This document shows, in pieces, positions 1 through 64,000 of a stretch of 64,000 nucleotides of DNA. The first letter of the stretch is position 1. Each line of letters starts with the position of its first letter. Under the pieces are notes generated by a model. The model saw nothing but the letters and a program-made list of their open reading frames with translations. It had not been told where the DNA came from and made no database searches. The stretch is from contig CAVYQE010000008.1 of the NCBI GenBank assembly GCA_963770565.1, forward strand, positions 161,972 to 225,971. The letters run 5' to 3'. The position numbers and the translations under genes were made by a program. This stretch comes from an uncultured Actinomycetota bacterium (GTDB lineage Bacteria > Actinomycetota > Actinomycetes > JAFAQI01).

Positions 1-1961
<1,961 letters not shown>

Positions 1962-2036
1962 TTGTTCATCCCTTCGTAACGTTGTGGAGTTTCAAACAGT
2001 CGATGACACAGCCGCAACGACCTGCTGCAGCCCAGA

Positions 2037-2087
2037 CGCCGAACGTGGCGAAGCCTGCGCCGAGCGGCGCTTCGGCAGCGACGAACG
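2037..2087 (-). promoter_or_regulatory. Three 9-bp direct repeats, 21-bp period; probable LytTR binding site upstream of acs
   Basis: CGCCGAACG (2037), CGCCGAGCG (2058), CGACGAACG (2079). A 9-bp repeat with 12-bp spacer is the typical LytTR geometry, and a LytTR gene is nearby. Confidence 0.6.
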
Positions 2088-2120
2088 GTCGGCGTCGTCG
2101 CGGCCATCACAGTGTTGAAG

Positions 2121-3887
2121 TTAGGCCCAGCCGGTTTCCCTCGCCACCGCGGTGGGTGGCGCCATCGGCCAGGTGCGCGGCTCGGGCCCACGCAGCCCTT
2201 CGGGCAGGTGCAGGACCAGCATCTTGCCGGCCACATCGTCGGGAATCGAACCCGGCGTGAGGAGCGAGACCACGATCATGACGAGGAAGCTGGTCGGAAC
2301 GGTCCAGATCGCCGGCAAGCCCAGCAGGACGGCCGGCCAGCCGGTACGACCGGCGCCGAGCATGGTGGCCGAGATCGCCGCCGCCGAGGTGAGGCCGCCG
2401 ACGACGAGCCCGGCCAGGCAGCCGTCGCGGCTCAGCCGGCGCCACCAGATGCCGAGCACCAGCAGCGGGCAGAAGGTCGAGGCCGCGATCGCGAACGCCC
2501 AGCCGACCAACAGGTTGAGCGAGAAGGCCCCGACCCGCAAGCCGGCCGCGACGGCGAGCACGCCCGCGACCACCGTGCACCAGCGGAACGTCCGCACCCG
2601 GCCGTCGAGCAGGTCGTGCGACAACGCCCCGGCGACGCTGATCAGCAGGCCGGATGAGGTGGACAGGAAGGCCGCGAAGGCGCCCGCCGCCACCAGTGCG
2701 GCGAGCGCGATCCCGCCCGCGCCGGCCACCGCGATCTTGGGAAGCACCAGCACCACCGAGTCGGTGTTGGCCGTGACGTAGAGCCCTGGCGCCTCCAGCC
2801 GCCCAAGCACCCCGAACACCACCGGGAACAGGTAGAAGCAGCTGACCAGCAGCAACACGATCGCGGTCGTGCGCCGGGCCGAGCGGCCGTCCCGGTTGGT
2901 GTAGAAGCGCACCAGGATGTGCGGCAGGCCGACCGTGCCGAGGAAGGTCGCAAGGATCAGCCCGTAGGTGGCCGCGAGCGGATGTTGGTTGCCGGTCCCG
3001 GCGCGCGCGAACGGCATCGACCACGAGGTCCCGCGCAGCTCGTCGAGGCCGACCGCGCTCGGCGCGACTGCTCCGGCCGGAAACCGCAGCTTCGCTCCGG
3101 CCGCGGCCGAGTGCCGGCCGGGTGAGAGCAGGGTGGCTCCGGTGATCGGCGCGCCGTCGAGCTCGCCCGACCCGGTGATCGTGACCGGATGCGTCACGGT
3201 GAAGCTGATCGGCTCGGTCACCGACACCGTCGTCGCGACCGGGAAGGTCGCGCCGACCGGTCGGTCGAGCGCCTGCGTGCGCGGGTGGGTGAGCGCGAGC
3301 AGGACCACCGCGGGCACCGCGATCGCCACGATTTTCAGCCAGAACTGGAACGCCTGGACGACCGTGATGCCCTTCATCCCGCCGGCCGCGATGTTGCCGG
3401 TCACGACCACCCCGAGGGCGACCACGCCCACCCAGTACGGCGTACCCATCACGACCTGCAAGGTGATGCCGGCGCCCTTGAGCTGCGGCAGCAAGTAGAA
3501 CCAGCCGATCACCAGGACGAACAGGGTGCCGACCTTCCGCAACAGTGGTGAGCCCAGCCGGCCTTCGGCGAAGTCGGGAATCGTGTAGGCGCCGAAGCGG
3601 CGCAACGGCGCCGCGACGAGCAGCAGCAGGACGAGGTATCCGGTCGCGTAGCCGACCGGATACCAGAGCGCGCCGACGCCATCGACATACACCAGGCCCG
3701 CCACGCCGAGGAACGACGCTGCCGACAGGTACTCGCCGGAGATCGCGGAGGCGTTGACCAGTGGCGGCACGGCCCGCGCCGCCACCAGGAAGTCGGCCGG
3801 GGTCCGTGCCACCCGCATCCCGCGCGCCCCCAGCACGACCGTGACCAGCGTGATCGCGACCACGGCCGCGAGCGCGGACTGATTCAC
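2121..3887 (-). CDS. Sodium:solute symporter family, ActP-like cation/acetate symporter
   Basis: NASAISGEYLSAASFLG, YTIPDF..GR, GTVGLPHILVRFYT, AFLSTSSGLL motifs; multi-TM; next to acs. Confidence 0.9.
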   Translation of the reverse strand: MNQSALAAVVAITLVTVVLGARGMRVARTPADFLVAARAVPPLVNASAISGEYLSAASFLGVAGLVYVDGVGALWYPVGYATGYLVLLLLVAAPLRRFGAYTIPDFAEGRLGSPLLRKVGTLFVLVIGWFYLLPQLKGAGITLQVVMGTPYWVGVVALGVVVTGNIAAGGMKGITVVQAFQFWLKIVAIAVPAVVLLALTHPRTQALDRPVGATFPVATTVSVTEPISFTVTHPVTITGSGELDGAPITGATLLSPGRHSAAAGAKLRFPAGAVAPSAVGLDELRGTSWSMPFARAGTGNQHPLAATYGLILATFLGTVGLPHILVRFYTNRDGRSARRTTAIVLLLVSCFYLFPVVFGVLGRLEAPGLYVTANTDSVVLVLPKIAVAGAGGIALAALVAAGAFAAFLSTSSGLLISVAGALSHDLLDGRVRTFRWCTVVAGVLAVAAGLRVGAFSLNLLVGWAFAIAASTFCPLLVLGIWWRRLSRDGCLAGLVVGGLTSAAAISATMLGAGRTGWPAVLLGLPAIWTVPTSFLVMIVVSLLTPGSIPDDVAGKMLVLHLPEGLRGPEPRTWPMAPPTAVARETGWA

Positions 3888-4267
3888 GTCGGCCGGCTCA
3901 GCAGCTCGGCAAAGCGTCGTTCGAGTCGTTCGGCCAGCCGCACATAGCTCCAGCCGAGCGCGACCAGGATCGGATAGATCCCACCGCCCAGCACGACCAG
4001 CGGCAGAGGCAGCCCGTCGATCGTGTCGTGGATGACGCTGGGGAACAGCTCGGCGACGATCGGCAAGGACCCGATCACCGTCACCGTCAATGCGCCGAAG
4101 CCGATGGTCAGCCCGAGTTGCGCGCGAATCAGCCCGGTGATGAGGACGTCGCCGTACGGATCATCGGCCCGCAGATCCGAGATGCCCGGCAACGGCCGAG
4201 ACCCGGCCAGGCCGGCCTGTGGTGCCTGCACGACCTTGCGGCCGGGCCGGACCGGGTCGAGGGTCAC
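3884..4267 (-). CDS. Small 2-TM membrane protein (DUF485-like symporter partner)
   Basis: Two hydrophobic segments; 4-nt overlaps with both neighbours. Confidence 0.7.
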   Translation of the reverse strand: MTLDPVRPGRKVVQAPQAGLAGSRPLPGISDLRADDPYGDVLITGLIRAQLGLTIGFGALTVTVIGSLPIVAELFPSVIHDTIDGLPLPLVVLGGGIYPILVALGWSYVRLAERLERRFAELLSRPT

Positions 4268-5013
4268 CGCATCCCGCCGCGTCGCGCGGCTCGCACCAGC
4301 CGATCCCGCAGTTCCCGGTTGTGCCGCCGTGACACCGGCAGCTCGGTCTGGCCGACCCGTACCGTCGAGGCGCCGGCTTCGCTGCTGAGCTCAGTAATGT
4401 GCCGGATCGACACCAGATAGCCGCGGTGGATCCGAACGAACCCGTAGTCCGCCCAGCGCTCGGCCAGCAGCGAGATCGGCAGCCGGACCAGGTGGTTCGC
4501 GCCACCGACGGCATGCAGCCGGACATAGTCGCCCTGCGCCTCCACCCAGGCGATGTCGGAGCGCTCGACCATCCGGGTCGTGCCATTCAGCTCGACCGGA
4601 ACCGTGCTGAGGTCATCGGTCGGGGCGCGGTTGGCCGACCGCGACTCCTGGACCCGTTCGAGGGTCTCGCCGAGCCGGTCGGCGGACGGCGGCTTGAGCA
4701 GGTAGTCGCTGGCTCGCACCTCGAACGCCTCGAGCGCGTGCTCGTCGTACGCGGTGACGAACACGACCGAGGGCGGGTCGGAGAACCGCAATAGGAGGCG
4801 GGCGAGCTCGAGGCCGTCGAGCCGTGGCATCCGCACGTCGAGCATGAGCAGGTCGTAGTTGTGCGCGCGGAGCTTGAGCAGCGCGCCGGTCGCGTCGTTC
4901 GCGACGTCGACCGTGCCGACCCGGTCGTCGGCCCGGAGCAGGAAGACCAGCTCGTCGAGGGCCGGCGCCTCGTCGTCGACGGCGAGGACCGCGAGCTGGC
5001 CGGGCTTGGTCAT
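4264..5013 (-). CDS. LytTR-family response regulator
   Basis: REC domain (VDDE, LDVRMP, DYLLKP) plus LytTR domain (FVRIHRGYLV, LPVSRR). Confidence 0.95.
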   Translation of the reverse strand: MTKPGQLAVLAVDDEAPALDELVFLLRADDRVGTVDVANDATGALLKLRAHNYDLLMLDVRMPRLDGLELARLLLRFSDPPSVVFVTAYDEHALEAFEVRASDYLLKPPSADRLGETLERVQESRSANRAPTDDLSTVPVELNGTTRMVERSDIAWVEAQGDYVRLHAVGGANHLVRLPISLLAERWADYGFVRIHRGYLVSIRHITELSSEAGASTVRVGQTELPVSRRHNRELRDRLVRAARRGGMR

Positions 5014-6188
5014 GACGCGCGCACTCCCACCTTGAACTTGGGCACTCGGAGTATCACCCTCGTACCCAATCCCACCTCGGTCTCCACCCGCAGGCCGAAG
5101 TCCGGCCCGAAGACCCGTCGAAGCCGCTCGTCGACGTTGCGCAAGCCGATCCCGTCCGTCATCCGCCCGGCGAGCTGGTCGCGCAGCCGGTCCGGGTCCA
5201 TCCCGACGCCATCGTCTTCTACCGTGATCAAGGCCTCGGTGTCACTGTCTTGCACGATCAGGGAGATGTGCCCCTCGCCGCCGGCCCGCTCGATCCCGTG
5301 GCGGACCGCGTTCTCGACCAGCGGCTGCAGGGTGAGGCACGGCATCGCGACCGGCAGCACCTCGGGCGCGACCCGCAGGGTGACGTCGAGCCGGTCGCCG
5401 AAGCGGGCCCGCTCGAGCTCCAGGTAGGTCTCGACCAGGCGCAGCTCCTCGGCCAACGTCGAGTAGGGCCCGTGTGCCCGGAACGTGTAGCGGATGAAGT
5501 CGGCGAAGCCGATCAGCAGTTCGCGGGCCCGCTCGGGGTCGGAGCGGATGTAGGACTCGATCGCGGTCAGCGCGTTGTAGACGAAATGGGGCGAGATCTG
5601 GGCCCGGAGGAACTTCAGCTCCGCCTCGATCGCGCGGGTCTTCGACAGGTCGAGTTCGGCCAGCTCGAGCTGCGACGAGGCAAAACCGGCCACCTCGCCG
5701 GCGGCCCGCAACAGATCGGGGCGGGCGCTCTCGTCGAGCACCGCGATCGCACCGACCACGCTTTCCGAGACCTGCAGCGGCACGACGACACCCGCCGCCA
5801 GCGTGCAGTACGGCAGCCCGCAGGCCAGCTCGCTCCGTTCGATCACCCGGGCCCGGCCGTGGGCAACCACCTGGGCGATGAGCGGTGTCACCAGCTCGAC
5901 GTGCTGGGCGTCGGCGCCCTCGGTCGCGAGCACGCCGGCGGCGTCACCGATCACGACGGCCGGCGTACCGAGCAGCCTGCGAAGCGCGGGCGCGGACTTC
6001 GCGGCGCTGTCCGCGGTGAGCCCGGCCCGCAGTCCGCCCGCGGCCATGCTCGCGGTATGCAGGGTTGCGTACGTCGTCCGCTGCGCGGGGGTGCCGAGCT
6101 TCTTGCTGCCGCGGAGGAAGTAGCGCGCCGCCAAGACCAGCGCGAGCACGACGATCGCCAGCGCCGCAACAAGCTCCGAAGTTCTCAC
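5010..6188 (-). CDS. LytS/YehU-type sensor histidine kinase
   Basis: LRAQISPHFVYNAL, LQPLVENAVRHG, VEDDGVGM, GIGLRNV. Confidence 0.95.
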   Translation of the reverse strand: MRTSELVAALAIVVLALVLAARYFLRGSKKLGTPAQRTTYATLHTASMAAGGLRAGLTADSAAKSAPALRRLLGTPAVVIGDAAGVLATEGADAQHVELVTPLIAQVVAHGRARVIERSELACGLPYCTLAAGVVVPLQVSESVVGAIAVLDESARPDLLRAAGEVAGFASSQLELAELDLSKTRAIEAELKFLRAQISPHFVYNALTAIESYIRSDPERARELLIGFADFIRYTFRAHGPYSTLAEELRLVETYLELERARFGDRLDVTLRVAPEVLPVAMPCLTLQPLVENAVRHGIERAGGEGHISLIVQDSDTEALITVEDDGVGMDPDRLRDQLAGRMTDGIGLRNVDERLRRVFGPDFGLRVETEVGLGTRVILRVPKFKVGVRAS

Positions 6189-6262
6189 TGGCCGCGGTCC
6201 GGCAATGGCTGAGGCCGGCCTCCCGCGTCACCATAACGCCCGCGGGCTGGCAGAGTAACGCC

Positions 6263-7120
6263 ATGACTGATCACCAGAGCGTGGCGGGCAAGAACGTCAT
6301 GATCACCGGCGCCGCTCGCGGCATCGGCGCGGCGACCGCGACCGAGCTGGCCCGGCGCGGCGCGCGCGTGTCACTGGTCGGAATCGAGCCGGATCTGTTG
6401 GAGCTCAACGCCAAAGCCCTCGGCGACCGCCACATGTGGGTGGAGGCCGACGTCACCAACCAGGCGGCGATCGACGCCGCGGTCGCGGCGACCGTCGAGC
6501 GCTTCGGCGGCATCGACGTACTGATCGCGAACGCCGGCGTGGTCAACCTCGGCACGGTGCGGACCGCCGACCCGGACGTCTCGGCCCGCACGATCGAGGT
6601 GAACCTGATCGGCCCGCACCGCACCGTCGCGGCCGCCGTGCACCATCTCGCCGACAGTCGCGGCTACGTGCTGATCACGGCGTCGCTTGCGTCGTTCTCG
6701 CCGATACCCGGCGCGGCCGCATATGCCGCGAGCAAGGGGGGTGTGGAGTCGCTCGCCGCGTCCCTTCGGCTCGAGCTCGCGCAGTACGGCATCACGGTCG
6801 GCACCGCCCACCCGTCCTGGATCGACACCGACATGATCCGGCGCGGGGAGGACGGCTTCCCGACGATGACGAAGATGCGCTCCGAGATGCCGTGGCCGGC
6901 CAACACCCTCACCTCGGTCGAGGACTGCGCCTACGCCTTCGCCGAGGCGGTCGAGTGCCGGGCCCTGCGGACCTACGTGCCGAAGACCACGCGGATCATG
7001 GCGTTGCTCCGGCCACTGATGATGAGCGGGATCGGTCATCGCGCGATGGCCCGCCGGATCGGCACGAACCTGCGCCAGCTGGACGCCGAGAACGAGACTC
7101 GCGGTGCTCGCTGGCGCTGA
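6263..7120 (+). CDS. SDR-family oxidoreductase
   Basis: ITGAARGIG, ANAGV, YAASK; start moved to ATG 6263. Confidence 0.92.
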   Translation: MTDHQSVAGKNVMITGAARGIGAATATELARRGARVSLVGIEPDLLELNAKALGDRHMWVEADVTNQAAIDAAVAATVERFGGIDVLIANAGVVNLGTVRTADPDVSARTIEVNLIGPHRTVAAAVHHLADSRGYVLITASLASFSPIPGAAAYAASKGGVESLAASLRLELAQYGITVGTAHPSWIDTDMIRRGEDGFPTMTKMRSEMPWPANTLTSVEDCAYAFAEAVECRALRTYVPKTTRIMALLRPLMMSGIGHRAMARRIGTNLRQLDAENETRGARWR

Positions 7121-7200
7121 CCTCAGGGCCGTGATCTCGGTCGCCCCCGGGCGTATGGTCGGGGCCATCGGTGGGGTCGGTTGAGCGGCGTGAGCGTCCG

Positions 7201-7262
7201 ATGAACCGTTTCCGTCCGTGGCTCGTGTTCGGCCAATGAACCGTTTCCGCGCGTGGCTCGTG
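7201..7262 (+). promoter_or_regulatory. Tandemly duplicated SigL-type ECF promoter (TGAACC-N16-CGTG x2)
   Basis: 27-bp near-identical repeats at 7201 and 7236 directly upstream of the ECF sigma gene; match to the mycobacterial SigL consensus. Confidence 0.75.
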
Positions 7263-7270
7263 ATTGAGGA

Positions 7271-7795
7271 GTGAGCACCTTCGTGGACGCCGACGACGAG
7301 GCTGCGCTGCGCGAGTTGTACGACGCGCACGCGGGCGCCTTGCTGGCGTACTCGATGCGGCTGACCAACGGCGATCGCGGCCGGGCCGAGGACGTCGTTC
7401 AGGAAACGATGCTGCGGGCCTGGCGGCACCGAGAAGCCCTCGACGAGGCGCGCGGACCGGTTCGGCCCTGGCTGTTCACGGTCGCTCATCACGTGGCGAT
7501 CGACGCCCACCGAGCCCGTTCAGCGCGCCCGAACGAGGTCGGCGACGCGGTGCTCGCCACCGTCCCGGCCGCCGACGAGATCGACGCGCGACTCGACCGG
7601 CTGTTGATCGCCGACGCGATGGCCGCACTGTCGGCCGAGCACCAGGCAGTACTGGTCGAGACCTACTACCGCGGCCACTCGGTGGCCGTCGCAGCGGAGG
7701 CGCTGGGCGTCCCGCCCGGCACGGTGAAGTCACGGACTTTCTACGCATTGCGGGCGCTCAAGCTCGCGCTGGCCGAACGGGGGGTGACGACGTGA
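7271..7795 (+). CDS. ECF RNA polymerase sigma factor, SigL-like
   Basis: AEDVVQETMLRAWRH, WLFTVA, GVPPGTVKSRTFYALRALKLAL. Confidence 0.92.
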   Translation: MSTFVDADDEAALRELYDAHAGALLAYSMRLTNGDRGRAEDVVQETMLRAWRHREALDEARGPVRPWLFTVAHHVAIDAHRARSARPNEVGDAVLATVPAADEIDARLDRLLIADAMAALSAEHQAVLVETYYRGHSVAVAAEALGVPPGTVKSRTFYALRALKLALAERGVTT

Positions 7796-8445
7796 CCTGC
7801 GACGACACCGTTCTTTCGCTCGGGGTCTACCTCGTCGGGGCGCTCGACGCCCCGGAGCGCGCCGCGGTCGAGGCGCACCTGGCCGACTGCCCGACCTGCC
7901 AGGCGGAGCTGGCCGAGCTTGCCTCGCTGCCGTCGATGCTCGAGCAGCTGTCGATCGACGACTTCCCGCTCGAGCCGCTGGCCGCGCCGGAGGATCTGTT
8001 CGACCGGGTCGCCGCTAAGGCTCGCGACGAGGACCTGCAGCAGGCCCGGCGGACCGCTCATCGCTATCGCCGGCTGACTGCGGTTGCGGCTGCGGTGGTG
8101 GTGATCGCTGGTGGGAGCATCGGGGCGAGCGTCGCGCTGAACCACCACTCACGCCCGGCGCACGGGTTCTCGGCGACCCAGGGCCGGGTGACGATGCGGG
8201 TGACGCTGGCCGCGCAGACGACCGGCACCGGCCTGAAGGTCACCGTGTCCGGGCTGCCGCACGACGAGCACTGCACGCTGATCGCGGTCGCCAAGGACGG
8301 CAGCCGTGACGTGGCCGGTCGATGGGACGTCACCTACGCCGGCTGGGGGCAGGAGACCGGGTCGACCAAGATCACCCAGTCACAGCTGTCCCGGCTGGTG
8401 CTGTTGGGCACGACCGGCCAGCAGCTCGTGACCGTCAACGTCTGA
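7792..8445 (+). CDS. Zinc-binding anti-sigma factor (RslA-like, zf-HC2 + TM)
   Basis: YLVGALD..ER..VEAHLADCPTC (HxxxCxxC) and one TM segment; GTGA overlap with the sigma stop. Confidence 0.9.
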   Translation: MTCDDTVLSLGVYLVGALDAPERAAVEAHLADCPTCQAELAELASLPSMLEQLSIDDFPLEPLAAPEDLFDRVAAKARDEDLQQARRTAHRYRRLTAVAAAVVVIAGGSIGASVALNHHSRPAHGFSATQGRVTMRVTLAAQTTGTGLKVTVSGLPHDEHCTLIAVAKDGSRDVAGRWDVTYAGWGQETGSTKITQSQLSRLVLLGTTGQQLVTVNV

Positions 8446-8574
8446 ACAATGAGTACGCCGAACTCTGCCTGAGCGGCTGCCAATGGGGCCGGCCCGCTCG
8501 TCGGCAGCCGGTTGACCTCGGCGAATAGACCGAATGGCGGAACTGCGGGGCCGGTGGAATGCGCTGAGGGGCGG

Positions 8575-8600
8575 GTTCGATCTGTCCTGATCTGGGGCAC
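8575..8600 (+). promoter_or_regulatory. Possible SigF/SigB-type promoter
   Basis: GTTC-N16-GGGCAC upstream of the RsbW-like gene. Confidence 0.35.
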
Positions 8601-8651
8601 CATCAGGCTGATGCCGCTCATCGGTGGGCGGCCAGTGCAGGAGCGACAGCC

Positions 8652-9032
8652 GTGCCGTGCGCTACGCATCAGGTGATCAGCCTCGAGCCATCGGGTGCTG
8701 CGCCGGCACAGGCTCGCCGGGTGGTGCGTCAGCTGCTGCTCCCACTCGTCCCCGCGGACGTGACCGATACCGCCGAGCTGCTGGTGTCGGAGCTGGTGAC
8801 GAACGCGGTGACCCACGGCACCGGCATGGTGACGATCTCGATCGACTGTGCCGATCATGCCCTGTCGGTCACGGTGAGTGACGACGAGCCGGCCGAACCG
8901 CTGCTGCAGCCGGAACGGTTGATGGCGCTCGGCGGCCGGGGGCTGCGGATGATCGAGTCACTGGCGAGTTCGTGGGGGGTCAAGCCGCGGGTCGGTAGCC
9001 CGGGCAAGGACGTCTGGTTTCGTCTGCCTTAG
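8652..9032 (+). CDS. RsbW-like HATPase_c ATP-binding protein / anti-sigma kinase
   Basis: ELLVSELVTNAV.HG, VSDD, GGRGLRMI..L...WG, GKDVWF; RBS AGGAG. Confidence 0.9.
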   Translation: MPCATHQVISLEPSGAAPAQARRVVRQLLLPLVPADVTDTAELLVSELVTNAVTHGTGMVTISIDCADHALSVTVSDDEPAEPLLQPERLMALGGRGLRMIESLASSWGVKPRVGSPGKDVWFRLP

Positions 9033-9214
9033 TGGCTGACCGGGTGGCTGACTGAGCCGCTCCGGCCGGTCGGTTCGGGAACCGACGGGACCCGGCACGG
9101 CTGCGGGGCGCCGTCACAACACGGTTCGTAGTAGAGGCAGGCCGGACAGCGGTTGTGGGCCTGCTCGGCGTACATCTGGGTGCCGCAGTTGGGGCAGGGA
9201 AGGTCGAGCGCCAT
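9029..9214 (-). CDS. Cys-rich zinc-ribbon microprotein (61 aa)
   Basis: MALDLPCPNCGTQMYAEQAHNRCPACLYYEPCCDG...: two CxxC plus CC; 4-nt stop overlap with the convergent gene. Confidence 0.65.
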   Translation of the reverse strand: MALDLPCPNCGTQMYAEQAHNRCPACLYYEPCCDGAPQPCRVPSVPEPTGRSGSVSHPVSH

Positions 9215-9284
9215 CGCGCGATCGTAGGGCGCGTAACCGCCGGCCTCGTGGTGCTGGCGGCCTGACACGCGGGTCTTGACGAAG

Positions 9285-9300
9285 TCGAACATATGTTCGA
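9285..9300. promoter_or_regulatory. LexA SOS box
   Basis: Perfect palindrome TCGAACATATGTTCGA (actinobacterial TCGAAC-N4-GTTCGA) between TTGACG -35 (9276) and the imuA' start. Confidence 0.93.
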
Positions 9301-9310
9301 AACTCGGTAG

Positions 9311-10099
9311 GTGATTGACGTCGCTGCCCGCCTCGCCGCCGCGGGTGTGGGCAGTGACCGGCTGGTCGAGCTCAGTGGCCCTTCCATGGCCGGTGCGGCG
9401 GTGGGCCCCCACGCGACCCTCGCGCGGCCTCAGACGCCGGTGCTGCGGGTCAGCCCGGCCTTGGCCCCGGTGCTGCCGGACGGGCTGCGGCGGGGGAGCA
9501 CGATCGCGATCTCCGGGTCGGTGTCGCTGATGCTGGCCGCTCTCGGCGCGGCCTCCGCGGATGGTGCCTGGTGTGCGCTGGTGGGGATGCCGGCGATCAG
9601 TGCCGAGGCGGCTCGCGACTTCGGCATCGAGCTCTCCAGGCTTCCGCTGGTGCCTTTCCCCGGCCCGGACTGGGTCGCGGTCGTGGCCGCCTTGCTCGAC
9701 GCCGTCGACGTGGTGGTGGCCCGCACCCCGGCCCGGCTCGCCGACGGCGACATCCGCCGGCTCGCGGCCCGGGTCCGGTCCAAGGGCGCGGTCTTCATCC
9801 CCTTCACCGCCGGTGTCGCGCCACGATCGGGCGCGCCGTGGCCGCATGCCGACGTCCGGGTGAGCCTCGAGCCCGGAGACTGGTCCGGAATCGGGTCCGG
9901 GTACGGCCGGCTGCGGCAGCGCCGGGTCACGGTCACCGCCGAGGGCCGGGGGCAGGCCGCGCGCCGCCGCTCGGTCGGGCTGTGGCTTCCCACGCCGGCC
10001 GGCGGCGTCGAGCCGGACTGCTCGCCGCCGCTCGGCACGGTCATCCCGTTCAACCCGGCCGGGGTCGAGGCCGCGCCTCGGCTGGCAGGAGTGCGATGA
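9311..10099 (+). CDS. imuA: ImuA' (RecA-like mutasome accessory protein)
   Basis: LAPVLPDGLRRGST, GAWCALVG.P, LLDAVDVVV, WSGIGSGYGRL; upstream of imuB-dnaE2; SOS box. Confidence 0.88.
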   Translation: MIDVAARLAAAGVGSDRLVELSGPSMAGAAVGPHATLARPQTPVLRVSPALAPVLPDGLRRGSTIAISGSVSLMLAALGAASADGAWCALVGMPAISAEAARDFGIELSRLPLVPFPGPDWVAVVAALLDAVDVVVARTPARLADGDIRRLAARVRSKGAVFIPFTAGVAPRSGAPWPHADVRVSLEPGDWSGIGSGYGRLRQRRVTVTAEGRGQAARRRSVGLWLPTPAGGVEPDCSPPLGTVIPFNPAGVEAAPRLAGVR

Positions 10100-10100
10100 C

Positions 10101-11702
10101 GTGCTCTTGACCATCACCTCCCCGCCTCGCCTGGCCACCCTGTGGTGTCCCGACTGGCCGGTGACCACGGTCCGGATGACCTCCGGGGTGCCGGGTGACG
10201 CGCCGGTCGCGGTGGTCACGGCTAACCAGGTCATCGCCTGCTCGGCGGTGGCGAGGGGAGCCGGCGTACGACGGGGGATGCGCCGCCGGGAGGCACAGTC
10301 GCGCTGCCCCGAGCTAGTGGTGCTGGCTCGCGACGAGCCGGCCGAGGCCAGGTGCTTCGAGCCGGTGATCGTCGCGGTGGAGTCGCTGGTGCCGGGGGTC
10401 GAGGTGATGCGGCCGGGGTTGGTCGCGGTCGGGGTTCGCGGACCGATGCGGCACTACGCCGGCGAGCCGGCGTTCGTCGACGCGCTGTGGGGGGCCGTGA
10501 GCTGGCTGACCGAGGACGCCGCTCAGATCGGGGTGGCCGACGGGGCGTTCGCGGCCGAGCAGGCGGCGCGGCGCGGCATGATCGTGCCGGCCGGTGAGTC
10601 GGCGGAGTTCCTCGCCGATTTTCCGGTGACCACGTTGAGTGCGTTCGGCAACGCAGACCTGGTCGATCTGTTGCAACGGCTGGGGATTCACACCCTCGGC
10701 GGGTTTGCCGCCCTGCCTGCCCGCGACGTGCTGATGCGGTTCGGCCCGGTCGGCGCCTGGGCGCACCGGCAGGCCGGCGGCCGTGACGACCGGCCGATCG
10801 TGATGCGCGAACCGCCGGCCGAATGCACCGTCACGGTCGAGCTCGATACACCGGTCGATCGGGTCGATGTGGTGGCGTTCAGCGCGCGAAGCGCGGCCGA
10901 GCGGTTCATCGCCGATCTGGCCGCCCGCGGGCTGTCGTGCGCCTGTTTCGAGCTCGAGGCCTTCACCGAGGCGGGCGAGACGATGGCGCGGCGCTGGCGT
11001 CATCCCGGCGTACTGACCGCTCCCGACGTCGTCGATCGGATCCGCTGGCAGCTCGAGGGCTGGCTGCACGGCGCGAACGGCGCGAACGGTGCGCCAGGGG
11101 GCGGGCAGCGCCCGACCGCGGGAATCACCCGGCTGCGCTTCGTCCCGGTCGAGACGGTGCCGAGCGGCACCCATCAACAGGCGTTGTGGGGCGGGCCGGG
11201 CGAGGCCGGCGAGCGCGCGCACCGGGCCCTGGCCAGGGTGCAGACGATGCTCGGCCTTGGCTCGGTGGTGGTGCCGGTGGTCGAGGGTGGTCGCGGCCCG
11301 ATCGATCGCACCCAGCTCGTCCCGTGGGGCGAGGATCGGGCCGCCACTCGCGCGCCGGACCAGCCGTGGCCGGGTCGGCTGCCCTCGCCGGCCCCCTCGG
11401 TGCTGATCGACCCGCCCGCCGCGGTGGCGGTGCTCGACGAGATCGGTCACCCGGTGGTCGTCACCGAACGCGGCGGGGTGGTCCGCCCACCCGCCCGGCT
11501 CGGGTTGGGCAACGATCCGCCGGTCGCCGTGACGTCGTGGGCCGGTCCGTGGCCGGTCGACGAGCGCTGGTGGGATCCCGGGCAGAGCACCCGGGTAGCC
11601 CGGCTCCAGCTCGTCGACGATCACGGCCGGGCCTACCTCGTGGCCGGCGAGATGCGCCGTACCGATGCCCCCCGGTGGTCCCTCGAAGGGATCTACGACT
11701 GA
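10101..11702 (+). CDS. imuB: ImuB, catalytically inactive Y-family polymerase
   Basis: LWCPDWP, ARGAGVRRGMRRREAQSRCP, WAGPWPVDERWW, C-terminal EGIYD. Confidence 0.92.
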   Translation: MLLTITSPPRLATLWCPDWPVTTVRMTSGVPGDAPVAVVTANQVIACSAVARGAGVRRGMRRREAQSRCPELVVLARDEPAEARCFEPVIVAVESLVPGVEVMRPGLVAVGVRGPMRHYAGEPAFVDALWGAVSWLTEDAAQIGVADGAFAAEQAARRGMIVPAGESAEFLADFPVTTLSAFGNADLVDLLQRLGIHTLGGFAALPARDVLMRFGPVGAWAHRQAGGRDDRPIVMREPPAECTVTVELDTPVDRVDVVAFSARSAAERFIADLAARGLSCACFELEAFTEAGETMARRWRHPGVLTAPDVVDRIRWQLEGWLHGANGANGAPGGGQRPTAGITRLRFVPVETVPSGTHQQALWGGPGEAGERAHRALARVQTMLGLGSVVVPVVEGGRGPIDRTQLVPWGEDRAATRAPDQPWPGRLPSPAPSVLIDPPAAVAVLDEIGHPVVVTERGGVVRPPARLGLGNDPPVAVTSWAGPWPVDERWWDPGQSTRVARLQLVDDHGRAYLVAGEMRRTDAPRWSLEGIYD

Positions 11703-11710
11703 TGCCCGTA

Positions 11711-11795
11711 CCAAGCAATGTCACATTGCCCCCCACTTCGTGGGGGCAATGTGACAGCACCCCCGAATTTCCCTGGGCAATGTCACATTGCTTGG
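11711..11795. repeat. REP-like compound palindrome
   Basis: Three GCAATGT(C/G)ACA units; outer inverted repeat CCAAGCAATGTCACATTGCCC / GGGCAATGTCACATTGCTTGG (1 mismatch) plus an inner hairpin. Confidence 0.8.
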
Positions 11796-11808
11796 CGGGG
11801 GTTGGCTG

Positions 11809-14800
11809 ATGGGGTGGGAGAACCCGCCGATCCCGTGGCGCGAGCTCGAGCGGCGGCTTTCCGGTCGGCCGGCACCTGCCGGGCCGAACGCTGCACCGCC
11901 GGCCGGGCCGGACGTCAAGCCGCCGGCCGGGCCGAACGCTGCACCGCCGGCCGGGCCGGACGTCACGCCGCCGGCCGGGTCGAACGCTGCACCGCCGGCC
12001 GGGCCGGATGCCACACCGCCGGCCGGGCCGAACTCGGTGGCGGGCGGGCGGTCGGCGGGTGAGGTCGGCGGGGACGGCGGCGACTCGGTCGCCTGGTCAC
12101 GGCACCGGCCGGCCTACGAACCGGTTCCGCTGGTCCGACCGGACCGGACCGTGCCCTATGCCGAGCTGCACGCGCACTCCTCCTTCAGCCACCTCGACGG
12201 GGCGAGCCTGCCCGAGGAGATGGTCGAGGAAGGGGTTCGGCTCGGCCTGTCAGGACTGGCGCTGACCGACCACAACGGGATGTACGGCGTGGTCCGCTTC
12301 GCCGAGGCGGCGCAGAGGTTCGATCTGCCCACGATCTACGGCGCCGAGCTCTCGCTCGACCTCTCGGTCCCGACGACGAGCGCGCAGCGGTCGGTCGGGG
12401 CCCGATCCGGGATGACCGATCCCACCGGCCGGCACCTGCTCGTGCTGGCCCGCGATCCCGCCGGTTACGCCAGCTTGTGCCGCGCGATCAGCGCTGCCCA
12501 GCGCCGCGGTGGCGCGAAAGGGCACCCGGTCTATGACCTCGACGAGCTGACCGACCTGGCGGCCGGACAGTGGCTGGTGCTGACCGGCTGCCGGAAGGGC
12601 GCGGTTCGGGCCGCGCTGGAGACGGCCGATTTCGGCAGCTTCGCCCTCGATCCGGCCCGCGCCGCGCTGGCCGAGCTGGTCACCCGGTTCGGGCGCGACA
12701 ACGTCGCGGTCGAGCTGAGCTACGCCCGCGACCCGCTGGCCGACGAGCGCTACGACGCCCTGGCTTTGCTGGCCGACGAGCAGCACCTGCCGGTCGTGGC
12801 GACCACCGCGGCGCACTACCACGGGCCGGCCCGCCGCCCGCTCGCCACCGCGATGGCTGCGGTGCGGGCCCGGCGCAGCCTGCCGGAGCTCGACGGCTGG
12901 CTGCCGGCGTGGGCGGACCAGCAGCTGCGGACCGGCGAGGAGATGGCGCAGCGCTTCGCCCGCTGGCCGGGCGCGGTGCCGGCCGCGGCCCGGCTCGGTG
13001 CGGAGCTGGCGTTCTCGATCCACCTCATCGCCCCGGACCTTCCGCCGTTTCCGGTGCCACCCGGCCACACTGAGATGACCTATCTGCGCGAGCTCTCCAT
13101 GCGTGGCGCCGCCAAGCGGTACGGCCCGCGCGGTCCGGACACCGAGAAGGCCTACGCCCAGATCGAGCACGAGCTCGTCGTCATCGAGGAGCTGAAGTTC
13201 CCGGGCTACTTCCTCGTCGTCTGGGACATCGTCCGCTTCGCTCGGGAGAGCGGGATCCTGTGCCAGGGCAGGGGATCGGCGGCCTGCTCGGCGGTCTGCT
13301 ACGCCTTGGAGATCACCGCGGTCGACGCCGTACGTTACGAGTTGCTCTTCGAGCGCTTCCTGGCCGCCGAGCGCGGCGAGCCGCCGGACATCGACGTCGA
13401 CATCGAGTCCGGCCGGCGCGAGGAAGTCATCCAGTACGTCTATACCTTGCACGGCCGCGACCACGCCGCCCAGGTGGCCAACGTCATCACCTACCGGCCC
13501 CGATCCGCGCTGCGCGACGTCGCCAAGGCGCTGGGCTATTCCACCGGCCAGCAGGACGCGTGGAGCAAGCAGATCGAGCACGGCTTCACCACCTCGGTGA
13601 TCGCCCAGTCCGAGGACAATCCGGTGCCGCCGAAGGTGCTCGAGCTGGCCGAGGAGCTCCGCAACACCCCGCGCCATCTCGGCATCCACTCCGGCGGCAT
13701 GGTGATCTGCGACCGGCCGATCGTCGAGGTCTGCCCGGTCGAGTGGGGCCGGATGCCGGGCCGCACGGTGCTGCAGTGGGACAAGGACGACTGCGCCGCG
13801 ATCGGCCTGGTGAAGTTCGACCTGCTCGGGCTCGGCATGCTCTCGGCGTTGCGCTACTCCTTCGAGCTGATCGCCGACTGGTACGGCGTGACCTACGACC
13901 TCGACTCGATCCCCAAGGAGGCGCCCTGCGTCTACGACATGGTGTGCGAGGCCGACACGGTCGGGGTGTTCCAGATCGAGTCACGCGCGCAGATGGCAAC
14001 CCTGCCGAGGCTTCGCCCGCGGTGTTTCTACGACCTCGTGATCGAGGTGGCGCTGATCCGGCCCGGACCGATTCAAGGCGACTCGGTGCATCCCTACATC
14101 CGCCGCCGGCATGGCCGCGAGCCGGTCACCTATCCGCATCCGGCGCTCGCCGACGCGCTCGGACGCACGCTCGGGATCCCGCTGTTCCAGGAGCAGCTGA
14201 TGCAGGTCGCGGTGGCGGCGGCGAACTTCACTCCGTCCGAAGCCGACCAGCTGCGCCGGGCGATGGGGTCGAAGCGTTCCGATGCCAGGATCGAAGCGCT
14301 CCGACAGCGGTTGTACGACGGCATGGCCGGCAACGGCATCACCGGAGCGCCGGCCGACGAGATCTTTGACAAGATCCGGGCGTTCGCCGCGTTCGGATTC
14401 GCGGAGAGTCACGCGATTTCCTTCGCGTTGCTGGTCTACGCGTCGTCGTGGTTGAAGCTGCACTATCCGGCGGCGTTCTGCGCCGCGTTGATCAACGCGC
14501 AGCCGATGGGCTTCTACTCACCGCAGTCACTGGTTGCCGATGCTCGGCGGCACGGGGTCGAGACCCGTCAACCGGACATCAACGTCTCGCTGGCCGGCGC
14601 CGGCCTGGAGCCGGGGGAGGGCCGCTCGCAGTGCGCCTGCCTCGACGCGCCGCAGCCCGCCGTACGCCTCGGGTTGTCCAGCGTTCGCACCATCGGCGAC
14701 GACCTCGCCGATCGCATCGTCGCCGACCGTGATGCGACCGGGCCGTTCACCTCGATGGCCGACCTGGCACACCGGGTCGGCCTGTCGAGTGATCAGGTCG

Positions 14801-15360
14801 AGGCGCTCGCGACCGCCGGTGCCTTCGACGGTTTCGGGGTCGCCCGCCGCGAGGCGCTGTGGACCGCGGGCGCAGCGGCCGCGGTGCGACCGGGCCAGTT
14901 CGACCTGGTCGCGGTCGACGAGACCGCGACACCACAACTGCCGGAGATGACCGAGCCGGAGCAGATGATCGCCGATCTGTGGGCGACCGGTGTCACGGCC
15001 GATCACTATCCGACCGCATTGGTCCGCGACCGGCTCGACTCGCTCGGTGTCATCACCGCCGCGGGGCTGCGACAGGTCGCCGACCACACCCGGGTGACGG
15101 TCGGGGGGATCGTCACGCACCGGCAGCGACCGGCGACCGCCCGCGGGGTCACCTTCATCAACCTCGAGGACGAGACCGGGATGGTCAATGTCATCTGCTC
15201 GCTGCAGGTGTGGGGGAGATACCGGGTGACCGCGCGAAGCTCGGCGGCGCTGCTGATCCGCGGCATGCTGCAGCACTCCGAGGGCGTGGTCAACGTCATG
15301 GCCGAGCGGATCGAGCGGCTGCCGCTCGGGGTGCGCCCGAGCGCCCGCAACTTCCGCTAG
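11809..15360 (+). CDS. dnaE2: Error-prone DNA polymerase III alpha subunit
   Basis: MGWENP N-terminus, PHP motif YAELHAHSSFSHLDGAS, QGRGSAA, PPDIDVD, PRHLGIHSGG, C-terminal SARNFR. Confidence 0.97.
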   Translation: MGWENPPIPWRELERRLSGRPAPAGPNAAPPAGPDVKPPAGPNAAPPAGPDVTPPAGSNAAPPAGPDATPPAGPNSVAGGRSAGEVGGDGGDSVAWSRHRPAYEPVPLVRPDRTVPYAELHAHSSFSHLDGASLPEEMVEEGVRLGLSGLALTDHNGMYGVVRFAEAAQRFDLPTIYGAELSLDLSVPTTSAQRSVGARSGMTDPTGRHLLVLARDPAGYASLCRAISAAQRRGGAKGHPVYDLDELTDLAAGQWLVLTGCRKGAVRAALETADFGSFALDPARAALAELVTRFGRDNVAVELSYARDPLADERYDALALLADEQHLPVVATTAAHYHGPARRPLATAMAAVRARRSLPELDGWLPAWADQQLRTGEEMAQRFARWPGAVPAAARLGAELAFSIHLIAPDLPPFPVPPGHTEMTYLRELSMRGAAKRYGPRGPDTEKAYAQIEHELVVIEELKFPGYFLVVWDIVRFARESGILCQGRGSAACSAVCYALEITAVDAVRYELLFERFLAAERGEPPDIDVDIESGRREEVIQYVYTLHGRDHAAQVANVITYRPRSALRDVAKALGYSTGQQDAWSKQIEHGFTTSVIAQSEDNPVPPKVLELAEELRNTPRHLGIHSGGMVICDRPIVEVCPVEWGRMPGRTVLQWDKDDCAAIGLVKFDLLGLGMLSALRYSFELIADWYGVTYDLDSIPKEAPCVYDMVCEADTVGVFQIESRAQMATLPRLRPRCFYDLVIEVALIRPGPIQGDSVHPYIRRRHGREPVTYPHPALADALGRTLGIPLFQEQLMQVAVAAANFTPSEADQLRRAMGSKRSDARIEALRQRLYDGMAGNGITGAPADEIFDKIRAFAAFGFAESHAISFALLVYASSWLKLHYPAAFCAALINAQPMGFYSPQSLVADARRHGVETRQPDINVSLAGAGLEPGEGRSQCACLDAPQPAVRLGLSSVRTIGDDLADRIVADRDATGPFTSMADLAHRVGLSSDQVEALATAGAFDGFGVARREALWTAGAAAAVRPGQFDLVAVDETATPQLPEMTEPEQMIADLWATGVTADHYPTALVRDRLDSLGVITAAGLRQVADHTRVTVGGIVTHRQRPATARGVTFINLEDETGMVNVICSLQVWGRYRVTARSSAALLIRGMLQHSEGVVNVMAERIERLPLGVRPSARNFR
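11875..12036 (+). repeat. In-frame 24-bp tandem repeat (about 6.7 copies) in the dnaE2 N-terminus
   Basis: PAGPNAAP and PAGPDVxP units alternate (48-bp super-period). Confidence 0.9.
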
Positions 15361-15363
15361 GAA

Positions 15364-16275
15364 CTACTGCCTCGCCGGCTCGGCGATCCGCTCGGGAACC
15401 GGCTCGGCGCGCACCCACGGCCGGGCAAGACCCAGCCAGACCAGGAACACCGCGCCGAGGACCGACACCAGGGCCCAGCCGAGCGCGTCGGTGCCGACCC
15501 CGACGTACTTCAGACCCGAGGCGAAGATCACGAAGGTGATGGCCGGGCGGATGTACTTGTCCGGAGCGCGTGAGGACAGCACCGACCCGACCAGTACGGC
15601 GGGGACGCTGCCGATGATCAGCGACGTCGTCACCGCGAACTCGACGTGGCCGAAGGCGACTGCGCCCAGCGCGGCAGCCATGGTCAGCGGCAGCGCCTGG
15701 GCCAGGTCGGTGCCGACCAGCTGATTGGCGCCAAGCATCGGATAGAGGAAGAGCAACAGCACGATCATCAGCGAGCCCGAGCCCACCGAGGTCATGCCGA
15801 CGACGAGACCGCCGATCATGCCGATCGCGACCGTGCGCACCGGATGGACGACGATGTCGTTGACCACCCCTTGGCGGGTGTGACCGGCCCGCCGGTCGAG
15901 GACGAAGCGCAGGACCATCGCGGCCGCGCCGAGCAGCAGCGCCGCCCCGAGGATCCGCTCGATGTTGTCCTGGTCGGTGCTCGAGTCGCCGAGCTCGTGC
16001 AACAGGAACGATCCGAGGAACGCCATCGGCACCGACCCGGAGGCCATTAGGGTCACTAGCCGCATGTTCACCGTGCCCTTGCGGAAGTGCACGAGTGCGC
16101 CCAGCGGTCGCATCACGACCGCAGCCACCAGGTCGCTCGAGATCGCCTTGAGCGGGGTGACATTGAACAGCAGGATCAGCATCGGGGTCATCAGCGCGCC
16201 ACCGCCGGCGCCGGTCATCCCCACCAGCAAGCCGACCACCGCACTGCCCAGCACGATGTAGGGGTCGACGTGCAT
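15364..16275 (-). CDS. Sulfite exporter TauE/SafE family protein
   Basis: VGLLVGMTGAGGGALMTP, GMTSVGSGS, LVGTDLAQA. Confidence 0.92.
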   Translation of the reverse strand: MHVDPYIVLGSAVVGLLVGMTGAGGGALMTPMLILLFNVTPLKAISSDLVAAVVMRPLGALVHFRKGTVNMRLVTLMASGSVPMAFLGSFLLHELGDSSTDQDNIERILGAALLLGAAAMVLRFVLDRRAGHTRQGVVNDIVVHPVRTVAIGMIGGLVVGMTSVGSGSLMIVLLLFLYPMLGANQLVGTDLAQALPLTMAAALGAVAFGHVEFAVTTSLIIGSVPAVLVGSVLSSRAPDKYIRPAITFVIFASGLKYVGVGTDALGWALVSVLGAVFLVWLGLARPWVRAEPVPERIAEPARQ

Positions 16276-16291
16276 GCCGCTCTCCGATCAT

Positions 16292-16358
16292 TGTTGACCA
16301 ACTTTGTCGAGAACCATACCACGCGAACGCGGCTAGTCGACCAACTTTGTGTAGAATA
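16292..16358. promoter_or_regulatory. Two copies of an Rrf2/IscR-type operator-like sequence
   Basis: TTGACCAACTTTGTCGAGAA (16294) and TCGACCAACTTTGTGTAGAA (16337) upstream of tauE. Confidence 0.5.
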
Positions 16359-16541
16359 ATTGACCGGCGGGTCGGATTACCCCGTTTCGGTCCCAAACCT
16401 GTTAGCCTCTTAGGTGCAGGTCGCAGTTCTCGTTGTGCTTAGCTCGCGGGATCTCTCCCGCGAGCTTGTTGCTTTTCGTCGAAGAGCACTCGCGGCGACC
16501 GAGTCCCGTACAGCGGGGCGAACCCAGTCAAGGACACAGCA

Positions 16542-16745
16542 ATGGCACAAGGCACCGTCAAATGGTTCAACGGCGAAAAGGGCTACGGCTTCATCGCCCC
16601 GGCCGACGGAAGTCCGGACGTCTTCGTCCACTTCTCCGCAATCCAGTCCGACGGCTACAAGACCCTCGATGAGGGCGCGACCGTCGAGTTCGACACCACC
16701 CAGGGCCAAAAGGGCCCGCAGGCTGAGAACGTGCGAGTCGTCTGA
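16542..16745 (+). CDS. cspA: Cold-shock protein
   Basis: [32 protein letters not shown]; RBS AAGGA; possible -10 TAGCCT at 16403 implying a long 5' UTR. Confidence 0.97.
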
Positions 16746-16768
16746 GCCTGTCGACCGATCGGTCGACG

Positions 16769-16816
16769 ACAGCGCCGCCCCCGCCCGAACAGGGTCGGGG
16801 GGCGGCGCTGTTTTTT
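16769..16816 (+). terminator. Intrinsic terminator after csp
   Basis: ACAGCGCCGCCCCC...GGGGGCGGCGCTGT stem followed by a T-run. Confidence 0.88.
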
Positions 16817-16992
16817 CTCTCCGGGGGTCGTTCGGCCCGGGTCGCTGGACCATTCGGCGGCACGATTTGTGGCGTTCGCTCAGAGATTTCTCAGTGTTTC
16901 CCCGGATCGTTCAAGCCCTTCAGGTTCCGCACCGACACTTGAGCCAGACAGTCCGTCGCGGGCTGCAAATTCGGCGGGCCGGAGGCACCTGA

Positions 16993-17721
16993 GTGAGCGC
17001 TCTTAGTGCGGTTGCGCCGGCCCCTCCGGAGCTGGTCGTCGCGGTCGCCGACGGGCACTCAACCGGCGCGGACGCAAGCTCGGAGCGCCCGAAGCTCGCC
17101 GCGATCATGCGCCACCTTGGCCTCAGCATCCTGATGGCGAATGTGATCCCGAGCGTCTTGTTCTACTTCTGCCTCGTGGCCGGCAACGTCTGGACCGCCT
17201 TGATCGTCGCGCTGGTGTGGTGCTACGGATCGATGGCATGGCGATGGGGCACCCGTCGCCGGGCTTCCGGGCTGCTGTTGCTCACCGTGGTCGGCCTCAC
17301 GGCCAAGACGGTGCTCGCGCTCGCCAGCGGAAGCACCTTCCTCTACTTCTTGCAGCCTGCCATCACCGACGGGGCACTGGCCGCGTTGTTCCTGGTCTCA
17401 CTGACCACCGCCCGCCCGGTCGTCGCTCGGCTGGCCGGCGACTTCTACCCGCTCAGCGCCGACATCGCGGCGCGGCCGCGGATCCAGCGGCTGTTCTGGC
17501 ATCTGACGCTGTTCTGGGCGGTGATCTGCCTGGTGAAGTCCGTGGTGACGGTCTGGTTGCTCGAGTCCTTCCCGCTGGTCACGTTCGTGGCGCTGAAGGA
17601 GATCGTGATCCTGGCGATGATCGCGATCGGCACCGGCGTGACCGTGACCGCGGCCGTCCGGGTCGCCCGGTCCGAGGGGCTGCTGCACATGCCCGCTCGG
17701 ATATTGCACGCTACGTCGTAG
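16993..17721 (+). CDS. Membrane protein (VC0807/DUF3159-like)
   Basis: About 6 TM segments; LYFLQP, SL...RP...RLA.DF, LTLFW; RBS GGAGG. Confidence 0.65.
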   Translation: MSALSAVAPAPPELVVAVADGHSTGADASSERPKLAAIMRHLGLSILMANVIPSVLFYFCLVAGNVWTALIVALVWCYGSMAWRWGTRRRASGLLLLTVVGLTAKTVLALASGSTFLYFLQPAITDGALAALFLVSLTTARPVVARLAGDFYPLSADIAARPRIQRLFWHLTLFWAVICLVKSVVTVWLLESFPLVTFVALKEIVILAMIAIGTGVTVTAAVRVARSEGLLHMPARILHATS

Positions 17722-17854
17722 TAACTGCGGCTTCGTACCTTCTGTCCTACCCCATCGGGCGATCAACGCACGTCCGTGCGGCTCCGATTGACCACCTATG
17801 CGGATCCGGCGCCAGCCGCCGCGCTCGTGTGGTCAACCAGAAGGACCCGTACAC

Positions 17855-19267
17855 ATGCACGTCAGCTCCCTGGTGGGACGGATCGCGGTGAGCGCGGGTC
17901 TGCTGGGTGCCGTTTTGACGGGGCCGCTCGGGCTGACCCACAGCGCGGCGGCCGGGTCGGGCCGGCATCTGGTCTACTGCTACGGCACAGTGGCCAGGGT
18001 CGACGACGGCGACACGGTCGACGTGCACCTGACCAGCGCCTGCCCCGGTGGCCTGAAGGGCCACCTGATCGTCGTGCGCAACGCGGGGATCCAGGCGACC
18101 GAGATCGCGCACGGTAGCGCCAAGGCGGAGTGCTGGAGCGCCGAGGGCCACGGCCTGTTCCGCTCGCTCATGCACCACGGCCAGCAGGTGCGGTTGTCGT
18201 CGTACTTCGCGACGCCGGCGCCCGACAGCGGTTCGAGGGGCATCGCGCGTTGGCGGAAGTACGTCGATGCCTGGATCGGCGGCCGATGGGTGGACGTGCA
18301 GGCGGCTGAGCTTCTGGCCGGCGACGCGATGTGGAAACAGGAGCCCGTCGAGACGGCGCACCTCGCCGAGTACATGCGGGACGAGCAAGAGGCGATGGAC
18401 GGCCAGGTCGGCATGTGGGGGAGCACCGACCACTGCTCGGACGGCTACGACCAGAGCGCGCAATTCGAGTCGTGGATCGTGTGGAAGACCGACGGTCCGG
18501 ACAGCGGCGCGACGGCGTACGAAGAGTCCTTCGATGTGAAGAACGTCGGGACGACGAGCGTGGATCTGTCCGGGTGGAAGATCCGGGACGGTTCGCATCA
18601 CTTTGCGGGTGGGACCGATCGCGACGTGAGTGCTCAACGCACCTACTTGGTCCTGCCGCAGGGCACCGTGCTCCCACCCGGCCGGACGCTCGTCGTCCAT
18701 CCGTCCCATGGCAGGAGCAAGCCGTCGAAGTTCGTCTTCTACAACAACGGGCATGTGTGGACCGGTCGCGGGCGGAACTACTTCCCGAACGCGCCGATGG
18801 GTCATGGCGGGCTCGGGGCCCATCCCGATCAGGCCTACCCGGATGGCTCGCAGCTGTTCCTCCTCGACCCGGCACTCGATTTCCGCGCGTGGGCGACGTA
18901 CCCGTGTGTGTATCGATGTGCGGTGCCGGCTCCACTCACGATCTGGGCGCAGCCGGGCGTTCGCGACCACAACCGGGAGTACGTGACGATCCATAACCCG
19001 ACCAGCGACCTGGTCGACTTGACCGGCGATGTGGTGGACATGGATGGGCGGACGCTGAACCTGTCCGGCGACCTTGCAGCCGATGCGACCATGAGAATCC
19101 ATTGCAGGGGCAACGGTCGCACCACTGCCCTCAACCGGTACTGGGACGATCTGTCCCACCAGCTGCCGAATGCCGGCGGCACGATCTGGCTGCGCACCGC
19201 GACTGACGTGACGATCAGCACGTTCTCGTGGGGCAACCGCGGCAACTACAACTATTACAAGGGTTGA
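17855..19267 (+). CDS. Secreted thermonuclease (SNase) + lamin-tail-domain protein
   Basis: Signal peptide; RVDDGDTVDV, VRNAGIQATE (SNase); VDLSGWKIRD, EYVTIHNPT...VDLTG (two LTD-like domains). Confidence 0.8.
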   Translation: MHVSSLVGRIAVSAGLLGAVLTGPLGLTHSAAAGSGRHLVYCYGTVARVDDGDTVDVHLTSACPGGLKGHLIVVRNAGIQATEIAHGSAKAECWSAEGHGLFRSLMHHGQQVRLSSYFATPAPDSGSRGIARWRKYVDAWIGGRWVDVQAAELLAGDAMWKQEPVETAHLAEYMRDEQEAMDGQVGMWGSTDHCSDGYDQSAQFESWIVWKTDGPDSGATAYEESFDVKNVGTTSVDLSGWKIRDGSHHFAGGTDRDVSAQRTYLVLPQGTVLPPGRTLVVHPSHGRSKPSKFVFYNNGHVWTGRGRNYFPNAPMGHGGLGAHPDQAYPDGSQLFLLDPALDFRAWATYPCVYRCAVPAPLTIWAQPGVRDHNREYVTIHNPTSDLVDLTGDVVDMDGRTLNLSGDLAADATMRIHCRGNGRTTALNRYWDDLSHQLPNAGGTIWLRTATDVTISTFSWGNRGNYNYYKG

Positions 19268-19322
19268 GCGCCCGGGTTCCAGCCCAGGTTGACCGGTCGG
19301 TGGGCTGGGTAGCCTGACCTTT

Positions 19323-21386
19323 GTGGATCATCAGCGTGGCGGTCGGGTTGCCGTCAGCGTGGTCGTTCCGGTCCACAATCCCGGCAAGTTCATCGAGACG
19401 TGTATCGACTCCTTGCTCGGGCAGAGCCTGGCCCGCGATCAGTTCGAAGTGATCTTCGTCGATGACGGTTCGACCGACGAGACTCCGGCCCGGTTGGATG
19501 AGGTGGCGGCGAGAGAGTCGAACGTCACCGTCATCCACGAGCCCGCATCTGGCTGGCCCGGCCGGCCACGCAACATCGGCATCGACCGCGCCGTCGGTGA
19601 CTACGTCTTCTTCTGCGACCACGATGACTGGCTCGGCCCCGAGGCGCTGGAGCGGATGGTCGCGTACGCCGACACCTGTGGCGCCGACATCCTGATCGGC
19701 AAGACGATCGGCCATCGACGCGGTGTGCCGCGCGACCTGTTCCGTGCCAATGAGCCCGACGCGACGCTGTGGACCAAGCCGCTGATGACGAGCTTGTCAC
19801 CGCACAAGTTGTTCCGGCGCGCGTTCCTCGACGAACACGCGCTGCGGTTCCCGGAGGGCAAGCGCCGACTGGAAGACCACGTGTTGGTCGTTCAGGCCTA
19901 CTTCCTCGCCAATCGGATCGCGGTGTTGAGCGACTACGTCTGCTATCACCACATCCGCCGCGACGACGATCTCAACGCGGCCTACACGCCGATCGATCCG
20001 CCGAGCTACTTCGGATATGTGCGCGAGGTGCTCGACATCATCGAGGCGCACACCGAGCCCGGGCCGCTGCGTGACCACGTCCTGGAGCGCCCGTTCCGGC
20101 AGGAGCTGCTCGGCCGGATCGCCCGGCCGCGACCGGTCGGCACGGCACCCGAGGGCTACGACGAGGCGGTGTTCAACGAGGTTCGCGCAGTGATGCTTGA
20201 GCGCTTCCCGCCCGACTTCGCCGACCGGCTGCCACTGATCGCGCGTGTCCGCGCGGCAATCGTGCGCGACGACCGGTACTCCGTGCTCGCCGACCTGAGT
20301 GCGCGGATCGCTGACCTTCAAGGTCGCGTCGTCATGACCTCGTTGCGCTGGGAGCGCGGTGGTTGGCAAGCCGGGATCGAGGTGGAGGCCGAGTTCGCCG
20401 ACGGCACGCCGTTGCGCTTCATTCGTCGCGATGACGACCGGTGGTCGGTCGATCCGCGACTGCTGCCTGCCGATCTGCGAGCTGCACATGATGTCGGCAC
20501 TTCGGAACTGCTCGGGATCAGGCCGTCGGTGGTCGTGGTCGAGCGGTCGAGCGACGAGGAGTGGTTCGTACCCGCGCAACTCGTGGCTGATTCGCGCGCC
20601 ATCCCTGACGATCCCGATGGCGCGCATCGGGTCGTGGTGACCGGCGCCGCGGAGTTCGATCCGAGCACGCTGGCCGGCGGCCGGGCGCTGGCGAACGGCA
20701 TCTGGGATGTGACGGTGCGGTTCTCCTGCATCGGGGTGGACCTGAGGGGCCGGATCGGCATCGAGCCGACGACTCGCCCGGCGCTGCCGAGCGCGGCGGT
20801 CATCGGGCCGCGACCGGTGACGGTCATTCCGTATCTCACCGAGACCAACGAGAACTTCAGCCTGGATGTCGGCCAGCGCGTCCACACCCTGCTGGCCGCG
20901 TTGCTGGCCCGCCCGATCGGGCCGGTCAGCGTCAGGCGCGAGTACTTCTCGGCTCGGGTCGATGTCGACATCGCGCCCGGTGCCTCGTCGCGGTCGCTGC
21001 GGCTGCAACTGCTGGGCGGCGACACCGTGGTCGGCCACTGCGAGGCCGCGATCGTGGCGGACGGCGAGACTGCCGCGCTTCGCGGTGGCACGGTGCCCAA
21101 ACCGGCCGGCGGGGTCTTGCGGCGGCTGCACGGCCCGGGGCAGTACACGTTGGGTGCGCAGTCACGGGCTAAGGACGAGCCGTCACTCGTCGGGACGGTC
21201 GATGTCAACCGCTTCGGCAGAATCGTCGCGGCCGACTTCAGCCCTGAGCGCCGCGACTCGGTGGTGCCGCTGCCGGAGGGGTTCGGCGAGGTAACGCCGG
21301 TCGACCGTGCCGTCGAACGCGCGCGGCACGTCGCCGGCCGGGCGGTGCGCGGCGCGCGCCGGCCTGGCCCCCGTCAGCCCAGGTAA
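19323..21386 (+). CDS. Glycosyltransferase family 2 (TarS-like)
   Basis: VSVVVPVHN, FVDDGSTD, PGRPRNIG, FCDHDD, RLEDH. Confidence 0.9.
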   Translation: MDHQRGGRVAVSVVVPVHNPGKFIETCIDSLLGQSLARDQFEVIFVDDGSTDETPARLDEVAARESNVTVIHEPASGWPGRPRNIGIDRAVGDYVFFCDHDDWLGPEALERMVAYADTCGADILIGKTIGHRRGVPRDLFRANEPDATLWTKPLMTSLSPHKLFRRAFLDEHALRFPEGKRRLEDHVLVVQAYFLANRIAVLSDYVCYHHIRRDDDLNAAYTPIDPPSYFGYVREVLDIIEAHTEPGPLRDHVLERPFRQELLGRIARPRPVGTAPEGYDEAVFNEVRAVMLERFPPDFADRLPLIARVRAAIVRDDRYSVLADLSARIADLQGRVVMTSLRWERGGWQAGIEVEAEFADGTPLRFIRRDDDRWSVDPRLLPADLRAAHDVGTSELLGIRPSVVVVERSSDEEWFVPAQLVADSRAIPDDPDGAHRVVVTGAAEFDPSTLAGGRALANGIWDVTVRFSCIGVDLRGRIGIEPTTRPALPSAAVIGPRPVTVIPYLTETNENFSLDVGQRVHTLLAALLARPIGPVSVRREYFSARVDVDIAPGASSRSLRLQLLGGDTVVGHCEAAIVADGETAALRGGTVPKPAGGVLRRLHGPGQYTLGAQSRAKDEPSLVGTVDVNRFGRIVAADFSPERRDSVVPLPEGFGEVTPVDRAVERARHVAGRAVRGARRPGPRQPR

Positions 21387-22180
21387 CCCCAGTTGCGACA
21401 GGCCGGGCGCAGTTCCTCCGGGATCTCCTGGTCGGCGGGCAGGACGAGCTCGCTGTCGATTCGGCCCGATCGGATCTTCGCGCTCCAGTCGCCGATCCGG
21501 GGCTTAAACGGGCCGTGGTCGACCGATCCGTAGTCGATCATCGCCCGCTCCCACGGCACCCCTAGATGGGCGCAGATCTCGGTCGTGATCCGCGCCGGCT
21601 CTTTGACCAGGTCTTCGTAGTGGATCGTGATGCCCGGCAGCGCGTTGCGCGCCTCGTCGATCTTCTGCGTGTATTCGACCACCCGCGCACGGACGTCGGC
21701 GAGCACCGGGTCCTTGCGGGCCCGATACAGCGAGTCCGCGATCGCGGCCGGGTGCCGCAGCAGGAACACGTAGCGCGCCTTGGGCCACGCTTCCTGCAGC
21801 CGCTCCCAGGCGAAGACGGCGTTCGGCGTCTTGTCGACGATGATCGACTTCCCGCTGGCAACCAGTTCGCGGTGGAGCACTCGGTCCCACAACAGGTATT
21901 CGAGGCGTCGTTCGTCGAGCCCGATCTGGCGCATCGACTCCGCTCCGTACCGCTGGTCGATCCGCACCCGCAGCGTGCGCAGATGCAGCTCGTGCGGCGC
22001 ACAGATCATCGAGTGGCTGTTGAGGATGACGCGCAGCAGGGTCGAGCCCGATCGCACCGAGGTCAGGATGAATGTGGGCTGCTCGACCAGCCGATCGACC
22101 CGCTTGTGCGGACCAGTCGAGCGCAGTGATCCGACCCGCGTGAGCCGGTATCCGGTGGCTCGGGCGATCGCCTGGTTCAC
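21374..22180 (-). CDS. PAPS-dependent sulfotransferase
   Basis: SVRSGSTLL (5'-PSB loop), DKTP, LLRHP..IADS, YEDLVKEP. Confidence 0.88.
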   Translation of the reverse strand: MNQAIARATGYRLTRVGSLRSTGPHKRVDRLVEQPTFILTSVRSGSTLLRVILNSHSMICAPHELHLRTLRVRIDQRYGAESMRQIGLDERRLEYLLWDRVLHRELVASGKSIIVDKTPNAVFAWERLQEAWPKARYVFLLRHPAAIADSLYRARKDPVLADVRARVVEYTQKIDEARNALPGITIHYEDLVKEPARITTEICAHLGVPWERAMIDYGSVDHGPFKPRIGDWSAKIRSGRIDSELVLPADQEIPEELRPACRNWGYLG

Positions 22181-22367
22181 CAGCTGCTTCGCGGGTTGGC
22201 CTGGCCGGTCCTTGGCGATGACCCGGTACCTCTCGTTCGTCTGACGCGAGCCGGTGGTTGATCGGCGCCATCGTATCGAGCCGAACGGAGACCTTTGCTC
22301 GACAACGACCCATGCCTATGTAATACGTTGGCACGTCACACGGTCGGGGTCGGAGGTAGGAGGCGTC

Positions 22368-23063
22368 GTGCGCGTTGGTCGACGGGTTCCACTGGTGTTG
22401 GCGAGCGCGATCGCACTCGCACTCGCCCTGGTGGGGGGTGTCGCCGTCGCCGTGACGTCGCATTCGCCCGGTGCGAAGGCCTGCGTGACGTCGAGCGGCG
22501 TACTGCGGCTGCGGGTCGGCGGGAAGTGCGCGAGCGGTCAGACCGCCGTCGCGCTCGGTGCCCAAGGCCCACAAGGGGTGGCTGGCGCGCGAGGTGCACG
22601 CGGTGCGGTCGGCCCGCGAGGTCCCAAGGGCAACACCGGCCCGGCCGGGACCGCGCAACGGGTGAACTTCAGCCAGGTCACGCCGGAGGCCAGCAGCGTC
22701 TCGCACGCGCTCGCCACCGCCGGTCCCGTGACGCTGCTGGCGTCGTGCCAGGGCACCGCGCTCTCCACGACGTCGCTGGTGCTGTCGGTCAACGGCGGCA
22801 CCGACCCGCTCAGCTTCACCGCTAACGGGGTGTCCAGGGACAACGGCGCCGGCCCGGTTGTCGCGGTCGACCACGGCACGACGGTGTCGCTGCAGACCAC
22901 TGCGCTGCCGACGATCACCACCCCGGACTCGCTGTCGGACGTGATCACGATCGTGATCGGAGCTACTAGCGGCGCCGAAGTCACCGGCACGCTCGATGTT
23001 GAGCTGAGCACCGCGGCCGACACGCCGGTCTGCACCGTCGACGGAACGCTGGCGGCAGCGTGA
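22368..23063 (+). CDS. Secreted collagen-like (Gly-X-Y x11) protein
   Basis: RBS AGGAGG, signal peptide, Cys pair, GAQGPQGVAGARGARGAVGPRGPKGNTGPAGTA. Confidence 0.8.
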   Translation: MRVGRRVPLVLASAIALALALVGGVAVAVTSHSPGAKACVTSSGVLRLRVGGKCASGQTAVALGAQGPQGVAGARGARGAVGPRGPKGNTGPAGTAQRVNFSQVTPEASSVSHALATAGPVTLLASCQGTALSTTSLVLSVNGGTDPLSFTANGVSRDNGAGPVVAVDHGTTVSLQTTALPTITTPDSLSDVITIVIGATSGAEVTGTLDVELSTAADTPVCTVDGTLAAA

Positions 23064-23125
23064 GCTCCGGCCCGAGCAGCTCCGGCGGAAGCACTGCAAT
23101 GGCAAAGGGAAGAAGGGTCTCGGCA

Positions 23126-24802
23126 ATGATCTTTCGCCCCACCCAATCGATTCGTCGACGCACGTCGCTCACCTCGCGGCGGGTGGCTCTTGCCTCGGTC
23201 GCGGCGCTGGCTTCGGTGACTCTGACACCGGCCGCGTCGCACGCCGACACGTCCACCACGGTCACGGTGGTCGGGACCAGCGACGTCTTCGACTCCGACC
23301 TGATCCAGCAGGTGATCAAGCCGGGCTTCGAGGCCGCCTATCCCCAGTACACCTTGAACTACGTCAGCCAGGGCACCGGCGCCGCAATCGCCTACGCCGA
23401 GGCCGGCACGGCGAGTGCGCTGCTGGTGCATGCCGCGTCGTTGGAGAACCAGCTCGTCGCCTCCGGCCCGCCGTCGTTCTCGTACGAGCAATACGGGCGG
23501 GCGATCTTCTACGGCGACTACGTTCTGCTCGGACCGGCTGACGACCCGGCGGGCGTCATGACGGGGGGAGCGGCCTCGAACAACATCGTCGACGCGTTCC
23601 AGAAGATCGCCGCAGCGGGCCAGGGCGGCACGGTCAACTTCGTCTCCCGCGGCGGCACGCCCGGCACGACGGTCGAGGAGCACGGGATCTGGGCGCTGAC
23701 CACCGGCGTCACCACCTGTCCGGTCAGCACGCCGAACGGTGGCGGTTCAGTTCCGAACGCGGACACCAACTGCGGGACGCCGACGTTGCCGTCGTGGTAC
23801 CACACCACCGGGCTGACCCAAGGCCCTAACGTCGTTGCCGCGGACACCTGCAACTTCACCGGTGGCAACTGCTACGCGCTCACCGACCGGGGGACCTTCC
23901 AGTTCCTCGAGCAGGAGGGCGCGCTGACCAACCTGCAGGTCGTCGCCAAGAACAACGCGGCTTCGGCGCCGGGCGGCGCCAACCTGTTGATCAACTCCTT
24001 CCACGCCTACGCGATCAACCCGGCCGCGTTCACCTCCAACCCGAATGTGCACATCAACCTGCAGGGCGCGCTCGCGTTCCTCGACTGGCTCACCTCGCCG
24101 GCCGGTCAGAACGCGGTGAACTCCTACCAGGCAAACGATCCGGGCGGACCGTCGTTCCATGAGGACGCCAGGCCGCAGATCGCGGTGAGCTCGACCCTGC
24201 CGGCCACGGTGAAGTCCGGCCACAAGCTGACGATCACCGGCTCGCTGACCAACGTGGTGCCGGGTACGCCGCCGCTCGCCGGTGTGCAGATGACCCTGTC
24301 CGCAAAGCCCAACGGCGGCACGTCGGGCAGTGTGGCCACGACCACGACGGATTCGAACGGCAACTTCACCCTGCATTACACGCCGACCGCCAACGCGTCA
24401 TACCGGGTGTCGAGTCCGGCGATCAGCCAGATCGAGAACTCGAGCCTCACACCGATCTACGGCGACTTGTTGCAGCCGACGTCAGTCGCGATCGGCAAGT
24501 CCACGGTGACCGGGGCGCCCACCATCAGCAGTGTCAAGGCGCACGCGGGCGCGGTAACCATCAAGGGCACGCTGTCGCCGACCGTCACCGGATCGGGCGC
24601 GAAGCTTGTGGTGTACGCCGGGCACGCACGCGCCGCCAGCCTGCATGTCGTGTCGACGGTCGCACTTCGTAACGGCGCGAAGACGTTCACCGTCAAGGTG
24701 AAACTGCGTCGCGGCATCACCTGGAAAGTTAAGGTGAAATACGTGAACACCGGCACGATCACCGCGGGCACGTCCGCGGCGTCGTCGGTGCACGTGACCT
24801 GA
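23126..24802 (+). CDS. TupA-like tungstate/oxyanion-binding protein with C-terminal beta-sandwich extension
   Basis: GTGAAI, LLVHA...E, YGDYVLLGPADDPAGV, FVSRGG..GT, YALTDRGTF, FLDWLTSPAGQ; about 200 extra beta-rich residues; no lipobox. Confidence 0.8.
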   Translation: MIFRPTQSIRRRTSLTSRRVALASVAALASVTLTPAASHADTSTTVTVVGTSDVFDSDLIQQVIKPGFEAAYPQYTLNYVSQGTGAAIAYAEAGTASALLVHAASLENQLVASGPPSFSYEQYGRAIFYGDYVLLGPADDPAGVMTGGAASNNIVDAFQKIAAAGQGGTVNFVSRGGTPGTTVEEHGIWALTTGVTTCPVSTPNGGGSVPNADTNCGTPTLPSWYHTTGLTQGPNVVAADTCNFTGGNCYALTDRGTFQFLEQEGALTNLQVVAKNNAASAPGGANLLINSFHAYAINPAAFTSNPNVHINLQGALAFLDWLTSPAGQNAVNSYQANDPGGPSFHEDARPQIAVSSTLPATVKSGHKLTITGSLTNVVPGTPPLAGVQMTLSAKPNGGTSGSVATTTTDSNGNFTLHYTPTANASYRVSSPAISQIENSSLTPIYGDLLQPTSVAIGKSTVTGAPTISSVKAHAGAVTIKGTLSPTVTGSGAKLVVYAGHARAASLHVVSTVALRNGAKTFTVKVKLRRGITWKVKVKYVNTGTITAGTSAASSVHVT

Positions 24803-24804
24803 GC

Positions 24805-26094
24805 ATGCGGTTCGCGCCGCCAAGCCGAGCGCTGATTGCCGCGCTCGCGCTCGGTGGCGCGCTTGCCGTTTCGGCCGTGCCTGCGGCCGCCGCGACCTCA
24901 TGCCCGACCGGCGACCCGTGCATCGCCGTGCATCTGCAGTCCGGCACGCAGTACGTCACGGCTTCGCAGATCACCGCGGAGGCAACGGCTGCGGCCGATG
25001 CAGGCGCGGCGAACGCGGTGCAGAACGTTCAGTACCTGTTCAGCGCCGGTGCAGGCGCCGGGCCGTTCGTCGCACTCGGGCTTTCGGTCAACGCCCTCTT
25101 GCAGAACCTGCTCGGTCCGACCGCGTTCGGTCAAGTGACGTTCACCGAGCTCACCCGACCGATCGACGGCAGCGAGTCGATCCTCCAAGCAAGCACCGGC
25201 GACCTGTCGGCGCCGTCGGCCTTCCTCGGCGGTCAGCTCCCGGTGTTCTGGGTCAACGGCTCCGAGATCGACTACACCCGGCCGCTGCGCGACGGCTCGG
25301 ACAACGCGGCGACCGATGACGCGATCCAGAGCGATCAGGGCGGCGCGCTCGACCTGTACGTCCACACCGGGCCGTTGCTCACCGTCACCGCACATGCGAG
25401 CGCAACGACGATCAAGGCCGACCAGGCCGTGACGTTTACTGCCAGCAGCTCCGGCGACTCGATCACGCCGGCCTATCGCTGGACCCTGTTCGGCAGCCCG
25501 CACCGGTTCGCCACCGGCCAGCGGGTGACCCACACCTTCGCAACCTCGGGGGAGTACGAAGTGCTGCTCAGCGCGGCCGGACCGGACGACTCGGCCGGCG
25601 CCGCCAGCCCGCTGTTCATCACCGTGGGCAGCGCCACCTCGTCACCGTCGAAGTCGCCGAGCCCGGGCTCGAGCGGCCCGCGGTCGCCGAGCACCAGCCC
25701 GGACCCGACCGCGAGCTCGCACCCGACGGCCACGCCCAGCGGCCAGGGGTCCGGTTCGCCGCCTCCGGGTGGGAGCGCGACCGACGGCAGTGGTCCGACC
25801 CCGAGCGCGGCGGCGAGCGGCTCGGTACGGCCGACCCCACCGGCCAACCCCGGTCAACTCCCGGTCGTCAGCGGGCGGCTGATCGGCGAGGGGGTGGCCC
25901 TGCTGACCACTCCCGGTGCATCGTCGGCGCAGGTTCAGGGTGGCGCGATCCCGGCAGCGCGAATGTCGACCGGCTGGCGCGTGACGACCGCGACCGGCTC
26001 GGTGCTGGCGATAATGCTGTTGTTCGGGTTGGGTGCCGCCCGCGAGCTGCGCTGGTCGAGAACGGGGTCGAAGACGTGGGTGCGACGGCATTGA
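24805..26094 (+). CDS. Secreted PKD-domain protein with S/P/T linker and C-terminal TM anchor
   Basis: VTFTAS...YRWT...VTHTFATSGEYEV (PKD-like); low-complexity linker; hydrophobic tail followed by basic residues. Confidence 0.72.
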   Translation: MRFAPPSRALIAALALGGALAVSAVPAAAATSCPTGDPCIAVHLQSGTQYVTASQITAEATAAADAGAANAVQNVQYLFSAGAGAGPFVALGLSVNALLQNLLGPTAFGQVTFTELTRPIDGSESILQASTGDLSAPSAFLGGQLPVFWVNGSEIDYTRPLRDGSDNAATDDAIQSDQGGALDLYVHTGPLLTVTAHASATTIKADQAVTFTASSSGDSITPAYRWTLFGSPHRFATGQRVTHTFATSGEYEVLLSAAGPDDSAGAASPLFITVGSATSSPSKSPSPGSSGPRSPSTSPDPTASSHPTATPSGQGSGSPPPGGSATDGSGPTPSAAASGSVRPTPPANPGQLPVVSGRLIGEGVALLTTPGASSAQVQGGAIPAARMSTGWRVTTATGSVLAIMLLFGLGAARELRWSRTGSKTWVRRH

Positions 26095-26101
26095 GGACAC
26101 C

Positions 26102-26746
26102 GTGACCCACGGCATCGAGCAGGCAATCTTCGACGTTGCCCGATCACTCGAGGTCCCAGTGCTCATCCTCGCTCTGCTCGCCCTCGCCGCGGTGATCGTC
26201 GAGATCGGCGCGTTCGCGGTCGAGTTGAGGAATCGGCAGCAGCGTCGGTTCGCGGCGGTCGCCGCCGCAGCGGCTGACGCCCGCAAGGCGATTGCCGACG
26301 GCGACCGTGGCGCGGCGACCGCGACGCTCAGCGAGGTGGCCTGGAGCGCGGCGATGGCAGAGACGCTGAAGACCATCGCCGAGCAAGCCGGCGAGTCGGG
26401 AGCGGATACCCGGCTGGCCAAGGCGCTCGCCGACTTCGACTTCGACTCCCAGCGCCGTCTCGCGCGCACCAGGCTTCTGGTCCGGGCCGGTCCGGCGCTC
26501 GGCCTGATGGGCACTTTGATCCCGTTGTCGCCTGCGCTCGAAGGGCTGCGCAACGGCAACACGACAGTGCTCAGTCAGAACCTCCGAGTTGCCTTCAGCG
26601 TGACCGTCCTCGGCCTGCTTGTTGGCGCGATCGCCTTCGGGATCTCGCTCTACCGCGACCGGATGTACGGCCAGGACCTCTCCGACCTCGAGTACGTCGC
26701 CGCCGTACTCACCGATGACCGGCCGGCGCCGGGGGTGCCAGCATGA
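26102..26746 (+). CDS. MotA/TolQ/ExbB proton-channel family protein
   Basis: GPALGLMGTLIPL...L, LRVAFSVTVLGL; RBS GAGGA. Confidence 0.88.
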   Translation: MTHGIEQAIFDVARSLEVPVLILALLALAAVIVEIGAFAVELRNRQQRRFAAVAAAAADARKAIADGDRGAATATLSEVAWSAAMAETLKTIAEQAGESGADTRLAKALADFDFDSQRRLARTRLLVRAGPALGLMGTLIPLSPALEGLRNGNTTVLSQNLRVAFSVTVLGLLVGAIAFGISLYRDRMYGQDLSDLEYVAAVLTDDRPAPGVPA

Positions 26747-27066
26747 TCAAGGTCACGCCGCGGGCCCGACTGCGCGAGGACCGGGCCGGGGATCCGCTCG
26801 ACGGTCTGGTCAACCTCTTCGACCTCGGCATCGTCCTGGCGGTCGCGTTCCTGCTTGCCGCGCTCGCCTCGCTCAACCTCACGAAGGCGTTCACCAAGAA
26901 CGGCCTTCATCCGGTGGCGCCAGGCACGATCACGATTGCTCCCGGCCAGACCGTGCACACGTTGCCTTCGCCCGGTGCCCGGACGATCGGTCCCGGGGTG
27001 AAGGTGGGCACGGTCTACCGGCTGCCGTCGGGCAAGCTCGTCTACGTGACCGGCCCGTCCAAGTAA
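26743..27066 (+). CDS. DUF2149-like protein (ExbD/MotB-like single TM with Asp)
   Basis: DPLDGLVNLFDLGIVLAVAFLL...GTVYRLPSGKLVYV; ATGA overlap with the MotA-like gene. Confidence 0.8.
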   Translation: MIKVTPRARLREDRAGDPLDGLVNLFDLGIVLAVAFLLAALASLNLTKAFTKNGLHPVAPGTITIAPGQTVHTLPSPGARTIGPGVKVGTVYRLPSGKLVYVTGPSK

Positions 27067-27087
27067 CGGCTCGCCCGGAGCGATGCG

Positions 27088-27807
27088 GTGAAGTTCATCT
27101 GGCGAGGGCTGCGGCAGGCGTGGCACCTCATCGTCACCGGCGATCCCAGTCTCCGCCATCTCACCTGGATCACCCTCGACGTCGCGGTCGTGGCGACTGT
27201 GGTCGCGGTGGTCATCGGGTTGCCGCTCGGTCTGGCGCTCGGGCTCGGCCGGTTCCGGGGCCGGCAGGCCGGCATCATCCTGGCCAATGCCGGCCTTGGC
27301 CTGCCGCCGGTGATGGTCGGATTGGTGTTGGCGCTGTTGATGTTTCCGGCCGCGCCACTCGGGCGGTTCCATCTGCTGTTCACTCTGCACGGGGTCTACA
27401 TCGCGCAGTCGCTGCTGTCGTTCCCGATCATCGTGGCGCTCAGCTGCTCGGCGGTGCGCGCCTTGCCACCCGGCCTGATCGAGCAGGCCAGGGCGTTCGA
27501 CGCCGGCCGGCTGCAGATCTGGGCGCTCGCGGCCCGCGAGGCGCGGGTCGGGATCCTGACCGCGGTGATCGCGGCGGTGGGGTCGGCGCTCTCCGAGGTC
27601 GGCGCCGTCGTGCTGGTCGGCGGCAACATCTATGGCAACGACCAGACGCTCGCCAGCGCGACGATCTTCGCCGTCGACCAGGCCCAGTTTGGCTACGCGA
27701 TGGCGATCGGCATCATCCTGCTCGGGCTGATCCTCGTGGTGGCGGCCGTGCTGACCTTGATCCAACAGGGTTCGGCGCACCGGGTCCGGATCCGGCCACC
27801 GTCATGA
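27088..27807 (+). CDS. tupB: Tungstate ABC transporter permease (TupB-like)
   Basis: GLPPVMVGL, FPIIVAL, GSALSEVGAVVLVGGNI. Confidence 0.85.
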   Translation: MKFIWRGLRQAWHLIVTGDPSLRHLTWITLDVAVVATVVAVVIGLPLGLALGLGRFRGRQAGIILANAGLGLPPVMVGLVLALLMFPAAPLGRFHLLFTLHGVYIAQSLLSFPIIVALSCSAVRALPPGLIEQARAFDAGRLQIWALAAREARVGILTAVIAAVGSALSEVGAVVLVGGNIYGNDQTLASATIFAVDQAQFGYAMAIGIILLGLILVVAAVLTLIQQGSAHRVRIRPPS

Positions 27808-28763
27808 GCGCGCCGATCGCCGCACCGCGGCCGCTGCTCCGCGCGACCTCGCTCGGCGTCCGCCGTGGTGGTGCCGACGTCCTGCACGGGGTCAGCCTCG
27901 ACGTCGGGCCGGGCGAGGTGCTGGCGGTGCTCGGACCGAACGGCGCCGGTAAGAGCACCCTGCTGGCCGCCCTGGGCGGTGGGCTGAAGCCGTCGACCGG
28001 CACGGTCGAACGGGCCGGCCGGGTGGCAACCGCGATGCAGTCACCCGACCTCGCCCGCCGCAGCGCGCGGGCCAACGTCGAGGTGGCACTCGCCTGGTGG
28101 GGCGTGTCGAGACGCGAGCGCCGGGATCGCGCCGCTGAGGCGCTCGCGGCCATGCAAGCCGACCATCTGGCCGACCGGCAGACCACCGCCATGTCCGGTG
28201 GTGAACGAAGGCGGGTCCACATCGCGCGTGCGCTCGCGTTGCGGCCCGACGTCTTGCTGCTCGACGAGCCGTTCGCCGGGCTCGACCCGGTCAGCCGGGG
28301 CGCACTGCTCGACGACACCGCGTCCGCGCTCCGGGGCGGCTCCGGCGCGGTGGTGCTCGTCGTCCACGACCGGGCCGAGGCGTGGGCACTTGCGAACCGG
28401 CTGGTCGTACTCATCGATGGCCGGATCGCCGCGGAGGGCCCGCCGCGCGAGGTGCTCGAGGCACCGCCGAGTGCCGGCGTCGCGCGGTTCCTGGGCTTCA
28501 CTGGCGAGTTCCGTGACGGGACCGAGCTGGTGTTCACCCGGCCCAGCCAGGTGCACCTCGACCCGCAGGGCGAGATCGCGGCCACCGTCGTACGGCTGAT
28601 CCCGTTCGAGGACGGTGCGCGCGCCGAGCTGGAGACACCGACCGGGCACCTGTCGGCGATCGTGCCGTATCCGGGGCCGAGCGTCGGCGACGCGGTCCGG
28701 GTCCGCGTCGACGCGTGCGTGCGGTTTCCGGTCGATCACCAATATGGTGAGGCCCGTGGCTGA
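27804..28763 (+). CDS. ABC transporter ATP-binding protein (TupC-like)
   Basis: GPNGAGKST, MSGGE, LLLDEPF; ATGA overlap with the permease. Confidence 0.9.
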   Translation: MSAPIAAPRPLLRATSLGVRRGGADVLHGVSLDVGPGEVLAVLGPNGAGKSTLLAALGGGLKPSTGTVERAGRVATAMQSPDLARRSARANVEVALAWWGVSRRERRDRAAEALAAMQADHLADRQTTAMSGGERRRVHIARALALRPDVLLLDEPFAGLDPVSRGALLDDTASALRGGSGAVVLVVHDRAEAWALANRLVVLIDGRIAAEGPPREVLEAPPSAGVARFLGFTGEFRDGTELVFTRPSQVHLDPQGEIAATVVRLIPFEDGARAELETPTGHLSAIVPYPGPSVGDAVRVRVDACVRFPVDHQYGEARG

Positions 28764-29130
28764 GCTGCTCCGCATCGGCGAGGTGTCGAAGGCGCTCGGC
28801 GTCAGCATCGACACCCTGCGCCGATGGGAGGCCGACGGCCGGGTGAAGTTCGTCCGGCGCGGCAATCAGCGGATGCTGCCGGCCGCCCAGCTCGGCAAGC
28901 TCCTGCGGTCTCAGACCGGGTCGACCAACAAGTCCAGTGCCCGCAACCGGCTCACCGGGGTGGTGGTCTCGGTCGACCGCGACGGGGTCATGGCCAAGGT
29001 CGAGATGGCGTGCGGCGACTTCCGGATCGTGTCGTTGATGAGCCGGGAGGCGGCCGACGATCTCAAGCTCGAGCCGGGCGTGTTCGCGACCGCGGTGGTC
29101 AAGGCGACGAACGTGATCATCGACCGGTGA
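28756..29130 (+). CDS. MerR/excisionase-type HTH + TOBE molybdate/tungstate-responsive regulator
   Basis: LRIGEVSKALGVSIDTLRRW plus SSARNRLTGVV...VVKATNV. Confidence 0.9.
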   Translation: MAELLRIGEVSKALGVSIDTLRRWEADGRVKFVRRGNQRMLPAAQLGKLLRSQTGSTNKSSARNRLTGVVVSVDRDGVMAKVEMACGDFRIVSLMSREAADDLKLEPGVFATAVVKATNVIIDR

Positions 29131-29162
29131 GCTCGCCGCGCTGGTAAACGCGGGCGGATCGG

Positions 29163-29750
29163 TCAGACCGGCTGGGCGACCGGCTCGGCCGGCTCGAGGG
29201 CCGGCGCCGGTGCCGACGGCTCCGCCTCGGGCGGCGCGGAATGCGTCACCCGCATCACCAGGATGACCGCGCCGAGGAGCAGCACCAGGTCACCGACACT
29301 CAGCATGTTGCGCAGCGGCAGCCAGGACGGCGTGACCATGATGTCGCCGAGCCAGCTCAGGTGCGGGTGGGCCAGCACGCCGGAGTTCTGGAAGCCGACC
29401 CGCGGCTTGATGCCGGCCGCACGGAGCGCGTGGGCCGTGGCGGGCAGCGTGCCGTCGTTGACCGCGATCGCGAGTGCATTTGAGCCGGCTCCGAGCGCGA
29501 TCACGATCATGCCGGGCACGGTCCGGTTGACCCAGACCACGGCGGCCAGCATGGCGTAGGTCGCAAGGTGCAGGCCGACCGCGACCGGGTGCGGCATCGC
29601 CGGCCAGATCGTGATCACGAAGACCTGCACGGCGAGGGCCGCGATCGCCAGCGGCACCCATCGGAGCTTGATCTCGGCCAGCCGGCGCAGGTTGCCGCCG
29701 GTGACGGGGACGAGTACGACGATCAGGAGCGCGCAGAATCCGAGGAACAT
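29163..29750 (-). CDS. DUF5317-like membrane protein, candidate aspartic peptidase
   Basis: GGNLRRLAEIKLRW, G..SN..AI.VNDG.LP, LSWLGD, LSVGD; starts 1 nt after the GGDEF-EAL stop. Confidence 0.8.
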   Translation of the reverse strand: MFLGFCALLIVVLVPVTGGNLRRLAEIKLRWVPLAIAALAVQVFVITIWPAMPHPVAVGLHLATYAMLAAVVWVNRTVPGMIVIALGAGSNALAIAVNDGTLPATAHALRAAGIKPRVGFQNSGVLAHPHLSWLGDIMVTPSWLPLRNMLSVGDLVLLLGAVILVMRVTHSAPPEAEPSAPAPALEPAEPVAQPV

Positions 29751-29751
29751 G

Positions 29752-31779
29752 TCACAACGCCTGCAGTTTTGCGCGCGCGGCCACGGCCGGCGGCCTGGTC
29801 CGCTGGCCCAACCAGGCGTTCAGCGCGTCGGCGGTAAGCGGCCGAGCCAGTCGGTAGCCCTGAATCGTGTCGCAGTCGATCGAGGTGAGCAGCGCCCACG
29901 CCTCGTCCGTCTCGACGCCTTCGGCCGTGACCGAAAGCCCGAAGCGGTGGCCCAGGTCCACGATCGCGCGCACGATGATCTCGTCCTTGGGGCTCTCCCC
30001 GAGTTCCGCGACGAACGACTTGTCGATCTTGATCTCGTCGACCGGAAGGGTCTTCAGATAGGCCATCGACGAGTAGCCGGTGCCGAAGTCGTCGATGGCG
30101 ATCTTGCAGCCCATCCGCCGCAGTTTCGCGAGCTGACGAAGATTCTGCTCGCGCTCGCTGACCATGTCCGACTCGGTGATCTCGAGGGTCAGCCATTTCG
30201 GGTCGACGCTGCCACGCACTAGTGCGGCCTCGATCCGATCGATGAACCGGACGTCGTGCATCGTTCGCGGGGAGACGTTCATCGACAGCCCGATCTCTTG
30301 ACCGGACCGATGCCAGATGGACAGCTGGTCGAGCGACTGCTCGAGCAGCGCGTACGTCAACGTGTCCAGCATCCCGGCGCCCTCGGCGATATCGAGGAAC
30401 TCGCCGGGGGCCAGCACGCCGGCATGCGCGTGCCGCCAACGGGCGAGCGCCTCGACCCCGACGATCTCGCCGGTGACCGCGTCGCACATCGGCTGGAAGA
30501 GCGGGAAGACCTCGCCGGACACGATGCCGCGATGAAGGTCGCCGACCAGCGAGAGCCGCTCGACCGAGTGGTCGTCCCGGGTGCCGTCGTAGACCATGAT
30601 GCTGCCGCGCGCGGACTTGGCGTCGTACAGCGCGACGTCGGCTCGTTTGAGCAGCAGGTCCTCGTCTGCGCCGTCGCGCGGGGCAAGGGCGATGCCGACA
30701 CTGCACTGCGCCGACAGGTCGGCGCCGGCCATCGGGAACGTGGAGTCGAACGCCTCCCGCAGCCGCGCGGCCACGTCGACGGCGGCCGCCTCGCTGTCGA
30801 TGTGGTAGGCGAGGATGGCGAACTCGTCACCACCGAGTCGGGCGATGAAGTCGCCGTTTCGCAGCGCTCCTCGCAACCGCGAGGCGACCTCGACCAGCAG
30901 CCGGTCACCGGCGTAGTGGCCCAGGGTGTCGTTGATCTCCTTGAAGTGGTCGAGGTCGACCAGCATGACCGCGACCGGCACCTGCGCGAGGTCCTCGCAG
31001 GCCTGCTTCAGGCGCAGCAGAAGCGAGGTGCGGTTGGGCAGCTCCGTCAGCGCGTCGTGCAGCGCCTCGTGCTCTCGTTCGGAGGCCAGTCGCGCGCTTC
31101 GGTGCACGGCGATCAGCGGGACCATGAGCAGTGGCAGCGCGGCCACCGACCACGCGAGCGACTGCGCGACGACGGGCGCGAGGGCGAGGAGTACGCCGTC
31201 GGTCGGCAGGTGGGAGCGGAAATCCGCGAAGACGAGGCGACGAAGCGGCATTCGGGTGGCGATCGCGACGGCAACCCCGGTGAGGCCGTTGTTGAGGACG
31301 AAGAACGCGGCGCAGCTCAGCAGTGCGGCCGGAAGCTGCGTCGGGGTCAGCGCGGTGGGATGCCCGAACGCGGACTGACCGATCAGAGCCACGAAGACCG
31401 CACGGGTCGCGAGCAGCGCGATCGTGTACTGGCTGACGTTGAAGACCAAGCGGTCCCATGCGCGGCGTTTGCGCGCCTCGTCGACGAACAGCGCGACCGC
31501 CTGGGCAGCGCAGGCAACCCCCGGATCGGTCAGCAGCAGAAGTGCGACGGCAAGGGTGCTCGAGATCGACAACTCGTCGCCGGCGTCGGCGCCGCGCGAG
31601 ACCGGAATGGGCCGCAGCTCGCCGATGATCAGGAAGGCGCAGGCAACGACAACGGCGGGGAGCCGGCCACCGATGTTGGTCCAGGGAACGCGCAGACAGG
31701 CATAGGCAAGAAGCGGCACCCCGAGCAGCGAAACCGCGACCATATAGGCGCGAAGCCATGATCGCTTGGGTGCCGTCAC
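29752..31779 (-). CDS. Membrane-sensor diguanylate cyclase/phosphodiesterase (about 7 TM-GGDEF-EAL)
   Basis: About 230-aa hydrophobic N-terminus; HDALTELPNR, RNGD I-site, GGDEF, EAL, IDDFGTGYSS. Confidence 0.95.
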   Translation of the reverse strand: MTAPKRSWLRAYMVAVSLLGVPLLAYACLRVPWTNIGGRLPAVVVACAFLIIGELRPIPVSRGADAGDELSISSTLAVALLLLTDPGVACAAQAVALFVDEARKRRAWDRLVFNVSQYTIALLATRAVFVALIGQSAFGHPTALTPTQLPAALLSCAAFFVLNNGLTGVAVAIATRMPLRRLVFADFRSHLPTDGVLLALAPVVAQSLAWSVAALPLLMVPLIAVHRSARLASEREHEALHDALTELPNRTSLLLRLKQACEDLAQVPVAVMLVDLDHFKEINDTLGHYAGDRLLVEVASRLRGALRNGDFIARLGGDEFAILAYHIDSEAAAVDVAARLREAFDSTFPMAGADLSAQCSVGIALAPRDGADEDLLLKRADVALYDAKSARGSIMVYDGTRDDHSVERLSLVGDLHRGIVSGEVFPLFQPMCDAVTGEIVGVEALARWRHAHAGVLAPGEFLDIAEGAGMLDTLTYALLEQSLDQLSIWHRSGQEIGLSMNVSPRTMHDVRFIDRIEAALVRGSVDPKWLTLEITESDMVSEREQNLRQLAKLRRMGCKIAIDDFGTGYSSMAYLKTLPVDEIKIDKSFVAELGESPKDEIIVRAIVDLGHRFGLSVTAEGVETDEAWALLTSIDCDTIQGYRLARPLTADALNAWLGQRTRPPAVAARAKLQAL

Positions 31780-31849
31780 CGTGATTCCTGCCCGTGAGTG
31801 AGGTGGATGTCAGGCGTCCGCGTGGGCGACGGACCGCCGAACAACGTTG

Positions 31850-31933
31850 CTAGAACTTGTGACCGGCTTGGATGGCCGATCCGCGCGAACCGACATCGTC
31901 GCCGATTCCCTTGAATGTGGTTACCGTTTCCAC
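31850..31933 (-). CDS. Small peptide 2 (27 aa) METVTTFKGIGDDVGSRGSAIQAGHKF
   Basis: Manual translation; GTG start 6 nt after AAGGGGG RBS; same AG-x-KF-stop ending as peptide 1. Confidence 0.6.
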   Translation of the reverse strand: METVTTFKGIGDDVGSRGSAIQAGHKF

Positions 31934-31976
31934 GGCTAACCCCCTTCTCGTGGTCTGAGTTTCAGGAAGTAGCCGA

Positions 31977-32063
31977 TCAGAACTTCCAGCCGGCACCGCC
32001 GACTGTGACAACAGTCACGACAGCGCTCGCTGCGATGGCGAATCGGGTCAGCATGTTGCGCAT
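31977..32063 (-). CDS. Small peptide 1 (28 aa) MRNMLTRFAIAASAVVTVVTVGGAGWKF
   Basis: RBS GGAGGGGGTG; alternative ATG at 32069; basic N-region + hydrophobic core + AG-WKF. Confidence 0.75.
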   Translation of the reverse strand: MRNMLTRFAIAASAVVTVVTVGGAGWKF

Positions 32064-32211
32064 AGACATCCACCCCCTCCCGCGCGAGATTGGTCTTCTT
32101 AGGATCGCAACCACCGGGTAGGAACACACTCGCCCGTCCGGCCCAAGCGGATAGGCCATCGGGCCGAGCGACACCACCCGCTACCACGGACCGATCCGCT
32201 ACGGTTCCGCC

Positions 32212-32517
32212 ATGACGGTGAAGCTTGTGGTTCTCTACACCCAGCCTGACGACGCGGACGGCTTCGACGAGCACTACCTCGGCGTACACGGGCCGCTGGT
32301 CCAGAGCATTCCCGGGCTGTTGCGCTTCGAGGGCGCGCGCTTCGTCGCGGCACCCGATGGTGGCGAGCAGACCTACCACCGGGTCGCCGAGCTCTACTTC
32401 GACGACCCCGCCGCGCTAGAGGCGGCGCTGGGCAGCGACGAGGGCAAGGCGACCGGCGCGGACTACCGGCAGATCGCACCGCCCGGCTCGCGGATGTTCG
32501 TCGCGGCCGTCGACTAG
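32212..32517 (+). CDS. EthD family reductase
   Basis: KLVVLY..P.D...FDEHY...HGPL...IPGL, AELYFDD. Confidence 0.88.
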   Translation: MTVKLVVLYTQPDDADGFDEHYLGVHGPLVQSIPGLLRFEGARFVAAPDGGEQTYHRVAELYFDDPAALEAALGSDEGKATGADYRQIAPPGSRMFVAAVD

Positions 32518-33584
32518 GCCGGGCCGTTTGCCGCGAGCGTGGCGAGCAACTCGAACGAGCGCAGCCGGTCTGCTGGGTCGAACGTTGACGTCGTCACCAT
32601 GAGTTCGTCGGCCGCGGTCGACTCGAGCAGCGCCGTAATACGCCTGCCCACGGCCCCCGGCGAGCCGATGATCTGGGTGTCGAGCCGCCCGTCGACGAAC
32701 TCCCGTTCGGCGGGGGAGTACTCGTACGACGCGGTCTCCTCCGGAGTCGGCGTCGTGGATGGCCGTCCGGCCCGAAGCCGCAGGAACCCGAGCGCGCCGG
32801 GCTCGGCAAGCGTGCGCGCGCCTTGGTCGGTGTCGGCGCAGAGGACGGCTGCGCAGACCATGGCGTAAGGCCGCTCAAGGGCCGCCGACGGGCGGAACCT
32901 CGCGCGGTACACCGCAAGGGCCGGTTCGGTGTTCGCCGGGCTGAAGTGGTGGGCAAAGGCGAACGGAAGCCCCAACATCGCGGCGACCTGGGCGCTGTAG
33001 TCACTCGAGCCGAGCAGCCACAACTGCGGCGGGTTGCCCTTCCCGGGGACAGCGGTGACGCCGGCCATCAGGTGTCCGGCCGGCCACTGACCGCTGAAGA
33101 AGCCAAGCAAGTCGGTCAGCTGGGCGGGAAACTCGTCCGCAGTCAGCGCGTCCACCGATCGCCGGAGCGCGTACGCCGTGAGCTGGTCGGTGCCGGGTGC
33201 CCGCCCGATCCCGAGATCGACCCGACCCGGGTGCAACGCCTCGAGCATGCCGAACTGCTCGGCGACGACGAGCGGAGCGTGGTTGGGCAGCATGACGCCA
33301 CCCGATCCGATCCTGATCGTCGACGTCCGCGCCGCGATCGCGGCCAGCAGTACGGCCGGCGAAGAGCTCGCAATGCCCGGCATGTTGTGGTGCTCGGCGA
33401 CCCAGAGCCGGTGATATCCCAGCGTCTCGACCCGCTCGGCGAGCGCCAAGGACGCCTGCAGGGCCTCGCCGACCGAAGATCCGGTTGCCACCGGAGCCAG
33501 GTCGAGAACCGACAACGGGACCCGCCGGCCGTCCGGCGCCGCGATCGAAAGGCCGGCGTCAGCGGGCCGGGTGGGGATCGTCAT
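32514..33584 (-). CDS. LLM-class flavin-dependent monooxygenase (luciferase-like group 1)
   Basis: LSVLDLAP, WVAEHHNMPGIASS, GSGGVMLPNH, LGIGRAPG. Confidence 0.92.
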   Translation of the reverse strand: MTIPTRPADAGLSIAAPDGRRVPLSVLDLAPVATGSSVGEALQASLALAERVETLGYHRLWVAEHHNMPGIASSSPAVLLAAIAARTSTIRIGSGGVMLPNHAPLVVAEQFGMLEALHPGRVDLGIGRAPGTDQLTAYALRRSVDALTADEFPAQLTDLLGFFSGQWPAGHLMAGVTAVPGKGNPPQLWLLGSSDYSAQVAAMLGLPFAFAHHFSPANTEPALAVYRARFRPSAALERPYAMVCAAVLCADTDQGARTLAEPGALGFLRLRAGRPSTTPTPEETASYEYSPAEREFVDGRLDTQIIGSPGAVGRRITALLESTAADELMVTTSTFDPADRLRSFELLATLAANGPA

Positions 33585-33642
33585 CTCGAGGAACAATGAC
33601 GCCGGTCGGGTCGGGGCTATTCCGCCGTCGCCGCTTGCGGGC

Positions 33643-33852
33643 TCAGTCGATGCCGAGCATGACCTCGGTCGACTTGATGATCGCCGTGACCGCGGATCCC
33701 GGCTGCAGGCCGAGCTCGTCGACCGCCTGCTTGGTGACCGAAGCGGTGACCTGCTGGCCGCCGTCGAGGTCGACGGTGACGATCGTCATGACGGAGCCGA
33801 CGTCGATGGACGCCACGGTGCCGGTGAGCTGGTTGCGCGCGGACAGGCGCAT
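33643..33852 (-). CDS. Mop/TOBE molybdate-binding protein (molbindin)
   Basis: MRLSARNQLTG...AIIKSTEVM; RBS GGAGG. Confidence 0.93.
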   Translation of the reverse strand: MRLSARNQLTGTVASIDVGSVMTIVTVDLDGGQQVTASVTKQAVDELGLQPGSAVTAIIKSTEVMLGID

Positions 33853-34019
33853 GGCTGCCTCCAGGGGAGCGGGGTCACTCGGCCTGAGCGTAGACGGCGA
33901 CTCCCTGAGCGTTCGGTGCTACGGGTGCCGCCGCTTAATGCCGATATGGAGGCGATGCCCTTGTCTTGGGCCAGTCCGTCGCTGGCTTGGAGGTCGACGT
34001 TCACGTGAGGCGCCAGACC

Positions 34020-36809
34020 ATGCCGTCTCAGGTCATTGGCGGCCGGCACGGCCTCGGGCCGATCGCCCGGGTCGCGCGGCATCTGCGTGCCGTGACCTGG
34101 GTGCTGCTTGTGGTCGGGATCGCCGGTTCGGTCGTTGTCGCCGGCGAATGGCGGATCAGCCAGGTTCACCACGCCCGGCATGTCTTCACTGAGCAGTCCT
34201 CCGACGTCGCGGCGTCCTTGTCCACCTCGCTGGCCAGGCTCGACGACCTGACCGCCACGATGCGGGCCGCGGTCTCGACCCACCCGACGATGTCGAGCCG
34301 GGCGTGGGCGGACTGGTCGGCCGATCTGAGCGTCACCCATCGATACCCGGGCGCCCTCGGGCTGGCTTACGCCCAGGTCGTGCCGGTGGGCCAGCTCAAG
34401 CGGTACGAGGCGACGGTCAAGGCTGACCCGCCCCTCGGCGCAACCCGGTCCACCGCATTCACGATCGTGCCGCCGGGACAGCGGTCGTCGTACTGCTTCA
34501 TCCGGCTTCGTAGCGGCAACAGTGTGCTGAACCAGGTCCCGATCGGCCTCGATCTCTGCGCGGTCAGTGGCAGCGGCTTCTTCTCGAAGCCGCGCGACAC
34601 CGGCCAGTTCCAGGTCACCCCGGTGCAGTTCGGGACCTCCTCGGCGGCGGCGATCTTCGCTCCGGTGTATCGCGGCGGTGTGATCCCGCCGACGCTCGCT
34701 GCCCGCCGCGCCCACTTCACCGGCTTGGTCGGCGGACTGTTCGACGTGCACGCCCTGCTGAAGTCGGCCCTGCGTCCTTATGCCGGGCTCAGCGCCACGC
34801 TGTCCCGGCGTGACGTCGGCCTGAGTACGGCGGCCCAGCGCGCGGCGTCGGGACTTGACGGGACCTTCGGCGACGCGCTCGGCGCCAAGGTCGGCGCGAT
34901 CGGGGCAAAGCCGACCCACTCGGTCGTGTCGCACACGGTCAGTTTCAACTCTGACGGCCAGTGGACCATCCAGGTCTTCGGTTCGGACGCGGCGGCGGTG
35001 CGTGATGCGTCGAGGCAGGCGATCCTGGGCTTCCTGGTCGGTCTCCTGCTGACGGTGCTGGCGTTCGCGCTGGCTCGGGTCCTGGTCCGTGGCCGGCAGC
35101 GCGCGCTCGATCTGGTCGAGAGCCGGACCGCCGAGCTGAGCACGTCGGAGGCGCGGTTCCGGTCGCTGGCGGCCGCGTCGTACACCGGGATCCTCGAGAC
35201 CGACGTCGACGGGAGGTTCCGATATGCCAACCGGCGACTCGAACGGATCCTCGGCATCGGCGCGGAGGAGATGCTCGACCACGGCTGGCTCGGCGCGTTC
35301 GCGGACGCTGACCGGGAGCGGATGCTCGAGGAGCTGAAGGGTGCAGGCGACGGCCCGTCGACCGGTGTCGACGCCAAGCTCGGCGGTGAGGACGGATCAC
35401 GCTGGGTTCGGTTGTCGACCGCGCGGATGGTGAAGGACGGGGTCCTCACCGGTTTCGTGTCCTCGGTCGAAGACGTGACCGACGAGGTCAACGCCACCGA
35501 GCGGCTCAAGACCGCGGCAACCCACGACTCGTTGACCGGGCTGCCGAACCGCGCCTACTTCCTCGAACTGCTCGGACAGGCGCTGCATCACATCGGCGAG
35601 CACGGCGGCCAGTTCGCGGTTCTGTTCATCGACCTCGACCGCTTCAAGCAGGTCAATGACACGCACGGGCATGCGGTCGGCGACGAGCTCCTGATCGCCA
35701 CCGCTGAGCGAATCTCACATTCCCTGCGTCCCGGCGACCGGGTTGCCCGGCTCGGCGGTGACGAGTTCGCCGTACTGATGGCCGGGATCGAGATGTCGGC
35801 AGCGGTGGCGGTGGTCGACCGGCTACAGGGCGCCGTCGCCCGGCCGTTCAGCTTCGGGTCGGTGGACGCGATCATCGGCGCGAGCGTCGGCATGGTGGTC
35901 GTCGACGACCCGTCCGGGGACCCCGCCACGATCCTGCAGGACGCCGACATGGCGATGTACCGGGCTAAGGAAGGCCTGACCCGGTTCGAGGTCTTCGACG
36001 TGTCGCTGCGCACCACGATCCTCGAGCGGTTCGAGACCGAACAAGCGCTCCGGGTCGCGATCGATCACGACGAGCTGACACTGAACTATCAGCCGGTGGT
36101 GAAGCTCTCAAACGGACACGTGGCCGGTGGCGAGGCACTGCTGCGCTGGCGGCACCCGACCCGGGGACTGCTGCATCCCGGCCAGTTCCTTCCGCTGGCG
36201 GAGGCGACCGGCCTGGTAGTGCCGATCGGCGACTGGACCATTCGTACGGCGGTCGAGGCGGCGTCGGGCTGGCCCGGGCCGCACCCGCTGACCGTGTCGA
36301 TCAACTTCTCGGCGCAGCAACTGACCGCGACCAACCTGCTGCCGACGATCGAGGACCTGCTGATGCGCCACTCGATCGATCCCGGCCGGTTGTGTGTCGA
36401 GGTCCTCGAGACGCATCTGCTCGACAACACCAACATCAGCGTGCTCGCCGAGATGAAGCGGCTCGGCGTCCGGATCGCGATCGACGACTTCGGCAGCGGC
36501 TACAGCAGCCTGCTCTACCTGAAGCGGATGGCGGCCGACGTCATCAAGATCGACCGCGCCCTCGTGATGGATCTCGCCGACCGGGCCGACGACCGCATCA
36601 TCGTCGCGAAGGTCATCGAGCTGGCCCACGAGCTCGGCATGAGCGTGGTGGCAGAGGGCGTGGAGCTGCCCGGCCAGGCCGACATTCTCCGCGACCTCGG
36701 CTGCGACTTCGCTCAAGGGTTCGCCTGGTCGCCGGCGGTGCCCGGCCCGGAGTTCGAGCAGCTACTGATTGCCGGCTTGACCGACATCACCTCGGTCTCG
36801 GTCGCCTGA
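34020..36809 (+). CDS. CHASE-PAS-GGDEF-EAL signalling protein
   Basis: Two TM segments flanking an extracellular CHASE-like domain (RYPGALGL, APVYR), PAS, GGDEF, EAL, IDDFGSGYSS. Confidence 0.93.
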   Translation: MPSQVIGGRHGLGPIARVARHLRAVTWVLLVVGIAGSVVVAGEWRISQVHHARHVFTEQSSDVAASLSTSLARLDDLTATMRAAVSTHPTMSSRAWADWSADLSVTHRYPGALGLAYAQVVPVGQLKRYEATVKADPPLGATRSTAFTIVPPGQRSSYCFIRLRSGNSVLNQVPIGLDLCAVSGSGFFSKPRDTGQFQVTPVQFGTSSAAAIFAPVYRGGVIPPTLAARRAHFTGLVGGLFDVHALLKSALRPYAGLSATLSRRDVGLSTAAQRAASGLDGTFGDALGAKVGAIGAKPTHSVVSHTVSFNSDGQWTIQVFGSDAAAVRDASRQAILGFLVGLLLTVLAFALARVLVRGRQRALDLVESRTAELSTSEARFRSLAAASYTGILETDVDGRFRYANRRLERILGIGAEEMLDHGWLGAFADADRERMLEELKGAGDGPSTGVDAKLGGEDGSRWVRLSTARMVKDGVLTGFVSSVEDVTDEVNATERLKTAATHDSLTGLPNRAYFLELLGQALHHIGEHGGQFAVLFIDLDRFKQVNDTHGHAVGDELLIATAERISHSLRPGDRVARLGGDEFAVLMAGIEMSAAVAVVDRLQGAVARPFSFGSVDAIIGASVGMVVVDDPSGDPATILQDADMAMYRAKEGLTRFEVFDVSLRTTILERFETEQALRVAIDHDELTLNYQPVVKLSNGHVAGGEALLRWRHPTRGLLHPGQFLPLAEATGLVVPIGDWTIRTAVEAASGWPGPHPLTVSINFSAQQLTATNLLPTIEDLLMRHSIDPGRLCVEVLETHLLDNTNISVLAEMKRLGVRIAIDDFGSGYSSLLYLKRMAADVIKIDRALVMDLADRADDRIIVAKVIELAHELGMSVVAEGVELPGQADILRDLGCDFAQGFAWSPAVPGPEFEQLLIAGLTDITSVSVA

Positions 36810-36825
36810 CCACACCGACCGGCCG

Positions 36826-38352
36826 TCAGGCGCTCGGCGCGGCGTCTACGACGCCGTCGGCGCCGGCATCCGGCCCGTCCGCCAGATCTCGGGCGAGCTG
36901 GAGCTTGTTGCGGTACATCGCCTCGTCCGCGGCCTTCAGCGCCGCCAGCCCGGTCGTCGTCGCGGCGCCGATGGTCTCGAGGCCCATGCTCAAGCCGAGC
37001 GAGAAGCCGATCACGTCGAACGGGCGAGCGAACGAGGCGGAAATGCGCTCGCACAGCATCGAGGCGCTCTGGGCACTGAGGTCCTCGGCGAGCACGACGA
37101 ACTCGTCGCCGCCGAGCCGGGCGACGGTGTCGCGCGAGCGCACCTGCTCGACCAGCCGGGTCGCGGCCTCCTGAAGGACGGCGTCGCCGACCAGGTGGCC
37201 GTGGGTGTCGTTGACCGCCTTGAACCCGTCGAGGTCGCAGAACAGCACGGTCGTCGTACGGCTGTGTCGCTGCGCCCGGGTGACGGCCGCGTCGAGTCGC
37301 TGCAGCAGAAGTCGGCGGTTGGGCAGCCCGGTGAGCGGGTCATGACTGGCCTGGTGCTGCAGGTCGGCTTCGCGCTGGCGGCGGTCGCTGACGTCCTCGG
37401 AATGGATCAGCAGGAAGCGCGACCGGGCGTCTCCCGGGTCGATCACGGTCGCGGTCAGGCAGACCCACACGTGCTGCTCGTCGGCCCGGAGAAACCGGCA
37501 CTCGAGCCGGAAGTCGGTGAGCGCGCCGTCGCGGGCCTGCTCGAGCGCGCGGCGCAGCTGACCGCTGTCCTCGGTCGCCACGAGGGCGTCGATCGGGTGC
37601 CGGATCAGGTCGTCGGTCGCATAGCCGAGCACCCGGCCGAAGGCGTCGTTCGCGCGCTGGAAGCTGCCCAGCTCGAGCGGGTTGAGGCTGACCAGCGCCA
37701 TCCCGGTGGCCGAGCCGTCGAAGGAGAAGCGGAAGGCCGCCTCGCTGGCCGCCAGCCGGGCCTGCTCGCGCTGCAGATCTTCGCGCTCGTCGTGCAGCTG
37801 CTCGGTCAGGCGGGCGCTTGAGATCGCGATCCCGGCTTGGAGGGCGAGCGCTTCGAGCAGCTCGCGCTGCATCTGGTCGGGGAGCCGTCCGCTATCCGGT
37901 ACGTCGACCGACAGCAGGCCGACCAGCTCGCCACCGGGTGCAGTCAGTTGGGCGAACAGCAGGTCGAGCGGGTGCCAGGCATCGGGGTCGTTGCTGATCG
38001 CGATGTTGGGGATCCAGACGTTCGACCGCGGGCTCGTTGCTCGCTGGTGTGGGACGAAGCGAAGCGTGCCCCACTCCTCGGCCCGCGACATTTCAGCGAA
38101 GACCTCTTCCTTGCCCATGCTGGTGCCCATGAGCTCGCGGGCGGCCTCCTCCGAGCCCGCCACCGCCACCACCTCGAACGTGCCGTCCGGGCGGCGCAGG
38201 TTGACGGCGGCGACTTCGAACCCGATGAACTCCACCACTGCGTGCGCGATCGCGTCGAGGGTGTCGGCGAGCCGCAAGCCGGCGTGAATCCGCGCGCCGA
38301 GGCCGGACAGGACCGCGACAAGATCGCGATCGGACGTCAGCGCGCCGTTCAC
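36826..38352 (-). CDS. GAF-PAS-GGDEF diguanylate cyclase
   Basis: GAF (WHPLDLL...LVGLLSVD.P), PAS, HDPLTGLPNR, RSRD I-site, GGDEF; start estimated. Confidence 0.9.
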   Translation of the reverse strand: MNGALTSDRDLVAVLSGLGARIHAGLRLADTLDAIAHAVVEFIGFEVAAVNLRRPDGTFEVVAVAGSEEAARELMGTSMGKEEVFAEMSRAEEWGTLRFVPHQRATSPRSNVWIPNIAISNDPDAWHPLDLLFAQLTAPGGELVGLLSVDVPDSGRLPDQMQRELLEALALQAGIAISSARLTEQLHDEREDLQREQARLAASEAAFRFSFDGSATGMALVSLNPLELGSFQRANDAFGRVLGYATDDLIRHPIDALVATEDSGQLRRALEQARDGALTDFRLECRFLRADEQHVWVCLTATVIDPGDARSRFLLIHSEDVSDRRQREADLQHQASHDPLTGLPNRRLLLQRLDAAVTRAQRHSRTTTVLFCDLDGFKAVNDTHGHLVGDAVLQEAATRLVEQVRSRDTVARLGGDEFVVLAEDLSAQSASMLCERISASFARPFDVIGFSLGLSMGLETIGAATTTGLAALKAADEAMYRNKLQLARDLADGPDAGADGVVDAAPSA

Positions 38353-38498
38353 ACCCGATTCATCGGCACGAGGCGCGGTGCGGTGCAGTGCCACGTGGCG
38401 GATCGCGCGGGGTGATCGCCGGAGGATGATCCGGACATCTCGTTCATACCAGCGCATACCAAGCGGGCGGTCGGGCCTCCTCGGCCGTGCCGTACGGT

Positions 38499-39087
38499 AT
38501 GCCGGTGACGACCGACGATCTTGCCCGCGCCGCCACGGTCGATGTCCTGTTTGCCGGGTATGTGGGCGACCGGGTGGCCGGCACTGTGAGCCTGCTGCGC
38601 GAGGGCGACCGGGTGATCGTCGTCGACCCGGGCATGGTGCCGTCCCGGGCCGCGATCCTGGACCCACTGCACGCGCTGGGCCTGTCGCCGGCGGACGTGA
38701 CCGACGTAGTGCTCAGCCACCATCACCCCGACCACACCGTGAACATCGCGTTGTTCGGCGAGATCCCGGTGCACGACTTCCAGGCGATCTACACCCGCGA
38801 CGAGTGGGCCGACCGGCCTGCCGACGGTGTCCACCTCGCGCCCTCGATCCGGCTGCTCGCGACTCCCGGCCACACCGACCAGGACCTGACGGTGCTGGTG
38901 GGCACCGCCGACCGGGTCGCGGCGCTGACCCACCTGTGGTGGTCCGCCGAGGGCCCGTTGGAGGACCCGTACGCGCCGGATGCAGAGCAGTTGCGGGTGC
39001 AGCGCGAGCGAGTTCTGGGCGCTGGCCGACTGGATCGTGCCGGGCCACGGGTCGCCGTTCGCCCCGAGCCCCGAGACGCCTCACTAG
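38499..39087 (+). pseudogene. MBL-fold metallo-hydrolase with +1 frameshift near 39017-39019
   Basis: SHHHPDH, TPGHT; the expected C-terminus ALADWIVPGHGSPF appears only after removing one G from CTGGGCG. Confidence 0.8.
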
Positions 39088-39096
39088 GTGTCCGGG

Positions 39097-40287
39097 ATGC
39101 GCTTCGACGAGCTCTGGTCGGCGCTGCAACCGATCGGGCGTGACCCGCGGAGCGGGGGATACCGCCGGTTCGCCTGGTCCGCTGAAGACGCGGCCCTGCG
39201 GGAGTGGTTCGCCGGTGAGGCCGGCCGCCGCGGCCTGGGCCTGGTGGTCGACCGGGTCGGCAACCAGTGGGCCTGGTGGGGCGATCCCGATGAAGCCGCG
39301 CGGGTCGGTCGGGCCGGCGTGGTCGCCGGCTCCCATCTCGACTCCGTCCCGGACGGCGGGGCGTACGACGGGCCGCTGGGCGTGCTCTCCGCGTTTGCCG
39401 CCATCGATGCGCTCCGGGACCGCGGCATCCGTCCGGGACGGCCGATCGGGGTGGTCAACTTCGTCGACGAGGAGGGTGCGCGGTTCGGGATCGCGTGCGC
39501 TGGCTCGCGGCTGCTCACCGGCGCCCTCGCTCCCGAGCGGGCCAAGGGCCTGACCGACGCCGACGGCGTGACCATGGCCGAGGCGATGGCAGCCGCCGGC
39601 CGGCCGGTCGAAGACCTCGGCCGCGACGGCGACACGTTGGCTCGGGTCGGCACCTTCGTCGAACTGCACGTCGAGCAGGGCCGCGCCCTGGTGGATCTCG
39701 GCCGGCCGGTTGCGGTCGGTTCGTCGATCTGGCCGCACGGACGATGGCGGCTGGACCTGCTGGGGGAGGCCAATCACGCCGGGACAACCCGCCTGGTGGA
39801 CCGCCACGATCCGATGCTGTCCTTGGCTGCGGTGATCAGCAGTGCACGTGACTCGGCCGAGCAACACGGCTGCGTCGCGACCGTCGGCAAGGTGCGGGTC
39901 GAGCCCAACGGGGTCAACGCGATCCCGTCGCGGGTGACGGCCTGGCTCGACGCGCGGGGTCCCCACGAGGGGCCGGTGCGCGCGGTGGTCGAGGCAGTCG
40001 GCAGTGTGGCCGGCGTGCCGCCCGACGAGGAGTCCTTCACCCCTGACACCGTCTTCGATGCCTCGCTTGCAGCACGGATCGCGACCCTGCTCGGGGAGGC
40101 GCCGAGGCTGGGCACCGGCGCGGGTCACGACGCGGGCATCCTCGCCGCCGCCGGCATCCCGACCGCAATGTTGTTCGTCCGCAACCCGACCGGCGTCTCG
40201 CACTCGCCCGCCGAGTACGCCGAACCGGACGACTGCATCGCCGGAGTCGAGGCGCTCGCGCAGGTGTTGGAGGATCTAGCCCGATGA
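39097..40287 (+). CDS. M20 Zn amidohydrolase (allantoate amidohydrolase-like, hut-associated)
   Basis: GSHLDSVPDGGAYDGPLG, DEEGARF, ELHVEQG, NHAGTT, GAGHDA. Confidence 0.92.
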   Translation: MRFDELWSALQPIGRDPRSGGYRRFAWSAEDAALREWFAGEAGRRGLGLVVDRVGNQWAWWGDPDEAARVGRAGVVAGSHLDSVPDGGAYDGPLGVLSAFAAIDALRDRGIRPGRPIGVVNFVDEEGARFGIACAGSRLLTGALAPERAKGLTDADGVTMAEAMAAAGRPVEDLGRDGDTLARVGTFVELHVEQGRALVDLGRPVAVGSSIWPHGRWRLDLLGEANHAGTTRLVDRHDPMLSLAAVISSARDSAEQHGCVATVGKVRVEPNGVNAIPSRVTAWLDARGPHEGPVRAVVEAVGSVAGVPPDEESFTPDTVFDASLAARIATLLGEAPRLGTGAGHDAGILAAAGIPTAMLFVRNPTGVSHSPAEYAEPDDCIAGVEALAQVLEDLAR

Positions 40288-41597
40288 GCTGGTTCGCTGA
40301 CGCCGCCTGGTTGCCGTCGGGCATCGCGCACGACGTGAGGTTCGAGGTCGCCGACGACCGGATCACCGAGATCCAGGTCGGCGCCGAGCCCGGCGACGCG
40401 AGCCGGTTGCCCGGGATCGTCCTGCCCGGTTTCGCCAACGCGCACAGCCACGCCTTCCATCGCGCGCTGCGCGGGCGGACCCATGGCGGCGGCGGGACGT
40501 TCTGGACCTGGCGGGACGCGATGTATTCGATCGCTGGACGGCTCGATCCGGACTCCTACCTTGCTTTGGCGCGGGCGACGTACGCCGAAATGGCCTTGGC
40601 CGGCATCACCTCGGTCGGGGAGTTCCACTACCTCCATCACGCGCCCGGCGGCGAGCGTTACGCCGAGGAGAACGTGATGGCGGAGGCGTTGCGCCAGGCC
40701 GCGACGGACGCCGGCATCCGCCTCACGCTGCTCGACACCTGCTACCTGACTGGCGGCCTCGACTCGACCGGCCACAAACCGCTGGTCGGCCCGCAGCTGC
40801 GGTTCAGTGACGGCGACGTCGGGCGCTGGGCCGAGCGGGTCGAGCGTCTGACCCCGTCGGACGGCATGACGATCGGGGTCGCGATCCATTCGGTGCGCGC
40901 GGTGCCGAGGGCGGCACTCGGGTCGGTCAGCTTCGTCGCCGCTGGCCGGCCGGTCCATGCACACGTCTCCGAGCAGCTGGCCGAGAACGCGGCCTGCCAG
41001 GCGTTCTATGGCTGCACGGCCACGATGCTGCTCGACGACGAGGGGGTGCTCGGCCCGGGCACGACCGCGGTCCACGCGACCCATCTGGCCGACGCCGACA
41101 TCGACGTACTCGGCCATGCCCGGACGACGATCTGTATGTGTCCGACCACCGAGCGCGACCTGGCCGACGGGATCGGGCCGGCCCGCCGGCTGGCGGCCGC
41201 AGGCTGCCCGATCACGCTGGGCTCCGACCAGCACGCCGTGATCGACCCACTGGAGGAAGCCCGCAGCCTGGAGATGGACGAACGACTCGGCAGCGGCGAG
41301 CGCGGGCGGTTCACCCCGACCGAGTTGCTGGCTGCCCTCACCGGGCACGCCAGCATCGGCTGGCCCGACGGCGGGCGGCTCGAGGTCGGTGCGTCAGCCG
41401 ACTTCGTGGCGGTGCGGACCGACACGGTGCGGACCGCGGGCGTCGATCCGGGGCAGATCCTGCTCAGTGCGACCGCGGCCGATATCGACACCGTCGTGGT
41501 GTCGGGCCAGCCGGTCGTCGAAGCCGGCCGGCACCGGCTCGGAGACGTGGCCGCGATGCTGACCGCGGCGATCCAGCCGTTGTGGGAATCGGCCTGA
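40284..41597 (+). CDS. hutF: Formimidoylglutamate deiminase
   Basis: NAHSHAFHRALRG, FWTWR, GEFHYLHH, HSVRAV, CPTTERDLADG, LGSD. Confidence 0.92.
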   Translation: MSWFADAAWLPSGIAHDVRFEVADDRITEIQVGAEPGDASRLPGIVLPGFANAHSHAFHRALRGRTHGGGGTFWTWRDAMYSIAGRLDPDSYLALARATYAEMALAGITSVGEFHYLHHAPGGERYAEENVMAEALRQAATDAGIRLTLLDTCYLTGGLDSTGHKPLVGPQLRFSDGDVGRWAERVERLTPSDGMTIGVAIHSVRAVPRAALGSVSFVAAGRPVHAHVSEQLAENAACQAFYGCTATMLLDDEGVLGPGTTAVHATHLADADIDVLGHARTTICMCPTTERDLADGIGPARRLAAAGCPITLGSDQHAVIDPLEEARSLEMDERLGSGERGRFTPTELLAALTGHASIGWPDGGRLEVGASADFVAVRTDTVRTAGVDPGQILLSATAADIDTVVVSGQPVVEAGRHRLGDVAAMLTAAIQPLWESA

Positions 41598-41640
41598 GCC
41601 AGGACTAGCGTGGTTCGAGGACCGACAGGGATGGATCTGC

Positions 41641-42513
41641 ATGAAACTCGGAGTACACGTCTCGAACTTCACCTGGCCCGGTGGGCCGGAGCGGATCGCG
41701 TCCGACCTGACCCGGATCGCGTCGGGCGCGGAGGACAACGGATTCGACAAGCTCAGCGTGATGGACCACGTCTGGCAGATCGGGCACATCGGCCCACCTG
41801 AGCACGAGATGCTCGAGGCGTACACCACCCTCGGCTACCTCGCGGCCCGCACGTCCAAGATCCATCTGCTGGCCTGGGTGACCGCGGTGGTCTACCGCGA
41901 GCCGGGGTTGCTCGCCAAGGCGGTCACGACCCTCGACGTACTGTCCGAGGGCCGGGCCTACCTCGGGATCGGCGCAGCATGGAACGAGGACGAGGCGCGG
42001 GGTGTCGGGCTGAACTTCCCGCCGACCGCTGAGCGGTTCGAGCGGCTCGAGGAAGCCCTCGAGATCTGCCTGCAGATGTGGAGCGAGGGGGACGGGCCCT
42101 ACAACGGCACGCACTACCAGCTGGCCCGCACCCTGAACTCGCCGCAGGCGCTGACCCGCCCGCACCCGCCGATCCTGATCGGCGGTGGTGGCGAGAAGAA
42201 GACCCTGCGGCTGGTCGCGAAGTACGCCCAGGCGTGCAACCTGTTCGCGAGCCCGGATCTCTCCCACAAGCTCGATGTCCTTCGCGGTCATTGCGACGAC
42301 CTCGGCCGCGACTACGACGAGATCGAGAAGACGGTCATGGGACCGCTCGACCCCGGCCCGGATGGCGCGAACGTCGAAGGGCTGTTGGCGAGCCTTCGGG
42401 AGCTGGCCGATCTCGGCATCATCCACTACCACGGCTCGGTGCCCGACGTCGCCTCCATCACCCCGCTGGACATCCTCGGTGACCGGGTCATCCCAGTGAT
42501 CGCTTCGTACTGA
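41641..42513 (+). CDS. LLM-class F420-dependent oxidoreductase
   Basis: VMDHVWQI, EAYTTLGYLA, LAKAVTTLDVLS.GR, IGGGGEKKTL. Confidence 0.9.
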   Translation: MKLGVHVSNFTWPGGPERIASDLTRIASGAEDNGFDKLSVMDHVWQIGHIGPPEHEMLEAYTTLGYLAARTSKIHLLAWVTAVVYREPGLLAKAVTTLDVLSEGRAYLGIGAAWNEDEARGVGLNFPPTAERFERLEEALEICLQMWSEGDGPYNGTHYQLARTLNSPQALTRPHPPILIGGGGEKKTLRLVAKYAQACNLFASPDLSHKLDVLRGHCDDLGRDYDEIEKTVMGPLDPGPDGANVEGLLASLRELADLGIIHYHGSVPDVASITPLDILGDRVIPVIASY

Positions 42514-42580
42514 CGGGGTACTTTCGGCTAGTCCGGTTGCCGCACCAAGGGCCGGATTCGTCCTCTACCCTGGATTCGAT

Positions 42581-43063
42581 ATGAAGCTCTACCACCAGTC
42601 CAACAACCCGAACGTCGTCCTCTCCGGGGAGCCGAGCCAGTACGACGATGTCGAGTTGTTGCTGTCCCGGACCAGCGCAAGGTCCAAGGATGCGGACGTG
42701 GTGCTCCGGATCGAGATTCCCGACGACGAGATGGACCGGCTGATGCCCCACGGGCGGAGCAAGTGGACGACGACCAACGCCGAGCTCCGGCGCTCGGGCG
42801 CAACGGTCGACTGCGCGACCGAGGGTGACCGCAAACGAGCTGCGGTCTACGAGCTCGTGGCCCGGCGCCACAAGACGCTGGAGACCATCGGCCGGCTACG
42901 CCATTACATCGCCGAGGCCGAGGACCGGCCGGAGGCATCCCGGTTCACGATGATGTTGCGGGCGCACCAGGACGAGCTCACCGACCTTGACGTCGCGATC
43001 GCCGAGGGGGTTCGGCAGCACGGTATCCACCACCTCAACGCCTTCGAACAGATCAGCGTCTGA
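42581..43063 (+). CDS. Hypothetical protein (160 aa)
   Basis: Natural composition, fills the intergenic gap, helical C-terminus. Confidence 0.65.
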   Translation: MKLYHQSNNPNVVLSGEPSQYDDVELLLSRTSARSKDADVVLRIEIPDDEMDRLMPHGRSKWTTTNAELRRSGATVDCATEGDRKRAAVYELVARRHKTLETIGRLRHYIAEAEDRPEASRFTMMLRAHQDELTDLDVAIAEGVRQHGIHHLNAFEQISV

Positions 43064-43084
43064 GCCCCGCGGCGGCAACAGCAG

Positions 43085-43873
43085 CTATCCGTCCGGGGGA
43101 ATCGGTGCCGCGGTCTGGTTCTTGAACGCGGCCTTCGCGAGTGGATGATCCGGCTCGAGCACGAGTGACTTTCCGTCCTTGGCAGCTTGCTCGACCTGGC
43201 GGCTGATCGGCGCATTGGCGGCGGCCCACAGCACCGAGACGTGACCGTCACCGCTGCCGCGCCGGCCCACCGGAGCGACCGCGACCTCGGCGCCGTTGGT
43301 GTCCGCGACGAACAACGTGAAGTCGTCGTGCTTGAAGGTCGTGATGTCGATGATCGGCTTCGGGTAATGGTGATATCCGCTCCCGGCCATCAGCACACCC
43401 GTGTGCAGGCTGGCCGGCAGCGGCACGCAGGCGTTGAACAACCCGTCGGTCCATCGCTCGACGTCGTCGGCGGTCACGATCGGCGTCGACAACAGGGTGG
43501 CTGCTTCGGTGTAGCCGATTTCCTCGTAGCCCGCGATCGTGTCCGGGAAGCCGGCACACAGCCGCTGGGCGTACTGCCGCAACAGATCCACCTTCGCCGG
43601 GTCCGCGCAGAACTGCGCAGACCATTCGATCCCGGCCAGCCCGAGCAGCATCAGCCAGCCGGTGGCGTCCTTCACCCAGATCCCGCCGCCGTGGTGATCC
43701 TGGTACGGCGGGTCGCCGAAGAACCACGGCTGGCTCTGCTGGACGAGTTTGATCATCGCGGCGCGGCTGGCGACGTAGCCCGGGCTGTCGGTGCGCTCGG
43801 GGTGGTCGCCGACGTCGATCGTCCAGCTGTAGTGCTCGGACTCGGGGTGTACGCCGGTCGGGTCTTGGCTCAT
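43085..43873 (-). CDS. Conserved hypothetical protein (DUF6424-like, His-rich motifs)
   Basis: HPERTDSP.Y, QDHHGGGIW, GIEWSAQFCADP, GYHHYPKP; RBS GGAGG; family recalled, not searched. Confidence 0.65.
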   Translation of the reverse strand: MSQDPTGVHPESEHYSWTIDVGDHPERTDSPGYVASRAAMIKLVQQSQPWFFGDPPYQDHHGGGIWVKDATGWLMLLGLAGIEWSAQFCADPAKVDLLRQYAQRLCAGFPDTIAGYEEIGYTEAATLLSTPIVTADDVERWTDGLFNACVPLPASLHTGVLMAGSGYHHYPKPIIDITTFKHDDFTLFVADTNGAEVAVAPVGRRGSGDGHVSVLWAAANAPISRQVEQAAKDGKSLVLEPDHPLAKAAFKNQTAAPIPPDG

Positions 43874-44049
43874 GAGCGCCTCCGTGGGAGTTGCCCGCAC
43901 GCTAACGCCAACGGCCGGCCGGGCGCTATGCGCCGAGCCGGCCGCCACCACTGCGGCTGCCCGAGCTCGGGGTGGTCACCGGCGTCACCGTGCCGGTGAT
44001 CGGGCTGCCACTCGCGTTCAGCGCCCAAGCTGGTTGTCTCCCTTCGGAT

Positions 44050-44075
44050 TGAACCGCGCGTGGACCTCGTGCGTG
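44050..44075 (+). promoter_or_regulatory. SigL-type ECF promoter TGAACC-N16-CGTG
   Basis: Same elements and spacing as the promoters at 7202/7237; 51 nt upstream of the lipoprotein gene. Confidence 0.65.
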
Positions 44076-44126
44076 CCTTGCTTAGAGGCACTCGTTCGGG
44101 GCCTACAACGAGATTTGAGGTAGCAG

Positions 44127-44624
44127 ATGTCAGCCTTCGGTATCGGCAAGTTGGGCCTTGGCGCCGTAGCAGCCACCGCGCTGGTGGTGCTCGTAGCCGG
44201 GTGCGGCAGTAGCAGAAGCGGCGGCGGTACGACGACCCTGGCGCCGGCGAAGAACGTCGCGGCCAGTAGCTTCCAGACCCACTCGACGAAGGCCGGCACC
44301 GTGCTGGTCAACGCGAAGGGCCTGACGATCTACGAGCTGCAGGGCGACACCGCAAGTAACCAGACGTGCAACTCCGCGTGCCAGGCGTTCTGGCCGCCGG
44401 TCATGTCCGGTGGCAGCCAGGTCGTGATCAACGGTCACCCGGCCTTCACGTTCTCGATGGACTCCTCGGCCGGCCAGGCACTCGGCCAGGGTACGAAGGA
44501 CACCTGGGGCACCTGGTGGGCGCTGGACGCGAGCGGCAACCCGATCACCGGCGCCGTGACGCCGGCATCACAACCGCCGGCGGCGAAATCCTCGGCCCCG
44601 AGCGGCGGCGGCGCAGCGTTCTAG
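44127..44624 (+). CDS. Lipoprotein with Yx(FWY)xxD (COG4315/Lipoprotein_15) repeats
   Basis: Lipobox VAGC; GTVLVNAKGLTIY...D, C...C...WPP, NGHPAFTF..D, GTWW. Confidence 0.85.
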   Translation: MSAFGIGKLGLGAVAATALVVLVAGCGSSRSGGGTTTLAPAKNVAASSFQTHSTKAGTVLVNAKGLTIYELQGDTASNQTCNSACQAFWPPVMSGGSQVVINGHPAFTFSMDSSAGQALGQGTKDTWGTWWALDASGNPITGAVTPASQPPAAKSSAPSGGGAAF

Positions 44625-44668
44625 CGGCCGAGATGCAATCTGTCGCTTTCGCCAGGGAGTCAACATCT

Positions 44669-45814
44669 GTGAACCAGACCTGCAGCGTCGCCATGCCGAC
44701 GATGCCCGTAGCGAAACCTGGCGCGACCGCCGGTGCTGCCGGTCGGGAGCGCTGGCATCAGATCTCGTCCCACATCTACCTCCCAGCCCTGCTGGTCCCG
44801 GCGGTCGCGCTGCTCCTGGCCGGGGCCGGCTGGGCGACTCGGTGGGGTGGGGCGGACTTCACCGGTTCGCTGACGAGCCTTCGCGTCGAGACGATCGGTC
44901 CGCTAGCTCTTGCGATGATCGTGCTATTCCTCGTCGTGGAGCGTGTGCGCCCTGCGCAGCGACGACCACTCGTCGCCCGAGGCCATCGCCATGACGTGCT
45001 GTTCACCGCGCTCAACGTTGTCGTCGTGCTGCCCCTGCTGACCGTCCTCACGCTTTCCTTCGACGATGTCGTGCGACGAGCAGCGCCGTGGGTCGTGCTT
45101 CCCAGGTTTGGAGTGGTCCCACGATGGGGTTTCATCATCCTGATCCTGGTCGCAATGGACGGATGCAACTGGTTGGTGCATCTGGCGAATCATCGGGTGC
45201 GCATGCTGTGGCGATTCCACGAGCTTCACCACTCCCAAGAAGACATGAATGTCCTGACGGTGTTTCGTACTCATCCATTCATTCATGTTTCCTACCTGCT
45301 GGCCTTGGTTCCCGCGTTGGTGCTGCTCGCCAACGGGGAACTGCCGTCAGTGCTGCTTGCGGTCTACGGCGGTGCGGTCGCTTTTGCCCACTCCAACACC
45401 GACTTGAGCTTCGGTCCGCTTGGACGAGTGTTCGTGAGTCCGAACTACCACCGCATCCACCACCGACTGCGCGGCCCCCAAGACGTGAACCTCGGTTTCA
45501 CGTTGACGATCTGGGACCAGCTTTTCCATCGAGCGGTGTTTCCGACGTCCGAGACGATCAGGGCCGATACGGGGCTGCCGCAACGACCTCTCAGGATCGA
45601 ACAACAGGGAGCTCGTCCCCATCACTTCAACGTCCTCGCCGCGCAACTCGTCGGACCATTTCGCCCGCTGAACAAATCCGTTCCGCTCGCATCTGTCCGG
45701 GAATCCACTCGATCTCTTTCATCTGACGACGAAGGGGCTATGGCGATCCGCCACTTGGAATCGACATCGACAACAGCGACCGCGACGAGCGAGTCGCAGG
45801 TGGCAACGTGGTGA
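44669..45814 (+). CDS. Sterol desaturase / fatty-acid hydroxylase family protein
   Basis: His boxes HLANH, HELHH, RTHP, HSN, HRIHH; start uncertain (44633-44702). Confidence 0.88.
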   Translation: MNQTCSVAMPTMPVAKPGATAGAAGRERWHQISSHIYLPALLVPAVALLLAGAGWATRWGGADFTGSLTSLRVETIGPLALAMIVLFLVVERVRPAQRRPLVARGHRHDVLFTALNVVVVLPLLTVLTLSFDDVVRRAAPWVVLPRFGVVPRWGFIILILVAMDGCNWLVHLANHRVRMLWRFHELHHSQEDMNVLTVFRTHPFIHVSYLLALVPALVLLANGELPSVLLAVYGGAVAFAHSNTDLSFGPLGRVFVSPNYHRIHHRLRGPQDVNLGFTLTIWDQLFHRAVFPTSETIRADTGLPQRPLRIEQQGARPHHFNVLAAQLVGPFRPLNKSVPLASVRESTRSLSSDDEGAMAIRHLESTSTTATATSESQVATW

Positions 45815-46386
45815 GCGCAACGGCGCGTCGGCGCCATTCCTCGCAGTGGCTACGCCTTCTGTTCGAAACGACATCCGCTGGGCTAGCCGTGGACGTGGCT
45901 CTCCTGGTCGTGCGGATTGCCCTCGCCTGGATTTTCATCTACTACGGCGCCGCGAAACTCTTCGGGGCGTTCCCGGGCGCTGGCCCTCACGGGATTCATC
46001 AAACAACGCTCTACATGGCGAATTCGGCGCATCTGCGACCTGGCGGGTTCTTTGCTGTCCTGGCCGGCTTGATCGAGTTCGGCGGCGGAATCGCCATGGC
46101 CCTTGGCCTGGGTACACGCCTTGCCGGGTTGGCATTGTTCGGCGACATGGTGATGGCGATGATCACCGTCACCTGGGTAACCGGAATCAACTCGGCAGGC
46201 TCCCCTCCCGGTTACCAGATTAACCTCGCATTGGCGGCCCTGGCACTCGCGGCAGCGCTTATCGGCGCTGGTCGATTCAGCCTCGACGCGGTCATGGCCC
46301 GCGTCATCGGTCGCGCAGTAGAGGTTGACTCGTCCAAGGGTGGTTTCGCGGATAGCGGGAGCGCGTACACCAACGTCATTTCATGA
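45811..46386 (+). CDS. DoxX family membrane protein
   Basis: LLVVRIALA..F..YGAAKLFG, EFGGGI..ALGLGTR, GAGRFSLD. Confidence 0.9.
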   Translation: MSATARRRHSSQWLRLLFETTSAGLAVDVALLVVRIALAWIFIYYGAAKLFGAFPGAGPHGIHQTTLYMANSAHLRPGGFFAVLAGLIEFGGGIAMALGLGTRLAGLALFGDMVMAMITVTWVTGINSAGSPPGYQINLALAALALAAALIGAGRFSLDAVMARVIGRAVEVDSSKGGFADSGSAYTNVIS

Positions 46387-47186
46387 TGGTTCCCCTTGCC
46401 GCCCTGCCGAGCACCCATCCAGATCGAGCGACCACCTCGAAGGCCGACCCGCCAGTGGGCGCGACGAACCCGTCGACCGAGAGGCCTGCTGTGCCCTCGG
46501 ATGGCCACCCGCAGGATGAGAAATCTGCTACCTCCGGGATCCCCGGAATGTTCACGGCTTCGACTTCCCAGCCGCCCCTCACACGCCGGCTTCTCACGGT
46601 GTGCGTCAACTTGGTGGGTGCGGCAAGTGCCGCGGTTTTTTCCTATTCGTTCTTGCATTTCTACCTGCAATCGCACCGCCTGATCGGTATCGTCTTTTTT
46701 GCTCAGCAGATGCTGGTGGCCTTCGCCTATCTCATCCGGCGGCCTGCTCGATTGGTGACCCGCCGCCTGGATGACTGGCTTCTCGCGTTCGCCGGAACGT
46801 TCATCGGCGTCCTTTTCCGGCCAGCAGGCGCACATCCGGGGTGGGGGATATGGACGGGCGTCGTTTTGCAGCTCGGCGGCGTCGCCATAGTGGCAACGTG
46901 CATTCTGACCCTGGGACGCTCCTTCGGCTTCGCGGCGGCGGACCGGGGTGTGGTAACGCGCGGTCCCTACGTCATCGTTCGACACCCGATGTATGCGTCG
47001 TATCTCTTACTCGATTCGGGTTACTTCTTACAAAGCCTGTCTGTGCACAATGCGGCCGTCCTAGTGTGTGTGACTCTCTGCAACGGCGGTCGGGCACTTG
47101 CCGAGGAGCGCTTGCTGGCGAACAACGGCGATTACCTGGCGTATCGACATCGTGTGCGCCGAAGAATCCTCCCGGGCGTCTGGTGA
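46383..47186 (+). CDS. Isoprenylcysteine carboxyl methyltransferase / PEMT family protein
   Basis: LGRSFG, VVTRGPY.IVRHPMY, EERLL, Y..Y...VRRRILPGVW; true start may be downstream. Confidence 0.85.
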   Translation: MMVPLAALPSTHPDRATTSKADPPVGATNPSTERPAVPSDGHPQDEKSATSGIPGMFTASTSQPPLTRRLLTVCVNLVGAASAAVFSYSFLHFYLQSHRLIGIVFFAQQMLVAFAYLIRRPARLVTRRLDDWLLAFAGTFIGVLFRPAGAHPGWGIWTGVVLQLGGVAIVATCILTLGRSFGFAAADRGVVTRGPYVIVRHPMYASYLLLDSGYFLQSLSVHNAAVLVCVTLCNGGRALAEERLLANNGDYLAYRHRVRRRILPGVW

Positions 47187-47270
47187 CCAAGCGCCTCGGC
47201 GCCGGATGGCTGTACTCCCAGAATCTCTGGGTCTGGCAGGGACATCGATCCGGTTCGACCGATCGACACT

Positions 47271-48329
47271 TCATTGCGGGGGCAGCGGGTGAGCGAGGTG
47301 GAACCCGCGGAAGAACGCCCAGATTGCGTTTGTCGCGTTGATCTCCATGGTCGTGTGACCGACAAACGCAGAGATCGCTGCGCTGATCGGGCTGCCCGGC
47401 CATGAATGGCCACCTCCCCTGATGATGTCGAACTCGACGGCAACGCCCTGCGGGCAGGGGTAGGACCGATGGATGACATGGGCCGACAGCGTCGTGTCGG
47501 TCGGCGTGGTGCCGCAGCCGTCCTTCACCGCCCAGGCCCGCACGTTCGCCGGATAGCCGGGCCCCGACAAGCGCGCCACCGGCAGCTTCGGCAACGGTCG
47601 CGGGTGGGCGTGGATGTCGTCCGCGAGGACCTTGCGGCCGATCCCGCCGTTGAAGTGCAGGATCGGATCGGCGGTGCCATGGAAAGCCAATAGCGGCACC
47701 GGTCGTGCGGTCGGGCAGTGTCGCGGCAGTTGTACTCCGGCGACCGGTGCAACGGCCGCGAAGGTCGACGACATGACGCAGGCGATGGTCGAGGTCATGA
47801 ACGCGCCCTGCGACAGACCGGTTGCGTAGACCCGCGCCTCGTCGATGCACTGGGTCGCCTCGAGATGGTCGAGCAGCGCCGCGACGAAGCGGACGTCGGG
47901 ATTGCCGGACCCGGTCGAGGTGTCCCAGGCAATTGGTGCGCCGGTGCCGCTCGGAAAGACCGCAACGAAGCCGTCGCGTTGGCCCAGCGCGCCGAAGCCG
48001 GTCGTAAGGCTCTCGGTCGGCGCGCCCTCTCCGTAGCCATGGAAGTCCATGACCAACGGTTCGGGTTGTCGATGGGCTGGCGGCGTGGTGAGCAGATAGG
48101 TCCGGCGGCGTCCGGCCACCTCGATGGCGTCGCGCTGACCGGTGACGCCGTGCGGAGGCGTCGTCAGTTTGCAGCCGACGGACGGAACCGCGCCGATCGC
48201 CCCGGCCTGGGCCGGCGGTCGGCTATCGACGTGGTGGTGGCTTGAGCATCCGGCCAGTCCGAGGCAGAGCAGGCCGGCACCGAGGAGCCGGCCTGCTCGT
48301 CGGTTGCCCGCGGACCGCGACCGTGGCAC
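47271..48329 (-). CDS. LpqC/PHB-depolymerase-like esterase lipoprotein
   Basis: Lipobox LAGC; DFHG, TGLSQG (GxSxG), FHGTADP, GGGHSWPG. Confidence 0.88.
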   Translation of the reverse strand: MPRSRSAGNRRAGRLLGAGLLCLGLAGCSSHHHVDSRPPAQAGAIGAVPSVGCKLTTPPHGVTGQRDAIEVAGRRRTYLLTTPPAHRQPEPLVMDFHGYGEGAPTESLTTGFGALGQRDGFVAVFPSGTGAPIAWDTSTGSGNPDVRFVAALLDHLEATQCIDEARVYATGLSQGAFMTSTIACVMSSTFAAVAPVAGVQLPRHCPTARPVPLLAFHGTADPILHFNGGIGRKVLADDIHAHPRPLPKLPVARLSGPGYPANVRAWAVKDGCGTTPTDTTLSAHVIHRSYPCPQGVAVEFDIIRGGGHSWPGSPISAAISAFVGHTTMEINATNAIWAFFRGFHLAHPLPPQ

Positions 48330-48944
48330 TCAGAGGTTGGGCAGGATTGCGGACGCGAGCGTTTCTTCGTCCTTGAGCGACGGCGGGGCGCCGGCCGGTG
48401 CGACCGCGATTCGCAGGTAGTCCTGACCCTTGAGGACGCTGAGCGAAGCCGCCCCGTCAAAGAACGCCTTGTCGCCGTAGCCGCTGATCGACTGCGCCGG
48501 CACCTTCGAGTGATAGTCGTTGTACCACTTGGTCGCGTCCGATCCCTTGACGAGTACGACGCGGACCGAGTCGGGCTGTGCCACGTTCGGGTCCTTGGGC
48601 GATATCGCGGACGGTCCGTAGAAGACGCAGGCGAGGCCGCCCTCGACGGTCGCAGAACCGAGCACCCCGGCCGACACCGACTCGCCGATCGCATTCGCGG
48701 CCTCGGCCTGTGTGACGATCGAGCAGGAGTTGAAGTTCTTGTCGCTCGCGGCGGGCTTGGTCTTCGTGGCGGTGGGTGCAGGAGATGCGCTGGATCCGGC
48801 CGCCGGGCTCGTGGTCGATGCCGGACTTGTGGTCGGTCCGGCGAGCGTCCCGGTCTTGGAGGTTGACGTGCAGCCAACGACAAGCAGCGAGCCCAACGCC
48901 GCGACGCCGACTGCAAGAAGATTCGGGCGTACCGCCATGCCCAC
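48330..48944 (-). CDS. Lipoprotein (DUF3558-like)
   Basis: Lipobox VVGC, T/S/P linker, CSIVT.AE...C.F, ISGYGDKAF. Confidence 0.7.
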   Translation of the reverse strand: MGMAVRPNLLAVGVAALGSLLVVGCTSTSKTGTLAGPTTSPASTTSPAAGSSASPAPTATKTKPAASDKNFNSCSIVTQAEAANAIGESVSAGVLGSATVEGGLACVFYGPSAISPKDPNVAQPDSVRVVLVKGSDATKWYNDYHSKVPAQSISGYGDKAFFDGAASLSVLKGQDYLRIAVAPAGAPPSLKDEETLASAILPNL

Positions 48945-49083
48945 CCCTTGATGCGACCCCCGGGAGTTCTGCGTCGCGGAGCCTATTTCATCGCTCGGCC
49001 GACCTCCGGGCGCCGCGCCCGTGATCTTCTGCCGCCTGAACGTGGTCGAGCGGATGACGTTGTGGGTCGCCTAGCCTGTCTGC

Positions 49084-49716
49084 GTGGACGACTGGGTGAC
49101 GATCTCCTCGCTCGCGACCGCAGGCGGCACCTTGGTGCTGGCGATCGCGACCTTCGGATCGGTACGGTCGGCGAACCGCGCGGCGCGGGTTGCCGAGGAG
49201 TCGCTGCTGGTCGGCATCCGCCCGCTGCTCGTGCCGTCCCGCACCGACGACCCTCCGCTCAAGGTGGGCTTTCAGGACGGCCACTGGGCCCGCCCGGCCG
49301 GCTCGGGCGGCACCGCCGAGGCGACCGCGAACGCGGTCTATCTCACGATGTCGCTGCGCAACGTCGGGTCTGGACTGGCGGTGATGCACGGCTGGCGGCT
49401 CGAGCCGGTCGCCAGCGGCGATGCCGAGCGTCCGCCGCTCGAGGAGTTCCATCGGCTCACTCGCGACCTTTACCTCGGCGCCGGCGACGTCGGCTTCTGG
49501 CAGGGTGCGCTCCGGGAACCCGGTGAGCCCGACTTCGGGCTCGCCACCAAGCGGATCGAGGCGCGCGAGCGGTTGGTCATCGACGTGCTGTACGGCGATT
49601 ACCAAGGCGGCCAGCGAGTGATCAGCCGGTTCTCGCTGTTGCCTCGCGAAACGGACGACAGCTGGATCGCTACTGCCGCGCGGCACTGGAACGTGGATCG
49701 GCCCGATCCGCGCTGA
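49084..49716 (+). CDS. Hypothetical protein with N-terminal TM segment
   Basis: Leaderless-looking GTG after TAGCCT; TM segment then globular domain (LRNVGSGLA). Confidence 0.7.
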   Translation: MDDWVTISSLATAGGTLVLAIATFGSVRSANRAARVAEESLLVGIRPLLVPSRTDDPPLKVGFQDGHWARPAGSGGTAEATANAVYLTMSLRNVGSGLAVMHGWRLEPVASGDAERPPLEEFHRLTRDLYLGAGDVGFWQGALREPGEPDFGLATKRIEARERLVIDVLYGDYQGGQRVISRFSLLPRETDDSWIATAARHWNVDRPDPR

Positions 49717-49738
49717 CGCCGGAGTGAGTTCCCGCCGG

Positions 49739-51028
49739 TTACGCCATCCCGTTGGCCGGTGCGCTGACCCGTTCAGCGGCCCGCACGACTTGGCGGTCGG
49801 GTGCGTCGACTGCGGTCGGGCCGCCCGGGATCGGCACGTACCAGACGTGCATCATCGGCGGGGTGATGTAGTTCGACGAGCCGGCCGGGCAGGTCGGATT
49901 TGCGCTGCTGACCAGCCCGACGACCGTGATGCCGTTGAGGCACAGGTTGGTGTGGACGTGCCACTGGGTGAGGCAGCCGCCGGGCTGCGGGGTCGCGCCG
50001 TGCAGCGGCGAAGTGATGTACATCGTCGCTGCGAGGACGGCGCCCCGCGGAGTGTTGGCGTACACCAGCGACTGTGGCTGGCGCGGGTCGATGACCCGGC
50101 CGCCGTTGATCGTGTTGGTCAGGTATGCCGGGTTCACGTAGTGCACGACCGGGAAGCCGGACGGCGTGATCGGCACGTAGCCGGCCGCCTTGGCGGCAGC
50201 GAGGCTGCGGTACTTCTTCGCGTCCTTCCAGCTCACGTTGACCAGGCGGACAGCGGCCCGCTGCTGTGCTGCCGTCGGTGTCTTCGTGCACGGCGCCGAG
50301 CTGGCCATCCGCATGCCCGCAGCCATTTGCATGTTCGGGTTGGGCATTGTGATGTCGCCCGCACGGGTGTCGTTGGTGAGTCTGACTGACGTCTTCGCGG
50401 TGCCCATCTGCATGGTCATGTGGTTGGTCGTGGTGTGCGCGGCCTGCTGCGCGACGGTCGTGCCGCCGGTCATGCTGTCGCCGCCCATCACCATCTCCGG
50501 GCCACCGTGGACGAGCGCGACGCTGAGGAGAAGGACGGACAGGGCGCCTGCGGTCGCCGGCGCGGTGAAGCGCTCTTCGCGGCGTACCGGGCGGTCCGCC
50601 TTGTCGATCAGCAGCCAGGCGCAGCCGAGGACCACCAGCGCCTCGAACACCGTGCACAGACCGTCACCGAAGCCGAACGGTTCGACGTCGTGCGGCGTCG
50701 GGCCGATCACGTCGCCGACCGTGCGGGTGACGATGTAGACGCCGATGATGCCCGAGTTGAGGACGATGCCGGTCCACAGCAGCAACCGCGAGGGGCGAGT
50801 GACCGCCGCGACCGTCCAGGTCAGCTGGAGCCAGGCGGTGACGAGCATGAATACGCCGAACACCCAGTACTCCTGGAAGTGCTCGCCGGCCACCGCGAAG
50901 TGAATGACCGCGGTCACCAGGCTGACGATCGCCAGACAGCTCAGCGCGATCGTGCGAACCGGGACCGAATGCGGGTCGGTCGACGGCTGCTGCTCAATCG
51001 GCCGGACTACCTCGTCGCCGTCGGACAT
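49739..51028 (-). CDS. Membrane protein with His/Met-rich linker and His-motif extracellular domain
   Basis: IHFAVAGEHFQE TM domain; MVMGGDSM/HMTMQM; HYVN, P.SLVY, WHVHTNLC, MMHVW. Confidence 0.7.
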   Translation of the reverse strand: MSDGDEVVRPIEQQPSTDPHSVPVRTIALSCLAIVSLVTAVIHFAVAGEHFQEYWVFGVFMLVTAWLQLTWTVAAVTRPSRLLLWTGIVLNSGIIGVYIVTRTVGDVIGPTPHDVEPFGFGDGLCTVFEALVVLGCAWLLIDKADRPVRREERFTAPATAGALSVLLLSVALVHGGPEMVMGGDSMTGGTTVAQQAAHTTTNHMTMQMGTAKTSVRLTNDTRAGDITMPNPNMQMAAGMRMASSAPCTKTPTAAQQRAAVRLVNVSWKDAKKYRSLAAAKAAGYVPITPSGFPVVHYVNPAYLTNTINGGRVIDPRQPQSLVYANTPRGAVLAATMYITSPLHGATPQPGGCLTQWHVHTNLCLNGITVVGLVSSANPTCPAGSSNYITPPMMHVWYVPIPGGPTAVDAPDRQVVRAAERVSAPANGMA

Positions 51029-51171
51029 CGTGCTTCCCTTCCGGGCCAGTGGATCGCGCACTCGGCCAGCCATGGAGTCCCGCTCGGATGCAGCAATCGA
51101 TGGCGTTTGCCTTAACTAAGAATGTACTTCGGAGCCGGCCGTTTGTGCCCTCGATGAGCGATCCCACTCGA

Positions 51172-52269
51172 TCACTCGACCATGGGCTTCGTCGCTTCGG
51201 TCTTCATCTGCGCGAGGGCCCGCCTGCTGGCGCGCAAGCGGGCACCGCGCGGCACCCTCAGGGACAGGTACGTGATCGCGCCGATCGGAATCGGCAGCCA
51301 GAAGTTCACCAGCCGCCAACCGATCACGCCGAGGGTCGCGATGTTGCGGGTTACGCCGAAGCTCACGATCAGGCTGGCCGCCGAGGCCTCGATCACGCCG
51401 AGGCCGCCCGGCGTGATCGGAATCACCGCCAGGACGTTGGCGATTCCGTACGCCGCAAAGAGCTCGAACGGATTGACATAGCGGCCAAGGGCGGCGACGA
51501 AGGCCCAGAGCGACGCGGCGTCGAGGAGCCAGTTCAGGGCCGCCCAGGTGACGGCCCGGCGAAGCTGGGTGCGGTCGCGGGTGAGATGAGTGATCGAGTC
51601 GGCCACCTGGCGGACCACGTTCTGGAGCCGTTCCGCGCCCACGCGCGGTAGCCGTGCGCCGACGTTGCCGACCCACCGCACGGCATGTCCCTCGCCCCTG
51701 GTGAAGGTGTAGACGAGTGCCGCGGCGGCAAGCAGGGCGACCACCCCGACGAGGGCGATCGCCACGTAGATCGGGTGGACGCCGGCGATCGGGATGGAGA
51801 CCAACAACGCGAACCAGAGCATGACGTTCAGCACGATCGCGGATCCGATCGCCTGGGTAGCCAGGGTGAACCCGACGGTCGGACCGGCGACGCCCTCGGC
51901 GGTCAGGAGCTGGTAGCCGAGCCCGACTCCGCCGGCCGCGCCGCCGGGTATCACGTGGCTGAAGGCGGTCGTGGCAAGCACGATCCGCAGCAGGCGCGGC
52001 ACCGATGGGCTGCTGTCGCCCAGCAAAGTGTGGGTGAGCATCGCGTAGCAGGCGATCGCGGCGGCCTCGAGGATGATGCCGGCGATCAGCCACTCTGGCT
52101 TGAGCCGCCGGAGCAGGTCGAGGTTCTTACTCGCACCGACGAGCTCGGGCACGGCGAGGTACTCGACAACGAGCAAAGTGAGGAAGATGACCGCGCCGTG
52201 TCGCAGCCACCGCGGTAGGTGAAACCGCCTCGGCCGACGCGGCGATCGCTGATCGGCCGGAGCGGACAT
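51172..52269 (-). CDS. Lysylphosphatidylglycerol synthase TM / UPF0104 flippase-like protein
   Basis: VIPGGAAGG, IPITPGGLGVIE, WRLVNFWLP. Confidence 0.88.
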   Translation of the reverse strand: MSAPADQRSPRRPRRFHLPRWLRHGAVIFLTLLVVEYLAVPELVGASKNLDLLRRLKPEWLIAGIILEAAAIACYAMLTHTLLGDSSPSVPRLLRIVLATTAFSHVIPGGAAGGVGLGYQLLTAEGVAGPTVGFTLATQAIGSAIVLNVMLWFALLVSIPIAGVHPIYVAIALVGVVALLAAAALVYTFTRGEGHAVRWVGNVGARLPRVGAERLQNVVRQVADSITHLTRDRTQLRRAVTWAALNWLLDAASLWAFVAALGRYVNPFELFAAYGIANVLAVIPITPGGLGVIEASAASLIVSFGVTRNIATLGVIGWRLVNFWLPIPIGAITYLSLRVPRGARLRASRRALAQMKTEATKPMVE

Positions 52270-52318
52270 TTGTTCATGCTCGCAGGCCAAGCGGCTCTGC
52301 CGTGCAACGCTGGACCCA

Positions 52319-54997
52319 GTGACCTCATTGGGGCGGGACTCGACGGCACGCGCGACGCGGCCGGCCGCGGACGTGGCGGGCGACCTCGGAGTCGTCTCTG
52401 CCGCGGCCCTGCCCGTCGTCGACGTGCTGTCACGGCTCGGCACGGATGCCGAACGCGGCCTATCGGCGGGTGAGGCCGAGCGCCGCTTGCGCAAGTACGG
52501 GCCGAACGCGGTGACATCCCACCGGGCCCGGTTCCTTCCGGTGCTCTGGCATCAGCTGCGTTCACCGCTGCTGGGTCTGTTGCTCGGCGCCGCCGTGGCG
52601 TCGTACTTCGTGGGGGAGCGCAGCGATGCGGTCATCATCGGCGTGATCGTGGGTGTGTCGGTCGGGCTCGGCTTCGTGAACGAGTACCGCGCGGAGAAGG
52701 CGGCCGAGGCGCTGCACTCCCAGATCCATCATCAGACCGTCGTGGTGCGTGACGGCCAGCCGACGGCGCTCGACGTGACCGCGCTCGTGCCGGGGGACGT
52801 CGTGGAGCTCAAGCTGGGTGACATCGTGCCGGCCGACATCAGGCTGCTCGCGGTCAACGATCTCGAGTGCGATGAGTCGGTGCTGACCGGCGAGTCCCTG
52901 CCGGTCGACAAGAACACCGCGGAGGTCCCCATGGGATCGCCGTTGGGTGATCTGGGCGGAGCCGCGTTGATGGGCACGGTCGTCCGCACCGGCAGCGCGC
53001 GGGGAGTCGTGGTGGCGACCGGGGTGCACACCGAGTTCGGCAAGATCGCGGCCGGGCTGAGCACCCATCAGCTGGACACCGAGTTCCAGGTCGGACTCCG
53101 CAAGTTCTCGATGTTGCTCGTCTACGTCGCGGGTTCGCTGACTACGGCGATCTTCGTGATCAACGTGGTGCTGCACCGGCCGGTGATCGACGCGCTGTTG
53201 TTCTCCCTGGCGATCGCGGTCGGCATCACGCCGCAACTGCTGCCGGCCGTGGTGTCGACGAGCCTGGCTGCCGGATCGCGGCGGATGAGTCGGCGCAAGG
53301 TGCTCGTGAAGCGGCTGATCTGTATCGAGGACCTCGGCGACGTCGACGTACTGCTGACCGACAAGACCGGCACCCTCACGCAGGGTCACATCGACTACAT
53401 GCGTTCGGTGCCTGCGGTCGGCCATGACCAGGACGCAGTGCTGAGATGGGGCTTGCTCTGCACGGAGAACACCGGCCGCGACGGAGCGGCCGTCGGTGGA
53501 AATCCGCTCGACCAGGCGCTCTGGGAGTCGCCGGCCGCGAGCCACGAGCTGGGCGGGCTCGGCGCCTACGCCCGCCTCGGCGTGGTGCCGTTCGACCATG
53601 AGCGTCGAATGGTGTCGGTCCTGGTTCGCGACACGCAAGGCGCACTGACGCTCGTCACGAAAGGTGCGCCCGAGACCGTTCTCGACCGGTGCGTCGCGGT
53701 GCCCGACGCCGCGCGCACCGCGCTCGCCGATGAGTTCGGGGCCGGCAACCGGGTAGTCGCCGTTGCGACTCGAACCGCCGCGGGTGAGGGCAAGCCGACG
53801 GTGGCGGACGAGCAGGGTCTGCAACTGGTCGGCCTCTTGGTGTTCCTCGATCCGCCCAAGCTCGACGCGGCGCACGCGTTGCGTCGACTCAGCGACCTCG
53901 GGATCGCGGTGAAGGTCGTGACCGGAGACAACGCCGCGGTGGCGCTCAAGGTCTGCCACGATCTCGGCCTCACCGACGGCGGCGCGCTTACCGGTGCAGA
54001 CATCGATGCGATGGACGATGAGCACCTTGCCGCTGCGATTGAACAGACCGCCGTCTTCGCCCGCGTGAGCCCGGAGCACAAGGCCAGGATCGTGCGGGTC
54101 CAGCGGCGTACCGGTGGTGGTGTCGCCTTCCTCGGTGACGGGGTCAACGACGCGCTCGCCCTGCACGCCGCGGACGTCGGGATCTCGGTCGACTCGGGCA
54201 CCGATGTCGCCAAGGACGCGGCCGACGTGATCCTGCTCGAGAAGGACCTCGACGTCCTCGCCGACGGCGTCGCCGAAGGCCGGCGGATCTTCGGCAACAC
54301 GATCAAGTACGTGTTGATGGGTACGTCGAGCAACTTCGGCAACATGTTCTCCGCGGCCGGCGCGTCGTTGTTCCTGTCGTTCCTGCCGATGCTGCCGTCC
54401 CAGATCCTGCTCAACAATCTGCTCTACGACACCAGCCAGCTCGCCATCCCGACCGACAACGTCGACGAGGAGCAGCTGCGGCGGCCCTCGCACTGGGACA
54501 TCTCGTTCATCCGCAGGTTCATGATCGTGTTCGGCCCGCTCAGCTCGGTCTTCGACTTCGTCACGTTCGGGGTCATGTTGTGGGTGTTCCATTCCGGCCC
54601 GGCACAGTTCCGCTCGGGCTGGTTCGTCGAGTCACTCGCGACCCAGACCCTGGTGATTTTCGCGATCCGAACCCGCCGGGTCCCATTCTTCCGCAGTCAT
54701 CCCAGCCTTCCGCTGACGCTCGCGGCGATCGGCGTGGTGGTAGTGGGCGCGCTGCTCCCCGCGACCGCGCTTGCTCACACGCTGGGCTTCCATGCGTTGC
54801 CGGCCGGGTTCTTCGCGGCCCTCGTCGGCATGGTGGTGTGCTACCTCGGCTTGATCGAGGTCGGCAAGCGCTGGTTCTACCGGACCGCGCGGCGGCATGT
54901 GCCGACCGGGCGGCGCTTCACCCATCAGCGGCATCTGGCCCGCCGGGCGGCGTACTTCAGCGCGGCCGTCGACCCGCCGCCGCGGCCAGGCGACTGA
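52319..54997 (+). CDS. mgtA: Magnesium-translocating P-type ATPase
   Basis: TGES, GITPQLLP, DKTGTLT, GDGVND, TSSNFGNMFS, QILLNNLLYD, GWFVES. Confidence 0.93.
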   Translation: MTSLGRDSTARATRPAADVAGDLGVVSAAALPVVDVLSRLGTDAERGLSAGEAERRLRKYGPNAVTSHRARFLPVLWHQLRSPLLGLLLGAAVASYFVGERSDAVIIGVIVGVSVGLGFVNEYRAEKAAEALHSQIHHQTVVVRDGQPTALDVTALVPGDVVELKLGDIVPADIRLLAVNDLECDESVLTGESLPVDKNTAEVPMGSPLGDLGGAALMGTVVRTGSARGVVVATGVHTEFGKIAAGLSTHQLDTEFQVGLRKFSMLLVYVAGSLTTAIFVINVVLHRPVIDALLFSLAIAVGITPQLLPAVVSTSLAAGSRRMSRRKVLVKRLICIEDLGDVDVLLTDKTGTLTQGHIDYMRSVPAVGHDQDAVLRWGLLCTENTGRDGAAVGGNPLDQALWESPAASHELGGLGAYARLGVVPFDHERRMVSVLVRDTQGALTLVTKGAPETVLDRCVAVPDAARTALADEFGAGNRVVAVATRTAAGEGKPTVADEQGLQLVGLLVFLDPPKLDAAHALRRLSDLGIAVKVVTGDNAAVALKVCHDLGLTDGGALTGADIDAMDDEHLAAAIEQTAVFARVSPEHKARIVRVQRRTGGGVAFLGDGVNDALALHAADVGISVDSGTDVAKDAADVILLEKDLDVLADGVAEGRRIFGNTIKYVLMGTSSNFGNMFSAAGASLFLSFLPMLPSQILLNNLLYDTSQLAIPTDNVDEEQLRRPSHWDISFIRRFMIVFGPLSSVFDFVTFGVMLWVFHSGPAQFRSGWFVESLATQTLVIFAIRTRRVPFFRSHPSLPLTLAAIGVVVVGALLPATALAHTLGFHALPAGFFAALVGMVVCYLGLIEVGKRWFYRTARRHVPTGRRFTHQRHLARRAAYFSAAVDPPPRPGD

Positions 54998-55092
54998 CGA
55001 CCGGCCGAATCCGCGGCACGGGTGCGGAGCCGGCCATTGCCGGATTTACTTAGGGTGACGCTTCCGACGTTGGTATCGGGGAGGTGCCGGCA

Positions 55093-56295
55093 ATGACGGG
55101 TTCTCGTACGACGGATCGGCGCTGGACGTCGACCACCCGGCGCGGGCTCTGGTCGTGGGTCGCACTGGGGTCCATCGGCGCCATTGCGGTCGGGGCGGGG
55201 CTCGGCGGCGGACCGCTCGCTCGAGCTTCCGCGCACGCGCCGGCTGCCTCGTCGGCGCGGTCAGTGGCGTCTGCAGACGGGTCGCTGCTGACTGCGACGA
55301 CCGTGCCGCACTCCTCGGACGTCTGGGTCATCGGTCAGGTGCTGGTCGGCACCCAGGCCGGCTACCGCTTCTTCGAGGCGCGGCGTCACCACGGGCACTG
55401 GCTGCGGGTCAAGGCACCACCGATCGGCGCCGACAGTGGGAGCCTCAACGGGATTGCGGCCGGCTCCGGCCACGACGTGTGGCTCGGCGGAGCAAAGCAG
55501 GTCAGCAACACCAAGGTCAGTGCGGCGATCTACAAGTGGAGCGGCAAGAAGTTCGTCACCGCGAAGCTGCCGGAGCTTCAGAAGGCGTTCGCCGGTGACC
55601 CCGGCGTGGCGGCGATGTCGGCCAGCTCGGCCACGAACGCATGGGCGGTCGGCGACCTCTACCTTCCGGGCGGGACCAAACATGTGGCGCTGCACTGGAA
55701 CGGGCGGAAGTGGACCGCGGTTCCGGTCCCGCTCACCGGTGACGCCGCAGGGTTGCGGGCAGTGGCAACATCCGGTCCGAACAACGCGTGGGCGGTCGCC
55801 GATGACGAGGTGAGCACGCTGCTGCATTGGGACGGTTCGGTGTGGTCCGAAGTCGGGCCGCCGCCGGGCCATGTGCAGCTTGATGCTCTTGCGGTCAGCT
55901 CGCCGACCCTGGCGTACGCCGTCGGCTACAAGCTGCTCCCGCACAGCCGCTACGGCACGGTGATACTGCGCTACAACGGCACCACCTGGGCGCCGGCCCC
56001 TGTTGCCAAGGGTCTGCCGGATTCGCAGGTCATCTCGGTGTCGATGCGTGGAAGTACGGCGTGGGCGATCGGCACTCTCAACAACTCGAAAGGCTCGGTC
56101 ATCCTGCATTCGACCGGTGGAGTGTGGCGGACGCAGAAGAGCACCGGCAGGTTGATCGACCTGTACGCGGTCGCTGCCGGCGCTGCCAACCGGGCGTTCG
56201 CGGTCGGGCAGTACTACAACTCGGCCTTCGCGGTGAAGACCTACGTCGACTACTACAACGGCCACAACTGGAAGCCGGTGCCGTCAGGCTTCTAG
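55093..56295 (+). CDS. Secreted beta-propeller-like repeat protein
   Basis: Tat-like TRRGLW signal; repeats S..NAWAVG ... LHWNG..W. Confidence 0.75.
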   Translation: MTGSRTTDRRWTSTTRRGLWSWVALGSIGAIAVGAGLGGGPLARASAHAPAASSARSVASADGSLLTATTVPHSSDVWVIGQVLVGTQAGYRFFEARRHHGHWLRVKAPPIGADSGSLNGIAAGSGHDVWLGGAKQVSNTKVSAAIYKWSGKKFVTAKLPELQKAFAGDPGVAAMSASSATNAWAVGDLYLPGGTKHVALHWNGRKWTAVPVPLTGDAAGLRAVATSGPNNAWAVADDEVSTLLHWDGSVWSEVGPPPGHVQLDALAVSSPTLAYAVGYKLLPHSRYGTVILRYNGTTWAPAPVAKGLPDSQVISVSMRGSTAWAIGTLNNSKGSVILHSTGGVWRTQKSTGRLIDLYAVAAGAANRAFAVGQYYNSAFAVKTYVDYYNGHNWKPVPSGF

Positions 56296-56324
56296 GCATG
56301 GCGTCGCGCCAGCGACGACGGAGG

Positions 56325-57734
56325 TCAGCCGGTAGCCGCTGCGGGCCGTCGCGCCTTGGTTCGGTGTCTGGCGAGGGCGAGCACCTCGTCGAAGCCGTCG
56401 CGCAGATGGCCGACCAGGTCAGCGACATCGGGAACGGCACCGGTGTCGACGTTCAAGCCGATGTTGCACATGTCGACGTACGACATCAGCGTCGCGTTCA
56501 GCGCTGTGCCGATCGTCGGGCCGAACGGGTAGTAGGCCTCGACCCGGGCACCGGCGACGTACACACGTCCGGTGAGACCTGGAACATCACTCGCCACGAA
56601 GTCCACCCGGCGCAGCACACCCTGGATGTAGCTGCGGGGGACCAGGTTGAGGGCGAAGGCGATCGGCTGGGTGTAGGCGAGCGCTGGCTCTCGCTGCCAG
56701 GCGCGGGAGGTCCGACCGATTGCGGCGATCCGTTCGGCCGGGTCCGTCAGACCGGCCGGCAGCGCGAAGCGAAGCAGCGTGATCCGGTTGCCGCCGAGCC
56801 CGTCGCCAGGCCGCCGGACGCTGACCGGCATCGTCACCCGCAGATCGCCGATCTCAACACCGCGGTCGGAGTGGTAGCGCCGAAGGCCACCGGTCACGCC
56901 CGCGAGGAAGGCATCGTTGAGATGTCCGTCGCAGCGGGCCGCGGCCCGGCGCAGGTCGTCGAGCGGCACGTCCATGGTGGCGAGCTGGCGGACCATCCGG
57001 CGTTCGGTCATCAATGGCGACGCCTGGTGCAGGATCGGCTGCACGATACGGGCAACCGACCTGGTGGCCCGCCACAGGCCGCTCGCGCTGTCCATGGGAT
57101 GGACGACGGCGGACGGCGATTTGATGATGGCCGCGCCGGATGACTTGGCGGCGTTGGCGAGGTCGCCGCCGTTGTCGCGGAGCGTGGACCAGACCGTCGA
57201 GACCATGCCGGCGGCGCTGCCGTCCGGGATGGGCAGGTCGGCGAGCGGCGCCATGTCGCGGCTGCCGTCGACGATGAGACCGAGCACGTCGATCCCGCCG
57301 ATCCCGTCGGTCAGCGAGTGATGCATCTTGGTCATGATCGCGGCCTTGCCGCCGGGCAGGCCCTCGAGGAGGGTCAGCTCCCATAGCGGCCGGTCCCGGT
57401 CGAAGTCCGCCATCGCGGCGAGCCGGGCCTGCGCGAGCACCGCGTCCCAGTCGGCGGGTTCGGGCAGCACTATCCGGCGCATGTGGTAGTCGATCGAGAA
57501 CCGCTCGTCGACGATCCAGCGCGGCGGGCCGAGACGCCACGGTGGCGGCGCGACCACAGCCCGGAAGTGCGGAACCAGGCGCGTCGCGCGCTCGACCCGT
57601 TGCTTCAGGTACTCCCAGTCGGGAGCCCGGTCCGCCAGCGCGACGGCGACCACCGTCGAGCGCAGGCCGGGGTCGGACTCCATGTACCAGCTGAACGCGT
57701 CTGTGTGGAGCATCCGCTCCGAGGTCTCGGCCAT
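56325..57734 (-). CDS. Wax ester synthase / diacylglycerol acyltransferase (Tgs)
   Basis: DRDRPLWE, HHSLTDG catalytic motif, LND, MPVSVR, GNRI. Confidence 0.92.
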   Translation of the reverse strand: MAETSERMLHTDAFSWYMESDPGLRSTVVAVALADRAPDWEYLKQRVERATRLVPHFRAVVAPPPWRLGPPRWIVDERFSIDYHMRRIVLPEPADWDAVLAQARLAAMADFDRDRPLWELTLLEGLPGGKAAIMTKMHHSLTDGIGGIDVLGLIVDGSRDMAPLADLPIPDGSAAGMVSTVWSTLRDNGGDLANAAKSSGAAIIKSPSAVVHPMDSASGLWRATRSVARIVQPILHQASPLMTERRMVRQLATMDVPLDDLRRAAARCDGHLNDAFLAGVTGGLRRYHSDRGVEIGDLRVTMPVSVRRPGDGLGGNRITLLRFALPAGLTDPAERIAAIGRTSRAWQREPALAYTQPIAFALNLVPRSYIQGVLRRVDFVASDVPGLTGRVYVAGARVEAYYPFGPTIGTALNATLMSYVDMCNIGLNVDTGAVPDVADLVGHLRDGFDEVLALARHRTKARRPAAATG

Positions 57735-57777
57735 CAAGATCACCGAGGCTGACGCTAGAGCCACAACCCGTCGGTCG

Positions 57778-57797
57778 TTAGGGCTAAACGTCCCGCC
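57778..57797 (-). promoter_or_regulatory. DosR/DevR-like box upstream of WS/DGAT
   Basis: TTAGGGCTAAACGTCCCGCC matches TTAGGGACTAAAGTCCCTAA at 13/20; centred about -42.5 relative to a TAGCGT -10 at 57757-57752. Confidence 0.55.
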
Positions 57798-57870
57798 TTT
57801 GCCGGCCAGAAGGCGGGATCGGCGGCGCCGTGCCGGGCATTGATCGTCAGAACGCGTGTGACCTGGCACT

Positions 57871-58614
57871 ATGAATGCGGTAGGCCGCTTGTCCTGGCGG
57901 TGCAACAGACGGGCAAGGGTGGACAGACACGCACAGTTGCGTCAGGAAATCGGCGTCGTGGACCTCTCGCCGTCGCTGGTGCCCTTGCGGTTGTGCGAGG
58001 TCGGTGTTGAGCGGCTCGGGGCTCAGGGTGTGGGTCTCGCGCTGATCTCGAGCCCGCAGGCTCGCAGCCTGCTGTCGGCAAGCGGAGCGCTGGCGGGCCG
58101 GGTCGAGGAGCTGCAGTTCAGCTTGGGCGAAGGGCCCTGCCTCGACGCGTTCTGGGCGGGTGTGCCGACCTTCGAGCCGTTCCTCGCGACATCGGGCCGC
58201 GATCGCTGGCCGCTGTTCGCGATGGCGGCGGTCGCTGCCGGGGTGGAGGCGGTGTTCTCGTTCCCGTTACAGATCGGCGAGGTCCGGTTCGGTGTTCTTG
58301 ATATTGCGCATGACGTCGCTGGAATGCTCGCTGAGGACGTCGTCGCTGACGCTCTCGCGCTCGCGGACATTGCCACCGAGACGATCCTGGCCCTGCAGGC
58401 GGGGACGGACGAGGACCGGGTCGCCGACGAGCTCGGCGGGATCGGCTCAGACCGGATCGTCGTCCATCAGGCCACCGGGATGATCGCCGCGCAGGCCGGA
58501 ATCGACGTTGGCGACGCCCTGGCATGGTTGCGCGCCCACGCCTACGCCGACGACCGGCACATCTACGACGTAGCCGGTGATGTCGTTGCCGGCAGTCTCG
58601 TGTTCACCTCATGA
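57871..58614 (+). CDS. GAF + ANTAR domain protein
   Basis: EELQFSLGEGPCLDA, VFSFPLQIG, VHQATGMIAAQ...LRAHAY; start may be 57919. Confidence 0.9.
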   Translation: MNAVGRLSWRCNRRARVDRHAQLRQEIGVVDLSPSLVPLRLCEVGVERLGAQGVGLALISSPQARSLLSASGALAGRVEELQFSLGEGPCLDAFWAGVPTFEPFLATSGRDRWPLFAMAAVAAGVEAVFSFPLQIGEVRFGVLDIAHDVAGMLAEDVVADALALADIATETILALQAGTDEDRVADELGGIGSDRIVVHQATGMIAAQAGIDVGDALAWLRAHAYADDRHIYDVAGDVVAGSLVFTS

Positions 58615-58684
58615 ACTCAATGCAGCTCTGCGGGTCGGTCCGACGTAGCCGCCCGCGCCACAGTGCCCCGAGATAGGAATCCAG

Positions 58685-59431
58685 ATGGAGAGCACCTCCG
58701 ACGACGCCGACCACGAGCGAAGCGACGCCCTGTCCCGGACGATGATCGAACTTGCGGACACTCTCGTGCACGACTTCGACGTCGTCGACTTCCTTCAGAT
58801 GCTCAGCAGTCGCTGCGTAGAAGTTCTGGGGCTGGCCTCGGCCGGGGTCATGTTGCACGACCAGCGTGACGTCCTGCAGGTCGTGGCGTCCTCTGACGAA
58901 CGCGCCCGAGTGCTGGAGCTGATGGAGATCCAGAACCAAGAGGGCCCGTGCCTGGACGCCTACCGGCTCAGCGAGCCGATCCAGGCCAACGCGGCCGAGG
59001 CGGCGAGGCGGTGGCCGACCTTCTCAGAGCGGGCGCAGTCCTTCGGCTATCGAACGGTCGGCGCGATACCGCTTCGCCTACGCGATCGGACCATCGGTGC
59101 GCTGAACCTGTTCACCACGAGCGACATCCAGCTGCGCGAGCGTGACATTCGCGACGCGCAGGCTCTCGCCGACATCGCCACGATCGGGCTCCTCAACGAA
59201 CGAGCCCTTCGCGAAGCCCGACTCGTCGCCGACCAGCTCCAGCACGCGCTCGCGAGCCGCGTCACGATCGAACAGGCGAAGGGCATCATCGCGGTGAACC
59301 TGCACTGCGATGTCGACGCGGCGTTCCAGCACATGCGCGGCTACGCGCGCAGGCACGGTTTGCGGCTCGGTGACGTCGCCACTGACGTCATTCACGGTGA
59401 CCTGACGGCAACCGCACTAACCGACAACTGA
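58685..59431 (+). CDS. GAF + ANTAR domain protein
   Basis: ELADTLV.DFDVVD, EGPCLDAY, LQHALASRVTIEQAKG. Confidence 0.93.
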   Translation: MESTSDDADHERSDALSRTMIELADTLVHDFDVVDFLQMLSSRCVEVLGLASAGVMLHDQRDVLQVVASSDERARVLELMEIQNQEGPCLDAYRLSEPIQANAAEAARRWPTFSERAQSFGYRTVGAIPLRLRDRTIGALNLFTTSDIQLRERDIRDAQALADIATIGLLNERALREARLVADQLQHALASRVTIEQAKGIIAVNLHCDVDAAFQHMRGYARRHGLRLGDVATDVIHGDLTATALTDN

Positions 59432-59759
59432 TCCGAGTGCGCCGAGGGCGGTCGCAAACGGTGCCGGAGGGTGATGTGAACCCCGCCGAGCTTCGTTGCC
59501 GCTGACCGCACCTGGCTGCGGTTCACGCTCGTCTGTACCGGACTCCCGCATGGGCGCGGGGAGACGCCCTGGCGCCGATTCGGCCGGGTGTGCGCCATGG
59601 CCGGCGGCGGAACCGTGAGAGTCAACCCAGAAGAAAGGCCCATAGCGTCCGAGGAGCGGCAGCTCATCAAACCAACCAGATCGGGCTCCCAGATCCGAAT
59701 GACCGCATGGCGAGGTTGACGACCACGGTCTCCTCGACGCTGAACGAGGGACGATCTCG

Positions 59760-61046
59760 ATGAACGACAGGCCGACGGCGGCGGGCGGGTTGGACGAGGC
59801 GGACGTCGAACCGGCCGATCCGGTTTCCGACGCTTCGACGTCCACGACAATTCCTCAGAGGACGTCGCCTGAACCAGCGACGAGACGCCGTCGCCGATGG
59901 CGTCGTCTCCTGTTCGCGGCCCCGCTTCTCGCGTTGGTCTTCTGGGCGGGGGTCTCCTACGCGGCCTGGATGCTGGCCCCAACAAGCGAGCCGTTCGGCG
60001 CGCGCAGCGTCGAATGGATCAGAGCCAAGCTGCCGTTTGGCAACTCGCTGGTGGACGAGGTGGAGCACGTCTACTACACGTGGAACGCGCCGAGCAAGGG
60101 CGGCCCGCAGCTGACAAAGCTCCCAGTGGTCGGGCTGCCGCAGCCGCGCAGCACCGGCGCCGCCGCCGCGAAGCGCGCGCGGCAGGACACCGCGTCACCG
60201 CCGCCGATCCAGCCGGTCTTCTCGCATCCACTCAAAGGCGAGGGTGTATGGACCCCGACCGGACCGCCGGTCGACGGCGGCCCGCCGATCCTCGTAACGA
60301 GCTATCGCCCCGACGTCAACTACCCGCGGCTCATTGCCTACGTCGGTTGGTTCGACCAGACTCGCACCGCGATTGCGTTCTACCCCGGCCGTTACGAGCC
60401 GCCGCATGCCGCCGTCAGGGGACCGATGATGGTCCCGGTCAGCCAGCGGCAGCGACTGTTAGCGACGTTCAATGCCGGCTTTATCTATGCGGACGGCCAC
60501 AACGGCTCGACTGACAACGGTCAGGTGAACGAACCGCTCAAGGATGGCAATGCCACTCTCATCGGCTACCGGGACGGTCGGATCGGGATCGTCAATTGGA
60601 ATGGCGGGCCGAACGCGGGCCCCGGCGTCGCCTGGGCCCGCCAGAGCCTCGCTCCGATTGTCTGGAACGGGCATCTCAACCCCAAGCTGAACACCGATCC
60701 GAACAGCTCACAATGGGGCTACACCCTTGGTGGCGTCACGCGCGTTTGGCGCACGGGTGTCGGAGTGGACCGCAACGGCAATCTCATCTACGTGGCCGCC
60801 AATGACCAGACGGTTATCAGCATCGCGCAGATCCTTCAGCATGTCGGCGCCGTCCGGGCGATGGAGTTCGACATCAACCCGGAATGGCACACCTTCATCA
60901 CCTACAGCCACAGACACGGCCTCGGTCCGCGGCAAATTGGGCCAAACCCTATGCAGGCGAACACCCGTTACCTCGTCCCCGACGACCGTGACTTCTTCGC
61001 CGTCTACCGACGTTCGCCCGGACCGATCACCGTCCCGTTCGGCTGA
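59760..61046 (+). CDS. Phosphodiester glycosidase (NAGPA/DUF2233) family membrane-anchored protein
   Basis: TM anchor; LLATFNAGF, WGYTLG...WRTGVG, AMEFDIN, RDFF. Confidence 0.8.
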   Translation: MNDRPTAAGGLDEADVEPADPVSDASTSTTIPQRTSPEPATRRRRRWRRLLFAAPLLALVFWAGVSYAAWMLAPTSEPFGARSVEWIRAKLPFGNSLVDEVEHVYYTWNAPSKGGPQLTKLPVVGLPQPRSTGAAAAKRARQDTASPPPIQPVFSHPLKGEGVWTPTGPPVDGGPPILVTSYRPDVNYPRLIAYVGWFDQTRTAIAFYPGRYEPPHAAVRGPMMVPVSQRQRLLATFNAGFIYADGHNGSTDNGQVNEPLKDGNATLIGYRDGRIGIVNWNGGPNAGPGVAWARQSLAPIVWNGHLNPKLNTDPNSSQWGYTLGGVTRVWRTGVGVDRNGNLIYVAANDQTVISIAQILQHVGAVRAMEFDINPEWHTFITYSHRHGLGPRQIGPNPMQANTRYLVPDDRDFFAVYRRSPGPITVPFG

Positions 61047-61048
61047 AC

Positions 61049-61118
61049 GATGTGAGGCGCCACACTCAGCATCCGGGATGTCTCGCGACAGATGTCCGCG
61101 ATGTCTTGCAACATCACA
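61049..61118. mobile_element. IS481-like terminal remnant
   Basis: Repeated GATGT(C) units ending GATGTCTTGCAACATCACA, abutting a tRNA 3' end; no transposase present. Confidence 0.5.
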
Positions 61119-61119
61119 A

Positions 61120-61140
61120 TGGTGTCGGAGGGGGAACTTG
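61120..61140 (-). other. tRNA-Leu-like 3' fragment, putative att site
   Basis: Minus strand CAAGTTCCCCCTCCGACACCA ends in CCA; no upstream tRNA body; GC drops to the right. Confidence 0.65.
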
Positions 61141-61429
61141 CAACTTGATTACACGACCCGTCGTGTTGCGAAGTGGCTGGTCGGAGCTCAGGCGAGTCTC
61201 TTGATCAGAGGGGCTAGCGGCCCATTGGAAGGTGGCCTAGGAACCGCGGCAGCGCAGATCGCCGAGCCTGTTTTAGCGAATAACCATATATCACAATAAC
61301 TCCGTATTAACGCCACCCGGCATCGCTCCTCGTCGTGTTACGGCGATGATCTCACTTCTTGCACTTTCCGCGTGTGAACGCTACCTTTGGCCCGCCTCCT
61401 AACCCAGTCACCCGTTTGGCGGTTGACAT

Positions 61430-61813
61430 TTGGGAGAAGGCGTGTTCCGAGCACTTGCCGCAGGGGCGTTGATGGCCACGGTCGGCGTTGTGCTCGTCGT
61501 GAACCACTCAAGCGGTGCCCAGAGCAGGGCTGAGAGTGCCCGCATCGCTGCTGACCCGCGAACCGTAAACGTTAACGTCGCGGATCTTGTCCCTCTCTAT
61601 CGAGGCGACGTCAAAACCTCCTGGAAGTACGTCGATGAGCTGAGAGAAAGGGGAGACGCACAGGTCATTTATCTCTACGCCGATAAGAGTGGAAATTATG
61701 CATATGTCTTTGATACCCATCGCCAGTTCGTCTCGTGGGCATGCGCCCCAACACAACCGAAACGCCCACTATGCAGCGACGCAAAAGACTTCGCCGCCCA
61801 TAGCAATTCCTAA
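61430..61813 (+). CDS. Hypothetical secreted/membrane-anchored protein (low GC)
   Basis: N-terminal hydrophobic segment; AT-richer codons. Confidence 0.6.
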   Translation: MGEGVFRALAAGALMATVGVVLVVNHSSGAQSRAESARIAADPRTVNVNVADLVPLYRGDVKTSWKYVDELRERGDAQVIYLYADKSGNYAYVFDTHRQFVSWACAPTQPKRPLCSDAKDFAAHSNS

Positions 61814-61843
61814 TTCTTCTTCCCGCCACAAGGAGATGAAGAC

Positions 61844-62272
61844 ATGCACGCTAAGCAACTAACGACGCGGGTGTCCGTCATTATGACAATGATGCTCGGC
61901 CTATTTGGAACTGCAGCCGTCGCGATGCCGAGCGCAGCCTTCGCGACATGTTCTACAAGCCCGAACCTGACGGGCATTTACTACTACACCAACATCAACT
62001 GCGGGAGCTACCTCGACAAGATCAACGCGGATGTTGAGATCGACAGTCTTGCCGACTACGCCCCAGGATGGAATAATTCCATCTCGTCCGTCGATGAATC
62101 TCCGCAAATCGGTGATGAACGATGGCGGCTATACATGTACAACGCAATAGACTTGAGTGGCGCTTCAATCGGCCTGTCGAACGCGAGTACAACCGCGAGC
62201 AAGTTCTGGAATATGACCGAGCTCGGCTTCAATGACGAGGCCAGTTCTCTGATTCAGACATACAGCGACTGA
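61844..62272 (+). CDS. Secreted beta/gamma-crystallin / peptidase inhibitor I36-like protein
   Basis: RBS AAGGAG, signal peptide AFA; two Greek-key motifs WNNSISSV and FNDEASSL. Confidence 0.72.
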   Translation: MHAKQLTTRVSVIMTMMLGLFGTAAVAMPSAAFATCSTSPNLTGIYYYTNINCGSYLDKINADVEIDSLADYAPGWNNSISSVDESPQIGDERWRLYMYNAIDLSGASIGLSNASTTASKFWNMTELGFNDEASSLIQTYSD

Positions 62273-62274
62273 GC

Positions 62275-62321
62275 GGTTATGCAACAGTCTGGGGACTAAC
62301 GCCCCAGGCTGTTGCATAACC
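62275..62321. terminator. 20-bp inverted repeat hairpin
   Basis: GGTTATGCAACAGTCTGGGG / CCCCAGGCTGTTGCATAACC between convergent genes. Confidence 0.65.
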
Positions 62322-62348
62322 CGTGGTCAACGATCAACAGCGACGAGA

Positions 62349-63997
62349 CCCGACTCGGGCCAAATTAGTGTGCATGGCCAGCCGGGCCAGTTAACTGATC
62401 GCGGTGAGGGCGTCGCGTAGGTCGTCGGGGAGTGGGTCTTCGGCCGTGACGGTGTGTTTGCCGACGCGGATCTGGACGGTCCGGTAGCGGCGGGAGGTCC
62501 GGACGAACTTCTTGATCGACCAGCCGGTCGCGGTTTCGAGATGCCGAGTGATCGCCAATGCTGCGAACACGATGGCCAGGTGCGCATCGATCGATTCACG
62601 CTTGTGGTGGTAGATCGGGCGGGCCCGCAGGTCGTGTTTGCTCATCCGGAACGACTTCTCGATGTGCCAGAGCTGGTGGTAGGCGCCGATCACGAACTCC
62701 GGGTTCGGGTCCTCGATGTTGGTGATGTAGCCCTTGAACCCGGCCAGACCACGAGCCTTCGCCTCGAGTTTTCGGTTCACTGTCTTGGTCGCGCCGGTGA
62801 TGGTGATGAACCGGTTGCGTTTGACCGGGATCTTCCCCGCGACGGCTTTCTCGGCTTTGCTCACCTGCTCGTCGATGCCGCGTAGCGTCCGTCGCGCCCG
62901 GTCGGAGCGGTACTGGTAGTAGATGACCTGGTCGCGGCGAGTCTCGTTCGGTGCCGGCCACGGCTGGGTGAAGATCTGCCCGTCGCTGACCTCGACACCG
63001 GGATGGCGCTCATGCCAGTCGGTGACGACCCACGGGATGTCCGGGATCTTCATCCCGAGGATGAACGACAACCCGGCCGCCTCGATCGCCTTGCGGTTTT
63101 TCTCCGAGACCATGCCTGCGTCCGCGACGACGGTGACGTCACGAAGCTGGTAGGCGGTCATGAACGCTTCGATCGTCGGGAGCATCGTGGCGGTCTCGGC
63201 CCGGTTGCCTTCGAAGGCCTGTAACGCCAGCGGGAAACCGGTCGCGTCGGTGAGCAGACCGACGGTGATCTGCGGCTCCAACCGGCGTTCCTTGGAATAG
63301 CCAGGCTCCCGGAACCCGTCACCGGTGTCGGTCTCGAAATACAGCGTTGTCACGTCGTAGAGCACCAGGCTCGCTGGGCCGATCGCGGCCCGGGTGGCGC
63401 AGGCCTTCGCGAGCCGGTCCCGCCAGGCCGTGGTGGCATAGGTCGGTAGCCGCCGTTTGATCGTGCGGTAGGAGCAGGCCGAGGTTCCGGTCTCCTCGAT
63501 CACCCGGATGCTGTCCTCTTTACTGGTCGGCTCGATGATCCGGGCCAGCACGAGCTGCCGGAACACCTCATCGCCGCCAGCCGCCGTGTCGAACCCGAGC
63601 GTGTCGTAGCAGCCGGACAGCGCGTCCCACAGATGCCCCATCCGCGAGCCGGTGATCTCCAGCGGGCCACCTGCGGCAGCCGCAGCCGCGAGGTCCAGGC
63701 CGAGATCGAGGTGCGCTTGCCCGGCCTCGATTCGTTGCCGGGCAACAGCTTTCAGCGCCTCGACCTGCTCCGGGGTATGCGCCGAACCCAGATGCTCAAC
63801 ATCTCGCGAGCCGCGCCGCGTGGAGTGCACGATCTGCACCGCCGTCGCGCCCGACGCCGTCTTCACGGTCCGCACATACACCACACGAGGACCTTACGAG
63901 CCCAGAATTAGTGTGCAAATCCGTCACCGCCCACCAGCAAACCTGCAGGTCAAGCGCCTACGCCACCACCGACCACCAAAATGTGGCCCAAGTCAGG
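62349..63997 (-). mobile_element. IS1634-family (IS1549-like) insertion sequence
   Basis: Terminal IRs CCCGACTCGGGCCA (62349) and TGGCCCAAGTCAGG (63984), 12/14 match. Confidence 0.88.
62391..63884 (-). CDS. IS1634-family DDE transposase
   Basis: YVRTVKTASGATAVQ, YDVTTLYFE, GYSKERR..PQ, VADAGM, IEKSFRMSK.DL.ARP.YH. Confidence 0.95.
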   Translation of the reverse strand: MVYVRTVKTASGATAVQIVHSTRRGSRDVEHLGSAHTPEQVEALKAVARQRIEAGQAHLDLGLDLAAAAAAGGPLEITGSRMGHLWDALSGCYDTLGFDTAAGGDEVFRQLVLARIIEPTSKEDSIRVIEETGTSACSYRTIKRRLPTYATTAWRDRLAKACATRAAIGPASLVLYDVTTLYFETDTGDGFREPGYSKERRLEPQITVGLLTDATGFPLALQAFEGNRAETATMLPTIEAFMTAYQLRDVTVVADAGMVSEKNRKAIEAAGLSFILGMKIPDIPWVVTDWHERHPGVEVSDGQIFTQPWPAPNETRRDQVIYYQYRSDRARRTLRGIDEQVSKAEKAVAGKIPVKRNRFITITGATKTVNRKLEAKARGLAGFKGYITNIEDPNPEFVIGAYHQLWHIEKSFRMSKHDLRARPIYHHKRESIDAHLAIVFAALAITRHLETATGWSIKKFVRTSRRYRTVQIRVGKHTVTAEDPLPDDLRDALTAIS

Positions 63998-64000
63998 TTG

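Follow-up and report, generated by a model that had tools for sequence, protein, structure and literature searches.

In Agr signalling, the AgrD peptide goes together with a membrane peptidase, AgrB, and a polytopic membrane sensor, AgrC. Sensor kinases can also be tuned by small membrane proteins, e.g., MgrB (with PhoQ) and SafA, and C39 peptidase domains are found fused to ABC exporters of double-glycine peptides. Among membrane-embedded peptidases, the GxGD-type intramembrane aspartyl peptidases carry Y-D and G-x-G-D motifs in adjacent transmembrane (TM) helices, and in signal peptidase II (LspA), TM1 is followed by a periplasmic beta-cradle. LspA crosses the membrane with four TM segments, its N- and C-terminus both being cytoplasmic, and its catalytic dyad (Asp124 and Asp143 in P. 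aeruginosa) cuts substrates with a lipobox directly before the lipidated residue, a diacylglyceryl-Cys at position +1 (PMC9360617).

On the sensor side, MASE9 (PF20972) was defined by Galperin and Chou as a widespread sensor domain of c-di-GMP enzymes and kinases, with outputs that include HD-GYP and GGDEF-EAL. Its describers went no further than to propose that the ligand is bound, and the signal thus sensed, inside the membrane (bioRxiv 10.1101/2021.11.05.467447). The words "DUF5317" and "neighbor" are absent from the main text of that paper, and the passages of it covered here mention no upstream micro-peptide (bioRxiv 10.1101/2021.11.05.467447). No paper that names DUF5317 was found in the literature searched.

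The window analysed here, a stretch of 64,000 nucleotides from an uncultured Actinomycetota bacterium, carries a DUF5317 gene next to the gene of a MASE9-like sensor and two very small ORFs (Table 1). A preliminary description of this locus had read the DUF5317 protein as a repurposed LspA-like aspartic peptidase dedicated to the neighbouring peptide. We find no detectable kinship between DUF5317 and LspA. Instead, comparison of many loci shows that it belongs to a widespread and previously undescribed gene trio composed of a micro-peptide, a MASE9-type membrane sensor, and DUF5317.

Table 1. Features of the locus, with positions counted from the first nucleotide of the window.
Feature	Position	Strand	Description
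DUF5317 gene	29163..29750	(-)	195 aa; based on ORF, PF17248, and AF2 model
Asp154 codon	29289..29291	(-)	invariant; first turn of TM5, motif S-x-G-D-x-x-[IL]-x-x-G; peptide contact in complex model
Asp136 codon	29343..29345	(-)	invariant; start of outer-loop strand; peptide contact in complex model
Asn91 codon	29478..29480	(-)	invariant; TM4, motif G87-x3-N91; residues 87-89 and 91-92 within predicted peptide interface
Membrane sensor gene	29752..31779	(-)	675 aa; MASE9-like N-terminal membrane domain, then GGDEF and EAL
Peptide 2	31850..31933	(-)	27 codons and stop; GTG start after GAGAAGGGGG; without hydrophobic segment; ends AGHKF
Peptide 1	31977..32069	(-)	30 codons and stop; GGGAGGGGG as Shine-Dalgarno-like run upstream; member of the micro-peptide family

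The assignment to DUF5317 made in the preliminary description is correct: the protein matches PF17248 in Pfam with an E-value of 4.7e-24 (85.5 bits, cut-off 25), residues 26-166 align to positions 1-151 of the 151 profile positions, and the domain is present in all 120 near-length homologues listed. Most family members are stand-alone proteins of ca. 190 aa. The AF2 model (pLDDT 94.4) contains helices at residues 2-16, 32-48, 54-74, 81-97, and 152-169 and strands at residues 102-104, 136-139, and 149-151, all of the latter between helix 4 and helix 5. This architecture corresponds to five predicted TM helices and an outer loop of ca. 50 residues with three short strands, and the odd number of helices would place the N- and C-terminus on opposite sides of the membrane.

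The motifs highlighted earlier are all present, i.e., GAGSN (residues 87-91), VNDG (97-100), WLGD (133-136), and SVGD (151-154) followed by LVLLLG, with D136 and D154 18 residues apart. In the model, D136 sits on a strand 38 residues past helix 4 and D154 opens the last helix. Both aspartates are strictly conserved: N75, G87, N91, N98, G135, D136, G153, and D154 do not vary in any of the 112 family representatives, and among 51 genes sampled from diverse loci the same holds for N75, G87, N91, N98, P103, D136, S151, G153, and D154. This conservation lies far beyond chance expectation. D99 of the VNDG motif is poorly kept (Gly in 38 of the 51 genes), N148 is Asn in only 25 of them, and the spacing between D136 and D154 differs among these sequences because of loop indels.

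The sensor encoded next to DUF5317 matches EAL (1.2e-73) and GGDEF (4.6e-43) in Pfam and, more weakly, MASE9 (2.3e-4; 21.6 bits and thus under the cut-off of 24.3). Its TGA stop codon lies one base before the ATG of DUF5317, and this gene pair is conserved in nine of nine related loci. Across diverse Actinomycetota, a gene for an HD-GYP, GGDEF-EAL, or membrane histidine-kinase protein is found no more than two called genes away from DUF5317 in 14 of 20 loci of one batch and 16 of 20 of another (30 of 40), and no such sensor is encoded nearby in the remaining ten loci or at the paralog on contig C2. The association spans three sensor outputs, several gene arrangements (downstream in the same direction, divergent, and convergent), and G+C contents from 34% to 74%, and in several loci stop and start codons are one base apart or overlap. 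At the level of genomes, DUF5317 occurs in 152 of 401 sampled Actinomycetota. Among 400 Actinomycetota genomes, 108 encode both DUF5317 and MASE9, 43 only DUF5317, 52 only MASE9, and 197 neither, though this table overstates independence because the sampled genomes are related. Both domains were found in the same two of 14 control genomes (Thermus and Thermotoga), and no MASE9 was found in five large genomes of family f3.

Peptide 1, which ends in GGAGWKF, belongs to a previously undescribed family of micro-peptides with a length of 24-33 residues. These share a basic N-terminus, an arginine, a hydrophobic spacer of 15 residues, and the pattern G-A-x-x-[KR]-[WF], and they extend just 3-6 residues past the conserved G-A; R9, G25, A26, and the terminal [KR][WF] are conserved in an alignment of 26 peptides. 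Between peptide 1 and five relatives, substitutions are distributed 16/6/57 over the three codon positions, and of the codons that changed, 49 are synonymous and 18 non-synonymous. No family in Pfam or NCBIfam matched these peptides as a group, and their signal-peptide-like character is reflected in weak matches to LPAM_1 (3 of 26) and a single match to PhrC_PhrF. The earlier reading of the peptide 1 terminus as a lipobox with Trp where Cys would be is not supported, given that the residue after G-A varies across the family. Moreover, none of the 26 aligned peptides (peptide 1 included) contains any Cys, so that there is no residue to be lipid-modified.

An iterated HMM of this family, used in a version with a 32-residue tail (with 34 tail residues or under a more stringent cut-off, the iteration did not get past eight matches), gave 28 matches in 24 of 51 DUF5317 loci and none in 31 control loci around LspA. 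In a validation batch that it had not seen, it matched in 7 of 20 loci, while ten further DUF5317 loci with a peptide rest on looser scans without false-positive control. The peptide gene sometimes occurs in tandem copies, some of them identical, and it opens the sensor operon, lying directly upstream of MASE9-type sensors with HD-GYP, GGDEF-EAL, or histidine-kinase output. For 21 of the 28 matches, a same-strand ORF of at least 150 aa starts no more than 400 nt further downstream, and every one of these 21 ORFs encodes a sensor (10 HD_5, 8 GGDEF-EAL, and 3 kinases). Peptide-like ORFs, often in tandem, are also present in 8 of 16 MASE9 loci from genomes without a DUF5317 profile match, which means that DUF5317 is not an obligatory processing enzyme of the peptide. 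The peptide thus goes primarily with the sensor.

Peptide 2 may or may not be part of the module; ORFs with its ending are found at the equivalent place in six other loci. A search of positions 28500-33000 of the window against Rfam gave no RNA family at E<=1. No RNA run is listed for the locus among sequencing runs, and 20 DNA runs contain at most 0.37 of its words.

The suggested link between DUF5317 and the neighbouring peptide is borne out by the recurrence of the pair across diverse Actinomycetota and, as a prediction, by modelling of the complex. The model of DUF5317 with peptide 1 reached a median ipSAE of 0.62 (runs at 0.59, 0.62, and 0.75) compared to 0.00 for the best of three controls, though these were unrelated proteins of 30 residues and not hydrophobic helices, so that any membrane helix might dock well. 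The partner pLDDT is at least 71 and the runs share at least 88% of contacts. Of 80 solved complexes, 58 attain the mark set for this tool, as do 2 of 110 mismatched pairs, counts that hold only roughly here because self-made alignments were used. The predicted interface includes residues 42, 65, 87-89, 91, 122-123, 135-136, 148-151, and 153-154 of DUF5317 and residues 12-30 of the peptide, and in the model both D136 and D154 contact the same seven-residue peptide tail.

We tentatively favor the view, which we hold to be quite possible though short of probable, that DUF5317 is a peptide-handling partner of a peptide/MASE9 signalling module and possibly a peptidase with an Asp dyad. The module would consist of a single-helix micro-peptide of 24-33 residues (here peptide 1), a MASE9-type sensor whose output is GGDEF-EAL and thus c-di-GMP turnover at this locus and HD-GYP or a histidine kinase elsewhere, and the polytopic membrane protein DUF5317. 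The peptide would insert into the membrane with the N-terminus on the inner and the C-terminus on the outer side and dock in a groove of DUF5317 between TM2, TM3, TM4, and TM5. This geometry, as predicted, would set the invariant G-A and the short outer tail beside a polar cluster of N91, S151, D136, and D154 at the outer face of the membrane. There, DUF5317 would act on the peptide, with cleavage close to G-A by D136 and D154 as catalytic pair being the most likely mode, and thereby set how much intact or trimmed peptide is sensed by MASE9 inside the membrane and, as a consequence, the c-di-GMP level of the cell. A role in peptide processing or export is suggested by the signal-peptide-like nature of the peptides, by fusions of DUF5317 to MFS transporters, and by a local LspA-like motif at D154. 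Against this reading stand the primary tie of the peptide to the sensor, the DUF5317 loci and genomes that lack a MASE9-type sensor, and the limited share of loci with a peptide supported by the HMM (24 of 51). If it is a peptidase, DUF5317 would work like LspA, i.e., with an Asp pair at the outer leaflet and a substrate resembling a signal peptide, while not being a demonstrable member of the LspA family; no known peptidase family or fold was detected for it by Pfam, a profile search of the PDB, Foldseek, or VIA-align. A bolder version, which we regard as unlikely, sees in DUF5317 the founder of a new intramembrane aspartyl peptidase family, distinguished by its own fold, that would mature or destroy the membrane-anchored peptide of 24-33 residues. 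The product would then be the in-membrane ligand of MASE9, and the whole an Agr-like circuit that sets c-di-GMP levels or kinase output, widespread in Actinomycetota and, going by the control genomes, present in Thermus and Thermotoga as well.

The most serious alternative, itself rather doubtful, is that DUF5317 has no catalytic role and serves as a co-receptor, scaffold, or chaperone that holds the micro-peptide and perhaps MASE9, with the Asp pair binding a Lys or Arg of the peptide tail or a cation. Binding is all that the complex model shows, the conserved [KR] beside the aromatic residue in the tail could pair with D136 and D154, and the failure to find a peptidase fold or family would be as expected. 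The tuning of sensor kinases by small membrane proteins such as MgrB (with PhoQ) or SafA is also an established theme. However, both aspartates are retained in three loci where the tail of the neighbouring peptide carries no Lys or Arg at the usual place, and they are invariant even in DUF5317 copies without any peptide nearby, e.g., a paralog. Furthermore, the cluster of invariant N91, N98, S151, D136, and D154 looks more like an active site or ion site than a single salt bridge, and tandem identical peptide genes would better suit a precursor that is consumed than a stoichiometric subunit.

True, if very divergent, membership of DUF5317 in the LspA (Peptidase A8) superfamily, as envisaged in the preliminary description, would equate TM4-loop-TM5 with TM3-loop-TM4 of LspA and D136/D154 with its dyad, and we consider it distinctly improbable. 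Three motifs do follow each other in the same order and the same inferred membrane orientation as in LspA, i.e., G-x3-N in an in-to-out helix, a strand Asp, and S-x-G-D-x-x-[IL]-x-x-G opening the last helix. An alignment of 46 LspA sequences displays conserved G-G-A-x-G-N, V-x-D, and F-N-x-A-D...G. Of the other residues invariant in LspA, DUF5317 has equivalents of G-x3-N and, with S in place of N and G in place of A, of N-x-A-D...G alone; nothing in it corresponds to the TM1 residues D and K, to N-x-G-x-x-F, or to the D-R pair that follows G-N. The Asn of FNxAD is an invariant Ser in DUF5317, the nearby N148 is not conserved, N91 and D136 are separated by 45 residues compared to 18 in the LspA of this genome, and the model has five helices instead of four.

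The claimed likeness of motifs survives locally: an HMM of LspA matched 12 single DUF5317 members with at least 8.1 bits and only one reversed sequence, and ca. 27 residues around D154, but no others, resemble the FNxAD...G stretch of LspA, slightly above a reversed control. At the level of profiles it fails, because hhalign of DUF5317 against LspA covered 27 columns with a score of 24.4 and a probability of 8.5%, placing D154 on the second catalytic Asp, and the reversed LspA profile scored higher (25.6; 11.7%). Similarly, Peptidase_A8 (PF01252) does not match the protein itself at E<=0.1 in Pfam. Weak matches to it occur in 4 of the 112 members, with a best E of 0.029 that stays short of the 25-bit cut-off, which earns it a second place shared with DUF2269 among 55 other families weakly matched by these members, while a separate, ordinary LspA of the same genome matches PF01252 with 113.6 bits.

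The family profile retrieved no PDB sequence at E<=10. Foldseek against the PDB returned just two rows for the whole model and four for the core (residues 78-172) at E<=10, all unrelated and with E>6, and LspA is also missing from the best 50 of 48,161 chains in VIA-align, both for the whole model (best Z 6.7) and for the TM4-loop-TM5 core (best Z 4.5), though absence from these listings is compatible with an LspA fold. The ESM Atlas gave no usable named look-alike. GxGD-type peptidases (presenilin/SPP and prepilin peptidase A24) do not match the protein at E<=0.1 in Pfam, and are absent from the 25 families most frequently matched by the 112 members at E<=10; the S-x-G-D of DUF5317 resembles G-x-G-D only loosely. 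Since its eye-catching LspA-like motifs do not hold up against controls, the DUF5317 gene should not be annotated as signal peptidase II.

Equally improbable, in our view, is that DUF5317 is an accessory or gating part of small-molecule or short-peptide transport (export or import) with only an indirect link to peptide and sensor. DUF5317 is repeatedly fused in frame to the N-terminus of MFS_1/MFS_3 (EntS-type) transporters, as seen in 6 of 20 longer representatives, in all eight longer matches of a separate search, and in two of the loci; that separate search found no fusion to HD-GYP or GGDEF, though such an absence is weak evidence. Invariant polar residues inside the membrane would fit transport as well. 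However, most family members stand alone at ca. 190 aa, no transporter fold was matched by Foldseek or VIA-align, the peptide docks with high model confidence, and fusion is equally expected of a processing domain on an exporter, analogous to C39 on ABC exporters. Finally, mere inheritance of gene order with an unrelated role of DUF5317, e.g., in lipid or envelope metabolism, would fit its proximity to acyl-CoA carboxylase and enoyl-CoA hydratase genes in nine loci and at the C2 paralog, its adjacency to SecA in four, and the relatedness of the sampled genomes, but is the least probable reading because the association persists over three outputs, several gene orders, and a G+C range from 34% to 74%, with near-touching or overlapping genes and a complex prediction that passes.

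With these genes, the orphan sensor domain MASE9 gains two candidate partners, i.e., the micro-peptide at the head of the sensor operon, which is also a candidate ligand, and DUF5317. Should the Asp pair be catalytic, DUF5317 would represent a further intramembrane peptidase family with no match to a solved fold, and there would be a direct connection between peptide-based signalling and c-di-GMP. Should DUF5317 do no more than bind the peptide, the trio would still lend itself to studies of signal reading by a polytopic sensor inside the bilayer.

Like the MASE9 sensors described previously, the neighbouring sensor here carries MASE9 or a weak version of it, and the HD-GYP and GGDEF-EAL outputs listed for MASE9 are seen here as well. 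DUF5317 itself is unrelated to MASE9 in sequence; hhalign against 33 sensor N-termini gave 12.1 compared to 12.6 for the reversed control, and we rejected the idea that it is a stand-alone piece of this domain.

Like LspA, DUF5317 is a small polytopic membrane protein with two invariant aspartates that probably lie at the outer face. In both, a local motif of polar-x-small-D-x-x-[IL]-x-x-G opens the last helix, and the putative substrate of DUF5317 is shaped like a signal peptide with its basic N-terminus, hydrophobic core, and small residues. Unlike LspA, it has five helices without a beta-cradle between TM1 and TM2, lacks most LspA-invariant residues, shows no profile, profile-profile, or fold match above controls, and is linked to peptides without Cys in a genome that keeps a separate, normal LspA.

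The arrangement of DUF5317 at the N-terminus of MFS exporters, together with peptides that carry a conserved G-A or G-G-A, recalls C39 peptidases, but the transporter class is different, DUF5317 is an integral membrane domain, and the "leader" of the peptide is a hydrophobic helix and not an amphipathic cytoplasmic one. With MgrB and PhoQ, the module shares a single-helix peptide of a few dozen residues whose gene accompanies that of a membrane sensor, the probable target of the peptide inside the membrane. Here, however, the two are joined by a polytopic protein with two invariant Asp, and the peptide gene comes first in the operon and can be present in tandem.

The closest analogy of organization may be Agr, without any claim of sequence relation: in both, the gene of a short precursor peptide lies together with genes for a small polytopic membrane protein and for a sensor with a membrane-helix bundle as input domain, and the peptide gene here is sometimes found in tandem. 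In contrast to Agr, c-di-GMP turnover (GGDEF-EAL or HD-GYP) is as frequent an output as a kinase, the peptide comprises only 24-33 residues with 3-6 of them past G-A, and the invariant residues of DUF5317 are Asp instead of Cys and His.

The ORF directly downstream of the sensor gene, starting 1 base after the TGA stop of the latter, is assigned to DUF5317 (PF17248) by Pfam (E 4.7e-24, 85.5 bits against a cut-off of 25) and has no NCBIfam match. A search of 1.84 billion representatives returned 2292 relatives at E<=0.001, and in a 112-sequence alignment drawn from these N75, G87, N91, N98, G135, D136, G153, and D154 are invariant; across 51 DUF5317 genes from diverse loci the same is true of N75, G87, N91, N98, P103, D136, S151, G153, and D154, with G160 nearly so. 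The motifs quoted in the preliminary description are indeed present in the ORF, with D136 and D154 spaced by 18 residues, and its two Asp residues are conserved throughout (112/112 and 51/51 sequences), while D99 of its “VNDG” is Gly in 38/51 genes and N148 is Asn in just 25/51. A confident AlphaFold2 model (pLDDT 94.4) shows five long helices and, between helices 4 and 5, a loop of ca. 50 residues with three short strands, one of which begins at D136, while D154 sits in the first turn of helix 5. From the positive-inside rule we infer that loops 17-31 and 75-80 are cytoplasmic and that the large loop with both Asp faces outward. DUF5317 occurs in 152/401 sampled Actinomycetota genomes (tallies of DUF5317, LspA, and MASE9 include up to 11 genomes flagged as unpublished, from which no loci were taken). 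No RNA families were found in the region around the module. The low-coordinate flank past the DUF5317 3' end (24805-29130) encodes a PKD-domain protein whose long tail is rich in Ser and Pro, a MotA/ExbB-like protein and its partner DUF2149, and an ABC permease together with an ATPase ORF; it also has a MerR-HTH/TOBE regulator gene that runs convergently to DUF5317.

Features of the window and of fetched loci of other genomes (L numbers; L083 is the paralog locus of the window genome)
Feature	Position	Strand	Basis
DUF5317 gene, 195 residues	29163-29750	minus	ORF
Sensor gene, 675 residues, GGDEF + EAL behind membrane region	29752-31779	minus	Pfam; weak MASE9 match
Peptide 2, 27 codons, GTG start after GAGAAGGGGG, C-terminus AGHKF	31850-31933	minus	small ORF after purine-rich ribosome-binding run
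Peptide 1, 30 codons, C-terminus GGAGWKF	31977-32069	minus	small ORF after purine-rich ribosome-binding run
Second DUF5317 gene of window genome (G000, contig C2)	L083 ~7576-7902	+	
DUF5317-MFS fusion with C-terminal HEAT repeats	L040:3937-6531	-	Pfam scan
DUF5317-MFS fusion	L049:5881-7683	+	Pfam scan
Tandem peptide copies	L085 2215, 2329	+	scans
Tandem peptide copies	L087 3225, 3338, 3451	-	scans
Tandem peptide copies	L089 3237, 3344	-	scans
Tandem peptide copies	L042 6786, 7169	+	scans
Tandem peptide copies	L046 4268, 4479	+	scans

Both small ORFs precede the sensor gene. Peptide 1 is kept there in all related loci whose upstream DNA is long enough, and its substitutions relative to five relatives (16, 6, and 57 at codon positions 1, 2, and 3) show that it evolves as coding sequence. 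An HMM seeded by the window peptide alone and iterated on the first set of loci gave 20 matches in 17/31 loci of this training set, and 8 matches in 7/20 loci of an unseen second batch, and 105 kb of control DNA from 31 loci surrounding LspA genes gave no match; the retrained HMM reached 28 matches in 24/51 loci, again with none in the controls. Looser scans without false-positive control, i.e., for the C-terminal pattern or for small hydrophobic ORFs immediately preceding the sensor gene, added ten more loci. Among the 28 HMM peptides, 21 precede an ORF of at least 150 residues that starts within 400 nt downstream, and all 21 of these encode sensors (10 HD_5, 8 GGDEF-EAL, and 3 kinases). Pfam and NCBIfam contain no family covering the peptides, with weak lipoprotein-signal-like and Phr-like matches only. 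The peptide alignment comprises 26 sequences of 24-33 residues, with invariant R9 and G25, nearly invariant A26, a hydrophobic spacer fixed at 15 residues, and a tail of x-x-[KR]-[WF]. The Trp that had been read as standing where a lipobox would have its Cys falls in a variable column. Tandem peptide genes, in two or three copies whose compared translations are identical or almost so, often lie directly upstream of a MASE9 sensor gene. Peptide 2, which follows peptide 1 and precedes the sensor gene, is devoid of a hydrophobic segment; its end AGHKF echoes the AGWKF of peptide 1, and ORFs with an identical end are found at the same place in L055-L060. Peptide 2 could represent a leader ORF or a tandem copy that has diverged.

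The gene neighborhoods of 40 loci picked for family diversity and 9 loci of close relatives were called with our own ORF heuristic (longest ORFs, with a third-position G+C filter in high-G+C DNA) followed by a Pfam scan. A membrane signaling protein is encoded within two called genes of DUF5317 in 14/20 loci of the first batch and 16/20 of the second, and all nine close relatives have the sensor-DUF5317 pair in the gene order of the window. These proteins are of the HD-GYP (HD_5 type), GGDEF-EAL, or histidine kinase type, many with a match to the membrane sensor domain MASE9 (PF20972), to which the membrane region of the window's sensor matches weakly (E 2.3e-4, just below cut-off). Across 400 genomes, 108 have profile matches to both DUF5317 and MASE9, 43 to DUF5317 only, 52 to MASE9 only, and 197 to neither, counts that exaggerate independence because the genomes are related. 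Thermus thermophilus and Thermotoga maritima are the sole carriers of DUF5317, and also of MASE9, among 14 named control genomes, which suggests that the partnership reaches beyond Actinomycetota. The idea that DUF5317 is itself a piece of MASE9 was rejected by profile comparison. HD-GYP sensors are paired in L034, L036, L037, L063, L069, L073, L074, L075, L081, and others, where a first gene with strong HD_5 (often with a MASE9 match) overlaps a second with much weaker HD_5, which may be a degenerate copy without catalytic activity. A cytoplasmic histidine kinase of the PdtaS type recurs beside DUF5317 in L047, L048, L050, and L068, and in the first two of these it comes with a small sigma-70 region-4 protein. 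The recurrence may reflect local synteny.

No such sensor is found nearby in 10/40 diverse loci, and the second DUF5317 gene of the window genome has neither sensor nor peptide nearby; its neighbors encode biotin carboxylase and enoyl-CoA hydratase. Genes for acyl-CoA carboxylase or a hydratase also adjoin DUF5317 in L040, L044, L049, L051, L052, L072, L074, L075, and L081. DUF5317 is fused in frame to the N-terminus of MFS exporters (MFS_1/MFS_3, EntS-type) in 6/20 longer family representatives scanned and in 8/8 “longer” matches (among them P0292, P0348, P0357, P0374, and P0391-P0398), as well as in two fetched loci; no fusion to a signaling domain was found. Conversely, among 16 MASE9 loci taken from genomes without a DUF5317 profile match, the HMM found peptides in two and a hydrophobicity scan revealed clear peptide relatives in six more, several with two or three identical tandem copies. 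The peptide thus does not always need DUF5317, and because both peptide without DUF5317 and DUF5317 without sensor occur, the peptide-sensor bond is primary, with DUF5317 as a frequent third partner.

A physical link of DUF5317 to peptide 1 is predicted by complex modeling, with a median ipSAE of 0.62 (runs 0.59, 0.62, and 0.75) against 0.00 for the best of three controls, which were unrelated 30-residue proteins rather than other hydrophobic helices. Partner pLDDT is at least 71 and contacts agree by at least 88% between runs; the tool's mark is reached by 58/80 solved complexes and 2/110 mismatched pairs, counts that hold only roughly here because we used our own alignments. The modeled peptide helix lies among TM2, TM3, TM4, and TM5, with residues 12-30 facing a DUF5317 surface that includes Q42, Y65, G87-G89, N91, N122-S123, G135-D136, 148-151, and G153-D154. 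Since residues 157-158 of TM5 touch peptide residue 21, helical register would place D154 near G24-G25. The proposal of a dedicated link between DUF5317 and its neighboring peptide is supported by the recurrence of the pair in diverse Actinomycetota and by the predicted docking, but given the peptide relatives in genomes without a DUF5317 match, DUF5317 is not an enzyme that the peptide must have for its processing.

These results are consistent with a module where the micro-peptide would serve the sensor as a signal or regulator carried in the membrane, and where DUF5317 would bind this peptide and act on it. A serious rival, if a rather unlikely one, is that DUF5317 is a non-catalytic binding partner of the peptide. 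Mechanistically, the most economical option would be that DUF5317 is an Asp-pair peptidase cutting the peptide near G-A and so trimming or destroying it; this would account for the polar cluster being invariant, for its being kept even where no basic residue is present in the peptide tail (L048, L050, and L068), and for the MFS exporter fusions. A full-text search found no paper naming DUF5317; in the MASE9 paper, whose supplementary figures possibly cover gene neighborhoods, a term search found neither “DUF5317” nor “neighbor”, and its available passages make no mention of an upstream peptide.

The preliminary description had seen in DUF5317 a repurposed LspA-like aspartic peptidase dedicated to the neighboring peptide. 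Of LspA itself, the lipoprotein signal peptidase II (Peptidase_A8, PF01252), the window genome has an ordinary copy on another contig (113.6 bits). We compared DUF5317 with an alignment of 46 LspA sequences (this one, 30 diverse Actinomycetota, and 15 close) with confirmed invariant residues. Here, hhalign aligned 27 columns only (score 24.4, probability 8.5%), a signal at noise level because the reversed LspA profile scores 25.6; D154 is placed on the second catalytic Asp of LspA, and N91 and D136 stay out of register with LspA motifs even in a relaxed alignment. The DUF5317 family profile matched no PDB sequence at E<=10, and with the whole model Foldseek listed two rows, both unrelated, and VIA-align against 48,161 chains only generic helical hairpins among the matches listed (best Z 6.7). 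Because the likeness could be confined to the catalytic core, residues 78-172 were modeled separately (50-sequence alignment, pLDDT 81.4), and among the matches listed for this model (four unrelated Foldseek rows; best Z 4.5) LspA was absent as well. Neither kinship with LspA nor a shared fold is thus supported. That DUF5317 is genuinely related to LspA, though at extreme divergence, is very unlikely: Peptidase_A8 is weakly matched by 4/112 members (best E 0.029, tying for second among 55 other families so matched) and an LspA HMM gives 12 members at least 8.1 bits, always in the same stretch at D154, versus 1 for reversed sequences, but architecture and residues speak against it. LspA, as described in the review PMC9360617, has four membrane segments, an Asp124/Asp143 dyad, and a lipobox with a lipidated Cys as its target motif, whereas the DUF5317 model has five helices and most LspA-invariant residues are absent from the family, which disfavors membership. 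The motif likeness around D154 appears real but short.
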